DNA of 64,000 nt from Armatimonadota bacterium (GTDB taxonomy: Bacteria; Armatimonadota; UBA5829; DTLH01), in the NCBI GenBank assembly GCA_038207085.1, contig JBBRAE010000007.1, positions 32,001-96,000 on the forward strand, written 5' to 3'. This document shows, piece after piece, positions 1 to 64,000 of the stretch (within the stretch, counting starts at the first letter, position 1; every line of letters begins with the position of its first letter). Both the position numbers and the translations under genes were made by a program. The notes below the pieces were generated by a model. It was not told the origin of the DNA and ran no database searches. It saw nothing but the letters and a program-made list of their open reading frames with translations.

Positions 1-1527
1 TTACCTCGCGGAATAAAAAACAAGTGGTACGATATACTGCAGAGCCCTGATAGCAGGAGCGTCCTTGGCTTGAAAGGCAGCGGCAAGATCCGAATCAGTG
101 AGTTTAATGCCGCAATTGGCGCCAATTACGACTCGTTCAAGCGTGTTCCGTATGCTCCCGCAAACGATTCGCCCAAGAAGCTGCAGATGCTCTGGAATAA
201 GTTCATCACTGAAGTTGTCCCTATATGTGAAGCCAGGCCGTTTCCTATGAAATCGGCATGGCTTAATGCTCTCAGTGCTCCGGACGTGCGCAAATTGGCT
301 GGGTTCCCTGGTGACACTCCGGTCACGATTGATGACTATAACCGGGCGTTTGGAACTAACTTCAAGTCTCTGGTGGATACGCCATTCCCGGTCCCCGCCG
401 ATGCGCCAGCAAATATGAAGGCCGCGTATCAGAAATTCGTCCAGAGTTACTATCCTGCGCGCATGATCGAACTGAAGACCACACCTGCGATGAACGCCGC
501 ATTCCGAGATTACGTCAAGGGAATGTTCTATGGCGATCTGAAGACCGCTAACACGACGCTGAAGACCCACTACAATTCGTGGGACGATGTCAAACTCTCA
601 GCTACGATGCCTACAGTAAACGATGCCATCGCCGGCGCGTGGTTCAGGTTTGTTGACACCCTGCCCTACTCAACAAAGATCACTCACAGCTCAGAGGCAA
701 GCTATCAGCAATATTTGCTCAAGAAGCATGGTAGCCTTGCTGAGGTCAACAGGCTTTACGGCACGGACTATAAGAATATTGAGCTGGCGTCGCCAAGATT
801 CGACATGGCCTACCTCACCACGTTCGTGAAGAACGAGCGTCCGCTTTACATTGCATCGCTTACTCAGAACTATGATTTCGTGCTTCACTATATGCTCTTC
901 CGGGGCCGTGCGGTTGCCAACACGACGATACTTATCGCACTGATGCTCCTCGCGTCGCTTACAGTCAACCCGCTTGCGGCTTACGCCCTGTCACGCTTCC
1001 AGATGAGAGCGACCCCGACTGTTATTCTCTTTATGCTCTCGACTATGGCGTTTCCTGCGGCTGTTTCGATGATCCCGGGTTACCTATTGATGAGGGACCT
1101 GCATCTTCTAAACACCTACGCAGCGCTTATTCTACCAAGTGTAGCAAACGGCATGAGCATATTCCTGTTGAAGGGGTTCTTTGACAGCCTGCCGCCGGAA
1201 CTCTATGAGGCTGCAGCTCTAGATGGTGCGCCAGAGTGGCTTGTGTTCGTGCGGATCACACTGCCACTCTCAAAACCGATTCTCGCAGTTATCGCACTTG
1301 GAAGTTTCTTTGCCGCATACGGCTCGTGGGAGTGGGCGATTATCGTATGTCAGAAGCCGCAGATGTGGACCCTTGCGGTTTGGCTGTATCAGTTCAATAC
1401 CACGTATGCATCCCTGCCTTGGACAGTTATGGCATCGTTTGTTCTGATGTCGGTACCCGTGTTCGTGGTGTTCCTGCTCTGCCAGAACATCATCCTGCGC
1501 GGTATCATCCTGCCGCAGATGAAGTAA
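1..1527 (+). CDS. Carbohydrate ABC transporter permease (MalG-type) with large extracytoplasmic insertion; 5' end lies outside the window
   Basis: Frame is open from base 1. C-terminal TM domain has the EAA loop (ELYEAAALDGA) and LPLSKPIL motif. Confidence 0.9.
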   Translation, partial: LPRGIKNKWYDILQSPDSRSVLGLKGSGKIRISEFNAAIGANYDSFKRVPYAPANDSPKKLQMLWNKFITEVVPICEARPFPMKSAWLNALSAPDVRKLAGFPGDTPVTIDDYNRAFGTNFKSLVDTPFPVPADAPANMKAAYQKFVQSYYPARMIELKTTPAMNAAFRDYVKGMFYGDLKTANTTLKTHYNSWDDVKLSATMPTVNDAIAGAWFRFVDTLPYSTKITHSSEASYQQYLLKKHGSLAEVNRLYGTDYKNIELASPRFDMAYLTTFVKNERPLYIASLTQNYDFVLHYMLFRGRAVANTTILIALMLLASLTVNPLAAYALSRFQMRATPTVILFMLSTMAFPAAVSMIPGYLLMRDLHLLNTYAALILPSVANGMSIFLLKGFFDSLPPELYEAAALDGAPEWLVFVRITLPLSKPILAVIALGSFFAAYGSWEWAIIVCQKPQMWTLAVWLYQFNTTYASLPWTVMASFVLMSVPVFVVFLLCQNIILRGIILPQMK

Positions 1528-1555
1528 ACCGGCCAAGCAGTCCATACTTGAGACC

Positions 1556-1594
1556 ATAGGGAGCCTCTCGAAGTTCGAGAAGCTCCCTATTTTT
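1556..1594. terminator. Hairpin terminator between convergent genes
   Basis: ATAGGGAGC-CTCTCGAAGTTCGAGAA-GCTCCCTAT followed by TTTT. Confidence 0.6.
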
Positions 1595-2801
1595 GTCTGT
1601 CGCTTGCGCGGGGCCGCTGCCGCATCATGGTGCGCTTGGTAGTGATCGAGAGGTCTGAAGATGCTATTTCGCTCAGGCTCCGCGGGGTCGATGTGACCGC
1701 ACAGACCTGCATTGCTCCACCATTGGACTTCTTCGAACACGCTGCAGTCGCTATGAGGCATGCCGCCCCTGCTGTGACAAGCAGCGTGAAGTTGCCCTTC
1801 GACTTGCGCTGTGGCTGAGGCTTCTCCTCCAGCCCAGCATCAACCGCTGATGCGACGATCTCTTCGCACCGGGAGGACTTCCGCAGCGCGGCAAGGTTTT
1901 GCGCTATCGTCGGGTCAGGACTGCTCATGAGGCCGTCCAGAACAGAACGCACAAACGACGCGTACGCCCCCACCCTTACAGCCGCCGGCTCGTCTGGATC
2001 GGTCTCGACCAGAAACGCGCATATCCCCCGAGATAGCAGTGCTCGGTGGGCGAGCCTGTTGTCGCATTCCGGTCCGTAGTAAATCGGTTTGAGTGGAAGA
2101 ACGTTCCCCTGCCCTGCTCTGAACGCATACGCCGACAATCGCCTGGCGAGCATGTTCTGTGGCGTGTCACCGAAGGCTGGAGCTTCAATGCAGTCAGGTG
2201 TGTGGGGGTCGTCGCTCGTCCACTCGTGCATGTCGATCACGACCTCGGGACGAAACCTCTTGATGAACCTCAACACCGACGCCGTCTCCGGCTGCGTTGC
2301 ACATGCCCAGTCTCTGTTCAAGTCAGACATTGCGGCGTTTAGGCGCCTGTGGGCAGAAAAGCCGTCGGGGTTTACTATCGGGATGACAGCGACGACGCAC
2401 TTACTGAGCGTTTCCACGGGAAACTCTCTGCTGCCGACAGCGATCTGGTCGCAGATGTCGAGCGCGGCCCGCACGGGCGTCGGTTCGTTGCCGTGCTGAC
2501 CGGATATGACAAGAACCCTCGTTCGCTTGTTATAGCTGGATGGGTCACGACTCGGCTCCGTGAGTATTACGGCTTTGATCGGCCGCCCGTGCCTTGATCG
2601 ACCGATCTGGGTGACTCCAGCGCCCGAAAGCGTCTCAAGTCGCTCCAGTCTATCTTCCACACGCGCACAGACGTCTGCGGCCCGCGCGGAACCGGCGACA
2701 AGCATCGACGCCCCGAGGCCGAGGGCCAATATCGATACGGCTAACCTGTTCCGTTTGGGTAGATTCGATCGCCTAATGGCGGTTATCGAGGAACCGCGCA
2801 T
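1587..2801 (-). CDS. Secreted M14-family zinc carboxypeptidase
   Basis: HGNE, NPDG, DLNRDW, DMHEW and VET motifs; N-terminal signal-like hydrophobic stretch; start uncertain. Confidence 0.85.
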   Translation of the reverse strand: MRGSSITAIRRSNLPKRNRLAVSILALGLGASMLVAGSARAADVCARVEDRLERLETLSGAGVTQIGRSRHGRPIKAVILTEPSRDPSSYNKRTRVLVISGQHGNEPTPVRAALDICDQIAVGSREFPVETLSKCVVAVIPIVNPDGFSAHRRLNAAMSDLNRDWACATQPETASVLRFIKRFRPEVVIDMHEWTSDDPHTPDCIEAPAFGDTPQNMLARRLSAYAFRAGQGNVLPLKPIYYGPECDNRLAHRALLSRGICAFLVETDPDEPAAVRVGAYASFVRSVLDGLMSSPDPTIAQNLAALRKSSRCEEIVASAVDAGLEEKPQPQRKSKGNFTLLVTAGAACLIATAACSKKSNGGAMQVCAVTSTPRSLSEIASSDLSITTKRTMMRQRPRASDRQK

Positions 2802-3231
2802 CGTTCCTTGCCGGAGGTCGGTGGTAGACGTTCTTCAGCTCCCTGTGGCGTGTCATTGAACGAAGCTCGACCTCGACCTCTTTCAGTTCTCCAGCAAGCG
2901 CAGTCTGACATTCCATCTGTTTGCCGAGAAGCCTCGCCTGTTCCGCCTCCACCTGCTCAATCGCGGCCCCAAGTTCTTTACCAATCCCACCGGTCTCTGC
3001 AACGGTCAATTTCACCGCAGCGCTCAGTTCGAACGCAGCTTCTGTCACGCGGCGACAGAGCGCTGCGCGGGTATCGAGCATCGACCCAACGATGCTTTGA
3101 TCGTCCTCCCACAGCCGAATCGCAGTGGTGAGATCATCGGTCGTCTGCTCAGCGGCGAGAAGCGCCTGGACGCAGTTCTTTGCCGCATCAATGGCCTGTT
3201 CCTGACTGTTCTTCTGCGCGGTTGCTATCAT
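2773..3231 (-). CDS. Hypothetical helical protein, possible FliT/FlgN-like flagellar chaperone
   Basis: Coiled-coil-like sequence directly downstream of fliS, the usual fliT position. Confidence 0.55.
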   Translation of the reverse strand: MIATAQKNSQEQAIDAAKNCVQALLAAEQTTDDLTTAIRLWEDDQSIVGSMLDTRAALCRRVTEAAFELSAAVKLTVAETGGIGKELGAAIEQVEAEQARLLGKQMECQTALAGELKEVEVELRSMTRHRELKNVYHRPPARNDARFLDNRH

Positions 3232-3233
3232 AT

Positions 3234-3656
3234 CTATCGAGCCCCCACAGCCATCGCGGCGGTCGCAGACGGAATACCCGAACGGACGACCATTTCAGCC
3301 TCAGACCAGGTCTGACGCATCTCAGCCAGCATCTCAATGACCTCCGCAAGCGCTGCCTGGTCATCGGTAATGCTCGCATGTGTCAACCTGTCGAACATGA
3401 AGCTGTAGAGGCCGTATAGATCGTCGGCAAGCTTGGGATCGGCCTTTTTGTTCAGAGTGGACATCAGCTCAACTAGAATATTCTGCACTCGTCTGATGTT
3501 TCTGCTCTGTTCGTCGAGGTTATGCTCCTGCATGCTCTCCGTCGCGGCTTTTGCAAACTTAATCGCAGCATCGAAGGTCATCACCAGGAGCTTTCCCGGC
3601 GTCGCTGTCTTTAACTGGTTCTCCAAATACTGATTGTATGGGTTACTGGTAATCAT
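3234..3656 (-). CDS. fliS: Flagellin export chaperone FliS
   Basis: NPYNQY...TATPGKLLVMTFD, QNILVELMSTL, LYSFM motifs; ATG at 3656 preceded by a purine-rich SD. Confidence 0.93.
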   Translation of the reverse strand: MITSNPYNQYLENQLKTATPGKLLVMTFDAAIKFAKAATESMQEHNLDEQSRNIRRVQNILVELMSTLNKKADPKLADDLYGLYSFMFDRLTHASITDDQAALAEVIEMLAEMRQTWSEAEMVVRSGIPSATAAMAVGAR

Positions 3657-3724
3657 GGCATCCTGCCTTTCCTCTCCTTCGTAAACGGCGCATTTACCGT
3701 TCACGTCCTACGTCGGAGGTTACT

Positions 3725-6094
3725 TTACAACCGCCATCCTGCGGATGCTGAAGCGAGTGACGACGACAGGGAACTGCCCTGCCCTTGTAGTCTGCTCATA
3801 GCCCCTTCCATCAGGGCAAACTTGGTAACTAGAAACTCGCGCTTCCGTGTGACACGGTCTTCCCACATCTTGATTTCTTCGTCAATGCTGGTCGTCTGTG
3901 TTGTGAGAAGGTCTTTTGAACTCGAAACGGCTCCTGTCTTGGCTTGTGTGACATTGTCCAGATACTCGCTGAAGAGAGCACCGATACCCTTGCTCACGGT
4001 TATCTTGCCGAGGTCGCCCATAGTCGTAGCCGTAATTTTGAGCGCCAGGCCATCGGTATTGGCGTTGCCGTCGTTGCCGGTCAGTATTTGACCTCTTCCG
4101 GTAGCCAACTCGCCGTTTATCGTTCCCGCAACGTCCTGTCCGATTGTTCCTGTCCCCGTGCCTGACTCACCCGATGAACTACCGACGACAAGCTCGTTCC
4201 TGCCGAATCCGTCAGTGTCGTCAGTGGGATCATCCCCACCGTTTGACACACCTGAGCGCACCGTGATCGTCTTAGGAGAGCCGGATTGCGTGGCCGTAAG
4301 CGTGAGATAGTCACCTGTCCCCTGTCCGTTGATGTCGGTCCGAGAGGCGACGACTCCGGTTGTCCCCGTATACTCGTTGATCTTATCGGCCACCTGCTGC
4401 CCGGTCATGTTCATGGTCAGGGCTATTACCTTGCCGTTGACCGTAATCGTCTGGTCTTTCCCGATAGTCTTTGTCAGTGCGACGCCCGCAGTTATGCGTG
4501 AGATAAAGTCCGATCCACTAGTCGTAACGCCACCAGTGCCAGTACCGGCCTCGCCTTTGACGCTGCTCTGCACGATCTGCACGGTTCCGAATCCCGAGGT
4601 AGCATTATTTGGAACTGTGCCGCCATTGGATGTGTTCGAGACTACCTTGATGACCTTGGATGATCCGTAAGCGGACGCCGTCAGCGTAAGATAGTCACCC
4701 GATCCTGTGCCGTCGATGCCGGTCCGCGACGCGGTGACGCCGGTGCTGTTCTTAAACTCGTTGATCCTTGCGATCACCTGGGTGGGAGTCAGACCAGAGG
4801 AGAGCGTGATATCCTTGCCATTGACCGAGATCGTCTCATCCTGCCCGAGGTTCGATGTCTGAGCTACGCCTGAGGTCACGCGAGTCTGAGTAGCCGCGGT
4901 CGTAATGTTGACCGCATAGCCCGTGTTTGTTTCTTTGGTCTCAGCCTTGGCCGACGAAAGCGACACAAACGTGCTGTCGGCAGTACCCATAGTCGAGAAT
5001 AGCCGTTTGAGGTGCTCTGGACTGTCAGCGATCACTTCATCAAGCACGCTATCATCGATGGTAAGCTTGTTGTCACTGGACATCGACGTTATCCCGACCT
5101 GAGAGAGCATTATATACTTCGCTGATTTGTCACTTATCGGGCTGAACACTCGGTTTATCAAGTCGGACTGGATAGCCTGCAGCGTGGTGTCACCCATCAA
5201 CGGGCCACCCTTATTCGACGCAGAATCAAACTTGGACTGCTGGTTCATAAAATCTGTGAGGTTGTTATACTGTTCGACGAACTCTTTGATCGCCTTTTTC
5301 ACTTCTTCGGGATTATTCTCGAGTGTGATGGTCACAGTCTTTGACGCGTCATCCTTCTGAAGGTTCAGAGTGACTCCGGGGATCAAATCCGTGATTGTGT
5401 TTGCGCTCTTACTGACGGTGAGAGCTCCCTCCCCCTGTCCAAGAGTGACCGAGGCATTCCTGGCCGCCTGCATAATGCTTAGAGTCGGAGCCGTGCCACC
5501 CGAAAGTGTGCTCCCCACCGTCACCGCGCCGGACTCGCCGCTGGTCTTGCTGGTGATAACCAGACGATAGGGATTGGTTGCATCGCCATCATTTACGATA
5601 GCCGCCGCGACTCCCGCGTCTGCGTTGTTAATCGCGTTTTTGAGGCCTTCAAGGGTATTATTGGCGTCAGTGACCAATATTTCTTTGGGCGCGCCGCTTC
5701 CGACGGTGATCGTAATCTTCCCAGTCCCTACTCGGGTGCTCGTGGTGTCGGCGTAACCCTGGGATTTTTGCTGCTCCGCGCGTGCCGTCGCGTTGACTGT
5801 AACGTAGTAGATCCCGGACGATGCGCTTGAGTTCGCGGAACCCTTGATCAGAGTGTCATCACCCGTGGTAAAAGTCTTCGCATCGAAAGTCGATGGCTTT
5901 ACAAGAGTGTCGATCTTCTCCTTCACAGCGAGCAGGCGTGTATTTGCCGTCTGCCATGCGGCGATTTGGGTACTGACCGTGTCTTTCTTTGCCTGAAGCC
6001 GATCAATCGGCTGGCGCTCGATCTGGATCATCTTGTCGATGATCCCCTGGGTGTCCATACCGGATGCAAGCCCACTTACTACTGAAGATGCCAT
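3725..6094 (-). CDS. fliD: Flagellar filament cap FliD, long form (789 aa)
   Basis: SGLASGMDT N-terminus; C-terminal KFALMEGAMSRLQGQ; position between fliC and fliS. Confidence 0.93.
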   Translation of the reverse strand: MASSVVSGLASGMDTQGIIDKMIQIERQPIDRLQAKKDTVSTQIAAWQTANTRLLAVKEKIDTLVKPSTFDAKTFTTGDDTLIKGSANSSASSGIYYVTVNATARAEQQKSQGYADTTSTRVGTGKITITVGSGAPKEILVTDANNTLEGLKNAINNADAGVAAAIVNDGDATNPYRLVITSKTSGESGAVTVGSTLSGGTAPTLSIMQAARNASVTLGQGEGALTVSKSANTITDLIPGVTLNLQKDDASKTVTITLENNPEEVKKAIKEFVEQYNNLTDFMNQQSKFDSASNKGGPLMGDTTLQAIQSDLINRVFSPISDKSAKYIMLSQVGITSMSSDNKLTIDDSVLDEVIADSPEHLKRLFSTMGTADSTFVSLSSAKAETKETNTGYAVNITTAATQTRVTSGVAQTSNLGQDETISVNGKDITLSSGLTPTQVIARINEFKNSTGVTASRTGIDGTGSGDYLTLTASAYGSSKVIKVVSNTSNGGTVPNNATSGFGTVQIVQSSVKGEAGTGTGGVTTSGSDFISRITAGVALTKTIGKDQTITVNGKVIALTMNMTGQQVADKINEYTGTTGVVASRTDINGQGTGDYLTLTATQSGSPKTITVRSGVSNGGDDPTDDTDGFGRNELVVGSSSGESGTGTGTIGQDVAGTINGELATGRGQILTGNDGNANTDGLALKITATTMGDLGKITVSKGIGALFSEYLDNVTQAKTGAVSSSKDLLTTQTTSIDEEIKMWEDRVTRKREFLVTKFALMEGAMSRLQGQGSSLSSSLASASAGWRL

Positions 6095-6159
6095 CCAATC
6101 AACCTCCTTTCGATGCCTTACGCGGCTTTGTCTATATATAGACCGGGCCGAGTTTCAGT

Positions 6160-6187
6160 ATATCGTCCATTGCGTTTACCACCTTCT
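6160..6187 (-). promoter_or_regulatory. Weak sigma-28-like promoter upstream of fliD
   Basis: AGAAG-N15-GACGATAT on the minus strand. Confidence 0.4.
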
Positions 6188-6234
6188 GATGTGGCGCTTT
6201 TCCGATTGTCATGCTGGCCTCCTCTCAACCGAGA

Positions 6235-6271
6235 GTGGCGGCTGCCCGAGTTTCCCCGAGCAGCCGCCCAC
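6235..6271 (-). terminator. GC hairpin after fliC
   Basis: GGCGGCTGCTCGGG-GAAA-CTCGGGCAGCCGCC; weak U tail. Confidence 0.5.
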
Positions 6272-6294
6272 CAATCAGTGAAGGCTAGCCTTCA

Positions 6295-7113
6295 TTAACC
6301 TCTCAGGAGACCAAGCAGCGACTGAGGCGCCTGGTTTGCCTGGGTGAGCATCGCGGTGCCTGCCTGGAGAAGGATCTGGTTTCGTGTAAACTGAACCATT
6401 TCCGACGCCATATCGGCATCTCTGATCGAGCTCTCCGATGCTGCGATGTTCTCTTTCGCAACGCCGAGGGACGTGATGTTCGACTGCAGATCGCTCTGAG
6501 TTGCACCCAACGTAGCACGCAGTGTGGATACTGTCTTGATGGCATCGTCCAGCGCGGTAATCGATGCCTGTGCGCCAGAAGAGAGATTGAGCGCATCAAT
6601 ACCCAGAGAGACAGACGAAACGCTGTCAATGTCGACCGTGGTCAACTGTTGAGCGTTGGCGCCGACCTGGAATGCCAGGCTGTTTGCGCTGCCGTCAAGC
6701 AGTGTCTTGTTGCCGAACTGAGTGTTCGTCGCGATCCTGTCGAGCGCTGCTACAGCTGAATCGAGCTGAGTCTGGTCAGCCTCAAGGGCCGTTGAGTCGT
6801 TGGTTCCTGAGTTCGCCGCGTGCAGCGAAAGGTTTCGCATTGTGCGGAGAAGGTTGTGAACTTCTGACAGGGCTCCTTCTGCCGTCCGAATCAGGTTTAC
6901 GGCGTCGCTTGAGTTGGAGATAGCCTGGCCAAGACCACTGACCTGGGCTCGCAGGTTCTCTGAGATTGCAAGACCCGCCGGGTCGTCCGCTGCGCGGTTG
7001 ATCCGGTAGCCGCTTGACAGTCTCTCGATCGATCCCGCCAGGGACTGGTCTGTGCTGGAAAGCTGTCTCTGTGCATTCATTGCCGCCGTGTTAAGGTTGA
7101 TTCGAAGTGCCAT
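6295..7113 (-). CDS. fliC: Flagellin (minimal, D0/D1 only, 272 aa)
   Basis: MALRINLN, ERLSSGYRINRAADDPAGL, SIRDADMASEM; SD AAGGAGG. Confidence 0.97.
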   Translation of the reverse strand: MALRINLNTAAMNAQRQLSSTDQSLAGSIERLSSGYRINRAADDPAGLAISENLRAQVSGLGQAISNSSDAVNLIRTAEGALSEVHNLLRTMRNLSLHAANSGTNDSTALEADQTQLDSAVAALDRIATNTQFGNKTLLDGSANSLAFQVGANAQQLTTVDIDSVSSVSLGIDALNLSSGAQASITALDDAIKTVSTLRATLGATQSDLQSNITSLGVAKENIAASESSIRDADMASEMVQFTRNQILLQAGTAMLTQANQAPQSLLGLLRG

Positions 7114-7290
7114 TGTTTATGTTCCTCCTTGAGTTTAGGTCGAGCCCCCATCCTGGTGGGCCCGTTGGGCATCCTGCCCTAGAGATTGTGTTACCGGCCT
7201 GCTTATGCCCGCCCGGTTCCTTGCGCCGGCAAATCCGGAACCGTGGGTATCAACGGGTGAGCCGTCGTTTATGGCTCCGACCACCCATGA
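7114..7290 (-). promoter_or_regulatory. fliC leader with multiple CsrA-type GGA hairpins
   Basis: GGGC-AGGAT-GCCC, CC-AGGAT-GG, CAAGGAAC and CCGGATT, plus the SD AAGGAGGA. Confidence 0.65.
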
Positions 7291-7331
7291 ACCTTCGTAT
7301 CTATCGCCGCGATCGCCCCCTTTCAATTCCA

Positions 7332-7400
7332 AGGCGCTACCTGCGCCGTCCTCAACAGCAGACTAAAAGGCTGCGAAAGAGCAGGCGCTACCTGCGCCGT
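7332..7400. repeat. Two identical 18-bp palindromic direct repeats AGGCGCTACCTGCGCCGT
   Basis: Copies at 7332-7349 and 7383-7400 (period 51 bp). Confidence 0.9.
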
Positions 7401-7425
7401 GATATGGGAGCGGCCCCTCTGTTGT

Positions 7426-7505
7426 CTAGCCCGCTTTATTAGTGAAGCAAATAAGCTTTCGCTAACAGAGCATTATTCACGAGTAGCGTGAATAATGCGG
7501 GTTAG
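7426..7505. mobile_element. ~80-bp MITE-like element, family 1 (copy A)
   Basis: Ends CTAGCCCGCTTTATT ... AATAATGCGGGTTAG; close to the reverse complement of 26888-26968. Confidence 0.75.
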
Positions 7506-7966
7506 GCCGCCTTCGCCAGCTCTGGTGAAGACTCAACGCTCTCTTTCGCGCCTATCACGTGGCCTGTGCAGTATCTGTCATCAGAAAGCACTACCTGTGC
7601 GGCGCGAAGAGTGCGCGTATTCATAACGATCGGACCAACGAGGTTCGCTGTGACTTTGCCTGCATCCGGATAGATGGTGACCGTAGTCAGCATCGCCGCA
7701 TCAGACGAGTTTTTCAGTCCAAGGCTCGCCGCCTGGTCGTCAGGAATATCGATATCATAATCTGGGAAGAAGTCCACGGGGTTGATCACAACAAACGCGA
7801 TCCTTGGATCATCCACCGACTGCAGCCACTTGAACGCTGTGCCGGGTCGCTCCTCAAGAAGCACAAATCTCTTGCACCGCTCAATCCCGATCATCCCATC
7901 CGGCATGTCAAGCACGGACTGGTCATTTACCTCTACCGTTCCAAATCTTGTTGTCTCGACTATCAT
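7502..7966 (-). CDS. fliW: Flagellar assembly factor FliW (CsrA antagonist)
   Basis: TTRFG, FKWLQSVDDP, TANLVGPIV motifs. Confidence 0.93.
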   Translation of the reverse strand: MIVETTRFGTVEVNDQSVLDMPDGMIGIERCKRFVLLEERPGTAFKWLQSVDDPRIAFVVINPVDFFPDYDIDIPDDQAASLGLKNSSDAAMLTTVTIYPDAGKVTANLVGPIVMNTRTLRAAQVVLSDDRYCTGHVIGAKESVESSPELAKAA

Positions 7967-7992
7967 TGTGTCAGCACCCCTTAAAGCTTGGA

Positions 7993-8907
7993 TCAATTCA
8001 TATAATCTACTAAAGTCTGTTGGATAACTTTTCCGGCGGTCGAAAGGGCCGCCTGATAAACGTTCTGTTTGGTCTGGAGATCGATAATCGCTTCGGCCAT
8101 GTCCGCGTCCCTGGTCTTTGAAAGCAGGTTCTCTGTGCTCACCTTGGCATCGAGCATATTCTCCTTGGTTGTGGACAACCTGGCCTGTCTCGCACCGATC
8201 TGAGCCTGCGACGCTATCACATTGTTCAGATTGGCGTCTACACCGGTTAGGCTGCTCGATATCCCAGCCGTGTCACCCGCTTCTACCAGTTCGCTGAGAT
8301 TCTTCAGCATAGTGAATATGTCCGGTGCGCCTGCTGCGGCTGCACCGTTCATATTGAACACCGAATCGCCGTTGACCGTAGTCGTAGCGTAGTTCCCTGG
8401 CGATATCTGAATCGTGAGCTGGCCTTGGTCGCCTGCATAGTTGTAAGGCTCATTGCCTGTTGTAGTTTCAACGAACGGCTTCACGTTGCTCAAGCTTCCT
8501 GAAAAGATATAACGCCCCAGGGTCTGAGTGTTCGCCACGCTTGCAAGCTCTTCTGAGATGCCCTTGAGCTGGACCGAGATGCTCGTGCGCCCCTCTGGTG
8601 TGAGCGACGGGTTTGTCCCCTGGAGGGCAAGCTTTCTGACCTCCTGCATACGAGCTACCACGGTACCGAGAGCCGTGCTTGCCGAGTTGAGCTGGGTGGT
8701 AGCGACCTCTGTGTTGCGGCTGAACTGTGCGATCTCCGCCAGCGCTGTGTTCAGACTCATCACTCTGCCCGCGCCTGGGATATCGTCGCTCGGGCGCTGG
8801 ATGCGTTTGCCGGTCGAAGCCACGTCCTGCGCGTGGAGCATCTCCTCCGCACTTCCCATCAGGTTCGACTTGATCCGTCCGTTCATCATTCCCAGCGTGA
8901 TTCTCAT
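7993..8907 (-). CDS. flgL: Hook-associated protein 3 FlgL
   Basis: STGKRIQRPSDD, GRYIFSG, YQAAL. Confidence 0.95.
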   Translation of the reverse strand: MRITLGMMNGRIKSNLMGSAEEMLHAQDVASTGKRIQRPSDDIPGAGRVMSLNTALAEIAQFSRNTEVATTQLNSASTALGTVVARMQEVRKLALQGTNPSLTPEGRTSISVQLKGISEELASVANTQTLGRYIFSGSLSNVKPFVETTTGNEPYNYAGDQGQLTIQISPGNYATTTVNGDSVFNMNGAAAAGAPDIFTMLKNLSELVEAGDTAGISSSLTGVDANLNNVIASQAQIGARQARLSTTKENMLDAKVSTENLLSKTRDADMAEAIIDLQTKQNVYQAALSTAGKVIQQTLVDYMN

Positions 8908-8910
8908 CTA

Positions 8911-10302
8911 TTATCTCCCGACCGTCCCGAGTCTGTTGATGACCACGTCGATCATTTCGTCTATGGTAGTAACCATCCTCGCACACGCCGCATAGGCCTT
9001 CTGGTATTTGATCATGTTCAGCATCTCTTCATCGAGCGATACGCCCGAGACGGACTCCCGCTGGTTCGAAAGCTGTTCAAGTGATAGACCTTGCACGCTT
9101 GATGTGCTCTTCGACTCTCTGGCCAATGATCCGATCTGACTCACCAGACCGATATAGAAACTGTTCGCAGTGTCGCCATCGATGTTCCGCGCGTCTTTCA
9201 GCGCCGCAATATCCTGTGCGAGCACGTTGTCGCCCTGGCGGCCCGTGTAAGACGTCACCACAAGCCGTGGTTTGTCTATAAGAGTCCGCTCCACCGACAT
9301 GTTCGACCCGTTGGTTCCTGCGACGAAGAAGTTTCCGGCAGGTTGGCCGTCGCTCGTGAGACCCTTTGAGTAGGTCGCGTTCACCGACTCGACCAGCCCT
9401 GAAGCGAGCTTGTCGAGCGAGCCGATGTAGTTCTCGATAATAGTATCGCGAGTCTCCATACGGCCTTGCAGAGCGCCGCCCTTAGCGCCAATCGACGTGC
9501 CGTCCGCCCAGGTAACCTGCGACCACTTATCGGAATCTTCCGTCACCTGCACATCGTTCACGTAAGTCCCCTGGACTAGAATCTTGCCGTTAATCGTAAG
9601 CATCATTTCGGAGCCGGGTTTACCGCTCGCTGAAATATTAACGATCTTCGACAGCTCATCCAAAAGAATATCTCTTCGATCCATCAGGTCATTCGGTGTG
9701 AATGAGCCGGTAGCCGACTGGCCGATGCTCTGATTTAGATCAGCGATCTCGTGGGCGATTCTGTTGATCGACGCTGCGTCGTCCTTGATCTGGTCATCGA
9801 GATTAAACTGCATATTCCGCAGGTCACTGCGAAGCGTTCCTATTCTCTGAGACACCTCAGTGCCGTATTCGACGACGGCAGCGCGAGCCGGAACACTCTC
9901 GGGAGAAGCCGACAGCTCCTGCCAGGAGTTCCAGAACTTATCTAGCACGCTTGAAAGACCGTTATCGCTCGGCTCACCAAAAATGGCCTCCACCTGTTCC
10001 AGGGACTGGTTCTTCGCGTCCCAGCTTCCCACGTTCTGATTGGCGGTGCGCACCTGGCCGTCGATAAAGCTTGATTGCATTCGCCTGACTTCAACCACTT
10101 CGACGCCGGTTCCAAGCTTAGGAGTGCCGGGACCGTTCACCGAAAACGCGCCGTTGATCACCATACCGGGCCGGAGGACGGCCTCCTGTCGCCTGTAGCC
10201 TTCGGTGCTCGCGTTGGCGATGTTGTGGGCCGTAACGTCCAAAGCAAACTGCTGTGCACGTAGACCACTCAACGCTACTTCAAGACCAAAAGACAGTGAC
10301 AA
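8911..10302 (-). CDS. flgK: Hook-associated protein 1 FlgK
   Basis: HNIANASTEGYRRQ, SGVSLDEEM; TTG start with GGAGG. Confidence 0.95.
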   Translation of the reverse strand: MSLSFGLEVALSGLRAQQFALDVTAHNIANASTEGYRRQEAVLRPGMVINGAFSVNGPGTPKLGTGVEVVEVRRMQSSFIDGQVRTANQNVGSWDAKNQSLEQVEAIFGEPSDNGLSSVLDKFWNSWQELSASPESVPARAAVVEYGTEVSQRIGTLRSDLRNMQFNLDDQIKDDAASINRIAHEIADLNQSIGQSATGSFTPNDLMDRRDILLDELSKIVNISASGKPGSEMMLTINGKILVQGTYVNDVQVTEDSDKWSQVTWADGTSIGAKGGALQGRMETRDTIIENYIGSLDKLASGLVESVNATYSKGLTSDGQPAGNFFVAGTNGSNMSVERTLIDKPRLVVTSYTGRQGDNVLAQDIAALKDARNIDGDTANSFYIGLVSQIGSLARESKSTSSVQGLSLEQLSNQRESVSGVSLDEEMLNMIKYQKAYAACARMVTTIDEMIDVVINRLGTVGR

Positions 10303-10316
10303 GTAATTCCTCCGTA

Positions 10317-10397
10317 CTAACCCGCTCTATTCGCTTTACGAATAGAGCTATGGCTAGTGATGCATCATTCACGCTTCTCGTGAATAACGCGGGCTAG
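10317..10397. mobile_element. 81-bp MITE-like element, family 1 (copy B)
   Basis: CTAACCCGCTCTATTC ... GAATAACGCGGGCTAG; two internal hairpins; overlaps the flgN stop codon. Confidence 0.7.
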
Positions 10398-10867
10398 ACC
10401 TTCAGGTCCAGCATAAGCGCCTGCGCCGCCGAGTCCCTATCGCCCCCGGTGGGGCTGTCGTAGGACTGCTTGGTAGATGCAAGCTGCGAGAAAATCTTCA
10501 TTGAGAAACCGACGAACTCAGCGGCGTTTATCAAGAGCTGCTTGTTCGCGTCCACAAGATCCCTGAGCTTTCGCGCTGCCTCTCCGGCACGCTTCTCAAG
10601 CTCTTTTCTCTTTGCTTCAAACTCCGGGGCAAGCCCACCTGTGTCGGCTGCTGCCAGAGCCTCTTCAAGCTCTTTCTCACGCCTGGCAAGAGATTCGATC
10701 CCGATCAGGACCGGCTCGTGCTCGGCGATGTTTTCCATCAGGACTTCGTGTCTGCCGCTTACCAAAATCCCCTGCTGCTCCTGTGCGAGCGCTGCAAGCT
10801 CTTCGTATCGGGCCACGCGCTTCGTGAGCGTGTCGATCAGTTCCTGGCAAATCGTGTCTGTTCGCAT
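10394..10867 (-). CDS. flgN: FlgN-family export chaperone
   Basis: Position between flgM and flgK; helical, with NKQLL motif. Confidence 0.8.
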   Translation of the reverse strand: MRTDTICQELIDTLTKRVARYEELAALAQEQQGILVSGRHEVLMENIAEHEPVLIGIESLARREKELEEALAAADTGGLAPEFEAKRKELEKRAGEAARKLRDLVDANKQLLINAAEFVGFSMKIFSQLASTKQSYDSPTGGDRDSAAQALMLDLKV

Positions 10868-10877
10868 AAGTCTTCGA

Positions 10878-11165
10878 CTATCCTCCGAACCCTGCGCCGC
10901 AGATCATTGCGTCTGCGATATCGGACGATTCGGTCCGATACTGCCCGCTCTGGACCGCACTTTGCAGGCTGCTTACAACATCCTCGCGCACTGCGGGAGT
11001 CTCTGAGAGATAATCTCTTACTTTCTGCATATCGCGAGCCTTTGGTGAGAGCACCAACTGATCGGGTTCGCCAGCAGCAGCCATCCTGGGCTTGCTTGTC
11101 GCCGCGTATACCCGGTGCAGGTGCACCTCAAGAACCTTGTTTATTTGTGTGTTGGAAATATGCAT
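10878..11165 (-). CDS. flgM: Anti-sigma-28 factor FlgM
   Basis: DQLVLS...VREDVVSSLQSAVQSGQY...IADAM. Confidence 0.88.
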   Translation of the reverse strand: MHISNTQINKVLEVHLHRVYAATSKPRMAAAGEPDQLVLSPKARDMQKVRDYLSETPAVREDVVSSLQSAVQSGQYRTESSDIADAMICGAGFGG

Positions 11166-11205
11166 CGGTCAGCATCCTTTCGTTCCGAGCGGTTCCTGGT
11201 CAGTC

Positions 11206-11580
11206 CTATTTCCTTCCATTAAGTGTATCGACAGTACTCAGCGATACTTTAGCGATATTTCTCGTTGCAAGCTGATCGTAGAGCACTTCGGCAAGCCCAA
11301 GTGAACTCGACTGAGACGCATCCTTCATCATCTCGTCGTCGAGCATTCCCTGGAACATATCCTCGGTCTCTTTGGATCCGAAGAGGTCGTTCTTGGGGAT
11401 CGTGGCGCGCATCTCTTTCATCATCTGATTGAGAAGCATCGCCTCAAAGCCCTGGCACGCATCCTTGAGCCTCGAATCGTCTCCAGCCCCGATACTCTGC
11501 AGCTTTGCCGCAACTCCAAGCTTGGAGTCTGCAGCAGACATAGCAACCCTGCGACCAACATTTAGCATATCGACATTCAC
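11206..11580 (-). CDS. flgJ: Short FlgJ (rod-binding domain only)
   Basis: LKDACQGFEAMLLNQMMKEMR, MLDDEM, LGLAEVLYDQL; no muramidase domain. Confidence 0.88.
   Translation of the reverse strand: MNVDMLNVGRRVAMSAADSKLGVAAKLQSIGAGDDSRLKDACQGFEAMLLNQMMKEMRATIPKNDLFGSKETEDMFQGMLDDEMMKDASQSSSLGLAEVLYDQLATRNIAKVSLSTVDTLNGRK
11225..11251 (-). promoter_or_regulatory. Sigma-28 promoter for flgM, inside the 3' end of flgJ
   Basis: TAAA-N15-GTCGATAC against consensus TAAA-N15-GCCGATAA. Confidence 0.75.
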
Positions 11581-11588
11581 GACATCAC

Positions 11589-12701
11589 CTATATCACGTC
11601 CAGCTCGGCGTGGAGAGCCCCTGCCTGCTTGAGTGCCTGAAGAATCGCTACTATGTCGCGAGGAGTGACTTTGAGCTCATTCAGTGCCCGCACGAGGTCT
11701 TCGAGCGTGCTGCCGGTATTGAGCTGCACGAGATGTGCCCGGTCCTCGGTCGCCGTAACGGTGGTCTGTGGCACCACCACGGTGTCGCCACTGTTTGAGA
11801 ACGGCTGCGGCTGCGAGACCTGGTTCTCGGTCGCAATCTCGACGCTCAGGTTGCCGTGGGAGATCGCAACGGGAGACATCTGCACGCCTCCACCGATCAC
11901 CACCGTCCCTGTGCGTTCGTTCACGATCACCTTTGCGATCATGGACTGTGTGACCATCAGCTCGCCGAGATCCGCGATCAGGTTCGTCGGGTTGACGCCA
12001 TCGCCGCACTTCACTTCCACCGTTGCCGCGTCGACCGCCGTCGCGTTTCCTGTTCCCAGTCTTGATTCAACGGCCTTGGCGACTCGAACTGCGGTGTTAA
12101 AATCGGGGTTATTCAAGAGAATGTTCATCGCTCCATTGCTTACAAGAGAGGTCGGAACAGACTGCTCGATTATCGCGCCGTCAGGGATTCGCCCGACGGT
12201 GGGATGGTTCTTCGTCACCTTGTTTCCGTCACCGCCTGCAGTGAACCCGCCGACGGAGACTGCGCCCTGGGCGACCGCATAGACCCCACCGTTTGCCGCC
12301 TGAAGAGGCGTCTGCAGAAGCATCCCGCCCTGCAGGCTCTTGGCGTCTCCGAGCGAGGAAACAGTGATATCTATCTTGCTGCCGGGCCGCACAAACGGAG
12401 GAAGCTCTGCCGTCACCATAACGGCGGCGACGTTCTTCACCTTGAGCCTGGCAAGCGGGACAGTGATCCCATACCTCTGGAGCATGTTCGCGACTGCCTG
12501 AGCTGTAAACTGTGACTGCTGGCTGTCGCCGCTTGCATCGAGTCCTACGATGATCCCGTAGCCGATGAGCTGGTTGCTCCGAACGCCTTCAAACCGAGCC
12601 ACGTCTTTGACCTTGACAAACTGATCAGAAACACCCGCTGGGCATACCGCGAAGACCAGTAGGATTGATGTGATATAGACAATTGCGTTTTTTGTTCGCA
12701 T
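11589..12701 (-). CDS. flgI: P-ring protein FlgI
   Basis: NQLIGYGIIVGL, KNVAAVMVTA, LKQAGALHAEL. Confidence 0.96.
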   Translation of the reverse strand: MRTKNAIVYITSILLVFAVCPAGVSDQFVKVKDVARFEGVRSNQLIGYGIIVGLDASGDSQQSQFTAQAVANMLQRYGITVPLARLKVKNVAAVMVTAELPPFVRPGSKIDITVSSLGDAKSLQGGMLLQTPLQAANGGVYAVAQGAVSVGGFTAGGDGNKVTKNHPTVGRIPDGAIIEQSVPTSLVSNGAMNILLNNPDFNTAVRVAKAVESRLGTGNATAVDAATVEVKCGDGVNPTNLIADLGELMVTQSMIAKVIVNERTGTVVIGGGVQMSPVAISHGNLSVEIATENQVSQPQPFSNSGDTVVVPQTTVTATEDRAHLVQLNTGSTLEDLVRALNELKVTPRDIVAILQALKQAGALHAELDVI

Positions 12702-12716
12702 CTGTTTGCTCCTCAT

Positions 12717-13298
12717 TTAGAAGACATACCGAAGGAGCTTGCTGAAGAAGCCTTCCTTCTGTCTGTCGCCGATAGGACCCTTGCCGTTGAACTTTATTAC
12801 AACGTCTGCCAGGTATGTCGAAAGCACTGAGTTGTCCTGGTTCACGTCCTGTGGGCGGACGACTCCGGTCAGAACGATGTCCTGCTTCTCCCCATTTGTT
12901 ATGACCACCCTGCTTGCCTGCACGACGAGGTTCCCGTTCGGGAGCACGTCGATAACAGTAGCAGTAACCTTGGTAGCAAAACTGCTTGTTACGGTGTTGC
13001 TTCCATTGGCAGTTCCCTTCTGGGCACTCTTGAAGTTGATATCCGGTAACAGGTTGATTGGGAAGGGCCCTACACCCGCCGCATTGTTGTGCTCAAATGC
13101 CTTGGCATAGTCGGAGCTTTCAGCTAAAGATGAGGACGACTCCTCAATAATCACGATAGTAAGCAAATCACCGGCGCGCCGTGCTTTCTGGTCCTCGAAT
13201 ATGCTCTTACTCGACGTGCTCCAGAGTGACTCCGCAGACGCCGGTGCGATAGCGATGAGTATAAGAATAGCTGCTATAGCTTTTGCAACGTTTGACAT
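12717..13298 (-). CDS. flgH: L-ring protein FlgH
   Basis: GDLLTIVI, VLPNGNL, GVVRPQDV...NSVLS. Confidence 0.92.
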   Translation of the reverse strand: MSNVAKAIAAILILIAIAPASAESLWSTSSKSIFEDQKARRAGDLLTIVIIEESSSSLAESSDYAKAFEHNNAAGVGPFPINLLPDINFKSAQKGTANGSNTVTSSFATKVTATVIDVLPNGNLVVQASRVVITNGEKQDIVLTGVVRPQDVNQDNSVLSTYLADVVIKFNGKGPIGDRQKEGFFSKLLRYVF

Positions 13299-13300
13299 TG

Positions 13301-14269
13301 TTAACTCCTCTTAGCCAATCGTATCTCAACAAGGCCAGACTCCACTACCTTGGCGCGGATCTCTCTCAGGTCACCGGACAGCTTCACTTTGATGGTGTCT
13401 CCGGGTCTGCCGTCAGCGGCTGCGACTCCCTTGTCGGAAATGCATATCGTGTCACCTCGCACAACCACGGTCACCTTGTCGCCAGCCTTGATCGCCATCG
13501 CCTCGGTCACCCATGACCTGCGCACGACTGTTCCGACCGGAATCGACTGCGTCGCAGTCGACCCGTCCACCGGCATCTGCGAGAGCGCGTCCTCACTGGC
13601 AGTGGTGACCTCTCTTGTGTCCAGGGCGGAGTTCGATGAATCTATCACTCCACCTCTCGCAATCGGCTGGGTTGCGATCACGACCGGCGCAAACACCCTG
13701 ATATTCACCGCGATATATAGCGTAGAGTAGACCTGTCCGTCGACAAGAATATCGACCGGGAAGCTGGCCCTGCCCTTGCGCGGTTTCGAACCGTTATCAC
13801 GCACCCGAATCTCAAGCGGGCCCGTAGGCACTACCTGCTCATTTGGGAGCCTCACCGACTCGACCTCTGCGTTTCCAGTCCAGGTCTTGTTCGCATTCAC
13901 GAACTCTCTGACGGTGTCAAAGAGCGCCTGTCCCGGAATCCGACTTACCGCGCGGGAGACTGTCGCCTGCGCCGGGCAAAGCAGCCCGACTGTGCCGTCT
14001 GCGATGCCATACTTACGGATCGTCACCAGGAGCTGCTCACGAGTAAGCACCCTGCTTCGACCGGCAAGAGGAGCCGCACAGACCGAGATTTCCGCGATCT
14101 TGGTCGCAAGAGCTGCGTTCTTGCTCTTTACGACCGCGATGTCTCCGAGCTTCACATCGGTCGTCGACACTTCGGTCATCGGGCGGACCATCACGTCCAC
14201 CAGCGGAGCTGAAACCACCGCGCTGGCTGCGAGTATCGCGATTATCAAGCTGTTAACGAGTCGTTTCAT
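13301..14269 (-). CDS. flgA: P-ring formation chaperone FlgA
   Basis: C-terminal SAF-like domain (IKAGDKVTVV...DGRPGDTIKV); position between flgG and flgH. Confidence 0.88.
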   Translation of the reverse strand: MKRLVNSLIIAILAASAVVSAPLVDVMVRPMTEVSTTDVKLGDIAVVKSKNAALATKIAEISVCAAPLAGRSRVLTREQLLVTIRKYGIADGTVGLLCPAQATVSRAVSRIPGQALFDTVREFVNANKTWTGNAEVESVRLPNEQVVPTGPLEIRVRDNGSKPRKGRASFPVDILVDGQVYSTLYIAVNIRVFAPVVIATQPIARGGVIDSSNSALDTREVTTASEDALSQMPVDGSTATQSIPVGTVVRRSWVTEAMAIKAGDKVTVVVRGDTICISDKGVAAADGRPGDTIKVKLSGDLREIRAKVVESGLVEIRLAKRS

Positions 14270-14278
14270 CGGTTTACC

Positions 14279-15064
14279 TTAACGCCTCAGATTGTTTGCT
14301 ATGTTCAGCATATCGTCAGCGGTCTGAATCGCTTTGGAGTTGACTTCATAGGCGCGCTGGGCGACAATCATATTGACCATCTCTTCAACGACCTTCACAT
14401 TTGACATTTCGAGCATCTGGCTCTGAATGGTGCCAATGCCGTCATCGCCCGGTCCACCGACTACCGCATCACCGGAGGCCGCCGTGGATTCATACAGGTT
14501 CCGACCTATACTCGAAAGGCCCGCGGGGTTGGAGAACTTCGCAAGTGAGACCTTTCCAAGCTCTCTTGAGGATTCGCCCGGGAACTTCGCCGAGACAGTT
14601 CCGTCGATGCCGATGCTCACATCAAGCGCATCCGCCGGGATCACGACTTCTGGCTCAAGCGGGAAACCGTCGCTTGTCACCATCCGACCGGTGCTGTCTT
14701 TCTTGAAGCTGCCGTCGCGGGTATATCCGGTCTGGCCGTTTGGCTGAATGACCTGGAAGAAGCCATCACCTTCGATAACCATATCAAGCGGATTGTCGGA
14801 GTGCTGATAGTCACCCTGTGTAAAAATCTTCTGAGTTGCGCCGTACTGGGTTCCAAGACCCACCTGGATGCCGGTCGGCACCTGCGCCCCTTGCGCTTCG
14901 GACGCGCCTGCCGGCTGCAGGGTTTGGTAGAGCAGGTCCTGAAAGTCGACCCGGCTCTTCTTGAACCCTGGTGTGTTGACGTTCGCGAGGTTGTTCGAAA
15001 TAACGTCGATATTAAGCTGCTGAGCCTCCATACCGGTGGCGGCAGTCCAAAGTGCTCTGATCAT
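14279..15064 (-). CDS. flgG: Distal rod protein FlgG
   Basis: [37 protein letters not shown]. Confidence 0.97.
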
Positions 15065-15076
15065 CTAGTGGTCCTC

Positions 15077-15748
15077 CTAACCGGGTCGCCCGGTCTGGTT
15101 TATAACTTTGTCTAAGGTTTGGTCGAGATTTTGTATAGCTTTCTGATTGGCTTCATAGGCTCGCAGAGCGGAGATCATCGATACCATCTCCTCCACCGCG
15201 TTCACGTTGGAGCCTTCCAGCCTTCCCTGAAGAACACGCCCCCGCTCTTTGCCGTCCGTTCCGGAGATTCGGAGCCTGTCGACGACTTTGCCGTCCACGC
15301 GAATACTCCCATCAGGATCCACCTTCCAGCTTGCCCCTGAGACACGGACCGGGCCGTTTTGCCCTAAAACTGGGACATCATCCGAGGTAACAAGCGTTCC
15401 TCTGTCTGAGATGTGAAAGTTGCCGGTGCGGGTAAACTCGGGGGACTCTTTGGAGCCGATCACAAAGAACCCGGGGCCATCAATGGCGAGGTTAGAGGGA
15501 TCGGAAGTGTCGGCAATCATCCCCGCGCGTTCATCCGTAGAGCCAAAGGCGTGCGGAATGACGCACCCAGGTGAGCGCCGTTCTGTAGAAAGAACACTCT
15601 TGTCCGCATCATCAAGCTGCGCTGAAAAGCTGAGCGACGTACGCTTGAAGCCCGGGGTATTGGTGTTCGCTAGATTGTGAGAGATTGCATCCTGCACTTC
15701 AATCTGCCCGAGCATCCCTGCTGCGGAACTATATAAACCATTAATCAC
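15077..15748 (-). CDS. flgF: Basal-body rod protein FlgF/FlhO-type
   Basis: GTG start with GGAGG; NLANTNTPGFK, TRTGNF, LEGSNVNAVEEM. Confidence 0.85.
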   Translation of the reverse strand: MINGLYSSAAGMLGQIEVQDAISHNLANTNTPGFKRTSLSFSAQLDDADKSVLSTERRSPGCVIPHAFGSTDERAGMIADTSDPSNLAIDGPGFFVIGSKESPEFTRTGNFHISDRGTLVTSDDVPVLGQNGPVRVSGASWKVDPDGSIRVDGKVVDRLRISGTDGKERGRVLQGRLEGSNVNAVEEMVSMISALRAYEANQKAIQNLDQTLDKVINQTGRPG

Positions 15749-15769
15749 TTTAGGCAACCTCCGTGCTAT

Positions 15770-15797
15770 ATGTCGACAGGTTGCGTGCAAGACTTTA
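15770..15797 (-). promoter_or_regulatory. Sigma-28-like promoter for the flgF operon
   Basis: TAAA-N16-GTCGACAT. Confidence 0.6.
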
Positions 15798-15856
15798 GCA
15801 GTATTTTTACCAGGTGGGGATTTATTTTCAGGGGAAAGTAAGAAACGCGACAAAAG

Positions 15857-15888
15857 ACGTAGGGGCGGACCAATGTGTCCGCCCTTTC
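15857..15888 (+). repeat. GTAG-type REP-like palindrome
   Basis: GTAG-GGGCGGAC-CAATGT-GTCCGCCC; 32 bp identical to 54940-54971. Confidence 0.8.
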
Positions 15889-15945
15889 ATCGACTACGCA
15901 CAACCCCTCAACAGAACCAAAAGCTCAAGAAAGTCGTGCCCAAAC

Positions 15946-17121
15946 TCAGGGAGAAAACTCTTCGCGCAGATTCTCCAACTCGCCAAGAACCGCCAAAGTG
16001 ACTGGGTTATCGGGCAAGAGACCGCAGAACTCAGCAAGCGCAGCCTCATCACCACTGGTTCGCACAACATCCTGAATGCGCGAGGCAGTCGGGTCATCAG
16101 CAGGGTCAAAGAGCAACCCAGCGGCGATCCCCTTACACACGTTCCTCGGAACAACCCCTTGCGCGACACAGAACTTCGCGCCACCGACGAGACGATCGTC
16201 CGACCCGAGCTTTCGCACGGGGTCGCGGCCGACTCGGGCGACCTGGTCACCAAGCGCGACGTTGCCAAAGCGCTGGATCAAGTCCTCGATGTGCGCGTGA
16301 TGCTCCACAAGATCGACGCCGTAGGCTCTGGCAAGCGCCTCACCGGTCTCCATCATCGCCGCGCGGGTCGCAGCAAGCACCCGGTCATCGCGCATCGCCT
16401 GCCACATAAACTCGTGCCCGCGAAGGTACCCGAGATACGCGGCTACAGCGTGACCGCAGTTGTGGGTGAAGAGCTTATCGTCGACAAACGCCTGGAAGTT
16501 GTCGTACGCCTCAACGCCCACGATCTCCGGCGCCGGCCCAACAAACGCATTACGATCGACCGGAAGCTTCTTATACGCCTCGACGACGATCAAAAGCGGG
16601 TCTTCGCGCCGCTGCTCCTCGGTCATAGTCGGCACCATCCGCGCGACAACCGACATCACAAACCCGACTTTCGAGTCAAAGTAGGAGTGACAATCGTTGG
16701 GGAGATTCTTTCGGACCTGATCGCGCAGAAACGTGTCGGCATGTGCCAGGTTTTCGCAGATGATGATGTTAAGCGGCGCATCGGAGCGCTCCACCATCCG
16801 TCGCTCGACGCCTCGGGCAAGCGCGGGAGCAATTGCAGGAAGCACGTTCACCCCAACAGCGGTGCAGGCGATATCAGCCGTAGCCAACTCGGACGCCACA
16901 GCCTCGATGTCCCGCCCGCTGACCGCGCGAATGTTCTTGATCTCTATATCTTCGGGGGTGTCACTCGCGATACGGATCGTATACGCGCCACGCTCACATA
17001 AGAGCCGGACAACATCCGGCATTACGTCGACAAACACCACCTCATAGCCCGACTCCGAGAAAAGCTGGCCGGTAAACCCCCGACCGATGTTCCCCGCGCC
17101 GAACTGAACCGCTTTCTTCAA
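15946..17121 (-). CDS. mtlD: Mannitol-1-phosphate 5-dehydrogenase family protein
   Basis: AVQFGAGNIGRGF, IICEN, KLFTHNCGHA, RVGRDPVRKL. Confidence 0.85.
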   Translation of the reverse strand: MKKAVQFGAGNIGRGFTGQLFSESGYEVVFVDVMPDVVRLLCERGAYTIRIASDTPEDIEIKNIRAVSGRDIEAVASELATADIACTAVGVNVLPAIAPALARGVERRMVERSDAPLNIIICENLAHADTFLRDQVRKNLPNDCHSYFDSKVGFVMSVVARMVPTMTEEQRREDPLLIVVEAYKKLPVDRNAFVGPAPEIVGVEAYDNFQAFVDDKLFTHNCGHAVAAYLGYLRGHEFMWQAMRDDRVLAATRAAMMETGEALARAYGVDLVEHHAHIEDLIQRFGNVALGDQVARVGRDPVRKLGSDDRLVGGAKFCVAQGVVPRNVCKGIAAGLLFDPADDPTASRIQDVVRTSGDEAALAEFCGLLPDNPVTLAVLGELENLREEFSP

Positions 17122-17124
17122 CCT

Positions 17125-17535
17125 CTATTTCCCTTCTTGCTGAAACTCTTCGAACGCATGCGGCATAAGCTCCGCAAGCGTGTAACGAATAACCTCACCG
17201 TCACTTCCGGCGGCTATAACAACAGGCGACGAGTCACCCGCAAACTCCTGCATCACCTGAAGACACGCGCCGCAGGGCATAGCAGGCTTTCCGTCAACCG
17301 AGATGGCAACGGCAACGATTTCGCGTTCGCCCTCGCTCACCGCTTTCCAGATAGCAACCCTTTCAGCGCACACAGTAAGGCCAAATGAGGCGTTTTCGAC
17401 GTTGCACCCCGTAAACACCCGGCCTGAGGAAACAAGCACCGCCGCTCCCACCTTAAAATTCGAGAAAGGCGCGTATGCCGACTCCCTCGCCGCCCGGGCA
17501 GCATCAATAAGCCCGTCCTGTTCAGGTATGTTCAA
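17125..17535 (-). CDS. cdd: Cytidine deaminase (homotetrameric type)
   Basis: AYAPFSNFKVGA, GCNVEN, CAE, PCGAC. Confidence 0.95.
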   Translation of the reverse strand: MNIPEQDGLIDAARAARESAYAPFSNFKVGAAVLVSSGRVFTGCNVENASFGLTVCAERVAIWKAVSEGEREIVAVAISVDGKPAMPCGACLQVMQEFAGDSSPVVIAAGSDGEVIRYTLAELMPHAFEEFQQEGK

Positions 17536-17563
17536 GTTAGAGCCCTCATGCTATACACACTTA

Positions 17564-17634
17564 GAGCGTATCTGAGAAATCCCGATTGTAGTGGCCGGTC
17601 GCCGTGCCAGCCACTACACTTCTCAGACACGCTC
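17564..17634. mobile_element. 71-bp MITE, family 2 (short copy), flanked by a TTA duplication
   Basis: TTA-GAGCGTATCTGAGAA...TTCTCAGACACGCTC-TTA. Confidence 0.8.
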
Positions 17635-19995
17635 TTAGAGTCTGATGGTGATGACCGTAGCCCCTGCGCCGCCCTCGTCCGGGTTTCCGATTCGGTATGA
17701 CTCGACGGCGGGATAGTCCCTGATAAAGCTCCAGACCGCCGCCTTCAGAGCGCCGGTGCCTTTGCCGTGGATGATCCTGACTTCCTTCAATCCCGCCGCC
17801 TGGGCTTCATCGAGATACTTCTCAAGGTTATAGAGCGCGCCCTCGGCCCGCTGGGCGATGAGATTCAGCTCCATCGACACGTTAGCGGCCTTGGTAAGGG
17901 TGATGCTCGTCCCGGAAGTGCGTTCAGGCGAGCGTTCTTCCTTCTTGCCGCCCTGAGCAGGCCTGAGCGAACTTGCCTTCACATTCACCCGCATAGCGCC
18001 AATCACAACCGTCGCCTCACCATCGTGAATGTCACTAAGGAGCACACCTTCCTGGTTCAGGTTAGCGATCCGCACCGCGTCACCCTTCTTAAAGACAACG
18101 CCCTCGACCGGAAGCTCTTCCACCGGCTCGGTGATCTCGACCAGATCCTCCCGGATCTTCTGAAGCGTCTCTTTAGTCTCGTGCTTCAGGCGCTCCGAAC
18201 GCTTGCCGGCAGCCGTGGTCTTCGCCAATTCTTCCATGGCTCGATCGAGCCTGCGGGTGTATCGCTCGATCAACTGCTTGCCCCTGCCCCGAACCTCGTC
18301 CTCAAGGTTCTCGCGTGCGTGCTCAAGCTTTCGAACCTGCTCCTCGTAACGTTTACGCAGCTGGTCAGCCTCAATCGCAGCCTGGCGCGCCTCGCGCTGA
18401 TCGTCCATAGCCGCCTTGTGGCTCTCTTCGATCCGCCTGATTATCTCATCGGACCCGTCCTCGCGCCCGGAGAGCGACACACGAGCGTGGCGGATAACGT
18501 CCTCGGGCATCCCCAGCCGAGCGGCGATCGACAGCGCGTTGCTGCTCCCCGGAACCCCGATCATCAGCCGGTAGGTCGGGCGAAGCGTCTCCAGATCGAA
18601 CTCGACGCTCGCATTCTCCACCTTATCTCGGGTAAACGCATATTCTTTCAGCTCCCCATAGTGGCTAGTCGCGACGATCCTTGAGCCAGCCGCCATCAGG
18701 AACTCAAGCACGGCTTTGGCAAGCGCCGCACCTTCAGCGGGGTCTGTCCCTGCGCCGAGCTCGTCAAAGAGAATGAGCGAGTTTGGGTGAACCGTCTTTA
18801 GCACCCGCACGATGTTGCGCACGTGGGACGAAAACGTTGAAAGCGACTGCTCGATGCTCTGCTCGTCGCCGATATCGGCAAATACCTGGTCGAACACGGC
18901 GATCTCGGTCCCCGGCGCGGCAGGCACGTGCAGCCCGGACTGCGCCATCAGGGTCAAGAGGCCCATAGTCTTCAGTGTGACGGTCTTGCCACCGGTATTA
19001 GGTCCGGTGATCAGAAGGGAGGTAAACTTTCGGCCAAGTTCCACGTCAATCGGGACGACGTCGCCTGTGAGCAATGGGTGACGGGCAGCAACGAGGCGTA
19101 TCCAGCGGTCCTTGTTAAGAAGTGGCTCGTTGGCATCCATCTTGAGCGACAGCCCAGCTTTGGCCGTGACAAAATCTATGTGAGCGATGGCGTCCACCGA
19201 AAGAAGCGCGTCAGCGGCGATCACTGTGACTTCCGCCGTAAGCGCGCGCAGGATCTTCTCTATCTCCTCACGCTCTTTGGCGACGAAGCGTTTCATATCG
19301 TTGCCGAGGTCGATCACCTGCTCTGGCTCGACGAAAAGCGTCGCACCGGAGGCGCTCGCGTCGTGGACGATACCCCGAATGACCGAGCGATATTCCACCT
19401 TCACCGGCAGACAATACCTGTCATGCCTCTGGGTGATGACCGGGTCCTGAACCGCCGTGCGGTATTTGGACGACTGAATCATCGAGTTCAGCCGCTCCAT
19501 TATCCGAGAGTGGGTGGTCTTCATATCGCTTCGCACCCTGCCAAGCGACAAGCTCGCAGAGTCGAGTATATCCCCACCAGCGCTGATCGAATGGGTAATG
19601 TGCTCTTCAAGCTTCTCAAACACCGAAATCCGCCCGGCAAAGCCCGCGAGGATCGGCGCATTGTCCTTCTGTTTCAGAAGAAACGACCGAAGCCTTCTGC
19701 CCGCCCCCAGCGTCTGAGCGATGTCGAGGAGCTCAAGCGGCTGGAGCATCGATTCGATCTCAGCCTTGCGCACAAGCTCACGAATGTCCGTAACTCCGCC
19801 AAGTGGCATGCTCCCGTGCGAAAGCAGAATCTCACGGGCCTCGGAGGTCTCTGCGAGCGTGCGCCTGATGTGTTCGAGGTCCGTCACCGGGACGAGCGCA
19901 ACCGCCCGCTCACGCCCAAGCGAACACGCCGCATGTTCCGCGAGCAGATGCCGTATCTTATCAAACTCAAGGACTCTTAGAGAATGAGATTCCAC
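17635..19995 (-). CDS. mutS2: Endonuclease MutS2
   Basis: ITGPNTGGKT, DIGDEQSIEQSLSTFS, C-terminal Smr domain (IIHGKGTG). Confidence 0.96.
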   Translation of the reverse strand: MESHSLRVLEFDKIRHLLAEHAACSLGRERAVALVPVTDLEHIRRTLAETSEAREILLSHGSMPLGGVTDIRELVRKAEIESMLQPLELLDIAQTLGAGRRLRSFLLKQKDNAPILAGFAGRISVFEKLEEHITHSISAGGDILDSASLSLGRVRSDMKTTHSRIMERLNSMIQSSKYRTAVQDPVITQRHDRYCLPVKVEYRSVIRGIVHDASASGATLFVEPEQVIDLGNDMKRFVAKEREEIEKILRALTAEVTVIAADALLSVDAIAHIDFVTAKAGLSLKMDANEPLLNKDRWIRLVAARHPLLTGDVVPIDVELGRKFTSLLITGPNTGGKTVTLKTMGLLTLMAQSGLHVPAAPGTEIAVFDQVFADIGDEQSIEQSLSTFSSHVRNIVRVLKTVHPNSLILFDELGAGTDPAEGAALAKAVLEFLMAAGSRIVATSHYGELKEYAFTRDKVENASVEFDLETLRPTYRLMIGVPGSSNALSIAARLGMPEDVIRHARVSLSGREDGSDEIIRRIEESHKAAMDDQREARQAAIEADQLRKRYEEQVRKLEHARENLEDEVRGRGKQLIERYTRRLDRAMEELAKTTAAGKRSERLKHETKETLQKIREDLVEITEPVEELPVEGVVFKKGDAVRIANLNQEGVLLSDIHDGEATVVIGAMRVNVKASSLRPAQGGKKEERSPERTSGTSITLTKAANVSMELNLIAQRAEGALYNLEKYLDEAQAAGLKEVRIIHGKGTGALKAAVWSFIRDYPAVESYRIGNPDEGGAGATVITIRL

Positions 19996-20104
19996 TGTTT
20001 ACCATAACCACACTAAACCGCGAAGAGCGAAACAGGCGCAGGCGCGAAAGCTGACACCTTCGCACACTCGCTTGTTTCGCCCTTTTGCAGTTGAAATTGT
20101 TGAC

Positions 20105-20461
20105 TTAGAACCCTGGCAGACCCATCCCAGGAGGGAGATCGAGTCCACCCGTGAGTGCCTGCATCCGTTCCTTGCGCCGCTCGGTAGCCTGCTCAAGCGC
20201 CTCGCGAACCGCGCTTGTGACGAGGTCCTGCAGCATCTCCACATCTTCGGGATCTACCACTTCCGGGGCGATCTTGACCTCGACCAGCTCAGCCATACCG
20301 TTCACGACTGCTGTAACCATTCCACCGCCGGAGCTGACTTCGATCATCTCCGAGGCAAGCTCTTCCTCGGTCCGCTGGGTGTCTTCAGCAAACTTCTGGA
20401 CCTGCTTCATCATCGACTGAATGTTAAATCCCCCACCGAATGGGTTGGGCATCTTGGGCAT
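20105..20461 (-). CDS. ybaB: YbaB/EbfC nucleoid-associated protein
   Basis: SGGGMVT, VDPEDVEMLQDLV; downstream of dnaX. Confidence 0.94.
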   Translation of the reverse strand: MPKMPNPFGGGFNIQSMMKQVQKFAEDTQRTEEELASEMIEVSSGGGMVTAVVNGMAELVEVKIAPEVVDPEDVEMLQDLVTSAVREALEQATERRKERMQALTGGLDLPPGMGLPGF

Positions 20462-20496
20462 TTAGATATCCTCCAATAAATCACGACCGAAGAGCC

Positions 20497-22200
20497 TTAG
20501 CTCCCGTCACTGTCCTCTACAACTTTTCCACCAAACATCTGCAGCACGTCCTCGACCAGATTGGCCTCCTCGCCATCAGACGGCGGAGACATTTCGACCG
20601 GCGGAGCATCCGGCTCGTTCTGCAGCACGGGCTCCTGGCCCACCGAAACGGCCTTCAGACCAAACCGCTGCCCGGTAACCGCCTCAAGCGCATGCTTGAT
20701 GACCTCGGCAACATCCGGCTGCTGCATCTTCTGGACGTGAAAACTGAACTTCTCATCAAAACCTATCACAAGAACATTCTTCGATATACTTATAATCTGA
20801 GCTTCCCTAAGTATGCCGACATAGAGTTTCTTCCCCTGAACGTCCCTGACATGCCCCAAAATTCTGGGCCACGCGCGCCGGATCATATCCACATCCGCGT
20901 CCCCTGATGCAAACGCCGAAGCGTCGACCGTATCCACCTTCACACCGTGACTGACAGGAGCAACCGGCGCGGGCGTATTATCAGGCACCGTCACCGCAGG
21001 CTTAGGGGTAACATTTGGAGCGGGCTTCGGGGCAGCATGCCTTGGAGCCGGAGCCACCGGGGTCGCTGGAACATAAGCCGGAGGAGCGGGATAAACAGTC
21101 GCATCCGCCTGCTGAACGACCACCTGACGGGGCGCAGCCGGGCCAGTGATAGCCTTAAGAAGCGACATCTCAAGTGCAAGTCTGTGCTGCTCGTTCCAGC
21201 GGAGATCCTTTTCGGCTGCCGAAAACACCTCAACAAGCGAAACAAGCTTCTCACGCGTAAACTGCCTTGCGCGCTCAGCGGCCTTCAGACTCGCCTCAGC
21301 CCCAGCTCCGACTGATGCGGCCAATAGATCCCTAAAGTGCCCTGCAACGGCTTTTAGAAGCTCCCTGATGTCTTTGCCCTCATGGATCAACCGCCCGGCA
21401 AGCTCAAAAGCCGCGGCAGCGTCCTCAGAGGCAACGACCTGCGAAATCTCAAATAGAACGTCCTCATCGACCATCCCAAGCACCGTGTTGACGTGCTCAG
21501 AGGTCAGACGGTCGTCAGTGTAGGCAAGCACCTGTTCAAGCAGACTTAGCGAGTCCCGGAAAGACCCCTGAGCGCTTCTTGCAAGCACCGCGAGCGCATC
21601 CTCATCATACTCTCGCCCCTCAAGACCGAGCACATGCCCAAGCCTCGATGCAATGTCCGCGATGCTTCCGCGCCTGAAGTCAAACTGCTGGCAGCGGCTT
21701 CTAATCGTGAGCGGGATCTCGTGTGCTTCAGTGGTCGCAAGCACAAAAATCGCGTGGGCGGGCGGCTCTTCAAGAGTCTTCAGGAAGGCGTCTTTGGCGG
21801 CGTCTGAAAGCTGATGGGCCTCGTCGATCACATAGACCTTGTAGCGAAGCCGCATTGGGGGATACTTCACGTTGTCTCTTAGGTCACGGATATCGTCGAT
21901 GCTTCTGTGCGAAGCCGCGTCAAGCTCGACCACATCCACTGCTGAGCCGTCCGTGACGCTCAAACACGCCTCGCACTTGCAGCAGGGTGTAGGCGTGGGG
22001 CCATGCTCGCAGTTGACCGACTTGGCAAGAAGCCTCGCGACCGTGGTCTTACCCGTACCTCTTGAACCGCAGAACAGGTAGGCGTGCCCAATCCTGCCGG
22101 ATCTGATTGCGTTTTGCAGAGTCCGGGTTACATGGTCCTGCCCCACAACATCGTCGAACGTCTGGGATCGGTATTTTCGGTAAAGAGATACATATGCCAT
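20497..22200 (-). CDS. dnaX: DNA polymerase III subunit gamma/tau
   Basis: LYRKYR, GSRGTGKTT, DEAH, LKTLEEPP, SRCQ. Confidence 0.97.
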   Translation of the reverse strand: MAYVSLYRKYRSQTFDDVVGQDHVTRTLQNAIRSGRIGHAYLFCGSRGTGKTTVARLLAKSVNCEHGPTPTPCCKCEACLSVTDGSAVDVVELDAASHRSIDDIRDLRDNVKYPPMRLRYKVYVIDEAHQLSDAAKDAFLKTLEEPPAHAIFVLATTEAHEIPLTIRSRCQQFDFRRGSIADIASRLGHVLGLEGREYDEDALAVLARSAQGSFRDSLSLLEQVLAYTDDRLTSEHVNTVLGMVDEDVLFEISQVVASEDAAAAFELAGRLIHEGKDIRELLKAVAGHFRDLLAASVGAGAEASLKAAERARQFTREKLVSLVEVFSAAEKDLRWNEQHRLALEMSLLKAITGPAAPRQVVVQQADATVYPAPPAYVPATPVAPAPRHAAPKPAPNVTPKPAVTVPDNTPAPVAPVSHGVKVDTVDASAFASGDADVDMIRRAWPRILGHVRDVQGKKLYVGILREAQIISISKNVLVIGFDEKFSFHVQKMQQPDVAEVIKHALEAVTGQRFGLKAVSVGQEPVLQNEPDAPPVEMSPPSDGEEANLVEDVLQMFGGKVVEDSDGS

Positions 22201-22213
22201 AATTGTTCACTAA

Positions 22214-22397
22214 GAGCGTGTCCGAGAAGTGTAGTGGCCGTCCGCCGTGACGGCCATCGGCTCCGAAGGAGCCGGAATACGGTGGAATTTCGTGCCAATT
22301 GAACATTGATACGAGATTGCGCCGTAGGGCAGCGCCTACGGCGCTGATGGCCGGCACGGCGACCGGCCACTACAATCGGGATTTCTCAGACACGCTC
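22214..22397. mobile_element. 184-bp MITE, family 2 (long copy), flanked by a TAA duplication
   Basis: TAA-GAGCGTGTCCGAGAA...TTCTCAGACACGCTC-TAA; same ends as 17564-17634. Confidence 0.8.
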
Positions 22398-22455
22398 TAA
22401 GGGATGGCGGGCCTAACCGCAACCACCAACCCCTGTTTGGATTCGTCCTTATCAA

Positions 22456-22730
22456 GTGACCGTGCACCTGTTGTCGATACGCCCGTCCGAGTGTTACCTC
22501 ACACCAGAAAGCTCCAGCCAGGACACCTGGCGGCACATGGGCGAACCAGTTTACCGCTGCTTCCTTCCGGACCTGACGGGATTCACTGGCCGGCCATTGC
22601 GCCGGGCCCGACTCTCAACACTCCTGACACAAGTACGCCTCAAGCGAACCGCACCTCGAACAGGAACTCAGCCCCGCTGTAGCGGATTGCGGGTTCAGGG
22701 CACCGCTAGTTCCCCGCCTAGCACGATCAC
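22456..22730 (-). ncRNA. ffs: Large (Bacillus-type) signal recognition particle RNA
   Basis: CGTGCTAGGCGGGGAACTAGCGGTGCCCTG 5' Alu-like part; TCAGGTCCGGAAGGAAGCAGC domain IV; terminal pairing GTGATCGTGC/GCACGGTCAC; upstream of dnaX. Confidence 0.93.
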
Positions 22731-22865
22731 TAGATAAGAACGAATCTTCTTTCCCAAATGGCAAAAACCCGCCATTTGCAACCCCTGACAGGAAAACAGG
22801 TAACAGGCAGCAGACGGGATAGCCCGACCGTTATCTGTTACCCACAAACTCTTACCTATCAGACC

Positions 22866-24359
22866 CTATATTATATCACGTTTCTGGATAATAAATTCCT
22901 TGAAAAGCATCCGATACCCAGGATTAATCGTAGTATTTACAAACTGCTTGTCCGTCATACCCTCGCCTTTCCAACCGATCCTGTCCTGAATGAAATCAGC
23001 AGATTCCTGCGGGTTCAGCCAGATGACCAGTTTGTATTTGTCCTTTGCAAACGGGTATATCTGCGGATCCTTGGACATGTCGATCAGGATATCGAACTTG
23101 CCGTTGTGAATCGCGGTATCGTCCCACATCACCGTCTGTGATCGGTCTATATCCCAACTGAAGTACTTTGGCTCGGGCAGGTTCCAGAAGTCATAGTCAT
23201 AATCGACTAGCATGATCTTCAGCCTGGCCCCGTTCCTGAACTTATCCCGAGCATAAACCGGCCTTTTGACGTTGCTGGCGTAATAGTTGGTGTATGGCTC
23301 AGACTCAAGGTTGCGATACTCCTCGACTGCAGCCATGTCAGCCGAGCCTTTGATCCGGATAACCTTGGACTTCACCCGCTTCCAAGCTACTTTGAAGTTC
23401 ACGTCAACCGGCGGCTTGACATCGCGAGGCACTATCCCGGTCGCCTTCCACCTGGCAAGACTCGCCTTGGCAGCTTCGAGAGCGCGCTTCTGAACCGGAT
23501 CCATGTTCACAATGTCATCGATCACCTTGATGCCCCGCTCGTAAGCGGCCAAGTCGCCGTAGCGCCAACCCCTTCGCAAAAGGAACAGCCCCAAGTTCTT
23601 GCGGGCGATAATCTCCTCTTGATAGCTGGTGCTATCTGCAGCCGTGCGTGCTGCTGCAGCTTCTGACATACATCTCTTCCACTGCGCCTCGCACTCATCG
23701 AACATGCCGGCCTTTTCGTAGCAGTGGGCTAGCATCCTCGCGACATACGCCGGACGCGGAATGACTTTGCCCGTGTTCACATCGCGAGCAACCTTGTCCT
23801 GGGCTCTTTTCATCCAGTAGATCGCCTTGTCGTATTTCTTCGCCTTCTGGAAGTAATGAGTCCAGGCAAGCTCGAAATACAGGTTATAGATCCCCGGGTT
23901 ATTCTCTACGCCTTCCTCAAGCAGCCGCACAGCAGGCGGGATATACCGCCTGTCGGAACGCTCCTCAGAGTCGACGAAGTTATAGTCCAAGTGCCATGCG
24001 CCTGTGGTGTAGACCTCAATCTGCTGAGGGTCAAGCCACGTGACGAGCCTCACAATCGGCAAAATAGCCTCATACTGCCCGGTGTGAAAGAACTCGTCGG
24101 CTCTCACCCAAAGCAGGCTTGCCGTAGCCTCACGAAGACCAAGCGCAGCAGCTCCGAAGAACTGCACCGGCAGGTCAAATAGCAGGTTTTTTGCTTTGCC
24201 GTCGCCGGTACGCGCCGTCTCAGCCATTCCCCACCCCTGGCTCTTCGCTTTTTCGTCGTAGCGAAGGTAGTTGATAGGCCGCTGGACCACGCCAATTGCG
24301 ATGAACGCGACAAGCGCGACCGCGATCAGGACTGTTTTCTTGCCCTGAGTCATCATCAC
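22866..24359 (-). CDS. Membrane-anchored TPR-like hypothetical protein
   Basis: N-terminal TM helix; helical repeats (YDKAIYWM, LAHCYEKAG); coupled to the ABC permease. Confidence 0.7.
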   Translation of the reverse strand: MMMTQGKKTVLIAVALVAFIAIGVVQRPINYLRYDEKAKSQGWGMAETARTGDGKAKNLLFDLPVQFFGAAALGLREATASLLWVRADEFFHTGQYEAILPIVRLVTWLDPQQIEVYTTGAWHLDYNFVDSEERSDRRYIPPAVRLLEEGVENNPGIYNLYFELAWTHYFQKAKKYDKAIYWMKRAQDKVARDVNTGKVIPRPAYVARMLAHCYEKAGMFDECEAQWKRCMSEAAAARTAADSTSYQEEIIARKNLGLFLLRRGWRYGDLAAYERGIKVIDDIVNMDPVQKRALEAAKASLARWKATGIVPRDVKPPVDVNFKVAWKRVKSKVIRIKGSADMAAVEEYRNLESEPYTNYYASNVKRPVYARDKFRNGARLKIMLVDYDYDFWNLPEPKYFSWDIDRSQTVMWDDTAIHNGKFDILIDMSKDPQIYPFAKDKYKLVIWLNPQESADFIQDRIGWKGEGMTDKQFVNTTINPGYRMLFKEFIIQKRDII

Positions 24360-25207
24360 ACCTCCTTGCGCTCAAAGACGATGACGGCCGCAATCATCAC
24401 AACCAATGAGTAAAGAACCGCATAGAGAACCGTCAGCCCCACATACTCCATCGGGCCTCCACGAAACTCCTGAACGGGGTGAATCAGCTTGTTTTGGATA
24501 TTGAACCTGTCAAAGTTCGGCAGAACATTTGAAACGAGCATATAGAAGCCCTTCACCACGGGATTAGCTTCCGAGCCGCTCACGTACATGGACTTCCAAA
24601 TCCCAGCCGCGCTTCCAACGATGTAGACCCCGGCGCTTGCAAAGAAGTTCACCGTGGGAGTAAGAAACACCGAAAACAGCATCACAACCGCGGAAAGCAC
24701 CACGAACTGGAAGTAGATCATAACAACGCCGAGGACAAGCTGCGGGTCAAACGCCTGCACTTTCCTCGCCGCAGCCTCAACCGCTACTCCAACGCCGCCT
24801 GCCGTGGACTGAACATCGGTGCCAAAAGCCGCTTTCAGCGTCACCATCAGGACGAACACAGCGCCCATAATGCCGATATTGATCGCAAGCGTAAGGAGTC
24901 CGCCCAGGAACTTGCCGACGACAAACTCATACCGATTAACAGGCTTGGCAAGAATTGTGTAGATAGTCCGCCGCTCAACCTCGTTAGGTATAAGCGAAAC
25001 GCACATCAGAAGGCTTATGACAAACCCCGCAAGCAGTATAACAAAGAGCCCGAGGCTCTTTACGATGGTCATATCCTGCTTGAACGAGAACTGAGTAAAG
25101 CTCAGTGAAATAACTATCATCGCGATGGCGACAATGAGACAGATGTTCAGAACCTTCTTCCTCATCGCCTCGCCAACAGTGGTTCTGGCTATAGTCCAAA
25201 TCGCCAT
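24356..25207 (-). CDS. ABC-2-type transporter permease
   Basis: Multiple TM helices; EVERRTIYTILAKPVNRYEFVVGKFLG. Confidence 0.88.
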   Translation of the reverse strand: MAIWTIARTTVGEAMRKKVLNICLIVAIAMIVISLSFTQFSFKQDMTIVKSLGLFVILLAGFVISLLMCVSLIPNEVERRTIYTILAKPVNRYEFVVGKFLGGLLTLAINIGIMGAVFVLMVTLKAAFGTDVQSTAGGVGVAVEAAARKVQAFDPQLVLGVVMIYFQFVVLSAVVMLFSVFLTPTVNFFASAGVYIVGSAAGIWKSMYVSGSEANPVVKGFYMLVSNVLPNFDRFNIQNKLIHPVQEFRGGPMEYVGLTVLYAVLYSLVVMIAAVIVFERKEV

Positions 25208-26127
25208 CAGCGTCCTCCTCTGACAGTATCGACAAACAGCTTCTCAAGGGTGCGGCGTCTGGGGTTGACCGAGACAAGCGTAGCATCGGACTTCAGCACC
25301 GCATCAACGACCTTATCGAGATTCTCAGAGGTCTCAAGGAATGCCGTAAGGCGACCAGCGTGAATCTCGCACTCAGCTACGTAGCCCTTGATCGCCGAAA
25401 CGAGCGCGTCACCGGCTCCGTCTGCAATGACTTCCATCTGCTGGGTAGTGAGAAGCTCTTTCACTGCGCCCTGCATAGCAAGCTTGCCACCCACCAGGAT
25501 CGACACCCGGTCGCCAATGGCTTCTATGTCTGAGAGCTGGTGAGAGCTTACAAACACTGTCTTTCCCTGCACCTTGAGGTCAAGAATCAGGTTGCAAATG
25601 TCTGCGTGCGCAATCGGGTCGAGGCCGGATGTCGGCTCATCGAGAAAGATCAGTTCCGGTTCGTTTAGCAGCGCCTGAGCGATACCGACGCGCTGGAGCA
25701 TACCCTTGGAGTATTGCCTGAGCGGTTTATCCGCTGCGTTTGTCATCCCGACGCGCGCCAGGAGATCGTCGACCAGCCCTTTGCGCGTGGATCTCGGGAT
25801 CTTGAACAAGTCTGCGTAAAAGTAGAGCACTTCCCGGGCGCTCATATACTCGTAAAAGTACGGGCTTTCCGGTAAATACGCGATGCGTTTCTTGACTTCG
25901 ATGTCTCCGGCCGGTTTGCCAAGCACCAAGGCTTTGCCGGTTGTCGGAAACAGAAGACCAAGGAGAACTTTGATGGTTGTAGTTTTGCCTGCTCCGTTCG
26001 GGCCAAGAAATCCGAAGATTTCGCCCTTCTCGACCGTCAGGTCGAGATTATCGACAGCGGTTAGTTCCCCGCCGAGCGGGTTTTTGTACCGCTTTGTCAG
26101 GCCCTGGATCTCAATGGCTGCAGCCAA
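25207..26127 (-). CDS. ABC transporter ATP-binding protein
   Basis: GPNGAGKTT, YSKGM, LDEPTSGLDP. Confidence 0.95.
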   Translation of the reverse strand: MAAAIEIQGLTKRYKNPLGGELTAVDNLDLTVEKGEIFGFLGPNGAGKTTTIKVLLGLLFPTTGKALVLGKPAGDIEVKKRIAYLPESPYFYEYMSAREVLYFYADLFKIPRSTRKGLVDDLLARVGMTNAADKPLRQYSKGMLQRVGIAQALLNEPELIFLDEPTSGLDPIAHADICNLILDLKVQGKTVFVSSHQLSDIEAIGDRVSILVGGKLAMQGAVKELLTTQQMEVIADGAGDALVSAIKGYVAECEIHAGRLTAFLETSENLDKVVDAVLKSDATLVSVNPRRRTLEKLFVDTVRGGR

Positions 26128-26336
26128 GTCAATACCTCCAGAGAATTGTGTAATCTAAGATAAGCTGAGCGTTATGCCCGCGAAAGAGTATATCCTGCCC
26201 ACGAGAGGGTGTCAAGGAACAGACCACGCATTTTATCCAGCTCATCCTATTGTTATACGACGCAAACGCCCGCCCGGTTCCCGAGAATGGGAAAATGCAA
26301 AGCGTTAAATGATCAACACGATCACCTGTCCCTGCC

Positions 26337-26711
26337 TCATCTCGGCTGCGGGGCGGTTGGCCTTTCGTATGGAATCGGAATATATTCGACGCTTGGTCTG
26401 CGCGACGGCGACTGTGGGTAGAGTCGCATAAGCGTGTAGACCTCGTTCGGCATATCGGTCGTCACGTGGAGCTTCAACATTTCGGCTTCTTCGACGTCTA
26501 TGGGGTAATCGTGGGTCCACCTGCCTTCGGTGAGAATCCGAGCGACCTCATCGGCCTGAACTTCAGGCATTTTGTCCCTGAGGATATTGCGAACAAGCGC
26601 CTCGACCTGCCTTTGGGCCCTGGCAGCCATATCTGTGAGGATCAGGGTGCGATCATCGATCTCGTTAATCGGTTTTCGCTCGACTACTTGAAGAATAGAC
26701 GCCGCCGGAAG
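26337..26711 (-). pseudogene. 5'-truncated SDH-family Clp-fold serine protease fragment
   Basis: LPAASILQVVERKPINEIDDRTLILTD...GRWTHDYPI...PSVEYIP; in-frame TAG immediately upstream; N-terminal half missing. Confidence 0.7.
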
Positions 26712-26828
26712 TGAATGCTATATACCCATGTTGATGATGCCCGCCAGCCGAGTAGTAGTCACCATCCGAAGCTACTGCAACCGCCACCCAGCAACTAGCA
26801 ACTGACGACTAGCGACTATCCCGCGCTC

Positions 26829-26858
26829 TTGACGATGCACGCGCCAAATTGTTATACT
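26829..26858 (+). promoter_or_regulatory. Sigma-70-type promoter for the accB operon
   Basis: TTGACG-N18-TATACT with extended TG. Confidence 0.65.
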
Positions 26859-26887
26859 TGAGCTGAAAAATGGCCTTGTCAGGAGGA

Positions 26888-26968
26888 CTAGCCCACATTA
26901 TTCATGAGAAGCGTGGATAATGCTCTGCCAGCGAAAGCTTTATTCGCTTCACGAATAAAGCGGGCTAG
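26888..26968. mobile_element. 81-bp MITE-like element, family 1 (copy C)
   Basis: CTAGCCCACATTATTC...GAATAAAGCGGGCTAG. Confidence 0.75.
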
Positions 26969-27008
26969 CCAAACGTCCTTCTGTTTTTTGCATCTAAGGG
27001 AGAATACC

Positions 27009-27491
27009 TTGGCTGAAGACGTAAAACTCGAGCAGATCAAAGAGCTCGTCAAGCTCGTTGAAAAGCACCACCTCTCAGAGCTGACGGTCGAAGAGGACGG
27101 GGTTACGATCACCATCAAGGGCGTCGCCGGAGTAGCACAGCCTGCGCACGTCCCGACCGTTCAGGTGTCATCGCACGAGTACGAGACTGAATCCTTCGAG
27201 ACCGAAGAAGAACTCCTCGCGGAGCCCGAAGTCGACGAAAATATCGTCAAGATCGAGTCCCCGATGGTTGGAGTATTCTACAGATCGCCTTCGCCGGATG
27301 CGCCCTCGTTTATCGAAGTCGGCGACACTGTCGAAGTCGGCCAGACCGTAGGGCTGATCGAGGCTATGAAGGTCTTTAGCGAAATCCCATCGGAAGTCGC
27401 GGGAGTTGTCGCGGACATCCCCGCAGGAAACACCACGCTTGTCCAGGCAGGTCAGACGCTGGTGGTAATTCGACCATCGGAGGAGGCGTAA
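27009..27491 (+). CDS. accB: Biotin carboxyl carrier protein
   Basis: SPMVGVFYRSPSP, IEAMKVF. Confidence 0.93.
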   Translation: MAEDVKLEQIKELVKLVEKHHLSELTVEEDGVTITIKGVAGVAQPAHVPTVQVSSHEYETESFETEEELLAEPEVDENIVKIESPMVGVFYRSPSPDAPSFIEVGDTVEVGQTVGLIEAMKVFSEIPSEVAGVVADIPAGNTTLVQAGQTLVVIRPSEEA

Positions 27492-27495
27492 AGTC

Positions 27496-28785
27496 ATGAA
27501 GTCCCAGATCAATGTAGGGATAATCGGGTTTGGAATCGTTGGCTGCGGCGCCTATCGCATTCTGACCGAGAACGCCGACCTCATCGAGCCGAAAGTGGGC
27601 TGCAAGGTCGTCGTCAAGCAGATTGCCGATCTTGAGTTCGACAAGCCGCGCCCAGTCGAGTTCGATCGAAGCCTCTGCACCACCAACGCAAAAGAATTGC
27701 TGAATAACCCCGAGATCGATATTGTAGTCGAGCTTATGGGCGGCGTGAACCCGGCCTATGCCTTCCTGATGGAAGCGATCAAAAACGGCAAGCACGTCGT
27801 CACCGCGAACAAAGAGCTTATCGCAAAGAAAGGCCACGATCTTCTGGTCGAAGCTGGTGAGCGCAAGCAGGACTTCTTCTTTGAGGCAAGCGTCGGCGGC
27901 GGGATTCCGATCATCCGCCCGATGAAGCAGTGCCTTGCGGGTAACCGCATCAAAGAGATCAAGGGCATCGTCAACGGCACGACCAACTACATTCTCACCC
28001 GAATGGCTGAAGAAGGCAGGGACTACGCCGAAGTGATCGCCGACGCCCAGAGGCTCGGTTATGCCGAGGCCGACCCCACAAACGATGTCGACGGCCACGA
28101 CGCCGCTTACAAGATTTCGATTCTCGCGTCGATCGGCTTCACAAGCAGCGTAGACGTGACCAAAGTTTACCGCGAGGGCATCCGAAACATCACCCGGAAG
28201 GATATGGCCTACGCAAAAGAGCTCGGTTACGCGATCAAGCTCCTTGCAATCGCCAAAGATATCAACGGCCAGATGCAGATCAGGGTCCACCCCACGATGA
28301 TCTCCAAGAGCCATCCCCTCGCAAGCGTAAACGACGTGAACAACGCCATTTACATTACGGGCGACCCTATCGGCGACGTGATGTTCTTCGGCCCCGGCGC
28401 GGGCTCTGAGGCCGCCGGTAGCGCGGTTGTCGGCGACGTGATCGACATCGCGCGAAACATCAATTTCGGATCTACGGGACGCATCGCCTGCACCTGTTTT
28501 GAAGACAGGGTAATGCAGACGATGGACGACGTCTTGTGCAAGCATTACATTAGAACTCAGACAACTGACAAGCCGAAAGTGCTCGGCACCATCGCAAACG
28601 TCCTTGGTGAGAACAACGTAAGCCTCGCAAGCGTAATGCAGAAGGGCACGCGCGAAGACGGGACTGCAGAAGTCATCTGGGTCACGCACACCGCACCCGA
28701 GCCGAGTGTTCGCAAATCGCTAGAAACCATCAAGGCGCTCGACGTGGTAAGCGAAGTTTCGAGCTGGATCAGGGTTGAGGACTAG
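27496..28785 (+). CDS. hom: Homoserine dehydrogenase with ACT domain
   Basis: GFGIVG, VVTANK, FEASVGGGIP, NGTTNYIL, GYAEADP. Confidence 0.96.
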   Translation: MKSQINVGIIGFGIVGCGAYRILTENADLIEPKVGCKVVVKQIADLEFDKPRPVEFDRSLCTTNAKELLNNPEIDIVVELMGGVNPAYAFLMEAIKNGKHVVTANKELIAKKGHDLLVEAGERKQDFFFEASVGGGIPIIRPMKQCLAGNRIKEIKGIVNGTTNYILTRMAEEGRDYAEVIADAQRLGYAEADPTNDVDGHDAAYKISILASIGFTSSVDVTKVYREGIRNITRKDMAYAKELGYAIKLLAIAKDINGQMQIRVHPTMISKSHPLASVNDVNNAIYITGDPIGDVMFFGPGAGSEAAGSAVVGDVIDIARNINFGSTGRIACTCFEDRVMQTMDDVLCKHYIRTQTTDKPKVLGTIANVLGENNVSLASVMQKGTREDGTAEVIWVTHTAPEPSVRKSLETIKALDVVSEVSSWIRVED

Positions 28786-28798
28786 ATAGGATAAACAA

Positions 28799-29875
28799 AT
28801 GGTAATGGAAGCAACACGCGCGGGTCGCATCCCGCTCATTGAACGCTACAGGAAGTATCTCCCGGTAACGGCGAGCACTCCTGTCATATCGCTCATGGAA
28901 GGCGACACTCCGCTCATTCGTGCCGACCGTCTCGCCAAAGCGATCGACCCGAAGCTCACCATTTACCTGAAATACGAAGGACTGAACCCGACCGGGTCAT
29001 TCAAAGACCGCGGTATGACGATGGCTATCACCAAAGCCGTCGAAGCGGGCTCCAAAGCCGTTATGTGCGCATCGACGGGCAACACCGCCGCCGCCGCCGC
29101 CGCCTATTCGGCCCGAGCCGGGCTGACATGCGCCGTGCTTCTCCCCAAGGGTGAAGTCGCGCTCGGCAAGGTGAGCCAGTCGATGATGCACGGCGCGAAG
29201 GTGATCGCCGTCACCGGCAACTTCGACGACGCGCTCCAGGCTGTTCTCGACATCACGAGCAACTATCCCGTGACCTTGGTCAACTCGCTAAACCCCTATA
29301 GAATTGAAGGCCAAAAGACGGGCTCTTTCGAGATCATCGACGTGCTCGGCGACGCCCCGACCTACCACGCGATCCCCGTCGGCAACGCCGGGAACATAAC
29401 GGCGTATTGGAAGGGCTACAAAGAGTATTTCGCAGAGGGCAGATCGACCCATCTGCCGAAGATGCTCGGTTTCCAGGCCGCCGGAAGCGCCCCGATCGTC
29501 CACGGGTTCCCGATTAAAGAGCCTGAGACGCTCGCAACCGCCATTCGAATTGGTAACCCCGCGAGCTGGAAGACCGCTGTCGAGGCGCGCGATGAGTCTG
29601 GCGGACTGATCGATATGGTGACCGACGACGAGATCATCGAGGCCTACAAGATGCTCGCAAGCCTTGAGGGTGTCTTCTGCGAGCCCGCATCGGCCGCATC
29701 GGTCGCAGGAATCATAAAGAAAGCTGCACAGGGATATTTCACAGAGGAAGCGACGGTCGTCTGCGTGCTAACCGGGCACGGCCTGAAGGACCCGAACCGA
29801 GCTGTTTCGGTCTCCCCTGGACTGATCGAGCTTCCCGCCAATGCTGAAGCTATTGTAGGAGAACTTGGACTATGA
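28799..29875 (+). CDS. thrC: Threonine synthase
   Basis: NPTGSFKDRG, ASTGNT, PVGNAGN, LTGHGLKD. Confidence 0.96.
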   Translation: MVMEATRAGRIPLIERYRKYLPVTASTPVISLMEGDTPLIRADRLAKAIDPKLTIYLKYEGLNPTGSFKDRGMTMAITKAVEAGSKAVMCASTGNTAAAAAAYSARAGLTCAVLLPKGEVALGKVSQSMMHGAKVIAVTGNFDDALQAVLDITSNYPVTLVNSLNPYRIEGQKTGSFEIIDVLGDAPTYHAIPVGNAGNITAYWKGYKEYFAEGRSTHLPKMLGFQAAGSAPIVHGFPIKEPETLATAIRIGNPASWKTAVEARDESGGLIDMVTDDEIIEAYKMLASLEGVFCEPASAASVAGIIKKAAQGYFTEEATVVCVLTGHGLKDPNRAVSVSPGLIELPANAEAIVGELGL

Positions 29876-30810
29876 CGCTCGTTAGATCGACTGACATTCC
29901 CGGGCTGAAGAAGCACATCACGGGCAAAGTTCGCGACGTTTACGACCTTGGGGACTCACTTCTGCTCGTCGCAAGCGACAGGCTTTCGGCGTTTGACGTA
30001 GTGCTCCCCGGCGGAGTCGCTGATAAGGGCCGCGTGCTCACCCAGATTTCGGTGTTCTGGTTTGAGATGACCAAAGACATCGTCGAAAACCACGTCATCA
30101 CCACCGACGCCGACGAGATCGTCGGGTACCTGAAAGAAGCCGGAGTCGCCGACGCAGAGCAGTATCGCGATATGCTCGACGGTCGCGCGATGCTCGGCAA
30201 GAAGGCCCAGGGCGTCCCGATCGAGTGCATCGTCCGTGGCTACCTCGCAGGGTCAGGCTGGAAAGACTACCAGGCGCTCGTCGCCGCATCAAACGGCGCT
30301 GAGACCGTCACTCTTCACGGTGTAACGCTGCCTTCCAGCATGGTAGAGTCCCAGCAGATGCCCGAGCCCGCGTTCACACCGTCAACCAAGGCCTCAAGCG
30401 GCCACGATGAGAATATCAGCGCCGATAAGGCCCGTGAGATCGTCGGAAAAGAGCTTGTGGATGAGCTTGAGCGCCTGAGCCTTGCGATCTACAAGAAGGC
30501 TTCGGAGTACGCCCGCGAGCGCGGTATCATCATCTGCGACACCAAGTTCGAATTCGGCATCCGCGACGGCAAGGTGATCCTGATCGACGAGGTGCTGACC
30601 CCGGACTCCTCCCGATTCTGGGCTGAAGCCGACTACGTCCCAGGCAAGAGCCAGGACGCCTTCGACAAGCAGTTCGTTCGGGATTATCTGGAAACGCTCG
30701 ACTGGGACAAGACCTACCCCGGCCCCGAACTCCCCGAAGACGTGGTGAACAACACCCGGGCAAGGTATCTTGAAGCTTACAAGAGACTCGTCGGGAAAGA
30801 ACTTATATAG
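29872..30810 (+). CDS. purC: SAICAR synthase
   Basis: GKVRDVY, SDRLSAFD, DTKFEFG, DEVLTPDSSRFW. Confidence 0.97.
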   Translation: MTLVRSTDIPGLKKHITGKVRDVYDLGDSLLLVASDRLSAFDVVLPGGVADKGRVLTQISVFWFEMTKDIVENHVITTDADEIVGYLKEAGVADAEQYRDMLDGRAMLGKKAQGVPIECIVRGYLAGSGWKDYQALVAASNGAETVTLHGVTLPSSMVESQQMPEPAFTPSTKASSGHDENISADKAREIVGKELVDELERLSLAIYKKASEYARERGIIICDTKFEFGIRDGKVILIDEVLTPDSSRFWAEADYVPGKSQDAFDKQFVRDYLETLDWDKTYPGPELPEDVVNNTRARYLEAYKRLVGKELI

Positions 30811-30824
30811 TAGACTAAAATGCG

Positions 30825-30852
30825 AAAGGCCGGCCAGGCGCCGGCCTTTTTT
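30825..30852 (+). terminator. Intrinsic terminator
   Basis: AAAGGCCGGC-CAGGC-GCCGGCCTTT followed by further Ts. Confidence 0.8.
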
Positions 30853-30866
30853 GCGTACGTGTGCGG

Positions 30867-31067
30867 CTAATACTGCTCTTCGTGCATCTTCTCGGGGTTC
30901 TGCCCCTGGTGCGTGTTGTGCGTATAGGTGTTGCAGTCGGCGTGATCCCGGTGGAACATCACGTGAACTGCCTCAGCCACGCACTTCGTGTCCTTGTTGT
31001 ATGAACAATCCTGAGCTGAACAGAGCACTACCTTCCCTGAAGTGCCCATCTGTGTTGGGGATTCCAT
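30867..31067 (-). CDS. DUF1540-like small Cys-rich protein
   Basis: CSAQDCSYN...CVA...CNTY pattern. Confidence 0.7.
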   Translation of the reverse strand: MESPTQMGTSGKVVLCSAQDCSYNKDTKCVAEAVHVMFHRDHADCNTYTHNTHQGQNPEKMHEEQY

Positions 31068-31222
31068 TATCCGTCACCTCTGAGAAATAGATTCATAACA
31101 CACCCGAAATGGCCCAGTCGATTTGGTTAGTACCCTGACCTACTATCCCCCAAACTACCCCAATAGATTTGACATTTGACCACCCCCGAAAAAATGCGTG
31201 ACTTTTTATACAATAACACCCA

Positions 31223-31251
31223 TTTACAAATCAATGCCTGCATGCTATAAT
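31223..31251 (+). promoter_or_regulatory. Sigma-70 promoter of csp, giving a long (~125 nt) 5' UTR
   Basis: TTTACA-N17-TATAAT with extended TG. Confidence 0.65.
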
Positions 31252-31385
31252 CCGGTCGTGTCCATGATAGAAGGACAGAAATATCGAGAACGTTAAAGGC
31301 AAGGTACCGCAAATGTGTAGTGAGCGTGCTGGCCACGTCTCCAATCCGGCTCTTGCATTTGGCGTGAAGAGAAGGAGGGTTGGGG

Positions 31386-31589
31386 ATGCAAAACGGAACT
31401 GTAAAATGGTTCAGTGACGCGAAGGGCTACGGATTCATCGCTACCAACGAGGATAAAGATGTATTCGTACACTTCTCGGCCATCAATGGCGAAGGCCGTA
31501 AGACCCTGTTCGAGGGTCAATCGGTTGAGTTCGAAATCGCCGATGGCCCCAAGGGCCCGCAAGCGGCAAACGTATCTGTTCTTGGTTAA
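31386..31589 (+). CDS. csp: Cold-shock protein
   Basis: [29 protein letters not shown]. Confidence 0.96.
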
Positions 31590-31605
31590 CAACAGATAGC
31601 ACACC

Positions 31606-31633
31606 AAGCCCCTGCAGAACACCGCGGGGGCTT
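31606..31633. terminator. Hairpin between convergent csp and comF
   Basis: AAGCCCCTGC...GCGGGGGCTT. Confidence 0.5.
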
Positions 31634-31662
31634 ATCCAGATATCTACTACTGCGACACTACC

Positions 31663-32391
31663 TCAGACACTCCTAGCGACCGTCACGACGTGCACCTCTT
31701 TCGCTCCCGCTTCCCTCAGAGCAAAAGCCGCTGATTCCGCAGTGCTCCCTGTTGTAAGAACGTCGTCGATCAGCATCACGTTCCGCCCATCCACCGCGTC
31801 TCGCCTCTTGACTGAGAACGCGCCAATCACATTTTCCATTCTCCGCTCAAGCGAAAGACCCACCTGCGCCACGCCCGACTTCGACCGCACGAGCACACCC
31901 GTCAGCACCGGCAGCGCAAGGACTCGCCCCACTTCTTTTGCGATCAACTCCGACTGGTTAAACCCGCGTTGACGCTCCTTTGCAGGATGCATCGGCACAG
32001 CAACGATGCAGCCGCAGCGACCAGTGACCCAGTGTTTGCCACGAAGCGCCTGCAACATCAGTCGCGCAAGCACCGGGGCCATCACCCTGTGCCCGGAGTA
32101 TTTCATCTGGTGGACCGCGTCCTTCAGGACATCCTCATAGATCCCAACCGACATTGCCGAGTCAAACGAAAACTCCTGCTCCGCGCATTTTGGGCAGCGG
32201 AGGCTCTCCAGACGTGGCAGAGCGCACTTCGGGCAGGCAGTGCCGTCGAGCATGTTGATCTTAGCCTCGCACTCTGCACACAAATACGATGCCTGCATAT
32301 CCCCACAGACAAGGCACTTCGGCGGGTAGACGAGATCAACTATCCCCTGCCAGATATCCGAAACAAGTGTTATTGTGTTCGACGAACTCAT
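31663..32391 (-). CDS. comF: ComF family protein
   Basis: N-terminal CxxC zinc ribbon; RGFNQS; LIDDVLTTGST. Confidence 0.92.
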   Translation of the reverse strand: MSSSNTITLVSDIWQGIVDLVYPPKCLVCGDMQASYLCAECEAKINMLDGTACPKCALPRLESLRCPKCAEQEFSFDSAMSVGIYEDVLKDAVHQMKYSGHRVMAPVLARLMLQALRGKHWVTGRCGCIVAVPMHPAKERQRGFNQSELIAKEVGRVLALPVLTGVLVRSKSGVAQVGLSLERRMENVIGAFSVKRRDAVDGRNVMLIDDVLTTGSTAESAAFALREAGAKEVHVVTVARSV

Positions 32392-32488
32392 CCCCTACCC
32401 CATTCGTTTTCAGTGTCTTTAGTTTAGAGGAACTATCAAAATCAGGCAAGCTTTTGCGCGACCGACGTAAACCGGCTACAATAGAGGT

Positions 32489-33316
32489 GTGAACAGAGCT
32501 ATTACTCCACGCGTAAGCGTGATAATTCCGGTCTACTGCGCAACGATCGAGCAGGAAGCTTTTCTTCGTGAGGCTCTAGCCTCCGTCGCCGCCCAAACCC
32601 ACCGCGACTTTGAGGTGATTCTGGTCGACGACGTCTCCCCGCGCGATATCCGTCCCCTGGTGGAGTCCACAGTCGGCCTGTCCGATGTAAGAATTATCCG
32701 TAACGCGACCAACCAGGGCCACGCGCGTTCCCGAAACGCCGGAATAGAAGCCTCCCAAACTGAACTACTGGCGTTTCTCGACCACGACGACATCTGGAAG
32801 GCCGATAAGCTCGAAAGGCAGATACAAAAGCTCGACGCAAGCCCTGACGCGGCTATGGTCTTCTGCGGTGTAGAAATATTCGGCCCCTGCGCTGGCAGGC
32901 TCTCGATAGATCAGTCGAAGATTCCGGAGCGCCCGAGCGTGTTTTGGTTCTGCTACCACGGAAACCACGTCATCACCGCGACTGCCGCGCTCGTGCGCAA
33001 ATCGGCACTAATTGAGATTGGCATGTTCGACCCACGATACTCAACAAGCGATGACTTTGACGCATGGCTCAAGATACTCGAACTTCATCCGATAATCTAT
33101 ATGCCAGACAAGTTGGCGCGCTATCGGCTTCACTCTCAAAACGCCAACTACGGAGTCGACAGATGGAACGACAGCACCCTGCTATTTTCGGTGTTTATCA
33201 GTTATTGGAAGAAAGCTCCTCTGCTAATTAAGGTAGGTTTAATCCCAAAACTAGCCAAAAAGCTGATTGGTAAGGTATACTACAGTATGTACCGCCACCG
33301 ACGATTCAAGGAATGA
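32489..33316 (+). CDS. Glycosyltransferase family 2
   Basis: VSVIIPVY, ILVDD, RNAGI, FLDHDD. Confidence 0.92.
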   Translation: MNRAITPRVSVIIPVYCATIEQEAFLREALASVAAQTHRDFEVILVDDVSPRDIRPLVESTVGLSDVRIIRNATNQGHARSRNAGIEASQTELLAFLDHDDIWKADKLERQIQKLDASPDAAMVFCGVEIFGPCAGRLSIDQSKIPERPSVFWFCYHGNHVITATAALVRKSALIEIGMFDPRYSTSDDFDAWLKILELHPIIYMPDKLARYRLHSQNANYGVDRWNDSTLLFSVFISYWKKAPLLIKVGLIPKLAKKLIGKVYYSMYRHRRFKE

Positions 33317-33448
33317 GTGACGCTGATGCGAGGGGACATCGCATGTCAGACATCCCGCCGATGCAGGAAGCATCCTCAGTGGCCGGCTCCTTGTCCCACA
33401 GACCGTTCGGGAACAAGTTCCCTCGTTCGGTCGTCACTTATATGGAAC

Positions 33449-33491
33449 CTAACCCGCATTATTCACAAGAAGCGTGAATAATGCGGGCTAA
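33449..33491. mobile_element. Short single-hairpin derivative of MITE family 1 (copy D)
   Basis: CTAACCCGCATTATTCAC-AAGAAGC-GTGAATAATGCGGGCTA. Confidence 0.7.
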
Positions 33492-33513
33492 TACATCAGT
33501 GGTGACTTGAGAT

Positions 33514-36500
33514 ATGACACGCAGGAGCCTTCTGCACTATGCGTCCACATACGTTGTGATGACAGTGCTGGCGGGGTTAACACTTTTCCCCTCCGTAATA
33601 CGTGCAGACACGCCTCCTGATACCGTCTCCGTCAGAGTCCCATTCGAAGACCTCCCCAAGCTTTCAACCGTTCATCCCATCGACAGAATCGACTATGACG
33701 CGTTTTCCGTGCTTCATGTGACCCGGCAAGAGCTTAACAAGCTTAAGTCGCTTAAAGTCCGCACGTCGGAGGAAAACTCAACCGGCGCAATCGGTCTTCC
33801 CAAACGCAAACAGGCTTTGTCGACCAGGGAAATGCCCACAAGAGAGGGGCTGAACATAGTCCAGCTCGCCGGGCCGGTGAAAACCGAATGGATTCGTGAG
33901 ATCGAGCAAACCGGGGCGAAGATCGTCTCCTACGTGCCGGACAACTCGTATCTCCTGTGGCTCAATGCTGCCTCAGTTAGGAATCTCGCCGTAAAACCTT
34001 TCATCAGGTGGCGCGCGCCGTATCTTCCCGCGAACAAAGTCAGCGCGAACCTAACAGGGGCATCGGGCAAGACTACAATCGCTGTAAGCATATATGACGA
34101 TGCCAGCGGCTCAACACTTCACTCGATAACAAAGCTCGGGGCATACCTCGTCGCCGATCCTGACTCACAGATGTACAACGGCATCTCAAGCGCGATCTTC
34201 ATTGTCGATTGCAAGCTGATCGACAAGATCGCCGCTCTTCCCCACGTTCTTTACATCGACCGCACATCAACGGGTGTAGAGCTCGACGATGAGGTCGCGT
34301 GCCAGATCGCCGCTCACAACTACAACACGTCCGGTATCCCTACTGCCAGCCCGAACTACAAAGACTGGTTATCAAGCATTGGTTTTGACGGCACGGGAAC
34401 GACCGTTGCAGTAGTCGACAGCGGCTGCGACACCAATAACACATCGACCATGCATCTCGACCTCCGCAGCCGCGTGCAGAGCGTGGTAAAGTACCTTGGC
34501 ACCGACGACACCGACATTGCCGGGCACGGCACCCACGTGGCGGGAATCATCGCCGGCACCGCGGCAATCGGAACGACGGACTCCTCGGGTTTCCTCTACG
34601 GTCAGGGGGTCGCTCCAGGAAGCAGCCTTGTCATCCAGAACGCATCGGCCACATTTTCGGTTTTTCCGCCGGTTAGCTGGGAAGTCATCACTCGTGATGC
34701 AACCAGACGCGGCGCGGTGATATCCAACAACAGTTGGTCACGCGACAACACCGTAAACTCCGGCTATACCAGCGTTTGCGCCACATTCGACGCCCTTGTG
34801 CGTGACTCAGATAACGGCACGGCGGGTCTACAGCCGCTTGCTATCGTATTTTCGATCGGCAACCAAGGTCCAAACCCTGGCACGGTCGGCGCTCCCAAAG
34901 AGGCCAAGAATATTATCACCGTCGGCGCAAGTGAAAACTACCGCCCGGCGAACCCGCTCGGCAGCTCGTGCAGTGCGTCGAGCAATATCACCGGAGTGGC
35001 TGAACTCAGCAGCCGCGGCCCGTGCCTTGACGGCAGAATTGCTCCAACCGTAGTAGCCCCCGGCACCCAAATCGCTTCAACCGCATCGTCGGTCGCAAAC
35101 TACACGGGGAACTGCCAGGCCTCAATCGACTCAAATTATGCGTGGATGAGCGGCACGTCGATGGCGGCGCCGATGGTCTCCGGAGCGCTTGCTCTTGTGG
35201 ACCAGTGGTGGCGCTCGGAACATAACAATCAGCACCCTAGCCCGGCGCTTTTCAAGGCGATCGTCGTCAACAGCGCCGTCGACCTCGCAGGGGGGCCAAA
35301 CGGACGAGGTGGAACTCTCACCCATATCCCAAACAACGATCAGGGCTGGGGCCGCCTCGACACTTCGAACGCCATCGCCCCACCGAACACTTTCTATGAA
35401 GACCAGACCAACGTTTTTAGCCAGAGCGGACAGATCCGCCGGTACAGGGTGGAGACAGTCGACACCAGCAAACCACTCAAGATCTCTCTTGTCTGGACTG
35501 ACGCCCAGGGGCTCGCTGGTTCCCAGGCGTGGACAAACGATCTAGACCTGGTCGCCACTAAGTCAGGTAATACCTATCTCGGCAACGTCTTCTCAAACGG
35601 CGGGTCGACTACCGGTGGCTCCCGCGACTACAAGAACAACGTCGAATGCATCTACGTCCAGAACCCATCGGGAGTGTACGAAATAAGCGTCGTAGCCGCC
35701 AACATCGCAGGCGACGCGATCCCCGGCAACTCCATTCCACTTGAGCAGGACTACGCGCTGGTCATCCGAAACGGCAGAGTCGGCGGCACGGTCATTGAGC
35801 CCTACACCCCTGTTGTATCGTCCACACCCGCAGCGCCTGACCATTACACGGCGAATCAGCCAAGTGGCTGGTCGGCGGCGGCTCTTCTGCCTGCTCCGGG
35901 AGGTGACAGCAACCTCGCGGTCTATATCGACCCAGGTTTTACATCCTCTCCAGCTACATCAGACGCTCCCGGCCAGGTGCTCGACTTCATCGCCGTCGAC
36001 GGCAACAGGCCGGTCCCATCCATTCTGTATCCTCGCGTAAGCTCGGTTTTCGGCTCATCGGGTTACACTGTTGAGTGGGCCACAAAGACGGGCGATCTAG
36101 TTTCGGGGAGCACGGTGTATCAGAGTTTTGGAGCGTCGAACCTTATCAGAATGTGGGATATCTCGGTTGCGGGGTCAGCGAACTGCGGACTTCGCGTCGA
36201 ACCGATATCCGGCGACCTAGACCTCGGAATCTGCGTTTTCGGATCGACAGCCGGTCAGCCTTCTACGTATTATCGGCTGAAATCCGGCGCACTTGCCAGG
36301 CTCGACCCTGCGGGGCCCTATACCGTCCAGACGTTGCTCTTCCAACTTCCAGCCGCTGGGCGTTACGGAGTTGCAGTGTGGAAAAACGGAGGAAGCGGAG
36401 ACTACAGGGTTCTGTTTGACGACAGCGCGCCGACTTCTCTTGTCGTAACCCCGGCGTCGGCTTTCCCCACGAGCATAACCGAGCTTTCGGCGTCCTGGAG

Positions 36501-36969
36501 CGCATCCGACCCTGAAACCTCCATCATCAAATACGAGTATGCGATCGGCGCCAGCCCTGGCGCGACCGACGTCGTCGACTGGACGGACGCTGGCCTCGAC
36601 ACCAGTGTGACTCGAAGCGATCTCACTCTCAACTGGGAGGCTGACTACTACTTCACCGTTCGGGCAACAAATGGCTTGGGGATGACAACCACGGCCTCAA
36701 GCGGCCCAATCAGGCCCGTTCACGGGGTCGAGACGATCAATGCAGCCAAAGCAGAAAACGACCCGACCATCGTGAAACTCACCGGCAAGAGCGTCACTGC
36801 GATCTACTCGGATCGGTTCTACATCGAAGAGACCAACAGGTCCGGTGGAATCAGGGTCAAGGGGATTTCGCCTGTGTCGGAGGGCCAAAAAGTAACCGTA
36901 GTCGGCCCGATCAAGACCGACTACGACGGCGAGCGATATATCGACCCGATCGACATAAAGATCTACTAA
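33514..36969 (+). CDS. Secreted S8 (subtilisin-like) serine protease with C-terminal beta domains
   Basis: Catalytic triad VVDSG / HGTHVAG / GTSMAAP; signal peptide; FN3-like module near the C-terminus. Confidence 0.93.
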   Translation: MTRRSLLHYASTYVVMTVLAGLTLFPSVIRADTPPDTVSVRVPFEDLPKLSTVHPIDRIDYDAFSVLHVTRQELNKLKSLKVRTSEENSTGAIGLPKRKQALSTREMPTREGLNIVQLAGPVKTEWIREIEQTGAKIVSYVPDNSYLLWLNAASVRNLAVKPFIRWRAPYLPANKVSANLTGASGKTTIAVSIYDDASGSTLHSITKLGAYLVADPDSQMYNGISSAIFIVDCKLIDKIAALPHVLYIDRTSTGVELDDEVACQIAAHNYNTSGIPTASPNYKDWLSSIGFDGTGTTVAVVDSGCDTNNTSTMHLDLRSRVQSVVKYLGTDDTDIAGHGTHVAGIIAGTAAIGTTDSSGFLYGQGVAPGSSLVIQNASATFSVFPPVSWEVITRDATRRGAVISNNSWSRDNTVNSGYTSVCATFDALVRDSDNGTAGLQPLAIVFSIGNQGPNPGTVGAPKEAKNIITVGASENYRPANPLGSSCSASSNITGVAELSSRGPCLDGRIAPTVVAPGTQIASTASSVANYTGNCQASIDSNYAWMSGTSMAAPMVSGALALVDQWWRSEHNNQHPSPALFKAIVVNSAVDLAGGPNGRGGTLTHIPNNDQGWGRLDTSNAIAPPNTFYEDQTNVFSQSGQIRRYRVETVDTSKPLKISLVWTDAQGLAGSQAWTNDLDLVATKSGNTYLGNVFSNGGSTTGGSRDYKNNVECIYVQNPSGVYEISVVAANIAGDAIPGNSIPLEQDYALVIRNGRVGGTVIEPYTPVVSSTPAAPDHYTANQPSGWSAAALLPAPGGDSNLAVYIDPGFTSSPATSDAPGQVLDFIAVDGNRPVPSILYPRVSSVFGSSGYTVEWATKTGDLVSGSTVYQSFGASNLIRMWDISVAGSANCGLRVEPISGDLDLGICVFGSTAGQPSTYYRLKSGALARLDPAGPYTVQTLLFQLPAAGRYGVAVWKNGGSGDYRVLFDDSAPTSLVVTPASAFPTSITELSASWSASDPETSIIKYEYAIGASPGATDVVDWTDAGLDTSVTRSDLTLNWEADYYFTVRATNGLGMTTTASSGPIRPVHGVETINAAKAENDPTIVKLTGKSVTAIYSDRFYIEETNRSGGIRVKGISPVSEGQKVTVVGPIKTDYDGERYIDPIDIKIY

Positions 36970-37877
36970 AGCGGCATCCCGAAGAGCATCACGTCGAGCT
37001 CATCGCCAGCGTCAATCGCCTCCGTCCTCTCAGGAACGACTACCAGACAGTTCGCTTCGACCATATCCTTCATAGATCCACGCCCAAGCGTCCTCACGGC
37101 AAGGTGTCCGGCGACAAACGCTGCGACTCCGGGGAGAAACCCTCTGCGCTCCCACCCCCAGCCAAGGCTCTCCGCGACCACTGCTCGCGCTTTCGTGTGC
37201 GCCCCGTAACGCCGCCCGAGCATCGCGACAAGAGCAGGCCGCACGCAGAGCTCAAAAGCAACCATCGCGCCGACTGGCTCCCCAGAAAGCACGAACACCG
37301 GCTTTCCGCCAAGCAGAGCAAAAGCGGTATCCGTACCGGGATCGATCGGCAACCCATCGAAAACAATCTCAGCCGACTCCCGAATCACTTCGCGCACGCA
37401 GTCGCGCTTGCCGTTTAGTGCACCACCTGCAACGACGATCAGGTCGCTCATCCGCGCGGTGTGAAGCGCCCTTCGGACCGATTCGACACTGTCTCCGGCG
37501 TGTGGAAGCTTGCCAAGATCGCAATCAGACGAAAACACGCGCCCAGCGAGGCTGTAGCGGTTTATATTTCGGAACTTGCCGTCTTCAACGGTTTCCAGGA
37601 CATCGACAAACTCATCGCCCGTCGTGACAATCGACACCCTAGGCCGCCTGTGCACGAGAATCCCCGCGCGACCGATCTCGGCGAGCATCCCCATCTCGGC
37701 TGCGCCAATCACCACACCGCGCTCGATCAAGACACGTCCGTCTTCCGAGACGATTTCCTCGGCCAGAGTCCGTCCGGCGGTGTTTATGACCCCGGCCTTC
37801 TCAGTCTCTACCGTATGAACCGCCGAAACAATCGCCGATGTGGCGTCATCAAGTGAAATCAGGCTCTCTGTAAGCAT
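36966..37877 (-). CDS. MoeA-like protein, internally deleted and degenerate
   Basis: GRTLAEEIVS, RRPRVSIVTTGDE and ANCLVVVP are recognisable; SxMDGYA segment absent. Confidence 0.75.
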   Translation of the reverse strand: MLTESLISLDDATSAIVSAVHTVETEKAGVINTAGRTLAEEIVSEDGRVLIERGVVIGAAEMGMLAEIGRAGILVHRRPRVSIVTTGDEFVDVLETVEDGKFRNINRYSLAGRVFSSDCDLGKLPHAGDSVESVRRALHTARMSDLIVVAGGALNGKRDCVREVIRESAEIVFDGLPIDPGTDTAFALLGGKPVFVLSGEPVGAMVAFELCVRPALVAMLGRRYGAHTKARAVVAESLGWGWERRGFLPGVAAFVAGHLAVRTLGRGSMKDMVEANCLVVVPERTEAIDAGDELDVMLFGMPL

Positions 37878-37958
37878 TCCAGTGTCCCCGCAATTTTGAT
37901 TTTACAAGTATACCACACAACTCCTTTACTGATTATTTTGATTTTTATCCAATAGCAC

Positions 37959-37988
37959 TTGAAAACAGGGCTCCATAATGCGTATAAT
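37959..37988 (+). promoter_or_regulatory. Sigma-70 promoter of groESL
   Basis: TTGAAA-N18-TATAAT. Confidence 0.7.
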
Positions 37989-37996
37989 CATACGGG

Positions 37997-38023
37997 TTAG
38001 CACTCAAACTGTTCGAGTGCTAA
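37997..38023. promoter_or_regulatory. CIRCE element (HrcA operator)
   Basis: Perfect TTAGCACTC-N9-GAGTGCTAA. Confidence 0.97.
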
Positions 38024-38064
38024 CAAACCAGCTCTTACATACTTCACAGGAGGTGTATAGCAAC

Positions 38065-40004
<1,940 letters not shown>

Positions 40005-40026
40005 ACCGTTCGATAAAGAAACCACA

Positions 40027-40052
40027 GGGGCGTCTTCGGACGCCCCTTTTTT
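40027..40052 (+). terminator. Intrinsic terminator of groESL
   Basis: GGGGCGTC-TTCG-GACGCCCC-TTTTTT. Confidence 0.9.
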
Positions 40053-40088
40053 GTTGACCCCAGAGCCAAATACCAGGATAATATTGAA

Positions 40089-41243
40089 GTGAACAACGCC
40101 CGAGCAACCGAACCCTCAAAACTCTGGAATGCCGACTTCGTCCTGCTGTCGGTGTCGGCGCTCTTGTTCTACCTCAGCTTCTACCTGCTGCTTTCCGTAC
40201 TGCCCGGCTATGTGAAGGAAATCGGCGGTGGAGCGCAGTCGGTTGGCTTTGTAATGGGGGCATTCGCGCTTTCCTCGCTTGCCTGCCGCCCTATCATCGG
40301 ACATTTGGTAGACAGAACCAGCAAGCGCCGCCTCGTAATTCTTGGGACAATAATCTTCACCGGCGCTCCCCTGCTCTACTGGTACGCTCACTCGATGCCC
40401 GCGCTTATCGCTGTAAGAATTCTCCACGGCGCAGGGATCGCTCTGTTCACCACCGCAAGCACGACGATGGTAGCCGACCTTACGCCATCTGCACAAAGGG
40501 GTGAGGCGATGGGGATATTCGGCACGACGGCGAACATCGCTCTTGGCGTCGGCCCCTGGCTTGGAACCGCGCTCGTTTCCGGCAGCGGTTTCTTCGGTCT
40601 GTTCATAGCCGCTGCAATCATCGCAGCGGGGTCTGTGGTGACCGCCACACCGGTGAGAGACACCGCAAGGCTGCTTCACGCGCCTCAGCCGATTCGAGGC
40701 CTCAGTTCGCTCTTCAGCACCGAGGTGCTTGTTCCGTCAATCGGCATACTCGCGGTGATGCTAACCTACGCCCCGCTAATCACATTTCTGCCGCTCTACG
40801 CAGGCTACAAGACCGCGAGCCTCTTCTTTCTCATATACGCGATCACAGTAACCCTCGCACGCTCCATTGCCGGGAGGCTCTCGGACACCCATGGGCGGCG
40901 CGCGGTCATCCTGCCGGGGATCATCATAATGGCGGGAAGTATGGCGATCATCGCGCTGGTGCATGGGACAGTGGGGGTCATCATCTGCGCGGTCACTTAC
41001 GCCCTTGGGATGGCGCTCGCCCAGCCCGCCCTCTATGCGATGGCGGTCGACCTCGTCACCCACAGCAGGCGTGGTGTCGCAATGGGGACATTCACCGCAG
41101 GCTTTGAGCTGGGAATCGGAGCCGGGGCGATAGCCGGAGGAGGGCTCGTCACGTCCGTCGGCTATGCCCCGATGTTTCTGATCGCGGGCGGAATCTGCGC
41201 CGCCTCTGCGATTCTGTTCGTGAAGAGGCAACCAGCGGGCTAG
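40089..41243 (+). CDS. MFS transporter
   Basis: About 12 TM helices; GHLVDRTSKR and GRLSDTHGRR motif A. Confidence 0.9.
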   Translation: MNNARATEPSKLWNADFVLLSVSALLFYLSFYLLLSVLPGYVKEIGGGAQSVGFVMGAFALSSLACRPIIGHLVDRTSKRRLVILGTIIFTGAPLLYWYAHSMPALIAVRILHGAGIALFTTASTTMVADLTPSAQRGEAMGIFGTTANIALGVGPWLGTALVSGSGFFGLFIAAAIIAAGSVVTATPVRDTARLLHAPQPIRGLSSLFSTEVLVPSIGILAVMLTYAPLITFLPLYAGYKTASLFFLIYAITVTLARSIAGRLSDTHGRRAVILPGIIIMAGSMAIIALVHGTVGVIICAVTYALGMALAQPALYAMAVDLVTHSRRGVAMGTFTAGFELGIGAGAIAGGGLVTSVGYAPMFLIAGGICAASAILFVKRQPAG

Positions 41244-41479
41244 CCAAAGTGCCCGGAGTTAACCTCAATATAGGTCTTCCAGCGATCAGGCACTTTCTGT
41301 GCGGGAAAGATCGCGCTCACCGGGCAGACCGGTTCGCACGCGCCGCAGTCGATGCACTCATCGGGATTAATAAAGTACTGGTCCGAACCCTCGTCGGTAT
41401 ATATGCAATCGACGGGGCAGATGCGCGAGCACGCCCCCTCGTTGCTCAGCTTACAAGGCTCACAGATGACATAAGTCAT
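41240..41479 (-). CDS. Ferredoxin (7Fe/8Fe type)
   Basis: MTYVICEPC, CPVDCI, CIDCGACEPVCP. Confidence 0.92.
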   Translation of the reverse strand: MTYVICEPCKLSNEGACSRICPVDCIYTDEGSDQYFINPDECIDCGACEPVCPVSAIFPAQKVPDRWKTYIEVNSGHFG

Positions 41480-41503
41480 TCGCCGACAGTTCCTCCAATT
41501 CGT

Positions 41504-41609
41504 ATCAACGGCGCTATCCGCGCCGTCTCTTAAAGGCTGGCGTTATGCGCCACCGGATCAACGGCGCTATCCGCGCCGTCTCTTAAAGGCTGGCGTTATG
41601 CGCCACCGG
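41504..41609. repeat. Perfect 53-bp tandem duplication, each unit with two GGCG-type hairpins
   Basis: ATCAACGGCGCTATCCGCGCCGTCTCTTAAAGGCTGGCGTTATGCGCCACCGG x2 (41504-41556, 41557-41609). Confidence 0.92.
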
Positions 41610-41789
41610 GTTCTGCAATCTCTTCGTGTACCCAATACGGATGAGCGACAAAACATGATTCCCTAGTGGGTCACTTGGCATGAAATCAGCCATTGTTGGG
41701 TTGTTGGGTGGCGATTTCCGAATCGTCACCCCCCAAGCTAAGACGGGATTTCCGAATCCCGAATGGCGTAATGCATGGCAATTGACCCA

Positions 41790-42950
41790 CTAGTACTGAA
41801 CATCCACCCAGGTCTTCTTATCAGAGGACTCAAGCACGGCCTCGACCAGGGCGATCTCCGCGTGGCCGTCGGCAAACGTTGGGAAGTCGGGCTTCTCACT
41901 TCGGAAGTCTTTACCGCTCAGGACGAACCCGTAGAAGCTCGCCATAAAGTTCTTCAGGCCATCGGGATATCCCTCGGGGTGACCGCCGGGATAAGTCGTA
42001 TTGGCGCGCGCTGCGCTTGAGAGGATGGATGGGTCGCGCATCAACATCTGATTTGCGCCGTCGCGCCGCCCGATCCACAACCGCTCCACATCCTCCTGAT
42101 CGAACGCATACGCCTCGGTCTCGCAGTCGATCTCATAGTAGAGCCTGTTCTTGCGCCCGGGGGAGACCTGGCAGACGGTAAACGTCCCGCGCGCGCCGCC
42201 GTCCATTTCAAAGAGCACCGTGCCATAGTCTTCGGTCGAGATCGACACCGGCTCGTAGTCCTCGGGGCTGAGCTCTTTGCCCGCGTAGGTCTCTATCGCC
42301 TTCTTAGGCTTCATCCGTGCCTTGTGTATCACCGCAAGGTCTGCGAAGACCCGCGTGAACTTCTGCCCTGTGAGAAACGCGATAAGATCGCACCAGTGGC
42401 TGCCAATATCGGCAACAGCGCGCGACTTTCCGCCAAACTCAGGCTCTATCCGCCAGTTGTAGTCGGTCGCAAGGAGCAGCCAGTCCTGAAGGTAGCTTCC
42501 TGTGATAACCTTGGGGCTCCCCGCTTCACCCGATGCGATCCTTGCCCGCACCTCCTGGTTTAGCGCATAGAACCTGTAGTTGAAGTTAACTGCGTTTGCC
42601 ACTCCCGCCTCCGCGGCAAGACGAACGAGTTCTGCAGACTCATCCGAATTCATTGCAAGCGGCTTTTCACAGATCACTGCCTTGCCCGCCGAGATCGCCT
42701 CTTTTGCGAACTCGTAGTGCGTGGTGTTTGGAGTGCAGATGTGAACAACCTTGATATCAGGGTCAGCAAGAAGCTCACGATAGTCCCCGTAGGCCTTCGG
42801 GATCGAAAGCGCCGCCGCTTTTGCCTCGGCAAGCTCTTGGTTCGCCTCCGCAACCGCCGCTATTTCCACATAGCCCAGCCTGCGAACAGCATCGATATGC
42901 GCCGGGCCTATAAACCCGGTTCCGATGATACCGGACTTGATTTTTACCAT
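41790..42950 (-). CDS. Gfo/Idh/MocA family oxidoreductase
   Basis: GIIGTGFIG, ICEKPLA, DIGSHW; ATG at 42950 with GGAGG. Confidence 0.92.
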   Translation of the reverse strand: MVKIKSGIIGTGFIGPAHIDAVRRLGYVEIAAVAEANQELAEAKAAALSIPKAYGDYRELLADPDIKVVHICTPNTTHYEFAKEAISAGKAVICEKPLAMNSDESAELVRLAAEAGVANAVNFNYRFYALNQEVRARIASGEAGSPKVITGSYLQDWLLLATDYNWRIEPEFGGKSRAVADIGSHWCDLIAFLTGQKFTRVFADLAVIHKARMKPKKAIETYAGKELSPEDYEPVSISTEDYGTVLFEMDGGARGTFTVCQVSPGRKNRLYYEIDCETEAYAFDQEDVERLWIGRRDGANQMLMRDPSILSSAARANTTYPGGHPEGYPDGLKNFMASFYGFVLSGKDFRSEKPDFPTFADGHAEIALVEAVLESSDKKTWVDVQY

Positions 42951-43153
42951 AATGTCCTCCCAGTATTGTTTTAAACCAAGGTATACGTTCGCCGTTTGCT
43001 CCCTATCAACCTCCAACTCCCGGTAATGTTACTAGAATTTCAGTTTGCCGACCCACTTTTGCGGATATATTGTCAATTGCCGCAGGAATTATCACGGTGA
43101 GTAGCGAAATAGAACATGAAGTCCGTTAACCGCTTAAAGGGGCAGGCAGAATT

Positions 43154-44401
43154 ATGCGCAGCGCTACAAAATATAATCCACGAATTCTTACGCCTTATAG
43201 CCCGGATGATCTTGCAGCTGAAATTGAGCTGGTGGGGGCTCACGAAGCCGGCATCCACAGAATGCTTCCAAAGAGCCAGCACTACGTCATGAAACTCCAC
43301 GCGGTAACTTCTGCAGTTGCACACGTGCTCAAGGAATCGTTCCTTGCATCCGGAGGTGACGCAGCCATCAGCCGCAAGATGATGACGGACCGCACCGAGG
43401 AAACTACCGACGCCATTTTGATCGGCAGCCGAAAGCATTTCAGCAACGCAGCAAGAGCGATCAGCCACGAAGAGATCGGTGGCCCCGAGCTTGCGTCCGA
43501 GATCGAAGGCGCAATCGCGGTCTACGAGTCCGGCCCACTCGTCCCTCCGCCGGACGTTCCCATGGACCCTGATGTCCGCTGGATGCTCGACAGCCTTCTT
43601 GAGCGCACGCTGATTATGGGGATACTGAACATCACCCCTGACTCCTTCTCAGACGGTGGCAAGTTTCTGAAACCCCAGATTGCAGTCAGACAGGCAATGC
43701 AGATGATCGAAGACGGCGCGGACATCATCGATATCGGTGGCGAGTCCACCCGCCCGGGAAGTGAGCCGGTCTCAGCCAAAGAAGAGATGCGACGCATCAT
43801 CCCGGTGATCAAAGAACTCTCAGATAACATCGACCGCCCGATCTCAGTCGACACCTACAAAGCCGAAACCGCACTTGCCGCAATTGAAGCAGGCGCCGCC
43901 ATCATCAATGACATCAGCGGAATGTCGTTTGACCCGGACATGCGCCACGTTGCAGCCGAGAAGAAGTGCCCTATTATCCTAACCCACATCAAGGGTGAAC
44001 CCCGCAACATGCAGCAGAACCCCACCTATACAGACGTAATGGGCGATATTCACGCCTACTTGCGTGAACGGATCGCTGATGCAGTGGAGGCCGGAGTCGA
44101 TCAACACATGATAATCGTCGACCCAGGAATCGGGTTCGGTAAGACGGTCGAACACAACCTCACCATTCTGCGCAGGCTAAGGGAGCTTCAAGGTATTGGG
44201 CGTCCTGTGCTTGTGGGGGTTTCGCGTAAGGCTACGATCGGTCACCTGCTTGACGGAGCGCCTCCTGAGGAGCGAATCGAAGGCACGGCAGCCGCCGTCA
44301 CTCTTTCCATCGCCGGCGGCGCGCACATCGTCCGAGTGCACGACGTAAAAGAGATGGCCCGGGTGGCGAAAGTAACCGACGCGATAGTCCGCCACGGCTG
44401 A
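43154..44401 (+). CDS. folP: Dihydropteroate synthase, long form
   Basis: MGILNITPDSFSDGG, IGGESTRPG, DPGIGFGK, SRK, RVHDV. Confidence 0.95.
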   Translation: MRSATKYNPRILTPYSPDDLAAEIELVGAHEAGIHRMLPKSQHYVMKLHAVTSAVAHVLKESFLASGGDAAISRKMMTDRTEETTDAILIGSRKHFSNAARAISHEEIGGPELASEIEGAIAVYESGPLVPPPDVPMDPDVRWMLDSLLERTLIMGILNITPDSFSDGGKFLKPQIAVRQAMQMIEDGADIIDIGGESTRPGSEPVSAKEEMRRIIPVIKELSDNIDRPISVDTYKAETALAAIEAGAAIINDISGMSFDPDMRHVAAEKKCPIILTHIKGEPRNMQQNPTYTDVMGDIHAYLRERIADAVEAGVDQHMIIVDPGIGFGKTVEHNLTILRRLRELQGIGRPVLVGVSRKATIGHLLDGAPPEERIEGTAAAVTLSIAGGAHIVRVHDVKEMARVAKVTDAIVRHG

Positions 44402-44452
44402 TCGTGCGAAACTCGACCGCAGTTCCAAACGTGTCCAGAGCCGCCAAGTAGC

Positions 44453-45535
44453 CTACACCCGGTCGGAGTGGCAGCGCCCGCAGTAGTCCTTTTTATCGTG
44501 ACACTTGAAACACGCAGAACCCGCGTCAAAGCTTGCGCCCTTGCCTTTGTGGCCCATCATCCAACCATCGGGATGCGGCAGGTCGACCCCGTGGCAGGCG
44601 ACGCAACTCGCGCGCGAATGGCACATATTGCAGCTTGCTCTGTCGACCACCGCGGCGCTTCCGTGCTCGGCCCCCCACGTCTTGCCGTGCGACGCGGGTT
44701 TGCCGGTACCCCTGCTGTGACACTTGCTGCAGGATCTCTTGTCGTGGCAGGAGTAGCATCCGGCGTTCGGTTTCGCGCCGTGGGTTCTCATCCAATTTGC
44801 GCCGTGGTTTGTCGGTCTCATATTCTTGTGGCAGTTTAGACAGAAGAGCCTGGTATGGCACTCTCTACAGCTCTTCTCGCTCGTCCTCGCCTGCGCGCCG
44901 TGATTCACGACCCATTTACTCTTGTGCGACGTGGGCCTTGTCCCTCTGTGGCATGAGGCGCAGTAGTTAGGCGTGTGGCACCTCACACAAACTCCCCGGT
45001 TCTTCTTAGCGACCGATGGATGTCTGCTCGGCCACGACTTGGGGTGCGGCATAACCACTCCGTGGCAGGTCTGACACGTTCTGTCCGAGTGACACGCCCC
45101 GCAGGCGTTTTTCGGGTTCGAAGCCGATGGCCCATGACTCGTCTTCCACTTGCCTTTGTGACTCTGTGGAACAACTGTGCGGTGGCAGCTCATACAGAAG
45201 GGTTGTGCGTGACATGTCCGGCATGCCCGGGCCGCCGCAATCGCCGATCCCTTGTGGTTTCGTCCCCAGGCGGGAGATTTGTGCGACTCCGGCACCCGGT
45301 TCTGATGGCACCCGATGCAGAACTCTTCGGTGTGACACGTCCGGCACTTCTGGAGGTTCGAGATCGCTTCTTTCTGATGAACTTTGATAAAGTTCTGTGG
45401 GTGCATCTTATACAGAGCTTGACTGCTTGAGGGCTTCGCGGCAGGAGGACGACTCTTAGAAGAACTCGGCACACTCCAGGCTGTGACCGCCACCGCCAGC
45501 GCAATCACCACCGCCAGCCAGACGCGATGGGCCAT
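44453..45535 (-). CDS. Secreted 16-heme c-type cytochrome built from 8 tandem di-heme repeats
   Basis: 16 CxxCH motifs counted; signal-like N-terminus MAHRVWLAVVIALAVAVTA (alternative start 45601). Confidence 0.88.
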   Translation of the reverse strand: MAHRVWLAVVIALAVAVTAWSVPSSSKSRPPAAKPSSSQALYKMHPQNFIKVHQKEAISNLQKCRTCHTEEFCIGCHQNRVPESHKSPAWGRNHKGSAIAAARACRTCHAQPFCMSCHRTVVPQSHKGKWKTSHGPSASNPKNACGACHSDRTCQTCHGVVMPHPKSWPSRHPSVAKKNRGVCVRCHTPNYCASCHRGTRPTSHKSKWVVNHGAQARTSEKSCRECHTRLFCLNCHKNMRPTNHGANWMRTHGAKPNAGCYSCHDKRSCSKCHSRGTGKPASHGKTWGAEHGSAAVVDRASCNMCHSRASCVACHGVDLPHPDGWMMGHKGKGASFDAGSACFKCHDKKDYCGRCHSDRV

Positions 45536-45644
45536 ATTTGCACTGTGAATTCCAGCACGGAGCGCGCCTATGATTTTGCGCCGAGTATGGCTTGGGTTCA
45601 AACGTCTTTCCTATTCTGCGGCTATGATGTGGCAGTTCTCAAAG

Positions 45645-46379
45645 TCAGGACTTACTTGCCGGGGTCGTATCCTCAACCTGTTTCTGGGACTCGGCTTGGA
45701 TAAGCCGCTCATACTCAAGCGGGTGATGGGCCTTCAATTCTTCTTCGGATATCTGTCCGTCTATCCAGACGCGGCTCATCGGGAAGCACTGCGGGTTCAG
45801 GTGAACGTGATAGCAGTGCCAGATGATGATCGCAAGAAACGCGAGGAGCGCTTCGTAACTGTGGACGACCTGCGCGACGTCGAGCACCCACTTTGGCAGC
45901 ACAATCATCGCCTGGCCCTCAAACCACAGCACAAACCCGGTCACGATCATCACAATCGAGCCCCACCCCATCGCCAGATACTCGAACTTCTCGATCCAGG
46001 TGTATCTGTCATACTTCGGCCCGGTGCGAGACAGCCCGAGGAAGAGCTTCATTTGACCGATCAGGTCGAACGCATCCTTGGGCTTCGGTACCATTGCCAA
46101 AAGCTCCTGACGCCCGCGCTTGGTGATAATCGACCAGCCGGCGTGGTAGATGCAGACGCCGATCAGCATCATCGCCGCGATCCTGTGGATCAGCCCGCGC
46201 ACGGCCATCCCGCCCATCGATTTGACGATCAACTCCGACGCCGCCGCGTCGTGGTATCTAAGCGGAAGTCCAGTGACGACAAGCACGGTAAAGCTCGTCA
46301 TCAGAACGATATGCTGCATCCGTTGGGAGCGCGTCAGTCTCTCAAAATAGCGCTGACCAGTCTTCTTTTGGCTGCCCAT
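45645..46379 (-). CDS. Di-heme cytochrome b (FdnI/HydC-like) membrane subunit
   Basis: RLTRSQRMQH, LIHRIAA, EKFEYLA, VHSYEALLA, WHCYHVH; SD AGGAG. Confidence 0.88.
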   Translation of the reverse strand: MGSQKKTGQRYFERLTRSQRMQHIVLMTSFTVLVVTGLPLRYHDAAASELIVKSMGGMAVRGLIHRIAAMMLIGVCIYHAGWSIITKRGRQELLAMVPKPKDAFDLIGQMKLFLGLSRTGPKYDRYTWIEKFEYLAMGWGSIVMIVTGFVLWFEGQAMIVLPKWVLDVAQVVHSYEALLAFLAIIIWHCYHVHLNPQCFPMSRVWIDGQISEEELKAHHPLEYERLIQAESQKQVEDTTPASKS

Positions 46380-46390
46380 GTGATATTCTC

Positions 46391-47653
46391 CTAGCCGTGC
46401 CCGCCGCGGTGTCGATACCTGTGGAGCAGGTCGAGCCCGATGTAACCGACGAAGCTCGCGATCATCCCGAACACAAAGAACCCGTATATCATCTTGACGA
46501 AATATATGAGCCTGTCGGTCTTCGTAGTTGGGACTACGTGGATATCGCCGCGCGCGAAGTTCAAGCCCGCTCCCGGGTGGCACTTGCCGCAGGTCTTCGG
46601 GAGGTTCTTCTTGTTCACGGCTGAGTGCGGGTTAGTCGAAGGCAAAATGTCGTGTGCCCCGTGGCATGTCGCGCAGTTTGCTACAGTCGTCTCGCCGTAT
46701 TTGTTCGCAACCCCATGAAACGTGCCAACATACGATGTAAGCCTATCCGCCGCCAGCCCATATTTCTTCTGCAGTTGAACGTCCTCGTGGCACTTGGAGC
46801 ATGTGCGAACGACGTGTGTAGAGCAAACGCTCGAATCGCGGGATCCGACCCTCTGTATCGAGTGCTCACCGTGGCAGTCCGTGCACACCGGCGCGTCTTT
46901 CACGCCCTTCCCCAGCGCCGTCCCGTGAACGCTCGAACTATACTGTTCCAGCTCCTTCGGGTGGCACATCCCGCACGTGTCGGGGACATTCCTGCGATTG
47001 GTCGAGGCCGCCAAGTCTTTCGCATCTCTTATATCGTGAGACCCGTGGCAATCTGTGCAGACTGCGGCCGAAAGCATCCCTTTTTCCTTCACAAGCCTGC
47101 CGTGGACACTGTGTTCGTAAAGATCTACCACTTGGCTCGATGACATATTGTGACTTTTGGCGATCCGGGAGTCACTGTGGCACTTGCCGCATGTCGCCAA
47201 CAGGTTCGCCCTGTTGGTTTGGGACGACGGGTCGCTCGACGCGCGCACATTGTGGTAGCCGTGGCAGTCCTTGCACGCCGGGGCGGCGGCGTCACCCTTG
47301 GCCGCAGCCTTGCCGTGAATGCTCGCGCCGTAGGCTGTCGCACCGTCGCTGTGGCATCGACCACACTGCACAGGCTCGACATCTGTCTTGTGGGGATAGG
47401 GCTGGTTGGTAAGATCCGTGTGGCAGTCAAGGCAGGAAAGCCCCGAGTGGACCGAAGCGTTATAGTGTGATGCGTCGACGGTAAGCGACAGCTCTTTTCC
47501 GTCCGGCCCCGTAGTCAAAAACCCTTTTGCGCTGTGGCACGTGAGGCATTCGGCAGTCGAGCTACCGTAGGCGCATGCACTGCCGATCAGCAGACAAAAA
47601 AGACAGTATACGACCATCCAAATCTTAACTTCGTGAAACATAGCGCGATCCAA
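46391..47653 (-). CDS. 11-heme c-type cytochrome with C-terminal TM helix
   Basis: 11 CxxCH motifs; HxxSVHG spacer motif; signal peptide; start uncertain. Confidence 0.9.
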   Translation of the reverse strand: MDRAMFHEVKIWMVVYCLFCLLIGSACAYGSSTAECLTCHSAKGFLTTGPDGKELSLTVDASHYNASVHSGLSCLDCHTDLTNQPYPHKTDVEPVQCGRCHSDGATAYGASIHGKAAAKGDAAAPACKDCHGYHNVRASSDPSSQTNRANLLATCGKCHSDSRIAKSHNMSSSQVVDLYEHSVHGRLVKEKGMLSAAVCTDCHGSHDIRDAKDLAASTNRRNVPDTCGMCHPKELEQYSSSVHGTALGKGVKDAPVCTDCHGEHSIQRVGSRDSSVCSTHVVRTCSKCHEDVQLQKKYGLAADRLTSYVGTFHGVANKYGETTVANCATCHGAHDILPSTNPHSAVNKKNLPKTCGKCHPGAGLNFARGDIHVVPTTKTDRLIYFVKMIYGFFVFGMIASFVGYIGLDLLHRYRHRGGHG

Positions 47654-47836
47654 TGTCCAAGTTTGCCCGCTTTTTCGTTACAAAGCACTACGGGACACGT
47701 CAGAACCCGGTGTAATTACAAGCTCTTCTACAGTCACTATAACGCGCCATTACCACACATGTCAAGAGTTATTAAGCTTCCGAGCAGGTGTAAGGTCGCG
47801 TTTGCGCACGCGTGGCTTTTCCGCTAACATGTAGCT

Positions 47837-49519
47837 ATGTCAAGAAGTCTGATCGAAAAAGCCCAGAAGCTCCTCACCAGAGAAACAGGCGCCATCATCA
47901 AGCCGCACGGTGGCCGAATCCGGTTTGCCCTGGCCTTTCCGGGCACGTACCGCGTCGGAATGTCGTCGCTTGGGCTCCAGATCATCTACGGGATACTAAA
48001 CGGCCTCCAAGGCGTGGTCTGCGAGCGCGCGTTTCTCCCTGATGCGCAGGACTCCAAGGAACTTGAACGTTCCCGCACCAGGCTCTTCAGCGTAGAGTCA
48101 CAGACCCCGCTCGATGATTTTGACGTGATCGCCTTCTCTGTATCTTTCGAGCTCGATTACACAAACATCGTTCGCATTCTCGACCTTGCCGGAATCCCCG
48201 CATTGTCGTCAGAGCGCGACCAGAGCTACCCACTGATCATCGCGGGCGGCCCCTGTCCGACGTTTAACCCCGAACCGCTCGCCGATATAATCGACGCGTT
48301 CGCAATCGGTGACGGCGAGGAGATAGCGACAGACATAGCCCGGGCAATAGAGGACTCGACCGGTGAAGACCGGGAAGCTCTCCTCGCTCGACTCGCCGCG
48401 ATCCCCGGCGTCTACGTCCCCAGGTTCTACACCCCGATCTACGCCGAAGACGGCACTATCACAGGCGTTACCGTAACCCCTCCCGCCCCAGAGAGAGTTA
48501 CCCGCCGCATCACCCGTGACCTCGACAGCCAGCCGAACCGCACTGTCGTTCTTTCGCCGGATGCGGAGTTCTCCGACATGACGCTTGTTGAGGCGATGCG
48601 CGGCTGTATGCGCCAGTGCAGGTTCTGTGCGGCGGGCTATATCGGCCTTCCTCCGCGCCCAAGAAAGATTTCAGACCTTCCCCATGACGCCCGCGTCGGA
48701 CTTGTCGGCTCCGCGGTCTTCGATCACCCCGAAGCGCTCGCAATTTGCCAGGGATTATCCGACGATGACCGGGAGTTCTCCGTTTCGTCGATCAGAATCG
48801 AGAGCCTATCAAGTGAGCTTGCGGCTATGATGATCCGAGCGGGCCAGCGCACCTTCACCATCGCTCCCGAAGCCGGGACCGAGCGCCTGCGCCGCATCAT
48901 CAACAAGTCTACAACCGACGACGAAGTGCTCGAAGCCGCACGCATCGCAATCGATGCCGGAGCCGCCCGACTCAAGCTCTACTTTATGGTAGGACTCCCC
49001 GGCGAGCTCGACGAAGACATCGAGGCCATCCCCGCGCTCGCCCGATCCATCGCCAGCCGTCACCCCGGAGTGCGCATTCTGCTTTCAGTGAGCTGCTACG
49101 TCCCCAAGCCCGCCACCCCGTTCCAGTGGTGCGGAATGGCCGACACCAAGGCGCTTTCAGCCAAGCTCGCGCGGGTAAAGAAGCTGCTGTCGGGTGAAAG
49201 AAAGATCGAGTTTTCAAGCGAAAGCGCGCGAGAAGCCCACATCCAGGGATGGCTCGCCCGTGGCGACCGCAGGCTGGGCGAAGTGATAGTAAAAGCCGCG
49301 CGCGGGGAGAGTTCCTACGCCCGCGCCGCCCAAGAGCTAGACATCGACACCTCGTTTTTCGCAAACCGGACCCGCAGGGAAGACGAAACCCTCCCCTGGG
49401 ACCACATCGACCTTGGAGTGAACCGCGAGTATCTTCGCAAGGAGTTCACCCGCGCCCTTGATGGTGCGCTGACCGTCCCGTGCCGGGTCGGGTCATGCGC
49501 CCGCTGCGGGGTCTGTTAG
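47837..49519 (+). CDS. Radical SAM protein (B12-binding-domain-like, uncharacterised family)
   Basis: GMSSLGLQIIY, RGCMRQCRFC, APEAGTERLR, PKPATPFQW, LPWDHI. Confidence 0.88.
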   Translation: MSRSLIEKAQKLLTRETGAIIKPHGGRIRFALAFPGTYRVGMSSLGLQIIYGILNGLQGVVCERAFLPDAQDSKELERSRTRLFSVESQTPLDDFDVIAFSVSFELDYTNIVRILDLAGIPALSSERDQSYPLIIAGGPCPTFNPEPLADIIDAFAIGDGEEIATDIARAIEDSTGEDREALLARLAAIPGVYVPRFYTPIYAEDGTITGVTVTPPAPERVTRRITRDLDSQPNRTVVLSPDAEFSDMTLVEAMRGCMRQCRFCAAGYIGLPPRPRKISDLPHDARVGLVGSAVFDHPEALAICQGLSDDDREFSVSSIRIESLSSELAAMMIRAGQRTFTIAPEAGTERLRRIINKSTTDDEVLEAARIAIDAGAARLKLYFMVGLPGELDEDIEAIPALARSIASRHPGVRILLSVSCYVPKPATPFQWCGMADTKALSAKLARVKKLLSGERKIEFSSESAREAHIQGWLARGDRRLGEVIVKAARGESSYARAAQELDIDTSFFANRTRREDETLPWDHIDLGVNREYLRKEFTRALDGALTVPCRVGSCARCGVC

Positions 49520-49531
49520 AAAGGCTTTGGG

Positions 49532-50359
49532 ATGGATCTAAAAAGCTGGTATAAGCTCAAAACCGGCAATACGACGATCTTAAAGGCGTGGAACCTCGAA
49601 CGCGCGGGCCTCGTTGCCCACTGCTTCAGCACTCGCGTCGGAGGGTCGAGCGAGAGCCCGTTTGACACGATGAACCTCGGACTGCACGTCGGCGACGATC
49701 CCGCCACGGTAGTCGAGAACCGCTGCCGGCTCGTCCAGGCCGCAAAGCTTGACCCTTTGGGTATCACTACTGCAGAGCAGGTGCACGGATGCAGTGTGGC
49801 GATCATCAGCGCTGCCGACGCCGGTCGAGGCGCAGCCGCCTGCGCCGAATCGATCCCCGCCGTCGACGCGCTGATCACAAACGTTCCCGGCCCCGTCCTT
49901 ACACTCTTCTTCGCCGACTGCGTCCCGGTCTACCTGCTCGACCCGGTCCACCGAGCAATCGGGCTCGCTCACGCAGGCTGGAAAGGCACCGCTCTCAAAG
50001 TCGCGGCAGAGACACTTCAAGCGATGACCAATCACTTCGGCACAAGCCCCACGGACTGCCTCGCCGCCATCGGCCCCGCAATAGGCAGGTGCTGCTACGA
50101 CGTTTCCGCAGACGTAGCCATAAGAGTGCGAGAAGCATCCGGTGACGACCGCGTGATCGCCCGGGCCAACCAGGACACCTGGAGGCTCGACCTCAAACTG
50201 GCGAACTGGGCGACGCTTCGGGCATCGGGAATCCCCGAAGAGAATATCGCCGTATCCCACCACTGCACCGCCTGCCACCCCCACGAGTTCTTCAGCTACC
50301 GACGCGACGGCAAAACAGGCAGAATGGCCGCCGTACTCAGCCTCCTGCCTATTCGTTAG
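49532..50359 (+). CDS. pgeF: PgeF/YfiH family protein
   Basis: STRVGG, NLGLHVGD, QVHG, ADCVP, HAGWKG, FFSYRR. Confidence 0.92.
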   Translation: MDLKSWYKLKTGNTTILKAWNLERAGLVAHCFSTRVGGSSESPFDTMNLGLHVGDDPATVVENRCRLVQAAKLDPLGITTAEQVHGCSVAIISAADAGRGAAACAESIPAVDALITNVPGPVLTLFFADCVPVYLLDPVHRAIGLAHAGWKGTALKVAAETLQAMTNHFGTSPTDCLAAIGPAIGRCCYDVSADVAIRVREASGDDRVIARANQDTWRLDLKLANWATLRASGIPEENIAVSHHCTACHPHEFFSYRRDGKTGRMAAVLSLLPIR

Positions 50360-50455
50360 CGTGCCGTGTGTTGGCAAGCGTTTATACGGGTAAGATAACC
50401 TCAGACGAGAGTATGAGAACTCTCTATATGCGACATTCACTGGGAGGTGACAGAA

Positions 50456-50740
50456 GTGAGTATATTAGCTTGGCTTATAGTGGGGCTTATAGCAGGTTTC
50501 CTTGCGCGGCTGGCGTTGCCCGGAAATGAACCTGGGCCTGGTGGGCTCTTAGGAGACCTGATTGCAGGTATAGTTGGTGCACTTGTGGGCGGCTGGATAT
50601 TTAGATCGCTCGGCATCGGCAACGTGACAGGAGTAAACATAGGAAGCATCATCGTTGCCTTCATCGGTGCGGTGATTTTCCTTCTGGTATGGCGAGCCAT
50701 AGCATCAAGAAGCGGAGGCTACGGCGCACGACCAATCTAA
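50456..50740 (+). CDS. GlsB/YeaQ/YmgE family membrane protein
   Basis: WLIVGLIAGFLA, GIVGALVGG, IVAFIGAVI. Confidence 0.9.
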   Translation: MSILAWLIVGLIAGFLARLALPGNEPGPGGLLGDLIAGIVGALVGGWIFRSLGIGNVTGVNIGSIIVAFIGAVIFLLVWRAIASRSGGYGARPI

Positions 50741-50754
50741 CTATTTTAACGATC

Positions 50755-50787
50755 GGTACCGTGGCCGAATATATCGGCCACGGTACC
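50755..50787. repeat. Perfect 14-bp-stem palindrome (terminator- or REP-like)
   Basis: GGTACCGTGGCCGA-ATATA-TCGGCCACGGTACC. Confidence 0.7.
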
Positions 50788-50863
50788 CCCATTTCAAAAC
50801 CAGTATTCACCCCAGCTAATAGAAACCACCTCATGCGGCATAATGATAATGTAAGACACACTA

Positions 50864-50950
50864 CAACGAAAAATGGCAAACCCGCCGAAAGACGGGGACG
50901 CAAAGCCAACGGGCCTACGGGAGATTCCTATGGTTGCCAGGCTGCCGAAA
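50864..50950 (+). ncRNA. c-di-GMP-I (GEMM-I) riboswitch aptamer
   Basis: GGCAAACCCGCC-GAAA-GACGGGGACGCAAAGCC...GGGCCTA...GCCAGGCTGCCGA; G at the position-20 equivalent argues for c-di-GMP rather than 3'3'-cGAMP. Confidence 0.92.
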
Positions 50951-51191
50951 GTAGACACACGCTTCTTCTTCAGGCGTCACCCAGGTGTACACAGGACGGT
51001 TGAAGAAGGCGCGGATCTAGCGGCAGTCTGGCAATTGCTATTTCTGGAGGATTTTCTCAAGATATATGCCCAACCGGGCTCAATAACTTAAGATGCTTTA
51101 CTAACCTCCGCTTCCATTCCCGCTTCCCGCTTCCCAACTCCCGTGGCCTGCAGGGCTTTGAATAGAGGTTCTGTAGGAAATATTCCCATCT

Positions 51192-51222
51192 TGGAGGGCG
51201 CTAGTCGCCCTCCTCTTTTTTT
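51192..51222 (+). terminator. Intrinsic terminator with plus-strand polarity
   Basis: GGAGGGCG-CTAGT-CGCCCTCC-TCTTTTTTT. Confidence 0.85.
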
Positions 51223-51229
51223 GTACCGA

Positions 51230-51721
51230 TTACGGACGCGAAGCGCCAAACGTGCGCACGTACATCACAATCGGCCACCGATGCTCCCGAGGCACCGTCT
51301 GCACCATCACCGGCTCGTGCCCCACCCCATAGAGCATAGAGTAGTAGAGCTGCCCATCGCTCAGCCCCTTTACTGAGTCAGAGGCAAGATTGGAGGGCTT
51401 AGGCACGTAGCTCTCACCGACCGGACCGTTGCCGTCGCCTTTTGAACCGTGGCACATCAGGCAGTAGTAGCCGTAGAATATTCGTCCGTTTTCGAGATTT
51501 TCAGGTGTTTGGGGCAGTGGGTTCGATGCAAGATTCGCCTGTTCGAGCGTAAATGCGACGACTCTACCATTTGTCGGCACCGTGCCGCCGGGCAGGTCGG
51601 GCATCTCCCTCTCATAGGGTTTGATCGACGGCTGGTCGTTCATATGCGGCCCACAGGACGCGCAGAAAAGTCCAACTACACAGCAGAGCGTAATTTTGAC
51701 GATTATTCTAACGTGGAGCAT
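51230..51721 (-). CDS. actE: Monoheme cytochrome c lipoprotein, ActE-like
   Basis: Lipobox-like CASC, MNDQPSIKPYE, PGGTVP, CLMCHG, RWPIVMYVR. Confidence 0.75.
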   Translation of the reverse strand: MLHVRIIVKITLCCVVGLFCASCGPHMNDQPSIKPYEREMPDLPGGTVPTNGRVVAFTLEQANLASNPLPQTPENLENGRIFYGYYCLMCHGSKGDGNGPVGESYVPKPSNLASDSVKGLSDGQLYYSMLYGVGHEPVMVQTVPREHRWPIVMYVRTFGASRP

Positions 51722-52001
51722 TCGCGCCTCCGCCCCTGAGCTTGGGAAGCTCGATCTGATTCGCCGAAACATCGGGGTCGACGGGCTCAATCGTCAGAAT
51801 CGACTGCCCCGGCACAAACGGCACAGTGCCATACTGCCAGTCTCGCCTCGCCTGCCGGTCTCCGATCAGCACGATGATCAGCACTATCCAAAACACCGTA
51901 AACGCGACCGTCAGCGCAGGCGAAAGCCACCCACCCACCCAGGTAGAGGGCCGCGTCAGATCCCGAGCTGTATCGTGGGATTCAGGTGGTCTCATGCTCA
52001 A
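51708..52001 (-). CDS. Small single-TM hypothetical protein in the cco operon
   Basis: One TM helix; overlaps both neighbours; SD present. Confidence 0.6.
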   Translation of the reverse strand: MSMRPPESHDTARDLTRPSTWVGGWLSPALTVAFTVFWIVLIIVLIGDRQARRDWQYGTVPFVPGQSILTIEPVDPDVSANQIELPKLRGGGANAPR

Positions 52002-52270
52002 TATGTGATCCCTCCCAACCAGATATATATAACGTAAAGCACAAGCGAAAGCGCGATGAATATGTAGAACGTTGTCATCACCGCAGGCACGCCGGGAATG
52101 ACCTCGTGCAGGTCTCCGGGCAGATCGATCTCCGCAAGCTCATCTTCCTCCCTGCGCGTGTGCATGAAATACAGGCCGATGATCCACCACAAAGCAATCG
52201 CAATCCCCGTGACAATCGCGACGACGGCTATAACGTTTACAAAGAGCGGGTTCAGTTCCATATCTTCCAC
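51998..52270 (-). CDS. Small 2-TM protein whose C-terminal part resembles the CcoP N-terminal anchor
   Basis: DLHEVIPGVPAVMTTFYIFIALSLVLYVIY; no heme motif. Confidence 0.6.
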   Translation of the reverse strand: MEDMELNPLFVNVIAVVAIVTGIAIALWWIIGLYFMHTRREEDELAEIDLPGDLHEVIPGVPAVMTTFYIFIALSLVLYVIYIWLGGITY

Positions 52271-52530
52271 CCACCTCCGGCGGCGACTCGCAGCATCAGA
52301 AAGACGAGCACCGCAAGCACAACAAATAGAAACACACTCGTGTATCTGTCGAAAACCCCGGGTCTCTGCCCTTCCCGATCATCATCCAGGGGTTTGGCTG
52401 CGTTAAGCGCGATATACCTCCCCCGGTCGAGGTTCGAGAACTGTCCCGCGCGCACCGCCCACACGAACCCCGCCGAAAACACCGTCACTCCAAATATCGC
52501 GTATAGCACCCACACCTCAAGGAAGCCCAT
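52252..52530 (-). CDS. ccoS: cbb3 oxidase maturation protein CcoS-like
   Basis: FVWAVRAGQFSNLD motif. Confidence 0.75.
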   Translation of the reverse strand: MGFLEVWVLYAIFGVTVFSAGFVWAVRAGQFSNLDRGRYIALNAAKPLDDDREGQRPGVFDRYTSVFLFVVLAVLVFLMLRVAAGGGWKIWN

Positions 52531-53539
52531 TTACGCCCCCCTGGTTCGCACCGACAGGCCCCGGAACAGGCTTCGGAGTCGTCGGTATATTATACATTCC
52601 CTCATAGGAAGGCGGAATCGCGGGCGACAGCAGAAGGTCGTCGCGATAGTTGATAAAGTTCACCATTACGTAGTTCCCGACGTCCCAAATCTTGGCCGAC
52701 TCAAGGTCTTTCTTAAAGTAAGGCATAGCCGAGCCAGTGACCCCGTTCATGATCTGATAGTAAAGTATCCCGCCGATGTATTTACCATCTATCAAATGGC
52801 GCTTGAGCGTAGTAAAGTTCACTGGCCGCGGCTCAAGATAGGGCCACGCCGGCCCCATACCGTCGCCGACCGGCCCGTGGCACCCCAGACAATACTCCTG
52901 ATATATATTCTCGCCTCGCGACACCGAAGCCTCGCTTGCAATGGTCTGAGATTGCATAATTCGCCACCCCTGAGGGATGCGCGAATGCAGCCACTTTATA
53001 TTCTCATCAAAGCCGCGACGATACGCCGCGAGCGCCTCTGTCTTCCACCTGTATTGCTCCACCATCCGCTCGTCCGCCCACGTCCCACCAAGGCTCTGAA
53101 CGTACGAGGTCATCGCCCTGATACCGGCATTGCCTTCATAGGCGAACCTCGGCATAAGCGACCTTGGCCGGGTCAACCTCGGGTTGACGAAGTGCGCGTA
53201 GTGCCAATCGTCGGAACGTTCGCCTCCGTCCTGCGAAAGGTCCGGCCCGGTGCGCTCACTTCCAAGCAGATGCGGACGCTGATCGTAGTAGTCCCCTGTT
53301 TGGGCGATACGCTCCGCGCCGAGTCCCCAGTCCTGAGACCTCACGTACTGCGAATGACAATAAGTGCAGCCGTTAGCGATATATAGCGCGCGTCCACGAA
53401 GCTCAAGCTTGGTTGAACGCCTCCAGATGTTCGATGGCCGGTCATTGATGGAATACATGGGCCAGAGCACGGTCATCACAGTCGCCGCAATGATCACGAG
53501 CATGCTCCCGATAATAATTATCGCATCACTCTTTCTCAC
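52517..53539 (-). CDS. ccoO: cbb3 oxidase subunit II fused to a second cytochrome c domain
   Basis: GCTYCHSQYVR, GSERTGPDL, SLMP; second domain CLGCHG...GSAMPYF. Confidence 0.88.
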   Translation of the reverse strand: MRKSDAIIIIGSMLVIIAATVMTVLWPMYSINDRPSNIWRRSTKLELRGRALYIANGCTYCHSQYVRSQDWGLGAERIAQTGDYYDQRPHLLGSERTGPDLSQDGGERSDDWHYAHFVNPRLTRPRSLMPRFAYEGNAGIRAMTSYVQSLGGTWADERMVEQYRWKTEALAAYRRGFDENIKWLHSRIPQGWRIMQSQTIASEASVSRGENIYQEYCLGCHGPVGDGMGPAWPYLEPRPVNFTTLKRHLIDGKYIGGILYYQIMNGVTGSAMPYFKKDLESAKIWDVGNYVMVNFINYRDDLLLSPAIPPSYEGMYNIPTTPKPVPGPVGANQGGVNGLP

Positions 53540-54903
53540 TCTTCGACCCGCTCTCCCTTGTAAAGCGTCATTATCACGTTAAAGAGGCCTATGACCGCGC
53601 CGGTGATGATAATCAGCCCCTCCATCAACCGAAGGGCCATATATGCCTTCATGGTCGGCAGCACCCGGTAGACTGTCTCGCCATTCAGCCAGTTCTGCCC
53701 CTGAATCAGCCCAGCGATAGTGAGCGTGACAAACATCCCGGTAAGCCCAAGAAGTATCAGCCAATACTGGATGTTCACCATCCGCTCGCTGTATATCCGT
53801 CGCCCCGTGACATACGGCAGCACGTAATAGAGCCCCGCAAGCGCGATAAATCCCGTAAACCCCAAAACGGCGATATGGGAGTGACCTATAACGAAGTTAT
53901 TAAAATGCGTCACCCTCTGCACCGATGCAAGCGACTGAAGCGGCCCCTGCACGCAGACGATCGCGTACCATATAGACCCCACAAGCATCAGCTTCCCGGC
54001 AGGAAGCACCAGGAGCCTACTGAATCGCCCGCGCGAGGTGTACCACCAGTTCACAAGCACCGTCGCGACCGGCAGCATCATCGCGTAGCTGTCGATCACC
54101 GACACGGTCTTGAGCCACGTCGGAATCGGCGCTTGAATCAGGTGATGGCCGCCGATGTGGGTGTAAAACGCAAGAAGCGTCCAGAACCCGATGATACCAA
54201 GAAGCTGGCTATAAAGCGGCGCACGCACGATCCTCGGGATCATATAGTAGCCAATCCCCACCGCAAGCGGCGTCACGAGCAGCCCAAAGACATTGTGCCC
54301 GTAGAACCAGAGAAATATCGCGTCGACAACCCCCGCCTCGCTTCCGGTCCCCGGACGCCACATCACGTTCCCGAGCACATACATAAACGAGGTCCAAAGC
54401 ACCGCGCCGACGAAATACCACGCCGAGACATAAAGCAGCGGCTCCCGCCTGCGAACAATCGTCATTACAAAATTGATGCTAAGCAGAACGAAGGCGATCA
54501 CGATCAACACGTCGACCGGCCAAATATATTCGGCGTACTCCCGACCCTGACTGTGCCCAAGTGCAAGCCCAACATCGCCGATGAGCACCGCCGCGTTCAT
54601 AAAGAGCGCCGCCAGGTTCCCCATAGGCTCACTAAAGAGCTTCGTCCCGAGCACCTTGGGCAAAATATAGATCGCCGACCCCAGCAGCATGATCACCACA
54701 AACCCAAAGAGCACAGTGTTGACGTGCACAGCCCTGATGCGACCGAACTCAAGCCAAGAGATATTGGCGAAGAAGTCCGGCGCAACAAGATGAATCGCGC
54801 TCCCAAGCCCGGAAATCGTCCCAACGACGAACCAAAACGCGCCGCTCACCAAAAACGCCGCCGCGCTGCTATTTTCTCTCTCCCAAAACCGCCTCACAGG
54901 CAC
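53536..54903 (-). CDS. ccoN: cbb3-type heme-copper oxidase subunit I
   Basis: RAVHVN, WFYGHN, FYTHIGGHHL, IGHSH: all six metal-ligand His present. Confidence 0.9.
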   Translation of the reverse strand: MPVRRFWERENSSAAAFLVSGAFWFVVGTISGLGSAIHLVAPDFFANISWLEFGRIRAVHVNTVLFGFVVIMLLGSAIYILPKVLGTKLFSEPMGNLAALFMNAAVLIGDVGLALGHSQGREYAEYIWPVDVLIVIAFVLLSINFVMTIVRRREPLLYVSAWYFVGAVLWTSFMYVLGNVMWRPGTGSEAGVVDAIFLWFYGHNVFGLLVTPLAVGIGYYMIPRIVRAPLYSQLLGIIGFWTLLAFYTHIGGHHLIQAPIPTWLKTVSVIDSYAMMLPVATVLVNWWYTSRGRFSRLLVLPAGKLMLVGSIWYAIVCVQGPLQSLASVQRVTHFNNFVIGHSHIAVLGFTGFIALAGLYYVLPYVTGRRIYSERMVNIQYWLILLGLTGMFVTLTIAGLIQGQNWLNGETVYRVLPTMKAYMALRLMEGLIIITGAVIGLFNVIMTLYKGERVEE

Positions 54904-54939
54904 CTCAACACACTTTCACATCCCACAATAACCGTTCCC

Positions 54940-54971
54940 ACGTAGGGGCGGACCAATGTGTCCGCCCTTTC
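54940..54971 (+). repeat. GTAG-type REP-like palindrome
   Basis: Identical to 15857-15888. Confidence 0.8.
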
Positions 54972-54987
54972 CCGGCGACGCTCAAAT

Positions 54988-55536
54988 CTACCAATGACAA
55001 GTATAACAACTAACCGAAAAGTTGTTCTTCCAATGACAGTCCACACAGAATCTCATGCTGAACTGCTTCACGGTGCGCACCCGATCCATCGCCTTGATGT
55101 TACCGTGGCACACACTGCAGTCGAACCGTTTCCCCCACGATGTCGCGTTGGTCAGGTGCGCCTGATGGCTAAAATGCACAAAGTCCGGCACCCGGTTCAC
55201 CCGCACCCACCTGATGGGTTTCTTGGTGTCATAACTCGCAAGCACATCCTTGATCGGCCTCCACTGCGAGGCTATTACCTTATGGCAGAGCACGCACTTC
55301 TCCACGGGAGGAATCGCCGCGTTCGACGACCGAAGCGCCGAGTTGTGACAGAAGAAGCAGCTCATCTGCTTCGTCCCCGCGTGGACCCTGTGACTGAACG
55401 GCACCGGCTGCGACGGCCCGTAATGGTTCGCCCTGCCAAGCACAATCGCCGACGCCGCGATGATCGCCAAGAGCACAATCGCAATCACGACCACGATCCG
55501 AATCACAAGCTGCCTGCGTGGAAGATGGACGATCAA
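54988..55536 (-). CDS. actA: Pentaheme cytochrome c, alternative complex III subunit A
   Basis: QPVPFSHRVH, 5 CxxCH, VPDFVHFSHQAH; N-terminal TM. Confidence 0.88.
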   Translation of the reverse strand: MIVHLPRRQLVIRIVVVIAIVLLAIIAASAIVLGRANHYGPSQPVPFSHRVHAGTKQMSCFFCHNSALRSSNAAIPPVEKCVLCHKVIASQWRPIKDVLASYDTKKPIRWVRVNRVPDFVHFSHQAHLTNATSWGKRFDCSVCHGNIKAMDRVRTVKQFSMRFCVDCHWKNNFSVSCYTCHW

Positions 55537-56735
55537 CTTATGACCTCCATCTTCTGACGCCCATGAAGCGCCTCATCAGCCGACGACACCGCCGGATACC
55601 GTGCCAAAAACGCCGTGACAGACAGAACAAACGCACCCAGGAAGAAAAGCACGCTAAACGCCGGTATGACACTTAGCGGCGAAACCGCAGATCCAACGAC
55701 CGAGGGAGCCACCAGCACATATCTCTCGGCTGCGACCCCAAAGATCACAATGCCAGCCGTGACAGAAAGCCACTTCGGCGAATGCTTGAGTTCGCGGCTC
55801 TGGAGCATGATGAACGGAATCGCGTAGCCTACAAAAAACGCCGGCCAACCCACATACGGCCACCCCCCTCTGTAGTATCGTTCGATGATAAAGAACGTCT
55901 CTTCGGGAATATTGCCATACCAGATCGTCAGATACTGAGCAAAGAAAAGCCCCATAGAAAAGAGCGAAAACCCAAGCATCAGGTTCCCCATATCGTTGAA
56001 ATGCTGAGGAGTGAGAAACCTCATCGCACCGAGTCGCGACCTGAGAAACGTCGCAAGTATCACAAGCCCCGCCATCCCCGCGTATATATTCGTGATCCAG
56101 ATGTAGGGCGCAAACATGGTGCTGTACCACTCAGGCGAAAGCGACATAATGAAGTCGTAGGCAACAATCGAGGACGCCACCACATAGGTAAACACGCACG
56201 CGGTCCCGATCGCCGTAAGCCTCCATTGCCCCCTGTCCGAGAGCTCCTCACCGCCCTGTTTTCGAGCGTCTGCAACGAGAGTCCAGCGCACAAGAAGCGC
56301 AAAGAGCACCCCGAGCGCACCAAGAAGCACAATGTCCCGAATCACCATAAACGGCAGATTGAGCCACGCCTCTTTGTCATGCGCAGGCTCATGTAGCCAA
56401 GTCACCCAGCTGTGAGCTCCGACCAAAAGCAGCATCATAACAAAGAAACATACCGGCCAGAAGAATATCACCGAGTGCCCGATCCGGTTGACCACCGGCG
56501 TCCACTTCGCCTGCGCCACCCGAAACACCGCCGACCACGCAAGCATCCCGCTTGAGACGCCCATAAACACCACAAACCAGACTACAAGCCAAACCCACGT
56601 ATCGACGGGCGCGACAAAGAACCCGACGACCGCCGCGACTATCCCCAAAACGACAGCCACAATCGCCGCGAGTTTCAGTCCTCCGGGCACGGTGAACCGC
56701 GACTCCATCTGATCTGGGCTGGCCTCAATACTCAT
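55533..56735 (-). CDS. actF: Alternative complex III membrane subunit F
   Basis: KEAWLNLPF, DFIMSLSPEWYSTMF, QYLTIWYGNIPEE. Confidence 0.88.
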   Translation of the reverse strand: MSIEASPDQMESRFTVPGGLKLAAIVAVVLGIVAAVVGFFVAPVDTWVWLVVWFVVFMGVSSGMLAWSAVFRVAQAKWTPVVNRIGHSVIFFWPVCFFVMMLLLVGAHSWVTWLHEPAHDKEAWLNLPFMVIRDIVLLGALGVLFALLVRWTLVADARKQGGEELSDRGQWRLTAIGTACVFTYVVASSIVAYDFIMSLSPEWYSTMFAPYIWITNIYAGMAGLVILATFLRSRLGAMRFLTPQHFNDMGNLMLGFSLFSMGLFFAQYLTIWYGNIPEETFFIIERYYRGGWPYVGWPAFFVGYAIPFIMLQSRELKHSPKWLSVTAGIVIFGVAAERYVLVAPSVVGSAVSPLSVIPAFSVLFFLGAFVLSVTAFLARYPAVSSADEALHGRQKMEVIS

Positions 56736-57294
56736 AGACTTCCACCGCTCCTGCGTTTCTAAGCAACTCCATAGTGCTTTCTACCTGCTCCGGCGCACAC
56801 GACGCTCCTACTCCAAACAAATCGCCGCTGAACCTCGGGTCATACTCAGGCATCGCCTGACGCCCGAATATCAGCCGCGCATAGTAAAGGGTCGCAACAA
56901 ACGCCGCAATCGCCCCCAGGAGTATCGTCCCTTCATAGGCGATGACCACATACGGCACGCGTGAGACCGGCGGCTTGCCGCCGACGATCAACTTATAGAT
57001 GTTCGACGTCGCAACCGCCATATAGAAGAACAGACAAAGCCCAGTGATCGCCCCAACGGTGGCTACCCCTCGAACCGGGCTCACGTTTCTCCCTGTTAGT
57101 ATCTCGACAACAGTCTCTTTAAAACTCCTGGGGATCATCCGAGCTGGCATCAGCGGCCCGAGTTCATCGAGATTCACCGGCCCATAGGCTTCATAGTCAG
57201 GAACCCCCGACACCTGAAGCGACCCGAGCGCCCGTTTGAACGCATCAAAGTCTTCGAACTTGCCGACCACTTTTCGAAGGACAACCGCCGTCAT
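56725..57294 (-). CDS. actD: Alternative complex III subunit D (DUF3341)
   Basis: IVGGKP, YEGTIL, YDPRFSGD, GAVEV. Confidence 0.85.
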   Translation of the reverse strand: MTAVVLRKVVGKFEDFDAFKRALGSLQVSGVPDYEAYGPVNLDELGPLMPARMIPRSFKETVVEILTGRNVSPVRGVATVGAITGLCLFFYMAVATSNIYKLIVGGKPPVSRVPYVVIAYEGTILLGAIAAFVATLYYARLIFGRQAMPEYDPRFSGDLFGVGASCAPEQVESTMELLRNAGAVEVYEY

Positions 57295-58604
57295 TCCTCT
57301 TCCATCCCTTCGAGCGCGACATCCTTCAGCTCACCCATCGGCACCGACGGGAAGAACTTCACAAACGACAGGAAAAGCAGCAGGAAGAGCCCAAGCGACC
57401 CAAGGCTGATGCACCCCTCAACCAGCCTGGGCGCATATATCCCCCACGACGACGGCACGAAGTTGTTCGCAAGCCCCCCGACGATAATCACAAACCGCTC
57501 GAACCACATCCCGACGTTGATCAGAATCCCAATGATAAACAGCCACGTCCAGTTGGTGCGAAGCTTCTTCCAGAAAAGCGTCATCGGCACAATGACGTTT
57601 AGGAACACCATCGCCCAATAGAACGGCCCGTACGGGCCCGTCGCGCGAATCACATTGAACTGCCGCTCAAAGATATCGCCGCTGTACCAGGCCATAAACA
57701 CCTCGACGATATAGGCGTAACCCACAATCGACCCAGTAAGAATGAGAAGCAGTGCCATCTGCTCAAAATAGTATAGCGAAAGAATCCTCTCAAGCTTGAG
57801 CACCTTCCTAAGGGGTATCAAAAGCGTAATCACCATCGCAAGTCCGGAGTGAATCGCCCCTGCGACGAAGTACGGCGCAAATATCGTCGTGTGCCACCCG
57901 GGGTTGATCGACATCGCAAAGTCCCACGAGACAACGCTGTGCACGGATATTACCAGGGGTGTCGCAAGCGCCGCGAGCGCGAGATACCCCCGCGCGTAGT
58001 GCCTCCACTTGTCCCAACTCGGCGTCCACCCAAACGCGAGTATCGAATAGAGCTTCTTTCGCCACCCCTCAGACCTGTCACGCACCGTCCCAAGGTCAGG
58101 AATCAGCCCAAGGTAGAAGAAAAGCAGGCTCACAGTGAAGTAAGTAGTAACCGCGACCACGTCCCACACCAAAGGTGACTTGAAGTTCGGCCACAAATAC
58201 CTCCAGTTCGGATACGGCAGTATCCAGTAAAACACCCAAACGCGCCCGAGGTGGATCAGTGGGAAGAGCCCCGCTGTCATAATCGCAAAGAGCGTCATCG
58301 CCTCAGCCGCACGGTTGATCCCGTTGCGCCACTTGGTCCTGAAAAGAAACAGAATCGCCGAAATGAGCGTCCCTGAGTGTGCAATTCCGATCCACCACAC
58401 GAAGTTCGTGATGTATGTTCCCCACGAGACCGGCACGTTCAGCCCGGTGACCCCCATCCCGAGGAAATACTGCACAGCGTAGGCCGCGACGCCGATCACG
58501 AGCATCAGGAAGCACACCCCAAGCGTGATGAGATAACCCCTCGACGGCCTGTCGAGCGACCCTATTATCAGATCATCAATCTCGCGCAAGACTCCGTTTG
58601 CCAC
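57291..58604 (-). CDS. actC: Alternative complex III quinol-binding subunit C (NrfD family)
   Basis: NFVWWIGIAHSGTLISAIL, HLGRVW, SVHSVVSWDF, GWHTTIFAPYFVAGAI, GMWFERF. Confidence 0.92.
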   Translation of the reverse strand: MANGVLREIDDLIIGSLDRPSRGYLITLGVCFLMLVIGVAAYAVQYFLGMGVTGLNVPVSWGTYITNFVWWIGIAHSGTLISAILFLFRTKWRNGINRAAEAMTLFAIMTAGLFPLIHLGRVWVFYWILPYPNWRYLWPNFKSPLVWDVVAVTTYFTVSLLFFYLGLIPDLGTVRDRSEGWRKKLYSILAFGWTPSWDKWRHYARGYLALAALATPLVISVHSVVSWDFAMSINPGWHTTIFAPYFVAGAIHSGLAMVITLLIPLRKVLKLERILSLYYFEQMALLLILTGSIVGYAYIVEVFMAWYSGDIFERQFNVIRATGPYGPFYWAMVFLNVIVPMTLFWKKLRTNWTWLFIIGILINVGMWFERFVIIVGGLANNFVPSSWGIYAPRLVEGCISLGSLGLFLLLFLSFVKFFPSVPMGELKDVALEGMEEE

Positions 58605-58605
58605 G

Positions 58606-61497
58606 TCAAATCTCCTCGACAATCCGCTTGAGATAGATCACCGCAGGCTTGGTGTTCAGCTTATGGAGCGCCTGATAGGCCCTTGGGTCGGTTCTGACGA
58701 TCCGAGAAACCTCCGAGTGCGGGTCCATCAAGTCACCAAACGTATATACCCCAGTCGGGCACGTCTGCTGGCACGCTGTGACGACCTCCCCATCGCGAGG
58801 CTCCCGACCTTCTTTACGCGCACTGATCTCCGCCTCGCGAATGCGTTGGATGCAGAACGTGCACTTCTCCATAACGCCTCGGTCGCGCACGGTCACATCA
58901 GGGTTCAGCCTCCAGTTCATCGGCTCGGGCCAGGTATAATGGAACCAGTTAAACCGCCGCACCTTGTAGGGGCAATTGTTCGCGCAGTAGCGAGTGCCGA
59001 TGCAGCGATTGTAGACCTGCATATTGATGCCTTCATCGCTGTGTGCCGCCGCAAATACCGGGCAAACCGATTCACATGGAGCCGCGTCGCAGTGCTGGCA
59101 GAGCATCGGGTCAAAGAGCACCGGCGCGGCCTTTTGCGACCAGTCGATGTATGAATCGATCCGAAGCCACGTCATCTCCCGACCCCACCTCGCGTCCCGA
59201 GCGCCGACTACCGCGACGTTGTTTTCCACATAGCACGCCGCCACGCAAGCCTCGCAGCCGATGCACTTGTCAAGATCGACCACAAGAGCCCACCGGTGCT
59301 TATCGTGATCGTGTCCGGGCTGAAAGTCCTCGCGCCCGTAGCCTTGGGGAAGCGGCATAGCGATCTTGTCGCGCTTCTCAGACTTACCGAGCCCCGTTAC
59401 CCGTGCGATCCCTCGCCCGTGCTGGTCCTGACTCCCTCGAAGCCGGTTGAGCACCAGTGTCGCATCACCCGGCCCAACCCGCACAGTCTGGGCAAACGTC
59501 GGAGTCATCTTCCAGCCATTGGCTCCGACACCTTTGGCGAACCGCCCATACTCGGTGTGCCCCTGCCCGATCGGAATAGCGATCGTCCCCGGCGCGACCC
59601 CTTCCCAGACATAGACCGGAGCCTCATACTGCGAAGACAACACTGTCATCCCACCGCCTTCGACATCCCTTGTAACCCGAACAACATCTTTGGTCACGAC
59701 GCCGAGCTTCCTCGCGGTCTCCGGGTGCATCTCGACCCAGGAGCCCCAGACAGTGCGAACGACCGGCTCAGGAATCTCCTGCAGTGTCCTCTTGTTCGCG
59801 CTTCGACCATCGTAGAAGCAGACGTGAGGGAATGTGTAGAGCTTGAGCTCGTCCTTACCAGGCGAGAAGAAGTCGAGCCGAGGAGTCCCGGCACGAGCCG
59901 CAGCACGCAGCGCAACTTTGAACGCTGGCGGCCCAGGCGCAGACGCACCGGACGCAGCGGGAGGCACATTGGTAGTGCGTCCGACCATCGGGCGCACATT
60001 ACGCGACGCGGGCGAAGGAGTCCACTTGCCTCCAACCTGAACAACCGCCTCCCACGCAGGCGCAACCGCAGTGACCTCTCCTCCCAGAGCTATGGGAGCG
60101 CCCCAGCGCCTTCTCAAGAACTCATAGTAAGAAGCAGCTCCGAGATCAGCCCCAGCCCGGCGGGCAAGCTCCAGAAAAATGTCCCCGGCAGGCCGGGTGT
60201 CGAATATACGGCCCATAGTAGGCTGCATCACGTTCGAAACATCGGGGTAAGGTTGATAGTCGCCCCAGGACTCAAGAAAATGGTCGATCGGAAGCACCCA
60301 GTTGGCGATAGCAGCGGTCTCATCGTAGTAAGGCGACATGTTGACTATGTGGCGGACGTTCTTCGCCGCTTCGACAAAGGCTCCCCAATACGCAAAAGCG
60401 GGGTTCGCCTGGTGCACGATCAACACATCGATGTTGCCCGCGCCCATATCGGCCACAAGCGCGTCCATATCCTCACTCGGCGACACAAGCGAGAGCGCAT
60501 GCGGCCTGCCGGTGTCGACCAGCCCGCCCCCTCGCGCCGAGTTGATCGCCATCGCAGCCCGGGCCGAATAGGCGTCGCCCCCCGGAAGGGCGATAGGCCT
60601 CGAAGCCGCCGCAAGCGCCCGCCCAGCCGCTCGGATGTCGTCGGCGTCGATCCCAAGCCGCTTCGCCACGGCATCTGCCGTAAACCCGGAAGGCGCGCCG
60701 ATCCCAGCCTCCGAGGCAATCGCATAAACGACAGCTGCCTCAGATCCCGCTGGCACGATGATCCTAAGGTCCGCGCTCGCAGCCGTAGCCGAAACCCTCG
60801 GCCCGACGTACACGAACTTAGCCCGACGCCCGCCTCTTGCTTCGCGAACAGCCCCAAACTGCCACGCAAACTCGACGGGGGATATCCAAGTCTCAAGAAA
60901 ATCCGCAGAAGATGAGAGTATGAAGTCGCTTCCGGCAATGTTGAACCACGGCACAACCCCGCCAGTGACATTCTTAATAGCCGAGTAGTCTATCGGCTCA
61001 TATACAACGACTCGACCTCCGAGCGACCCCGCGAACGAGCGCATCAGAGCGTCAAGCGACCCCGACTGAAGATCAGTCACAACCGCAACCCGCCCCCGAG
61101 CCTCCCGAATCGCCGTTCCAAGCTCTGAAAGTGCATCATCCCACTTCACGGAAGCGAGCCGCCTCGATTCCCCTCGCCGTTTCGGTCGTTTCAGCCTGTC
61201 GGGGTCATACAGCCCGTCGAGCGATGCCTGACCACGCACGCAGAGCCTTCCAAGCGCCACCGGCTGAAGCGGGTTCCCCTCGCACTTGACTGCATGCACC
61301 TCGCGCGTCCGCACTAGCATGCCGCACCCCGCAGGGCACTCTCTGCAGCTCGTCGCATACCACAGACTTGCTCCGGGGATTAGATCATCAGGCTGATGGA
61401 TGAACGGGATGAGGTGCTCATACCCCGCCGCCGAGAGACTAAGTCCTCCCGCGATCAGCCCCATTCCCTTCAGCAATTCACGACGTGTAAGAGGCAA
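58606..61497 (-). CDS. actB: Alternative complex III subunit B (molybdopterin-oxidoreductase-like domain plus Fe-S domain)
   Basis: Tat motif TRRELLK after TTG 61497; CIGCEAC, CQHC, CIGTRYC, CTFC. Confidence 0.9.
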   Translation of the reverse strand: MPLTRRELLKGMGLIAGGLSLSAAGYEHLIPFIHQPDDLIPGASLWYATSCRECPAGCGMLVRTREVHAVKCEGNPLQPVALGRLCVRGQASLDGLYDPDRLKRPKRRGESRRLASVKWDDALSELGTAIREARGRVAVVTDLQSGSLDALMRSFAGSLGGRVVVYEPIDYSAIKNVTGGVVPWFNIAGSDFILSSSADFLETWISPVEFAWQFGAVREARGGRRAKFVYVGPRVSATAASADLRIIVPAGSEAAVVYAIASEAGIGAPSGFTADAVAKRLGIDADDIRAAGRALAAASRPIALPGGDAYSARAAMAINSARGGGLVDTGRPHALSLVSPSEDMDALVADMGAGNIDVLIVHQANPAFAYWGAFVEAAKNVRHIVNMSPYYDETAAIANWVLPIDHFLESWGDYQPYPDVSNVMQPTMGRIFDTRPAGDIFLELARRAGADLGAASYYEFLRRRWGAPIALGGEVTAVAPAWEAVVQVGGKWTPSPASRNVRPMVGRTTNVPPAASGASAPGPPAFKVALRAAARAGTPRLDFFSPGKDELKLYTFPHVCFYDGRSANKRTLQEIPEPVVRTVWGSWVEMHPETARKLGVVTKDVVRVTRDVEGGGMTVLSSQYEAPVYVWEGVAPGTIAIPIGQGHTEYGRFAKGVGANGWKMTPTFAQTVRVGPGDATLVLNRLRGSQDQHGRGIARVTGLGKSEKRDKIAMPLPQGYGREDFQPGHDHDKHRWALVVDLDKCIGCEACVAACYVENNVAVVGARDARWGREMTWLRIDSYIDWSQKAAPVLFDPMLCQHCDAAPCESVCPVFAAAHSDEGINMQVYNRCIGTRYCANNCPYKVRRFNWFHYTWPEPMNWRLNPDVTVRDRGVMEKCTFCIQRIREAEISARKEGREPRDGEVVTACQQTCPTGVYTFGDLMDPHSEVSRIVRTDPRAYQALHKLNTKPAVIYLKRIVEEI

Positions 61498-61681
61498 CTT
61501 TCTGTGACCCTCCGAACTTGCACTATCCGACAAACACTGGTACCATGCCCACGTAGCAAGTATGCTTATCCGTAATAAGAGTATTCTATCCAGGCTCAAC
61601 AATTCCTACACCTTTTAGCTAACTATTTTTCGGGGTATACTGTTCCGTATCAATCGACCGACCATACGGAGGAAGTTACTT

Positions 61682-62401
61682 ATGTGGACTGCTTTTCTGA
61701 TAGGCCTCGCGGCAGGACTGGCTAACACCGCCCACTGCCTCGGAATGTGCGGAGGATTCCCTCTGCATCTAGCAAAGCAATCGACCAGCGGACGCGGCGC
61801 GATGCGTCAGATGCTATTCCTAACAGGCAAAGCCTTCACATACATCTTTCTCGGCGCAATCGCCGGAGCGCTCGGCATGGTCCTCCTAAAGAACACCCCA
61901 GTTGCAGCGGCCGCCCCAGCGCTCAGGATTGCAACCGGCTCGCTCACAGTGCTCTTCGGGCTCTTGATGCTCGGAGTGAAGCTCCCTGCGATCAAGTCCC
62001 TCCAGGGAGTCGCCGATGCAGGAGTAGTCCGAAGTCTCTTCGGCGGCCTACTTACCAACCCGAGCCCGACAGCCGCCTTCATCCTCGGCCTTGGCGTCGG
62101 CTTCCTCCCCTGCCCGCTCCCGATCGGCATGCTTCTTGTCGCAGCCACCTCGCACAACATATTCGAGGGAATGGCGATAATGACCGGCGTCGGCCTCGGG
62201 ACAGCTCCCGGGCTCCTTGCCGCAGGCGTCCTTGGTATTGGAATCGACCGCCGCTTCGCAAGATCAGGCGCAAGAGTCGCCGGAGTCGCAGTTATCTTGA
62301 TCGGGCTCTTCACCCTCGGCAAAGCGACCGGCATCGTCAAGATGCAGCACCCGCCCGCCAAACACACGACCCCTTCCTGCTGTGGAGGGGCATCACATTG
62401 A
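61682..62401 (+). CDS. DsbD_2/TauE-like membrane protein (cbb3/cytochrome biogenesis)
   Basis: HCLGMCGG, GFLPC. Confidence 0.85.
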   Translation: MWTAFLIGLAAGLANTAHCLGMCGGFPLHLAKQSTSGRGAMRQMLFLTGKAFTYIFLGAIAGALGMVLLKNTPVAAAAPALRIATGSLTVLFGLLMLGVKLPAIKSLQGVADAGVVRSLFGGLLTNPSPTAAFILGLGVGFLPCPLPIGMLLVAATSHNIFEGMAIMTGVGLGTAPGLLAAGVLGIGIDRRFARSGARVAGVAVILIGLFTLGKATGIVKMQHPPAKHTTPSCCGGASH

Positions 62402-64000
62402 CGACCAAACGCCGCGCCTGCGACTACTGCGGCCTCGTCTTCACAGGCACAGGGTACGGCGCAGGGGATCGCCACTACTGCTGCTGCGGCTGCTACCTCG
62501 CGGAACGCATAGTCGGCGATAAATCCGGCGACGGCATCGCCTCTTGGATTCTCATAAGACTCGGCGTCGGCGCGTTTCTATCCATGAATGTGATGATGAT
62601 CAGCCTGGTCCTCTACGCGAGCAATTCGGGCGAAATCGGAGCCGCAACCGTACGAGCGCTTCGCTGGATTATGCTCCTGCTCTCAACCCCGGCTGTGATC
62701 ATCCAGGGCATCCCCTTTATTGCAGGCGCCACCAAGTCGCTCAGGCAGGCGAAACTCAGCACCGATATGCTGATCGCCACCGGTTCGGTAGCCGCGTTCG
62801 CCGTAAGCGCCGCAAACGTCGTGCGCAACTCAGGAGAGGTCTACTTCGACACCGCGACGATGCTGCTTTTCATCGTGACGCTCGGTCGATTGATCGAAGC
62901 CGCCGCCAAGAACCGCACCTCCGCCTCCATCCGTGAACTCGTCGACCTAACCCCCGCAGTCGCACGTGTTATACGCGACGGCATCGAACAAGAAATCCCA
63001 TCAAGCGAGGTGCGAGAAGGCGACCTGATGATCGTCCGCACCGGCGAACGCATCCCATCCGACGGCGAGATCGCCTCCGGCGAATGTCTGATCGAAGAAT
63101 CAGCCTTCACCGGTGAGAGCCGCCCAAGGTCCGCGAGCCCCGGCGACCGTGTCTACGGAGGAAGCGTCAACTGCGACGGTCTGATCGAGGTCCACGCGAC
63201 CGCCGTTGGAGGCGAAACCCTGCTCTCACGAATCCACGACCTCGTCCACCAGGCCCAAACAGAGCGAGCGCCAATCGAGCGGCTGACCGAGCGAGTTTCG
63301 ACCATATTCGTCCCCTTAATCTGGCTGATCACCATCTGCTGCGCCGCCTATTGGGCCTACTTCCGGGGAAATATCGAGCAGGCCGCCATGTCCTCCCTTG
63401 CCGTGCTCGTCGTAGCCTGCCCCTGCGCTCTTGGGCTCGCCACCCCGATGGCGACGTGCATCGCAATCGGCAAAGCCGCGAGAGCCGGTGTCCTGATCAG
63501 GTCCGGCGAGGTGCTCGAAGCCCTTCCAGGTGTCACATGGGTCTTCTTCGACAAAACCGGCACGCTCACCGACAACAACCTCACCGTCACGGGCCTGCGG
63601 ACGCTGCCCGGCGAGTCCGAGGCAGACGTATTGACCGCCGCCGCATCGCTTGAGTCTGCCTGCACCCATTCCATAGCCCGGGCGGTCGTAGCATTCGCAG
63701 GCTCCCGTGGACTAGCGCCAATCCCTGTCGAAAACTTCCGAGCGATCCCAGGCAGAGGCGTCACAGGAACAGTCAAAGACAAGAGCATAACGGTCGGCTC
63801 GCTCGCTCTCATTCGCGAGTCCCACCAAGTCTCACCAGCGCTGATCACAGACGACGACCTGACGGCGACCTACATCGGCTGGGAGGGCCACGCGCGGGCA
63901 TCGTTCACCCTCGCCGACACCCCGCGCCCAGAGTCAAGCCAGACCATCACAAGACTCAACACGCTTGGCCTCCACTGCGCCCTGATCTCCGGCGATCAAC
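62398..64000 (+). CDS. ccoI: P1B-type heavy-metal (Cu) ATPase, CcoI-like; runs off the window
   Basis: Not in the supplied ORF track. TTG 62398: MTTKRRACDYCG...YCCCGC, YFDTA, TGES, ACPCALGLATP, FDKTGTLT. Confidence 0.88.
   Translation, partial: MTTKRRACDYCGLVFTGTGYGAGDRHYCCCGCYLAERIVGDKSGDGIASWILIRLGVGAFLSMNVMMISLVLYASNSGEIGAATVRALRWIMLLLSTPAVIIQGIPFIAGATKSLRQAKLSTDMLIATGSVAAFAVSAANVVRNSGEVYFDTATMLLFIVTLGRLIEAAAKNRTSASIRELVDLTPAVARVIRDGIEQEIPSSEVREGDLMIVRTGERIPSDGEIASGECLIEESAFTGESRPRSASPGDRVYGGSVNCDGLIEVHATAVGGETLLSRIHDLVHQAQTERAPIERLTERVSTIFVPLIWLITICCAAYWAYFRGNIEQAAMSSLAVLVVACPCALGLATPMATCIAIGKAARAGVLIRSGEVLEALPGVTWVFFDKTGTLTDNNLTVTGLRTLPGESEADVLTAAASLESACTHSIARAVVAFAGSRGLAPIPVENFRAIPGRGVTGTVKDKSITVGSLALIRESHQVSPALITDDDLTATYIGWEGHARASFTLADTPRPESSQTITRLNTLGLHCALISGDQ

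Follow-up and report, generated by a model that had tools for sequence, protein, structure and literature searches.

Introduction

Riboswitches of the SAM and B12 classes control small or antisense RNAs of the SreA, EutX/Rli55 and AspocR types, and these RNAs have defined targets or protein partners. The locus described here would be like them if its riboswitch decides the elongation of a non-coding transcript, but its RNA differs in that no above-chance complementarity to a target was found in the genome and in a downstream part that appears poorly conserved. With riboswitches of family RF01051 that have an ON platform it has in common a full-length aptamer, a hairpin with a GAAA tetraloop, a second hairpin and an overlap between terminator and aptamer; it differs from them in that no coding gene follows, the cargo of related leaders being missing. 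The leaders of decaying genes, in which the element outlives a pseudogenised cargo, are alike in forming a graded series within one family, although two surviving leaders and the apparently unchanged riboswitch parts in a relative exceed the persistence of simple decay. A literature search on c-di-GMP riboswitches in armatimonads found nothing.

A c-di-GMP riboswitch RNA of another kind is merRNA of Bdellovibrio bacteriovorus, which is described as 445 nt long and without a conserved downstream ORF (PMC3627812). Its authors propose storage or sponging of c-di-GMP and report massive expression of about 2 million RPKM in the attack phase (PMC3627812). The likeness to our locus is that of a c-di-GMP riboswitch RNA without an ORF, and it rests on the aptamer class. 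merRNA is defined by its massive expression, whereas our locus is known from sequence; merRNA is not known to have a coding ancestor, whereas a relative has a clear coding orthologue of our locus. The publication of merRNA as an orphan c-di-GMP riboswitch RNA (PMC3627812) weakens the novelty that a preliminary description of this DNA had claimed for a c-di-GMP-gated RNA beside a respiratory operon.

Our study concerns one riboswitch locus in a 64 000 nt stretch of DNA from an Armatimonadota bacterium, the whole of which is called the window. The locus is probably an ON riboswitch orphaned by cargo-gene loss: it would have no gene behind it because the 64-codon gene controlled in relatives was lost. 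Its features and those of its flanks are as follows.

50447-50740, + strand: gene for a 97-aa transglycosylase-associated (GlsB/YeaQ/YmgE-type) membrane protein (PF04226, E 1.9e-13)
50755-50787, no strand assigned: perfect 14-bp palindromic hairpin with loop ATATA behind the upstream gene, without a T run
50839-50850, + strand: promoter-like CATAAT/GATAAT, then GTAAGAC; block kept in the paralogue on contig C33 and in the leaders of family relatives
50865-50949, + strand: c-di-GMP-I aptamer (RF01051)
50932-51045, + strand: long terminator hairpin, then an interrupted U tract; its 5' strand is the aptamer 3' strand
51046-51051, + strand: GGAGGA directly 3' of the terminator tail, like GAGGAGG in the relative G002
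51066-51086, + strand: six-codon ORF MPNRAQ (ATG CCC AAC CGG GCT CAA TAA), its ATG 14 nt after GGAGGA
51105-51143, + strand: C/U-rich tract, CCTCC and then CGCTTCC-type repeats with four TCCC
51193-51226, + strand: strong intrinsic terminator (stem 51193-51213, T run to 51222), then GTAC
51230-51790, - strand: convergent gene for an ActE-like monohaem cytochrome c lipoprotein (PF13442, E 3.3e-4, below cut-off)

A full-length c-di-GMP-I aptamer

In an Rfam scan of the whole window the aptamer scored 72.9 bits (E 2.2e-12), where the gathering score is 35, and covered model positions 1-87 of 87, which is full length; this bears out the aptamer proposed in the preliminary description, which had named Infernal as the check. 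The core elements were all present in the cmscan alignment, namely a GNRA-capped first hairpin, the ACGCAAAGC junction, a second hairpin and the 3' GCUGCCGAA, and the NC line marked one C-A mismatch in the first hairpin, adjoining the GAAA loop. By these alignment criteria the element is a genuine c-di-GMP-I riboswitch, and its aptamer would be expected to bind c-di-GMP. The -10-like GATAAT reported earlier lies upstream of the aptamer, and the sequence around it recurs in the paralogue and in leaders of family relatives; the block may act as the promoter. This genome carries seven c-di-GMP-I aptamers. The second Rfam match in the window was an SRP RNA (22460-22726).

The expression platform

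In the predicted terminator hairpin, 50932-50947 pairs with 51019-51034. The complementary strands named in the preliminary description are exact, as CGGCAGTCTGGCAA (51021-51034) is the reverse complement of TTGCCAGGCTGCCG (50934-50947) with one G-U. The hairpin at 50932-51034 was calculated at -54.7 kcal/mol, compared to -35.6 +/- 3.6 for shuffled sequences (z -5.34), and none of 200 shuffles was as stable. It is followed by the tail TTGCTATTTCT at 51035-51045, with 7 U in 11; the tract is interrupted in this way in both leaders of this genome (in the window and on C33), while relatives have runs of 5-7 U. This weaker tract may leave the terminator leaky. The competing-terminator design is common to six related leaders, with 25 predicted pairs, three of which show compensatory changes, and in relatives it directly precedes the ribosome-binding site of the small gene. 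The stability and the retention of the design in these leaders bear out the earlier view of a terminator competing for the aptamer 3' strand. Since the 5' strand of the terminator overlaps the 3' strand of the aptamer, the ligand should prevent termination, and the riboswitch is thus predicted to be of the transcription-terminating ON type.

The region behind the terminator

No credible + strand ORF was found between 50950 and 51229, in agreement with the preliminary description, which had reported no coding cargo and had also placed correctly the GGAGGA, the six-codon ORF, the C-rich tract and the strong + strand terminator. No + strand ORF of at least 20 aa lies wholly between 51046 and 51192, and the only ORFs of at least 20 aa here are 50873-51091, which starts in the aptamer, and 51143-51376, which crosses the second terminator. 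By its position, GGAGGA would be the ribosome-binding site of the lost small ORF. The GGAGGA with an ATG 14 nt on might also be taken to mean that the six-codon ORF, or some other unconventional small ORF, is the regulated product. The long spacer, the lack of any other + strand ORF of that size in the interval and the state of the ATG in a relative of about 90 % identity make such hidden coding highly improbable: in that relative the ATG is ACG (51067 T>C) and an extra CC follows 51068, so that the mini-ORF can be set aside. Since it is not conserved, MPNRAQ is probably meaningless.

The C-rich tract has counterparts directly behind the stop codon in three relatives (G002:C131, G003:C38 and G005:C21), and a weak local match links window 51118-51133 to positions 379-394 of the G002 locus (L028). 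From these sequence matches the tract is best described as an ancestral 3' UTR, present also where the ORF is intact or freshly broken. The second terminator consists of eight pairs (seven of them G-C), a loop of five and the tail TCTTTTTTT to 51222 (-16.2 kcal/mol, z -4.17), and its homologue is the terminator that follows the small ORF in G002 (51206-51226 against L028 450-470, 86 %). A test for GTAC behind such hairpins discriminated poorly, as 20 of 32 loci had it and the median for all 4-mers was 10. The folding of 51046-51190 was not unusual (z -1.45), and a search of the whole genome gave no second copy of this stretch and antisense matches of at most 14 nt (E 1.4).

The syntenic locus in a relative

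A DNA search of 40 relatives with 50750-51235 gave matches restricted to the promoter-proximal part and the aptamer, and those from other genomes stopped at query position 227, i.e. window position 50976. Synteny was compared in one relative, G002, of the same family and a different genus. Its contig C95 has a Cu-oxidase_4 gene that shares 65 % identity with window 49532-50359, and it breaks off within an aptamer. Its contig C131 begins inside an aptamer and continues with a competing terminator, GAGGAGG and the ATG of a 64-codon ORF; beyond the ORF, a brief C-rich segment leads to an intrinsic terminator that ends in TTTTTTTGTAC, and a convergent ActE-like gene (55 % identical to the actE of the window) and the cbb3 genes follow. 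That C95 adjoins C131 we only infer, because another contig, C22, also starts in an aptamer.

The window and C131 match locally, and in the same order, at the aptamer, a 16-nt stretch after the stop codon, the terminator and actE; these local matches were used since MAFFT global alignments (the window with G002:C131, and C33 with G002:C22) gave no clean deletion junctions at this divergence. From the Shine-Dalgarno sequence to the stop codon there are 203 nt in G002, and the corresponding interval of the window, 51052-51104, has 53 nt. The preliminary description had favoured a c-di-GMP-gated RNA aimed at the ACIII/cbb3 operon, and the 64-aa ORF at the syntenic site of G002 speaks against it. 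The comparison with relatives, which it had itself named as refuting, revealed a protein gene between the same leader and the cytochrome gene. Its own alternative, deletion of the regulated gene, agrees with both the G002 locus and the failure to find the protein in this genome.

Taking the locus as an orphaned leader, the ancestral order would have been promoter, aptamer, competing terminator, Shine-Dalgarno sequence, 64-codon gene, C-rich 3' UTR and intrinsic terminator, with this unit and the final gene of the ACIII/cbb3 cluster meeting tail to tail. The stretch that held the ORF would then have shrunk in this lineage until no trace of the protein was detectable. When c-di-GMP is absent, 50932-50947 would pair with 51019-51034 and transcription would end near 51045; when it is bound, the aptamer would hold its strand and the polymerase would transcribe a further 180 nt or so, as far as the terminator at 51193-51222. 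The read-through RNA would encode nothing and would consist of the former ribosome-binding site, junk and the former 3' UTR. The locus would be a remnant without a function of its own.

The lost cargo

A profile search found the small barrel protein in 32 of 40 relatives, most of which have two copies. Frames of 64-65 aa were intact in the 30 loci that were fetched, with a GGAGG-type site ahead of most, and an RF01051 aptamer lay upstream on the same strand in 19 of the 30; this count divides into 18 of the first 20 loci and 1 of the last 10, three of which are cut at a contig end. The 64-aa ORF therefore represents a real gene family. Its public copies are labelled hypothetical, one source being an Armatimonadota bacterium, and searches of Pfam and NCBIfam with six of the small proteins returned nothing at E values up to 1. 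AlphaFold (AF2) predicts a five-to-six-stranded barrel (pLDDT 95.3), and the protein may be described as Sm/WYL-like.

The profile search gave no match to the small protein among 30 candidates scored in this 83-contig genome, and the best tblastn match of six family members to it had an E value of 0.14; with so many contigs, a copy in an assembly gap is conceivable. Near the start of contig C29, tblastn gave a weak match that was rejected as a copy of the small gene, lying antisense within a pilin-like gene. In this little-studied phylum, the uncharacterized Sm/Hfq/WYL-like protein is a candidate for an output of c-di-GMP signalling. The cargo family and the 3' element on C33, described below, are better leads than the window locus.

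Stages of cargo decay in one family

The leader on C33 has the aptamer closest to that of the window, with 87 % identity across promoter and aptamer, the match beginning at query position 88 (window 50837). It too has kept the competing terminator and has no ORF, and the next genes are convergent. Loss of the ORF has left the aptamers with scores of 72.9 (window) and 75.5 bits (C33), compared to 74-76 bits in leaders that bear a cargo. The counterpart of C33 in G002 (C22) has a 64-aa ORF and then a non-coding 3' element. This element, for which we built our own covariance model (R1), comprises AGGAGGTG, one to three ACAACTGAATA-like motifs and a G+C-rich hairpin. It was found in 17 of 41 genomes, once per genome, and lies directly 3' of a small-ORF copy in all 16 of the genomes other than this one.

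Despite the loss of its ORF, C33 keeps this order-wide conserved element; its remnant scores 50.4 bits against R1, a value to be read with the knowledge that this row was used in training the model. Window 51046-51230 gave no match to R1, whose sole match in the window was at 35895-36018 (8 bits, E 0.8). A GGAGG...CCTCC hairpin at 51046-51109 had been considered as a form of the 3' element and was ruled out by the same search. The deletions in the window and on C33 are alike in that the ORF is gone and the flanking non-coding elements were spared.

Other members of the family display further states. One of the ORF copies in G005 is interrupted some 17 codons in, where about 170 nt have been inserted, and its remainder carries a TAG; the aptamer of this disrupted copy still scores 76 bits, and the gene is intact in the sister species G003. 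In G001, a profile search found no copy of the small ORF and a DNA search found no leader match to that of the window beyond the generic aptamer core. With G002 and G003 intact, G005 split, the window locus and C33 without the ORF and G001 with neither a matching leader nor the gene, one family displays every stage from the intact unit, through the disrupted unit and the ORF-less leader, to the loss of both. A stepwise series of this kind could show how long a riboswitch lives without its gene. The present locus suggests that an 'orphan' riboswitch beside an attractive operon can simply have headed a gene since lost, and that such cases are decided by looking at the same site in relatives.

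The ORF-less state and a relative of about 90 % identity

The leaders are repeats that break contigs in G002 and G004, and the genome itself is in 83 contigs, so that an ORF might be thought to have been collapsed out of the contig by assembly or binning. We find such an artefact scarcely credible, given two independent contigs. One, of 472 nt, was made by another assembler from a DNA run, possibly of the source sample, and spans 50895-51366 with 0 differences and no gap. The other, of 187 nt, comes from a different study and has the same ORF-less order at about 90 % identity. Two RNA-library runs of that study hold contigs of this relative; the 187-nt contig spans 50926-51109 and departs from the window at 15 letters, besides 3 gap letters, and a further piece spans 50759-50921. 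By the 187-nt contig, the ORF-less order is common to the relative at least as far as the C-rich tract, for which the comparison is limited by the end of the contig at 51109.

The listed differences in the relative cluster in the spacer before the promoter, at the apex of the terminator hairpin, where four of six fall at unpaired positions, and at 51060-51068, the most variable stretch, just behind the first terminator. None is listed in 50836-50891 (promoter and 5' part of the aptamer), 50956-50990 or 51019-51039 (terminator stems). Six of the 15 differences are unplaced because the listing apparently leaves out those less than about 30 nt from a contig end. Riboswitch parts that appear unchanged while their flanks vary suggest selection and are unlike a pure leftover. 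These two short contigs from one study hint at continuing constraint on the promoter, the aptamer and the terminator stems although the cargo is gone. The RNA runs lack cover of 51136-51450 in both cases and of 50758-50865 in X3, which is not evidence of silence, and their contigs show neither strand, transcript ends nor freedom from DNA.

Retention of the riboswitch without its gene

The persistence of these parts in the relative makes a retained non-coding function conceivable, if unlikely. The unit might have been kept after loss of the ORF for a role of the RNA itself, i.e. exapted as a riboswitch-gated non-coding RNA, and we regard this as a minority explanation with a real but small chance of being correct. 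The former 3' UTR, which is C/U-rich with four UCCC between hairpins and a strong terminator at its end, might act in trans on G-rich ribosome-binding sites; alternatively, the aptamer might buffer c-di-GMP, in the manner proposed for merRNA, which sets a precedent (PMC3627812). Such an RNA would agree with the presence of two intact ORF-less leaders in one genome, with the conserved 3' element left by the deletion on C33, and with an ORF-less state that is common to a relative diverged by about 10 %, in which no changes are listed in the promoter, half of the aptamer and the terminator stems and the flanks have changed. It would also agree with the origin of the 187-nt contig, which crosses the first terminator, in an RNA library whose run has no cover of 50758-50865 or 51136-51450.

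However, the second RNA run covers the putative promoter region too, and the contigs carry no information on strand or ends. The stretch just behind the terminator is the most variable in the relative; the remnant is not significantly structured and does not match R1, no antisense site longer than 14 nt was found in the genome, and the C-rich tract is ancestral, occurring also with an intact ORF. A slightly smaller chance still is given to the fuller proposal that two mRNAs for a small Sm-like protein, each by losing just its ORF, became c-di-GMP-gated non-coding RNAs, or a c-di-GMP buffer, that the lineage has kept. If this were true, the riboswitch would switch just a former 3' UTR, being the UCCC-rich tract here and the order-wide 3' element on C33, and the locus would provide a natural regulatory RNA under riboswitch control that is derived from a coding transcript. 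Orphaning by cargo-gene loss is preferred to both.

The convergent respiratory cluster and the upstream gene

The actE gene is the last of an ACIII-like and cbb3-type oxidase cluster, which includes cbb3-type subunits and, on the ACIII-like side, a fused QrcB/QrcC-like protein together with an NrfD/DsrP-like membrane protein; none of these reaches its curated cut-off. Its stop codon (51230-51232) lies 7 nt past the + strand T run, and the minus-strand side of the second terminator hairpin has no T run; the preliminary description was right on both the spacing and the missing U-tailed minus-strand terminator. This tail-to-tail arrangement, which G002 has in the same layout, could allow a c-di-GMP-induced read-through RNA to overlap or collide with the convergent ActE/cbb3 transcript and so tune respiration. 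The overlap with the operon transcript that had been suggested is at odds with the + strand unit, which ends at its strong terminator before the cytochrome gene. Moreover, a coding gene fills the same position in G002, so that the layout appears to have been inherited and not designed.

Adjacency to the respiratory cluster was found only in this genome and in G002. Neither a riboswitch nor a small ORF was present at five other ActE-like loci, one in G004 and four from a metagenome scan with the ActE-like protein, which yielded these four loci only (41-60 % identity, no closer relative), two of them with less than 250 nt of flank. In G003 and G005 the riboswitch units are present and this query gave no ActE match. 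Together with the short antisense matches, this argues against the ACIII/cbb3 operon as the aim of the RNA, and we consider a collision mechanism very improbable.

On the other side of the locus, the gene for the 97-aa membrane protein is outside the riboswitch unit; the protein scored 72 bits against NCBIfam PRK10457, below the cut-off. The palindromic hairpin behind it was absent from the output of the terminator scan and is probably the terminator of this upstream gene.

A second riboswitch without its small ORF

The genome that holds the window was found to contain a second orphan c-di-GMP-I riboswitch on another contig (C33, locus L002), the leader of which shares 87 % identity with the window leader across the promoter and aptamer. 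The small ORF, the 64-codon gene found behind related leaders, is absent here too, as at the window locus, the adjacent genes are convergent, and the unit keeps the conserved 3′ non-coding element that usually comes after the small ORF.

C33:19566-19650, minus strand: second orphan c-di-GMP-I riboswitch, 75.5 bits
C33:19296-19400, minus strand: retained remnant of the 3′ element

In relatives this element lies directly 3′ of the riboswitch-controlled small ORF, for example at three loci.

L040:1790-1905, plus strand: 3′ element
L042:1755-1872, plus strand: 3′ element
L034:2030-2171, plus strand: 3′ element

It contains a perfect Shine–Dalgarno-like AGGAGGTG that lacks any usable start codon, between one and three motifs resembling ACAACTGAATA, a hairpin of the GGCCCGGCC type and, often, a CCTCC able to pair with the GGAGG. 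Our own covariance model (R1) matched the element once each in 17 of 41 genomes, and the aptamer was the only match reported when these loci were scanned with Rfam at gathering thresholds.

(T)TGTAC very often comes after the terminal hairpin, as seen for the window unit (GTAC at 51223-51226) and for the 3′ ends of the small-ORF units in relatives. GTAC was seen within 14 nt of a hairpin in 20 of 32 loci, a count that is not very discriminating against the median of 10 over all 4-mers; the best-scoring 4-mers all tile TTGTAC, and GTAC occurs at just 2 of 41 terminator-like hairpins across the genome holding the window.

The 64-aa protein family and an inserted repeat

The small ORF encodes an uncharacterized 64-aa family, present in 32 of 40 relatives, mostly as two copies, and preceded by a c-di-GMP-I aptamer in 19 of 30 fetched loci.

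L028:184-375, plus strand: family member
L029:184-375, plus strand: family member
L039-L068: further family members

Its consensus is MxIPEAKQYLGRNC.VT..DRHG....FVP.YGAYL.GDIEDI.LDRVT.I. Searches of Pfam and NCBIfam returned no match, and the fold is predicted, with very high model confidence (pLDDT 95.3), to be an Sm/Hfq/WYL-like small barrel.

In one relative (G005), an inserted repeat (~170 nt; its ends are inverted, GAGTTTCAGG ... CCTGAAACTC, followed by GATTTTCGGC) interrupts the small ORF, and a second unit carries another copy between the terminator and the ribosome-binding site.

L030:1780-1903 with L075 (ends of G005 contigs C31 and C21): repeat
L009:1690-1830: repeat

The repeat breaks contigs and looks like a miniature mobile element.

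Other riboswitches and RNAs

Two tandem c-di-GMP-I aptamer pairs were also located in the genome holding the window.

C50:329-897, minus strand: tandem aptamer pair
C27:37701-37956, plus strand: tandem aptamer pair

Their cargo is unassembled, as each pair lies only 330–350 nt from a contig end. A seventh aptamer (C2:65774-65867) lies upstream of an ORF of 118 aa and a ParA/MinD-like gene. Over window positions 50870-50908, an RNA-library run (X3) of an ice metatranscriptome yielded several short contigs of high depth (586 for one) in which the c-di-GMP-I aptamer core of other organisms is present, which suggests that riboswitch-leader RNAs are abundant in that community. The window also encodes a full-length RNA of another class.

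22460-22726, minus strand: large bacterial SRP RNA, 187 bits
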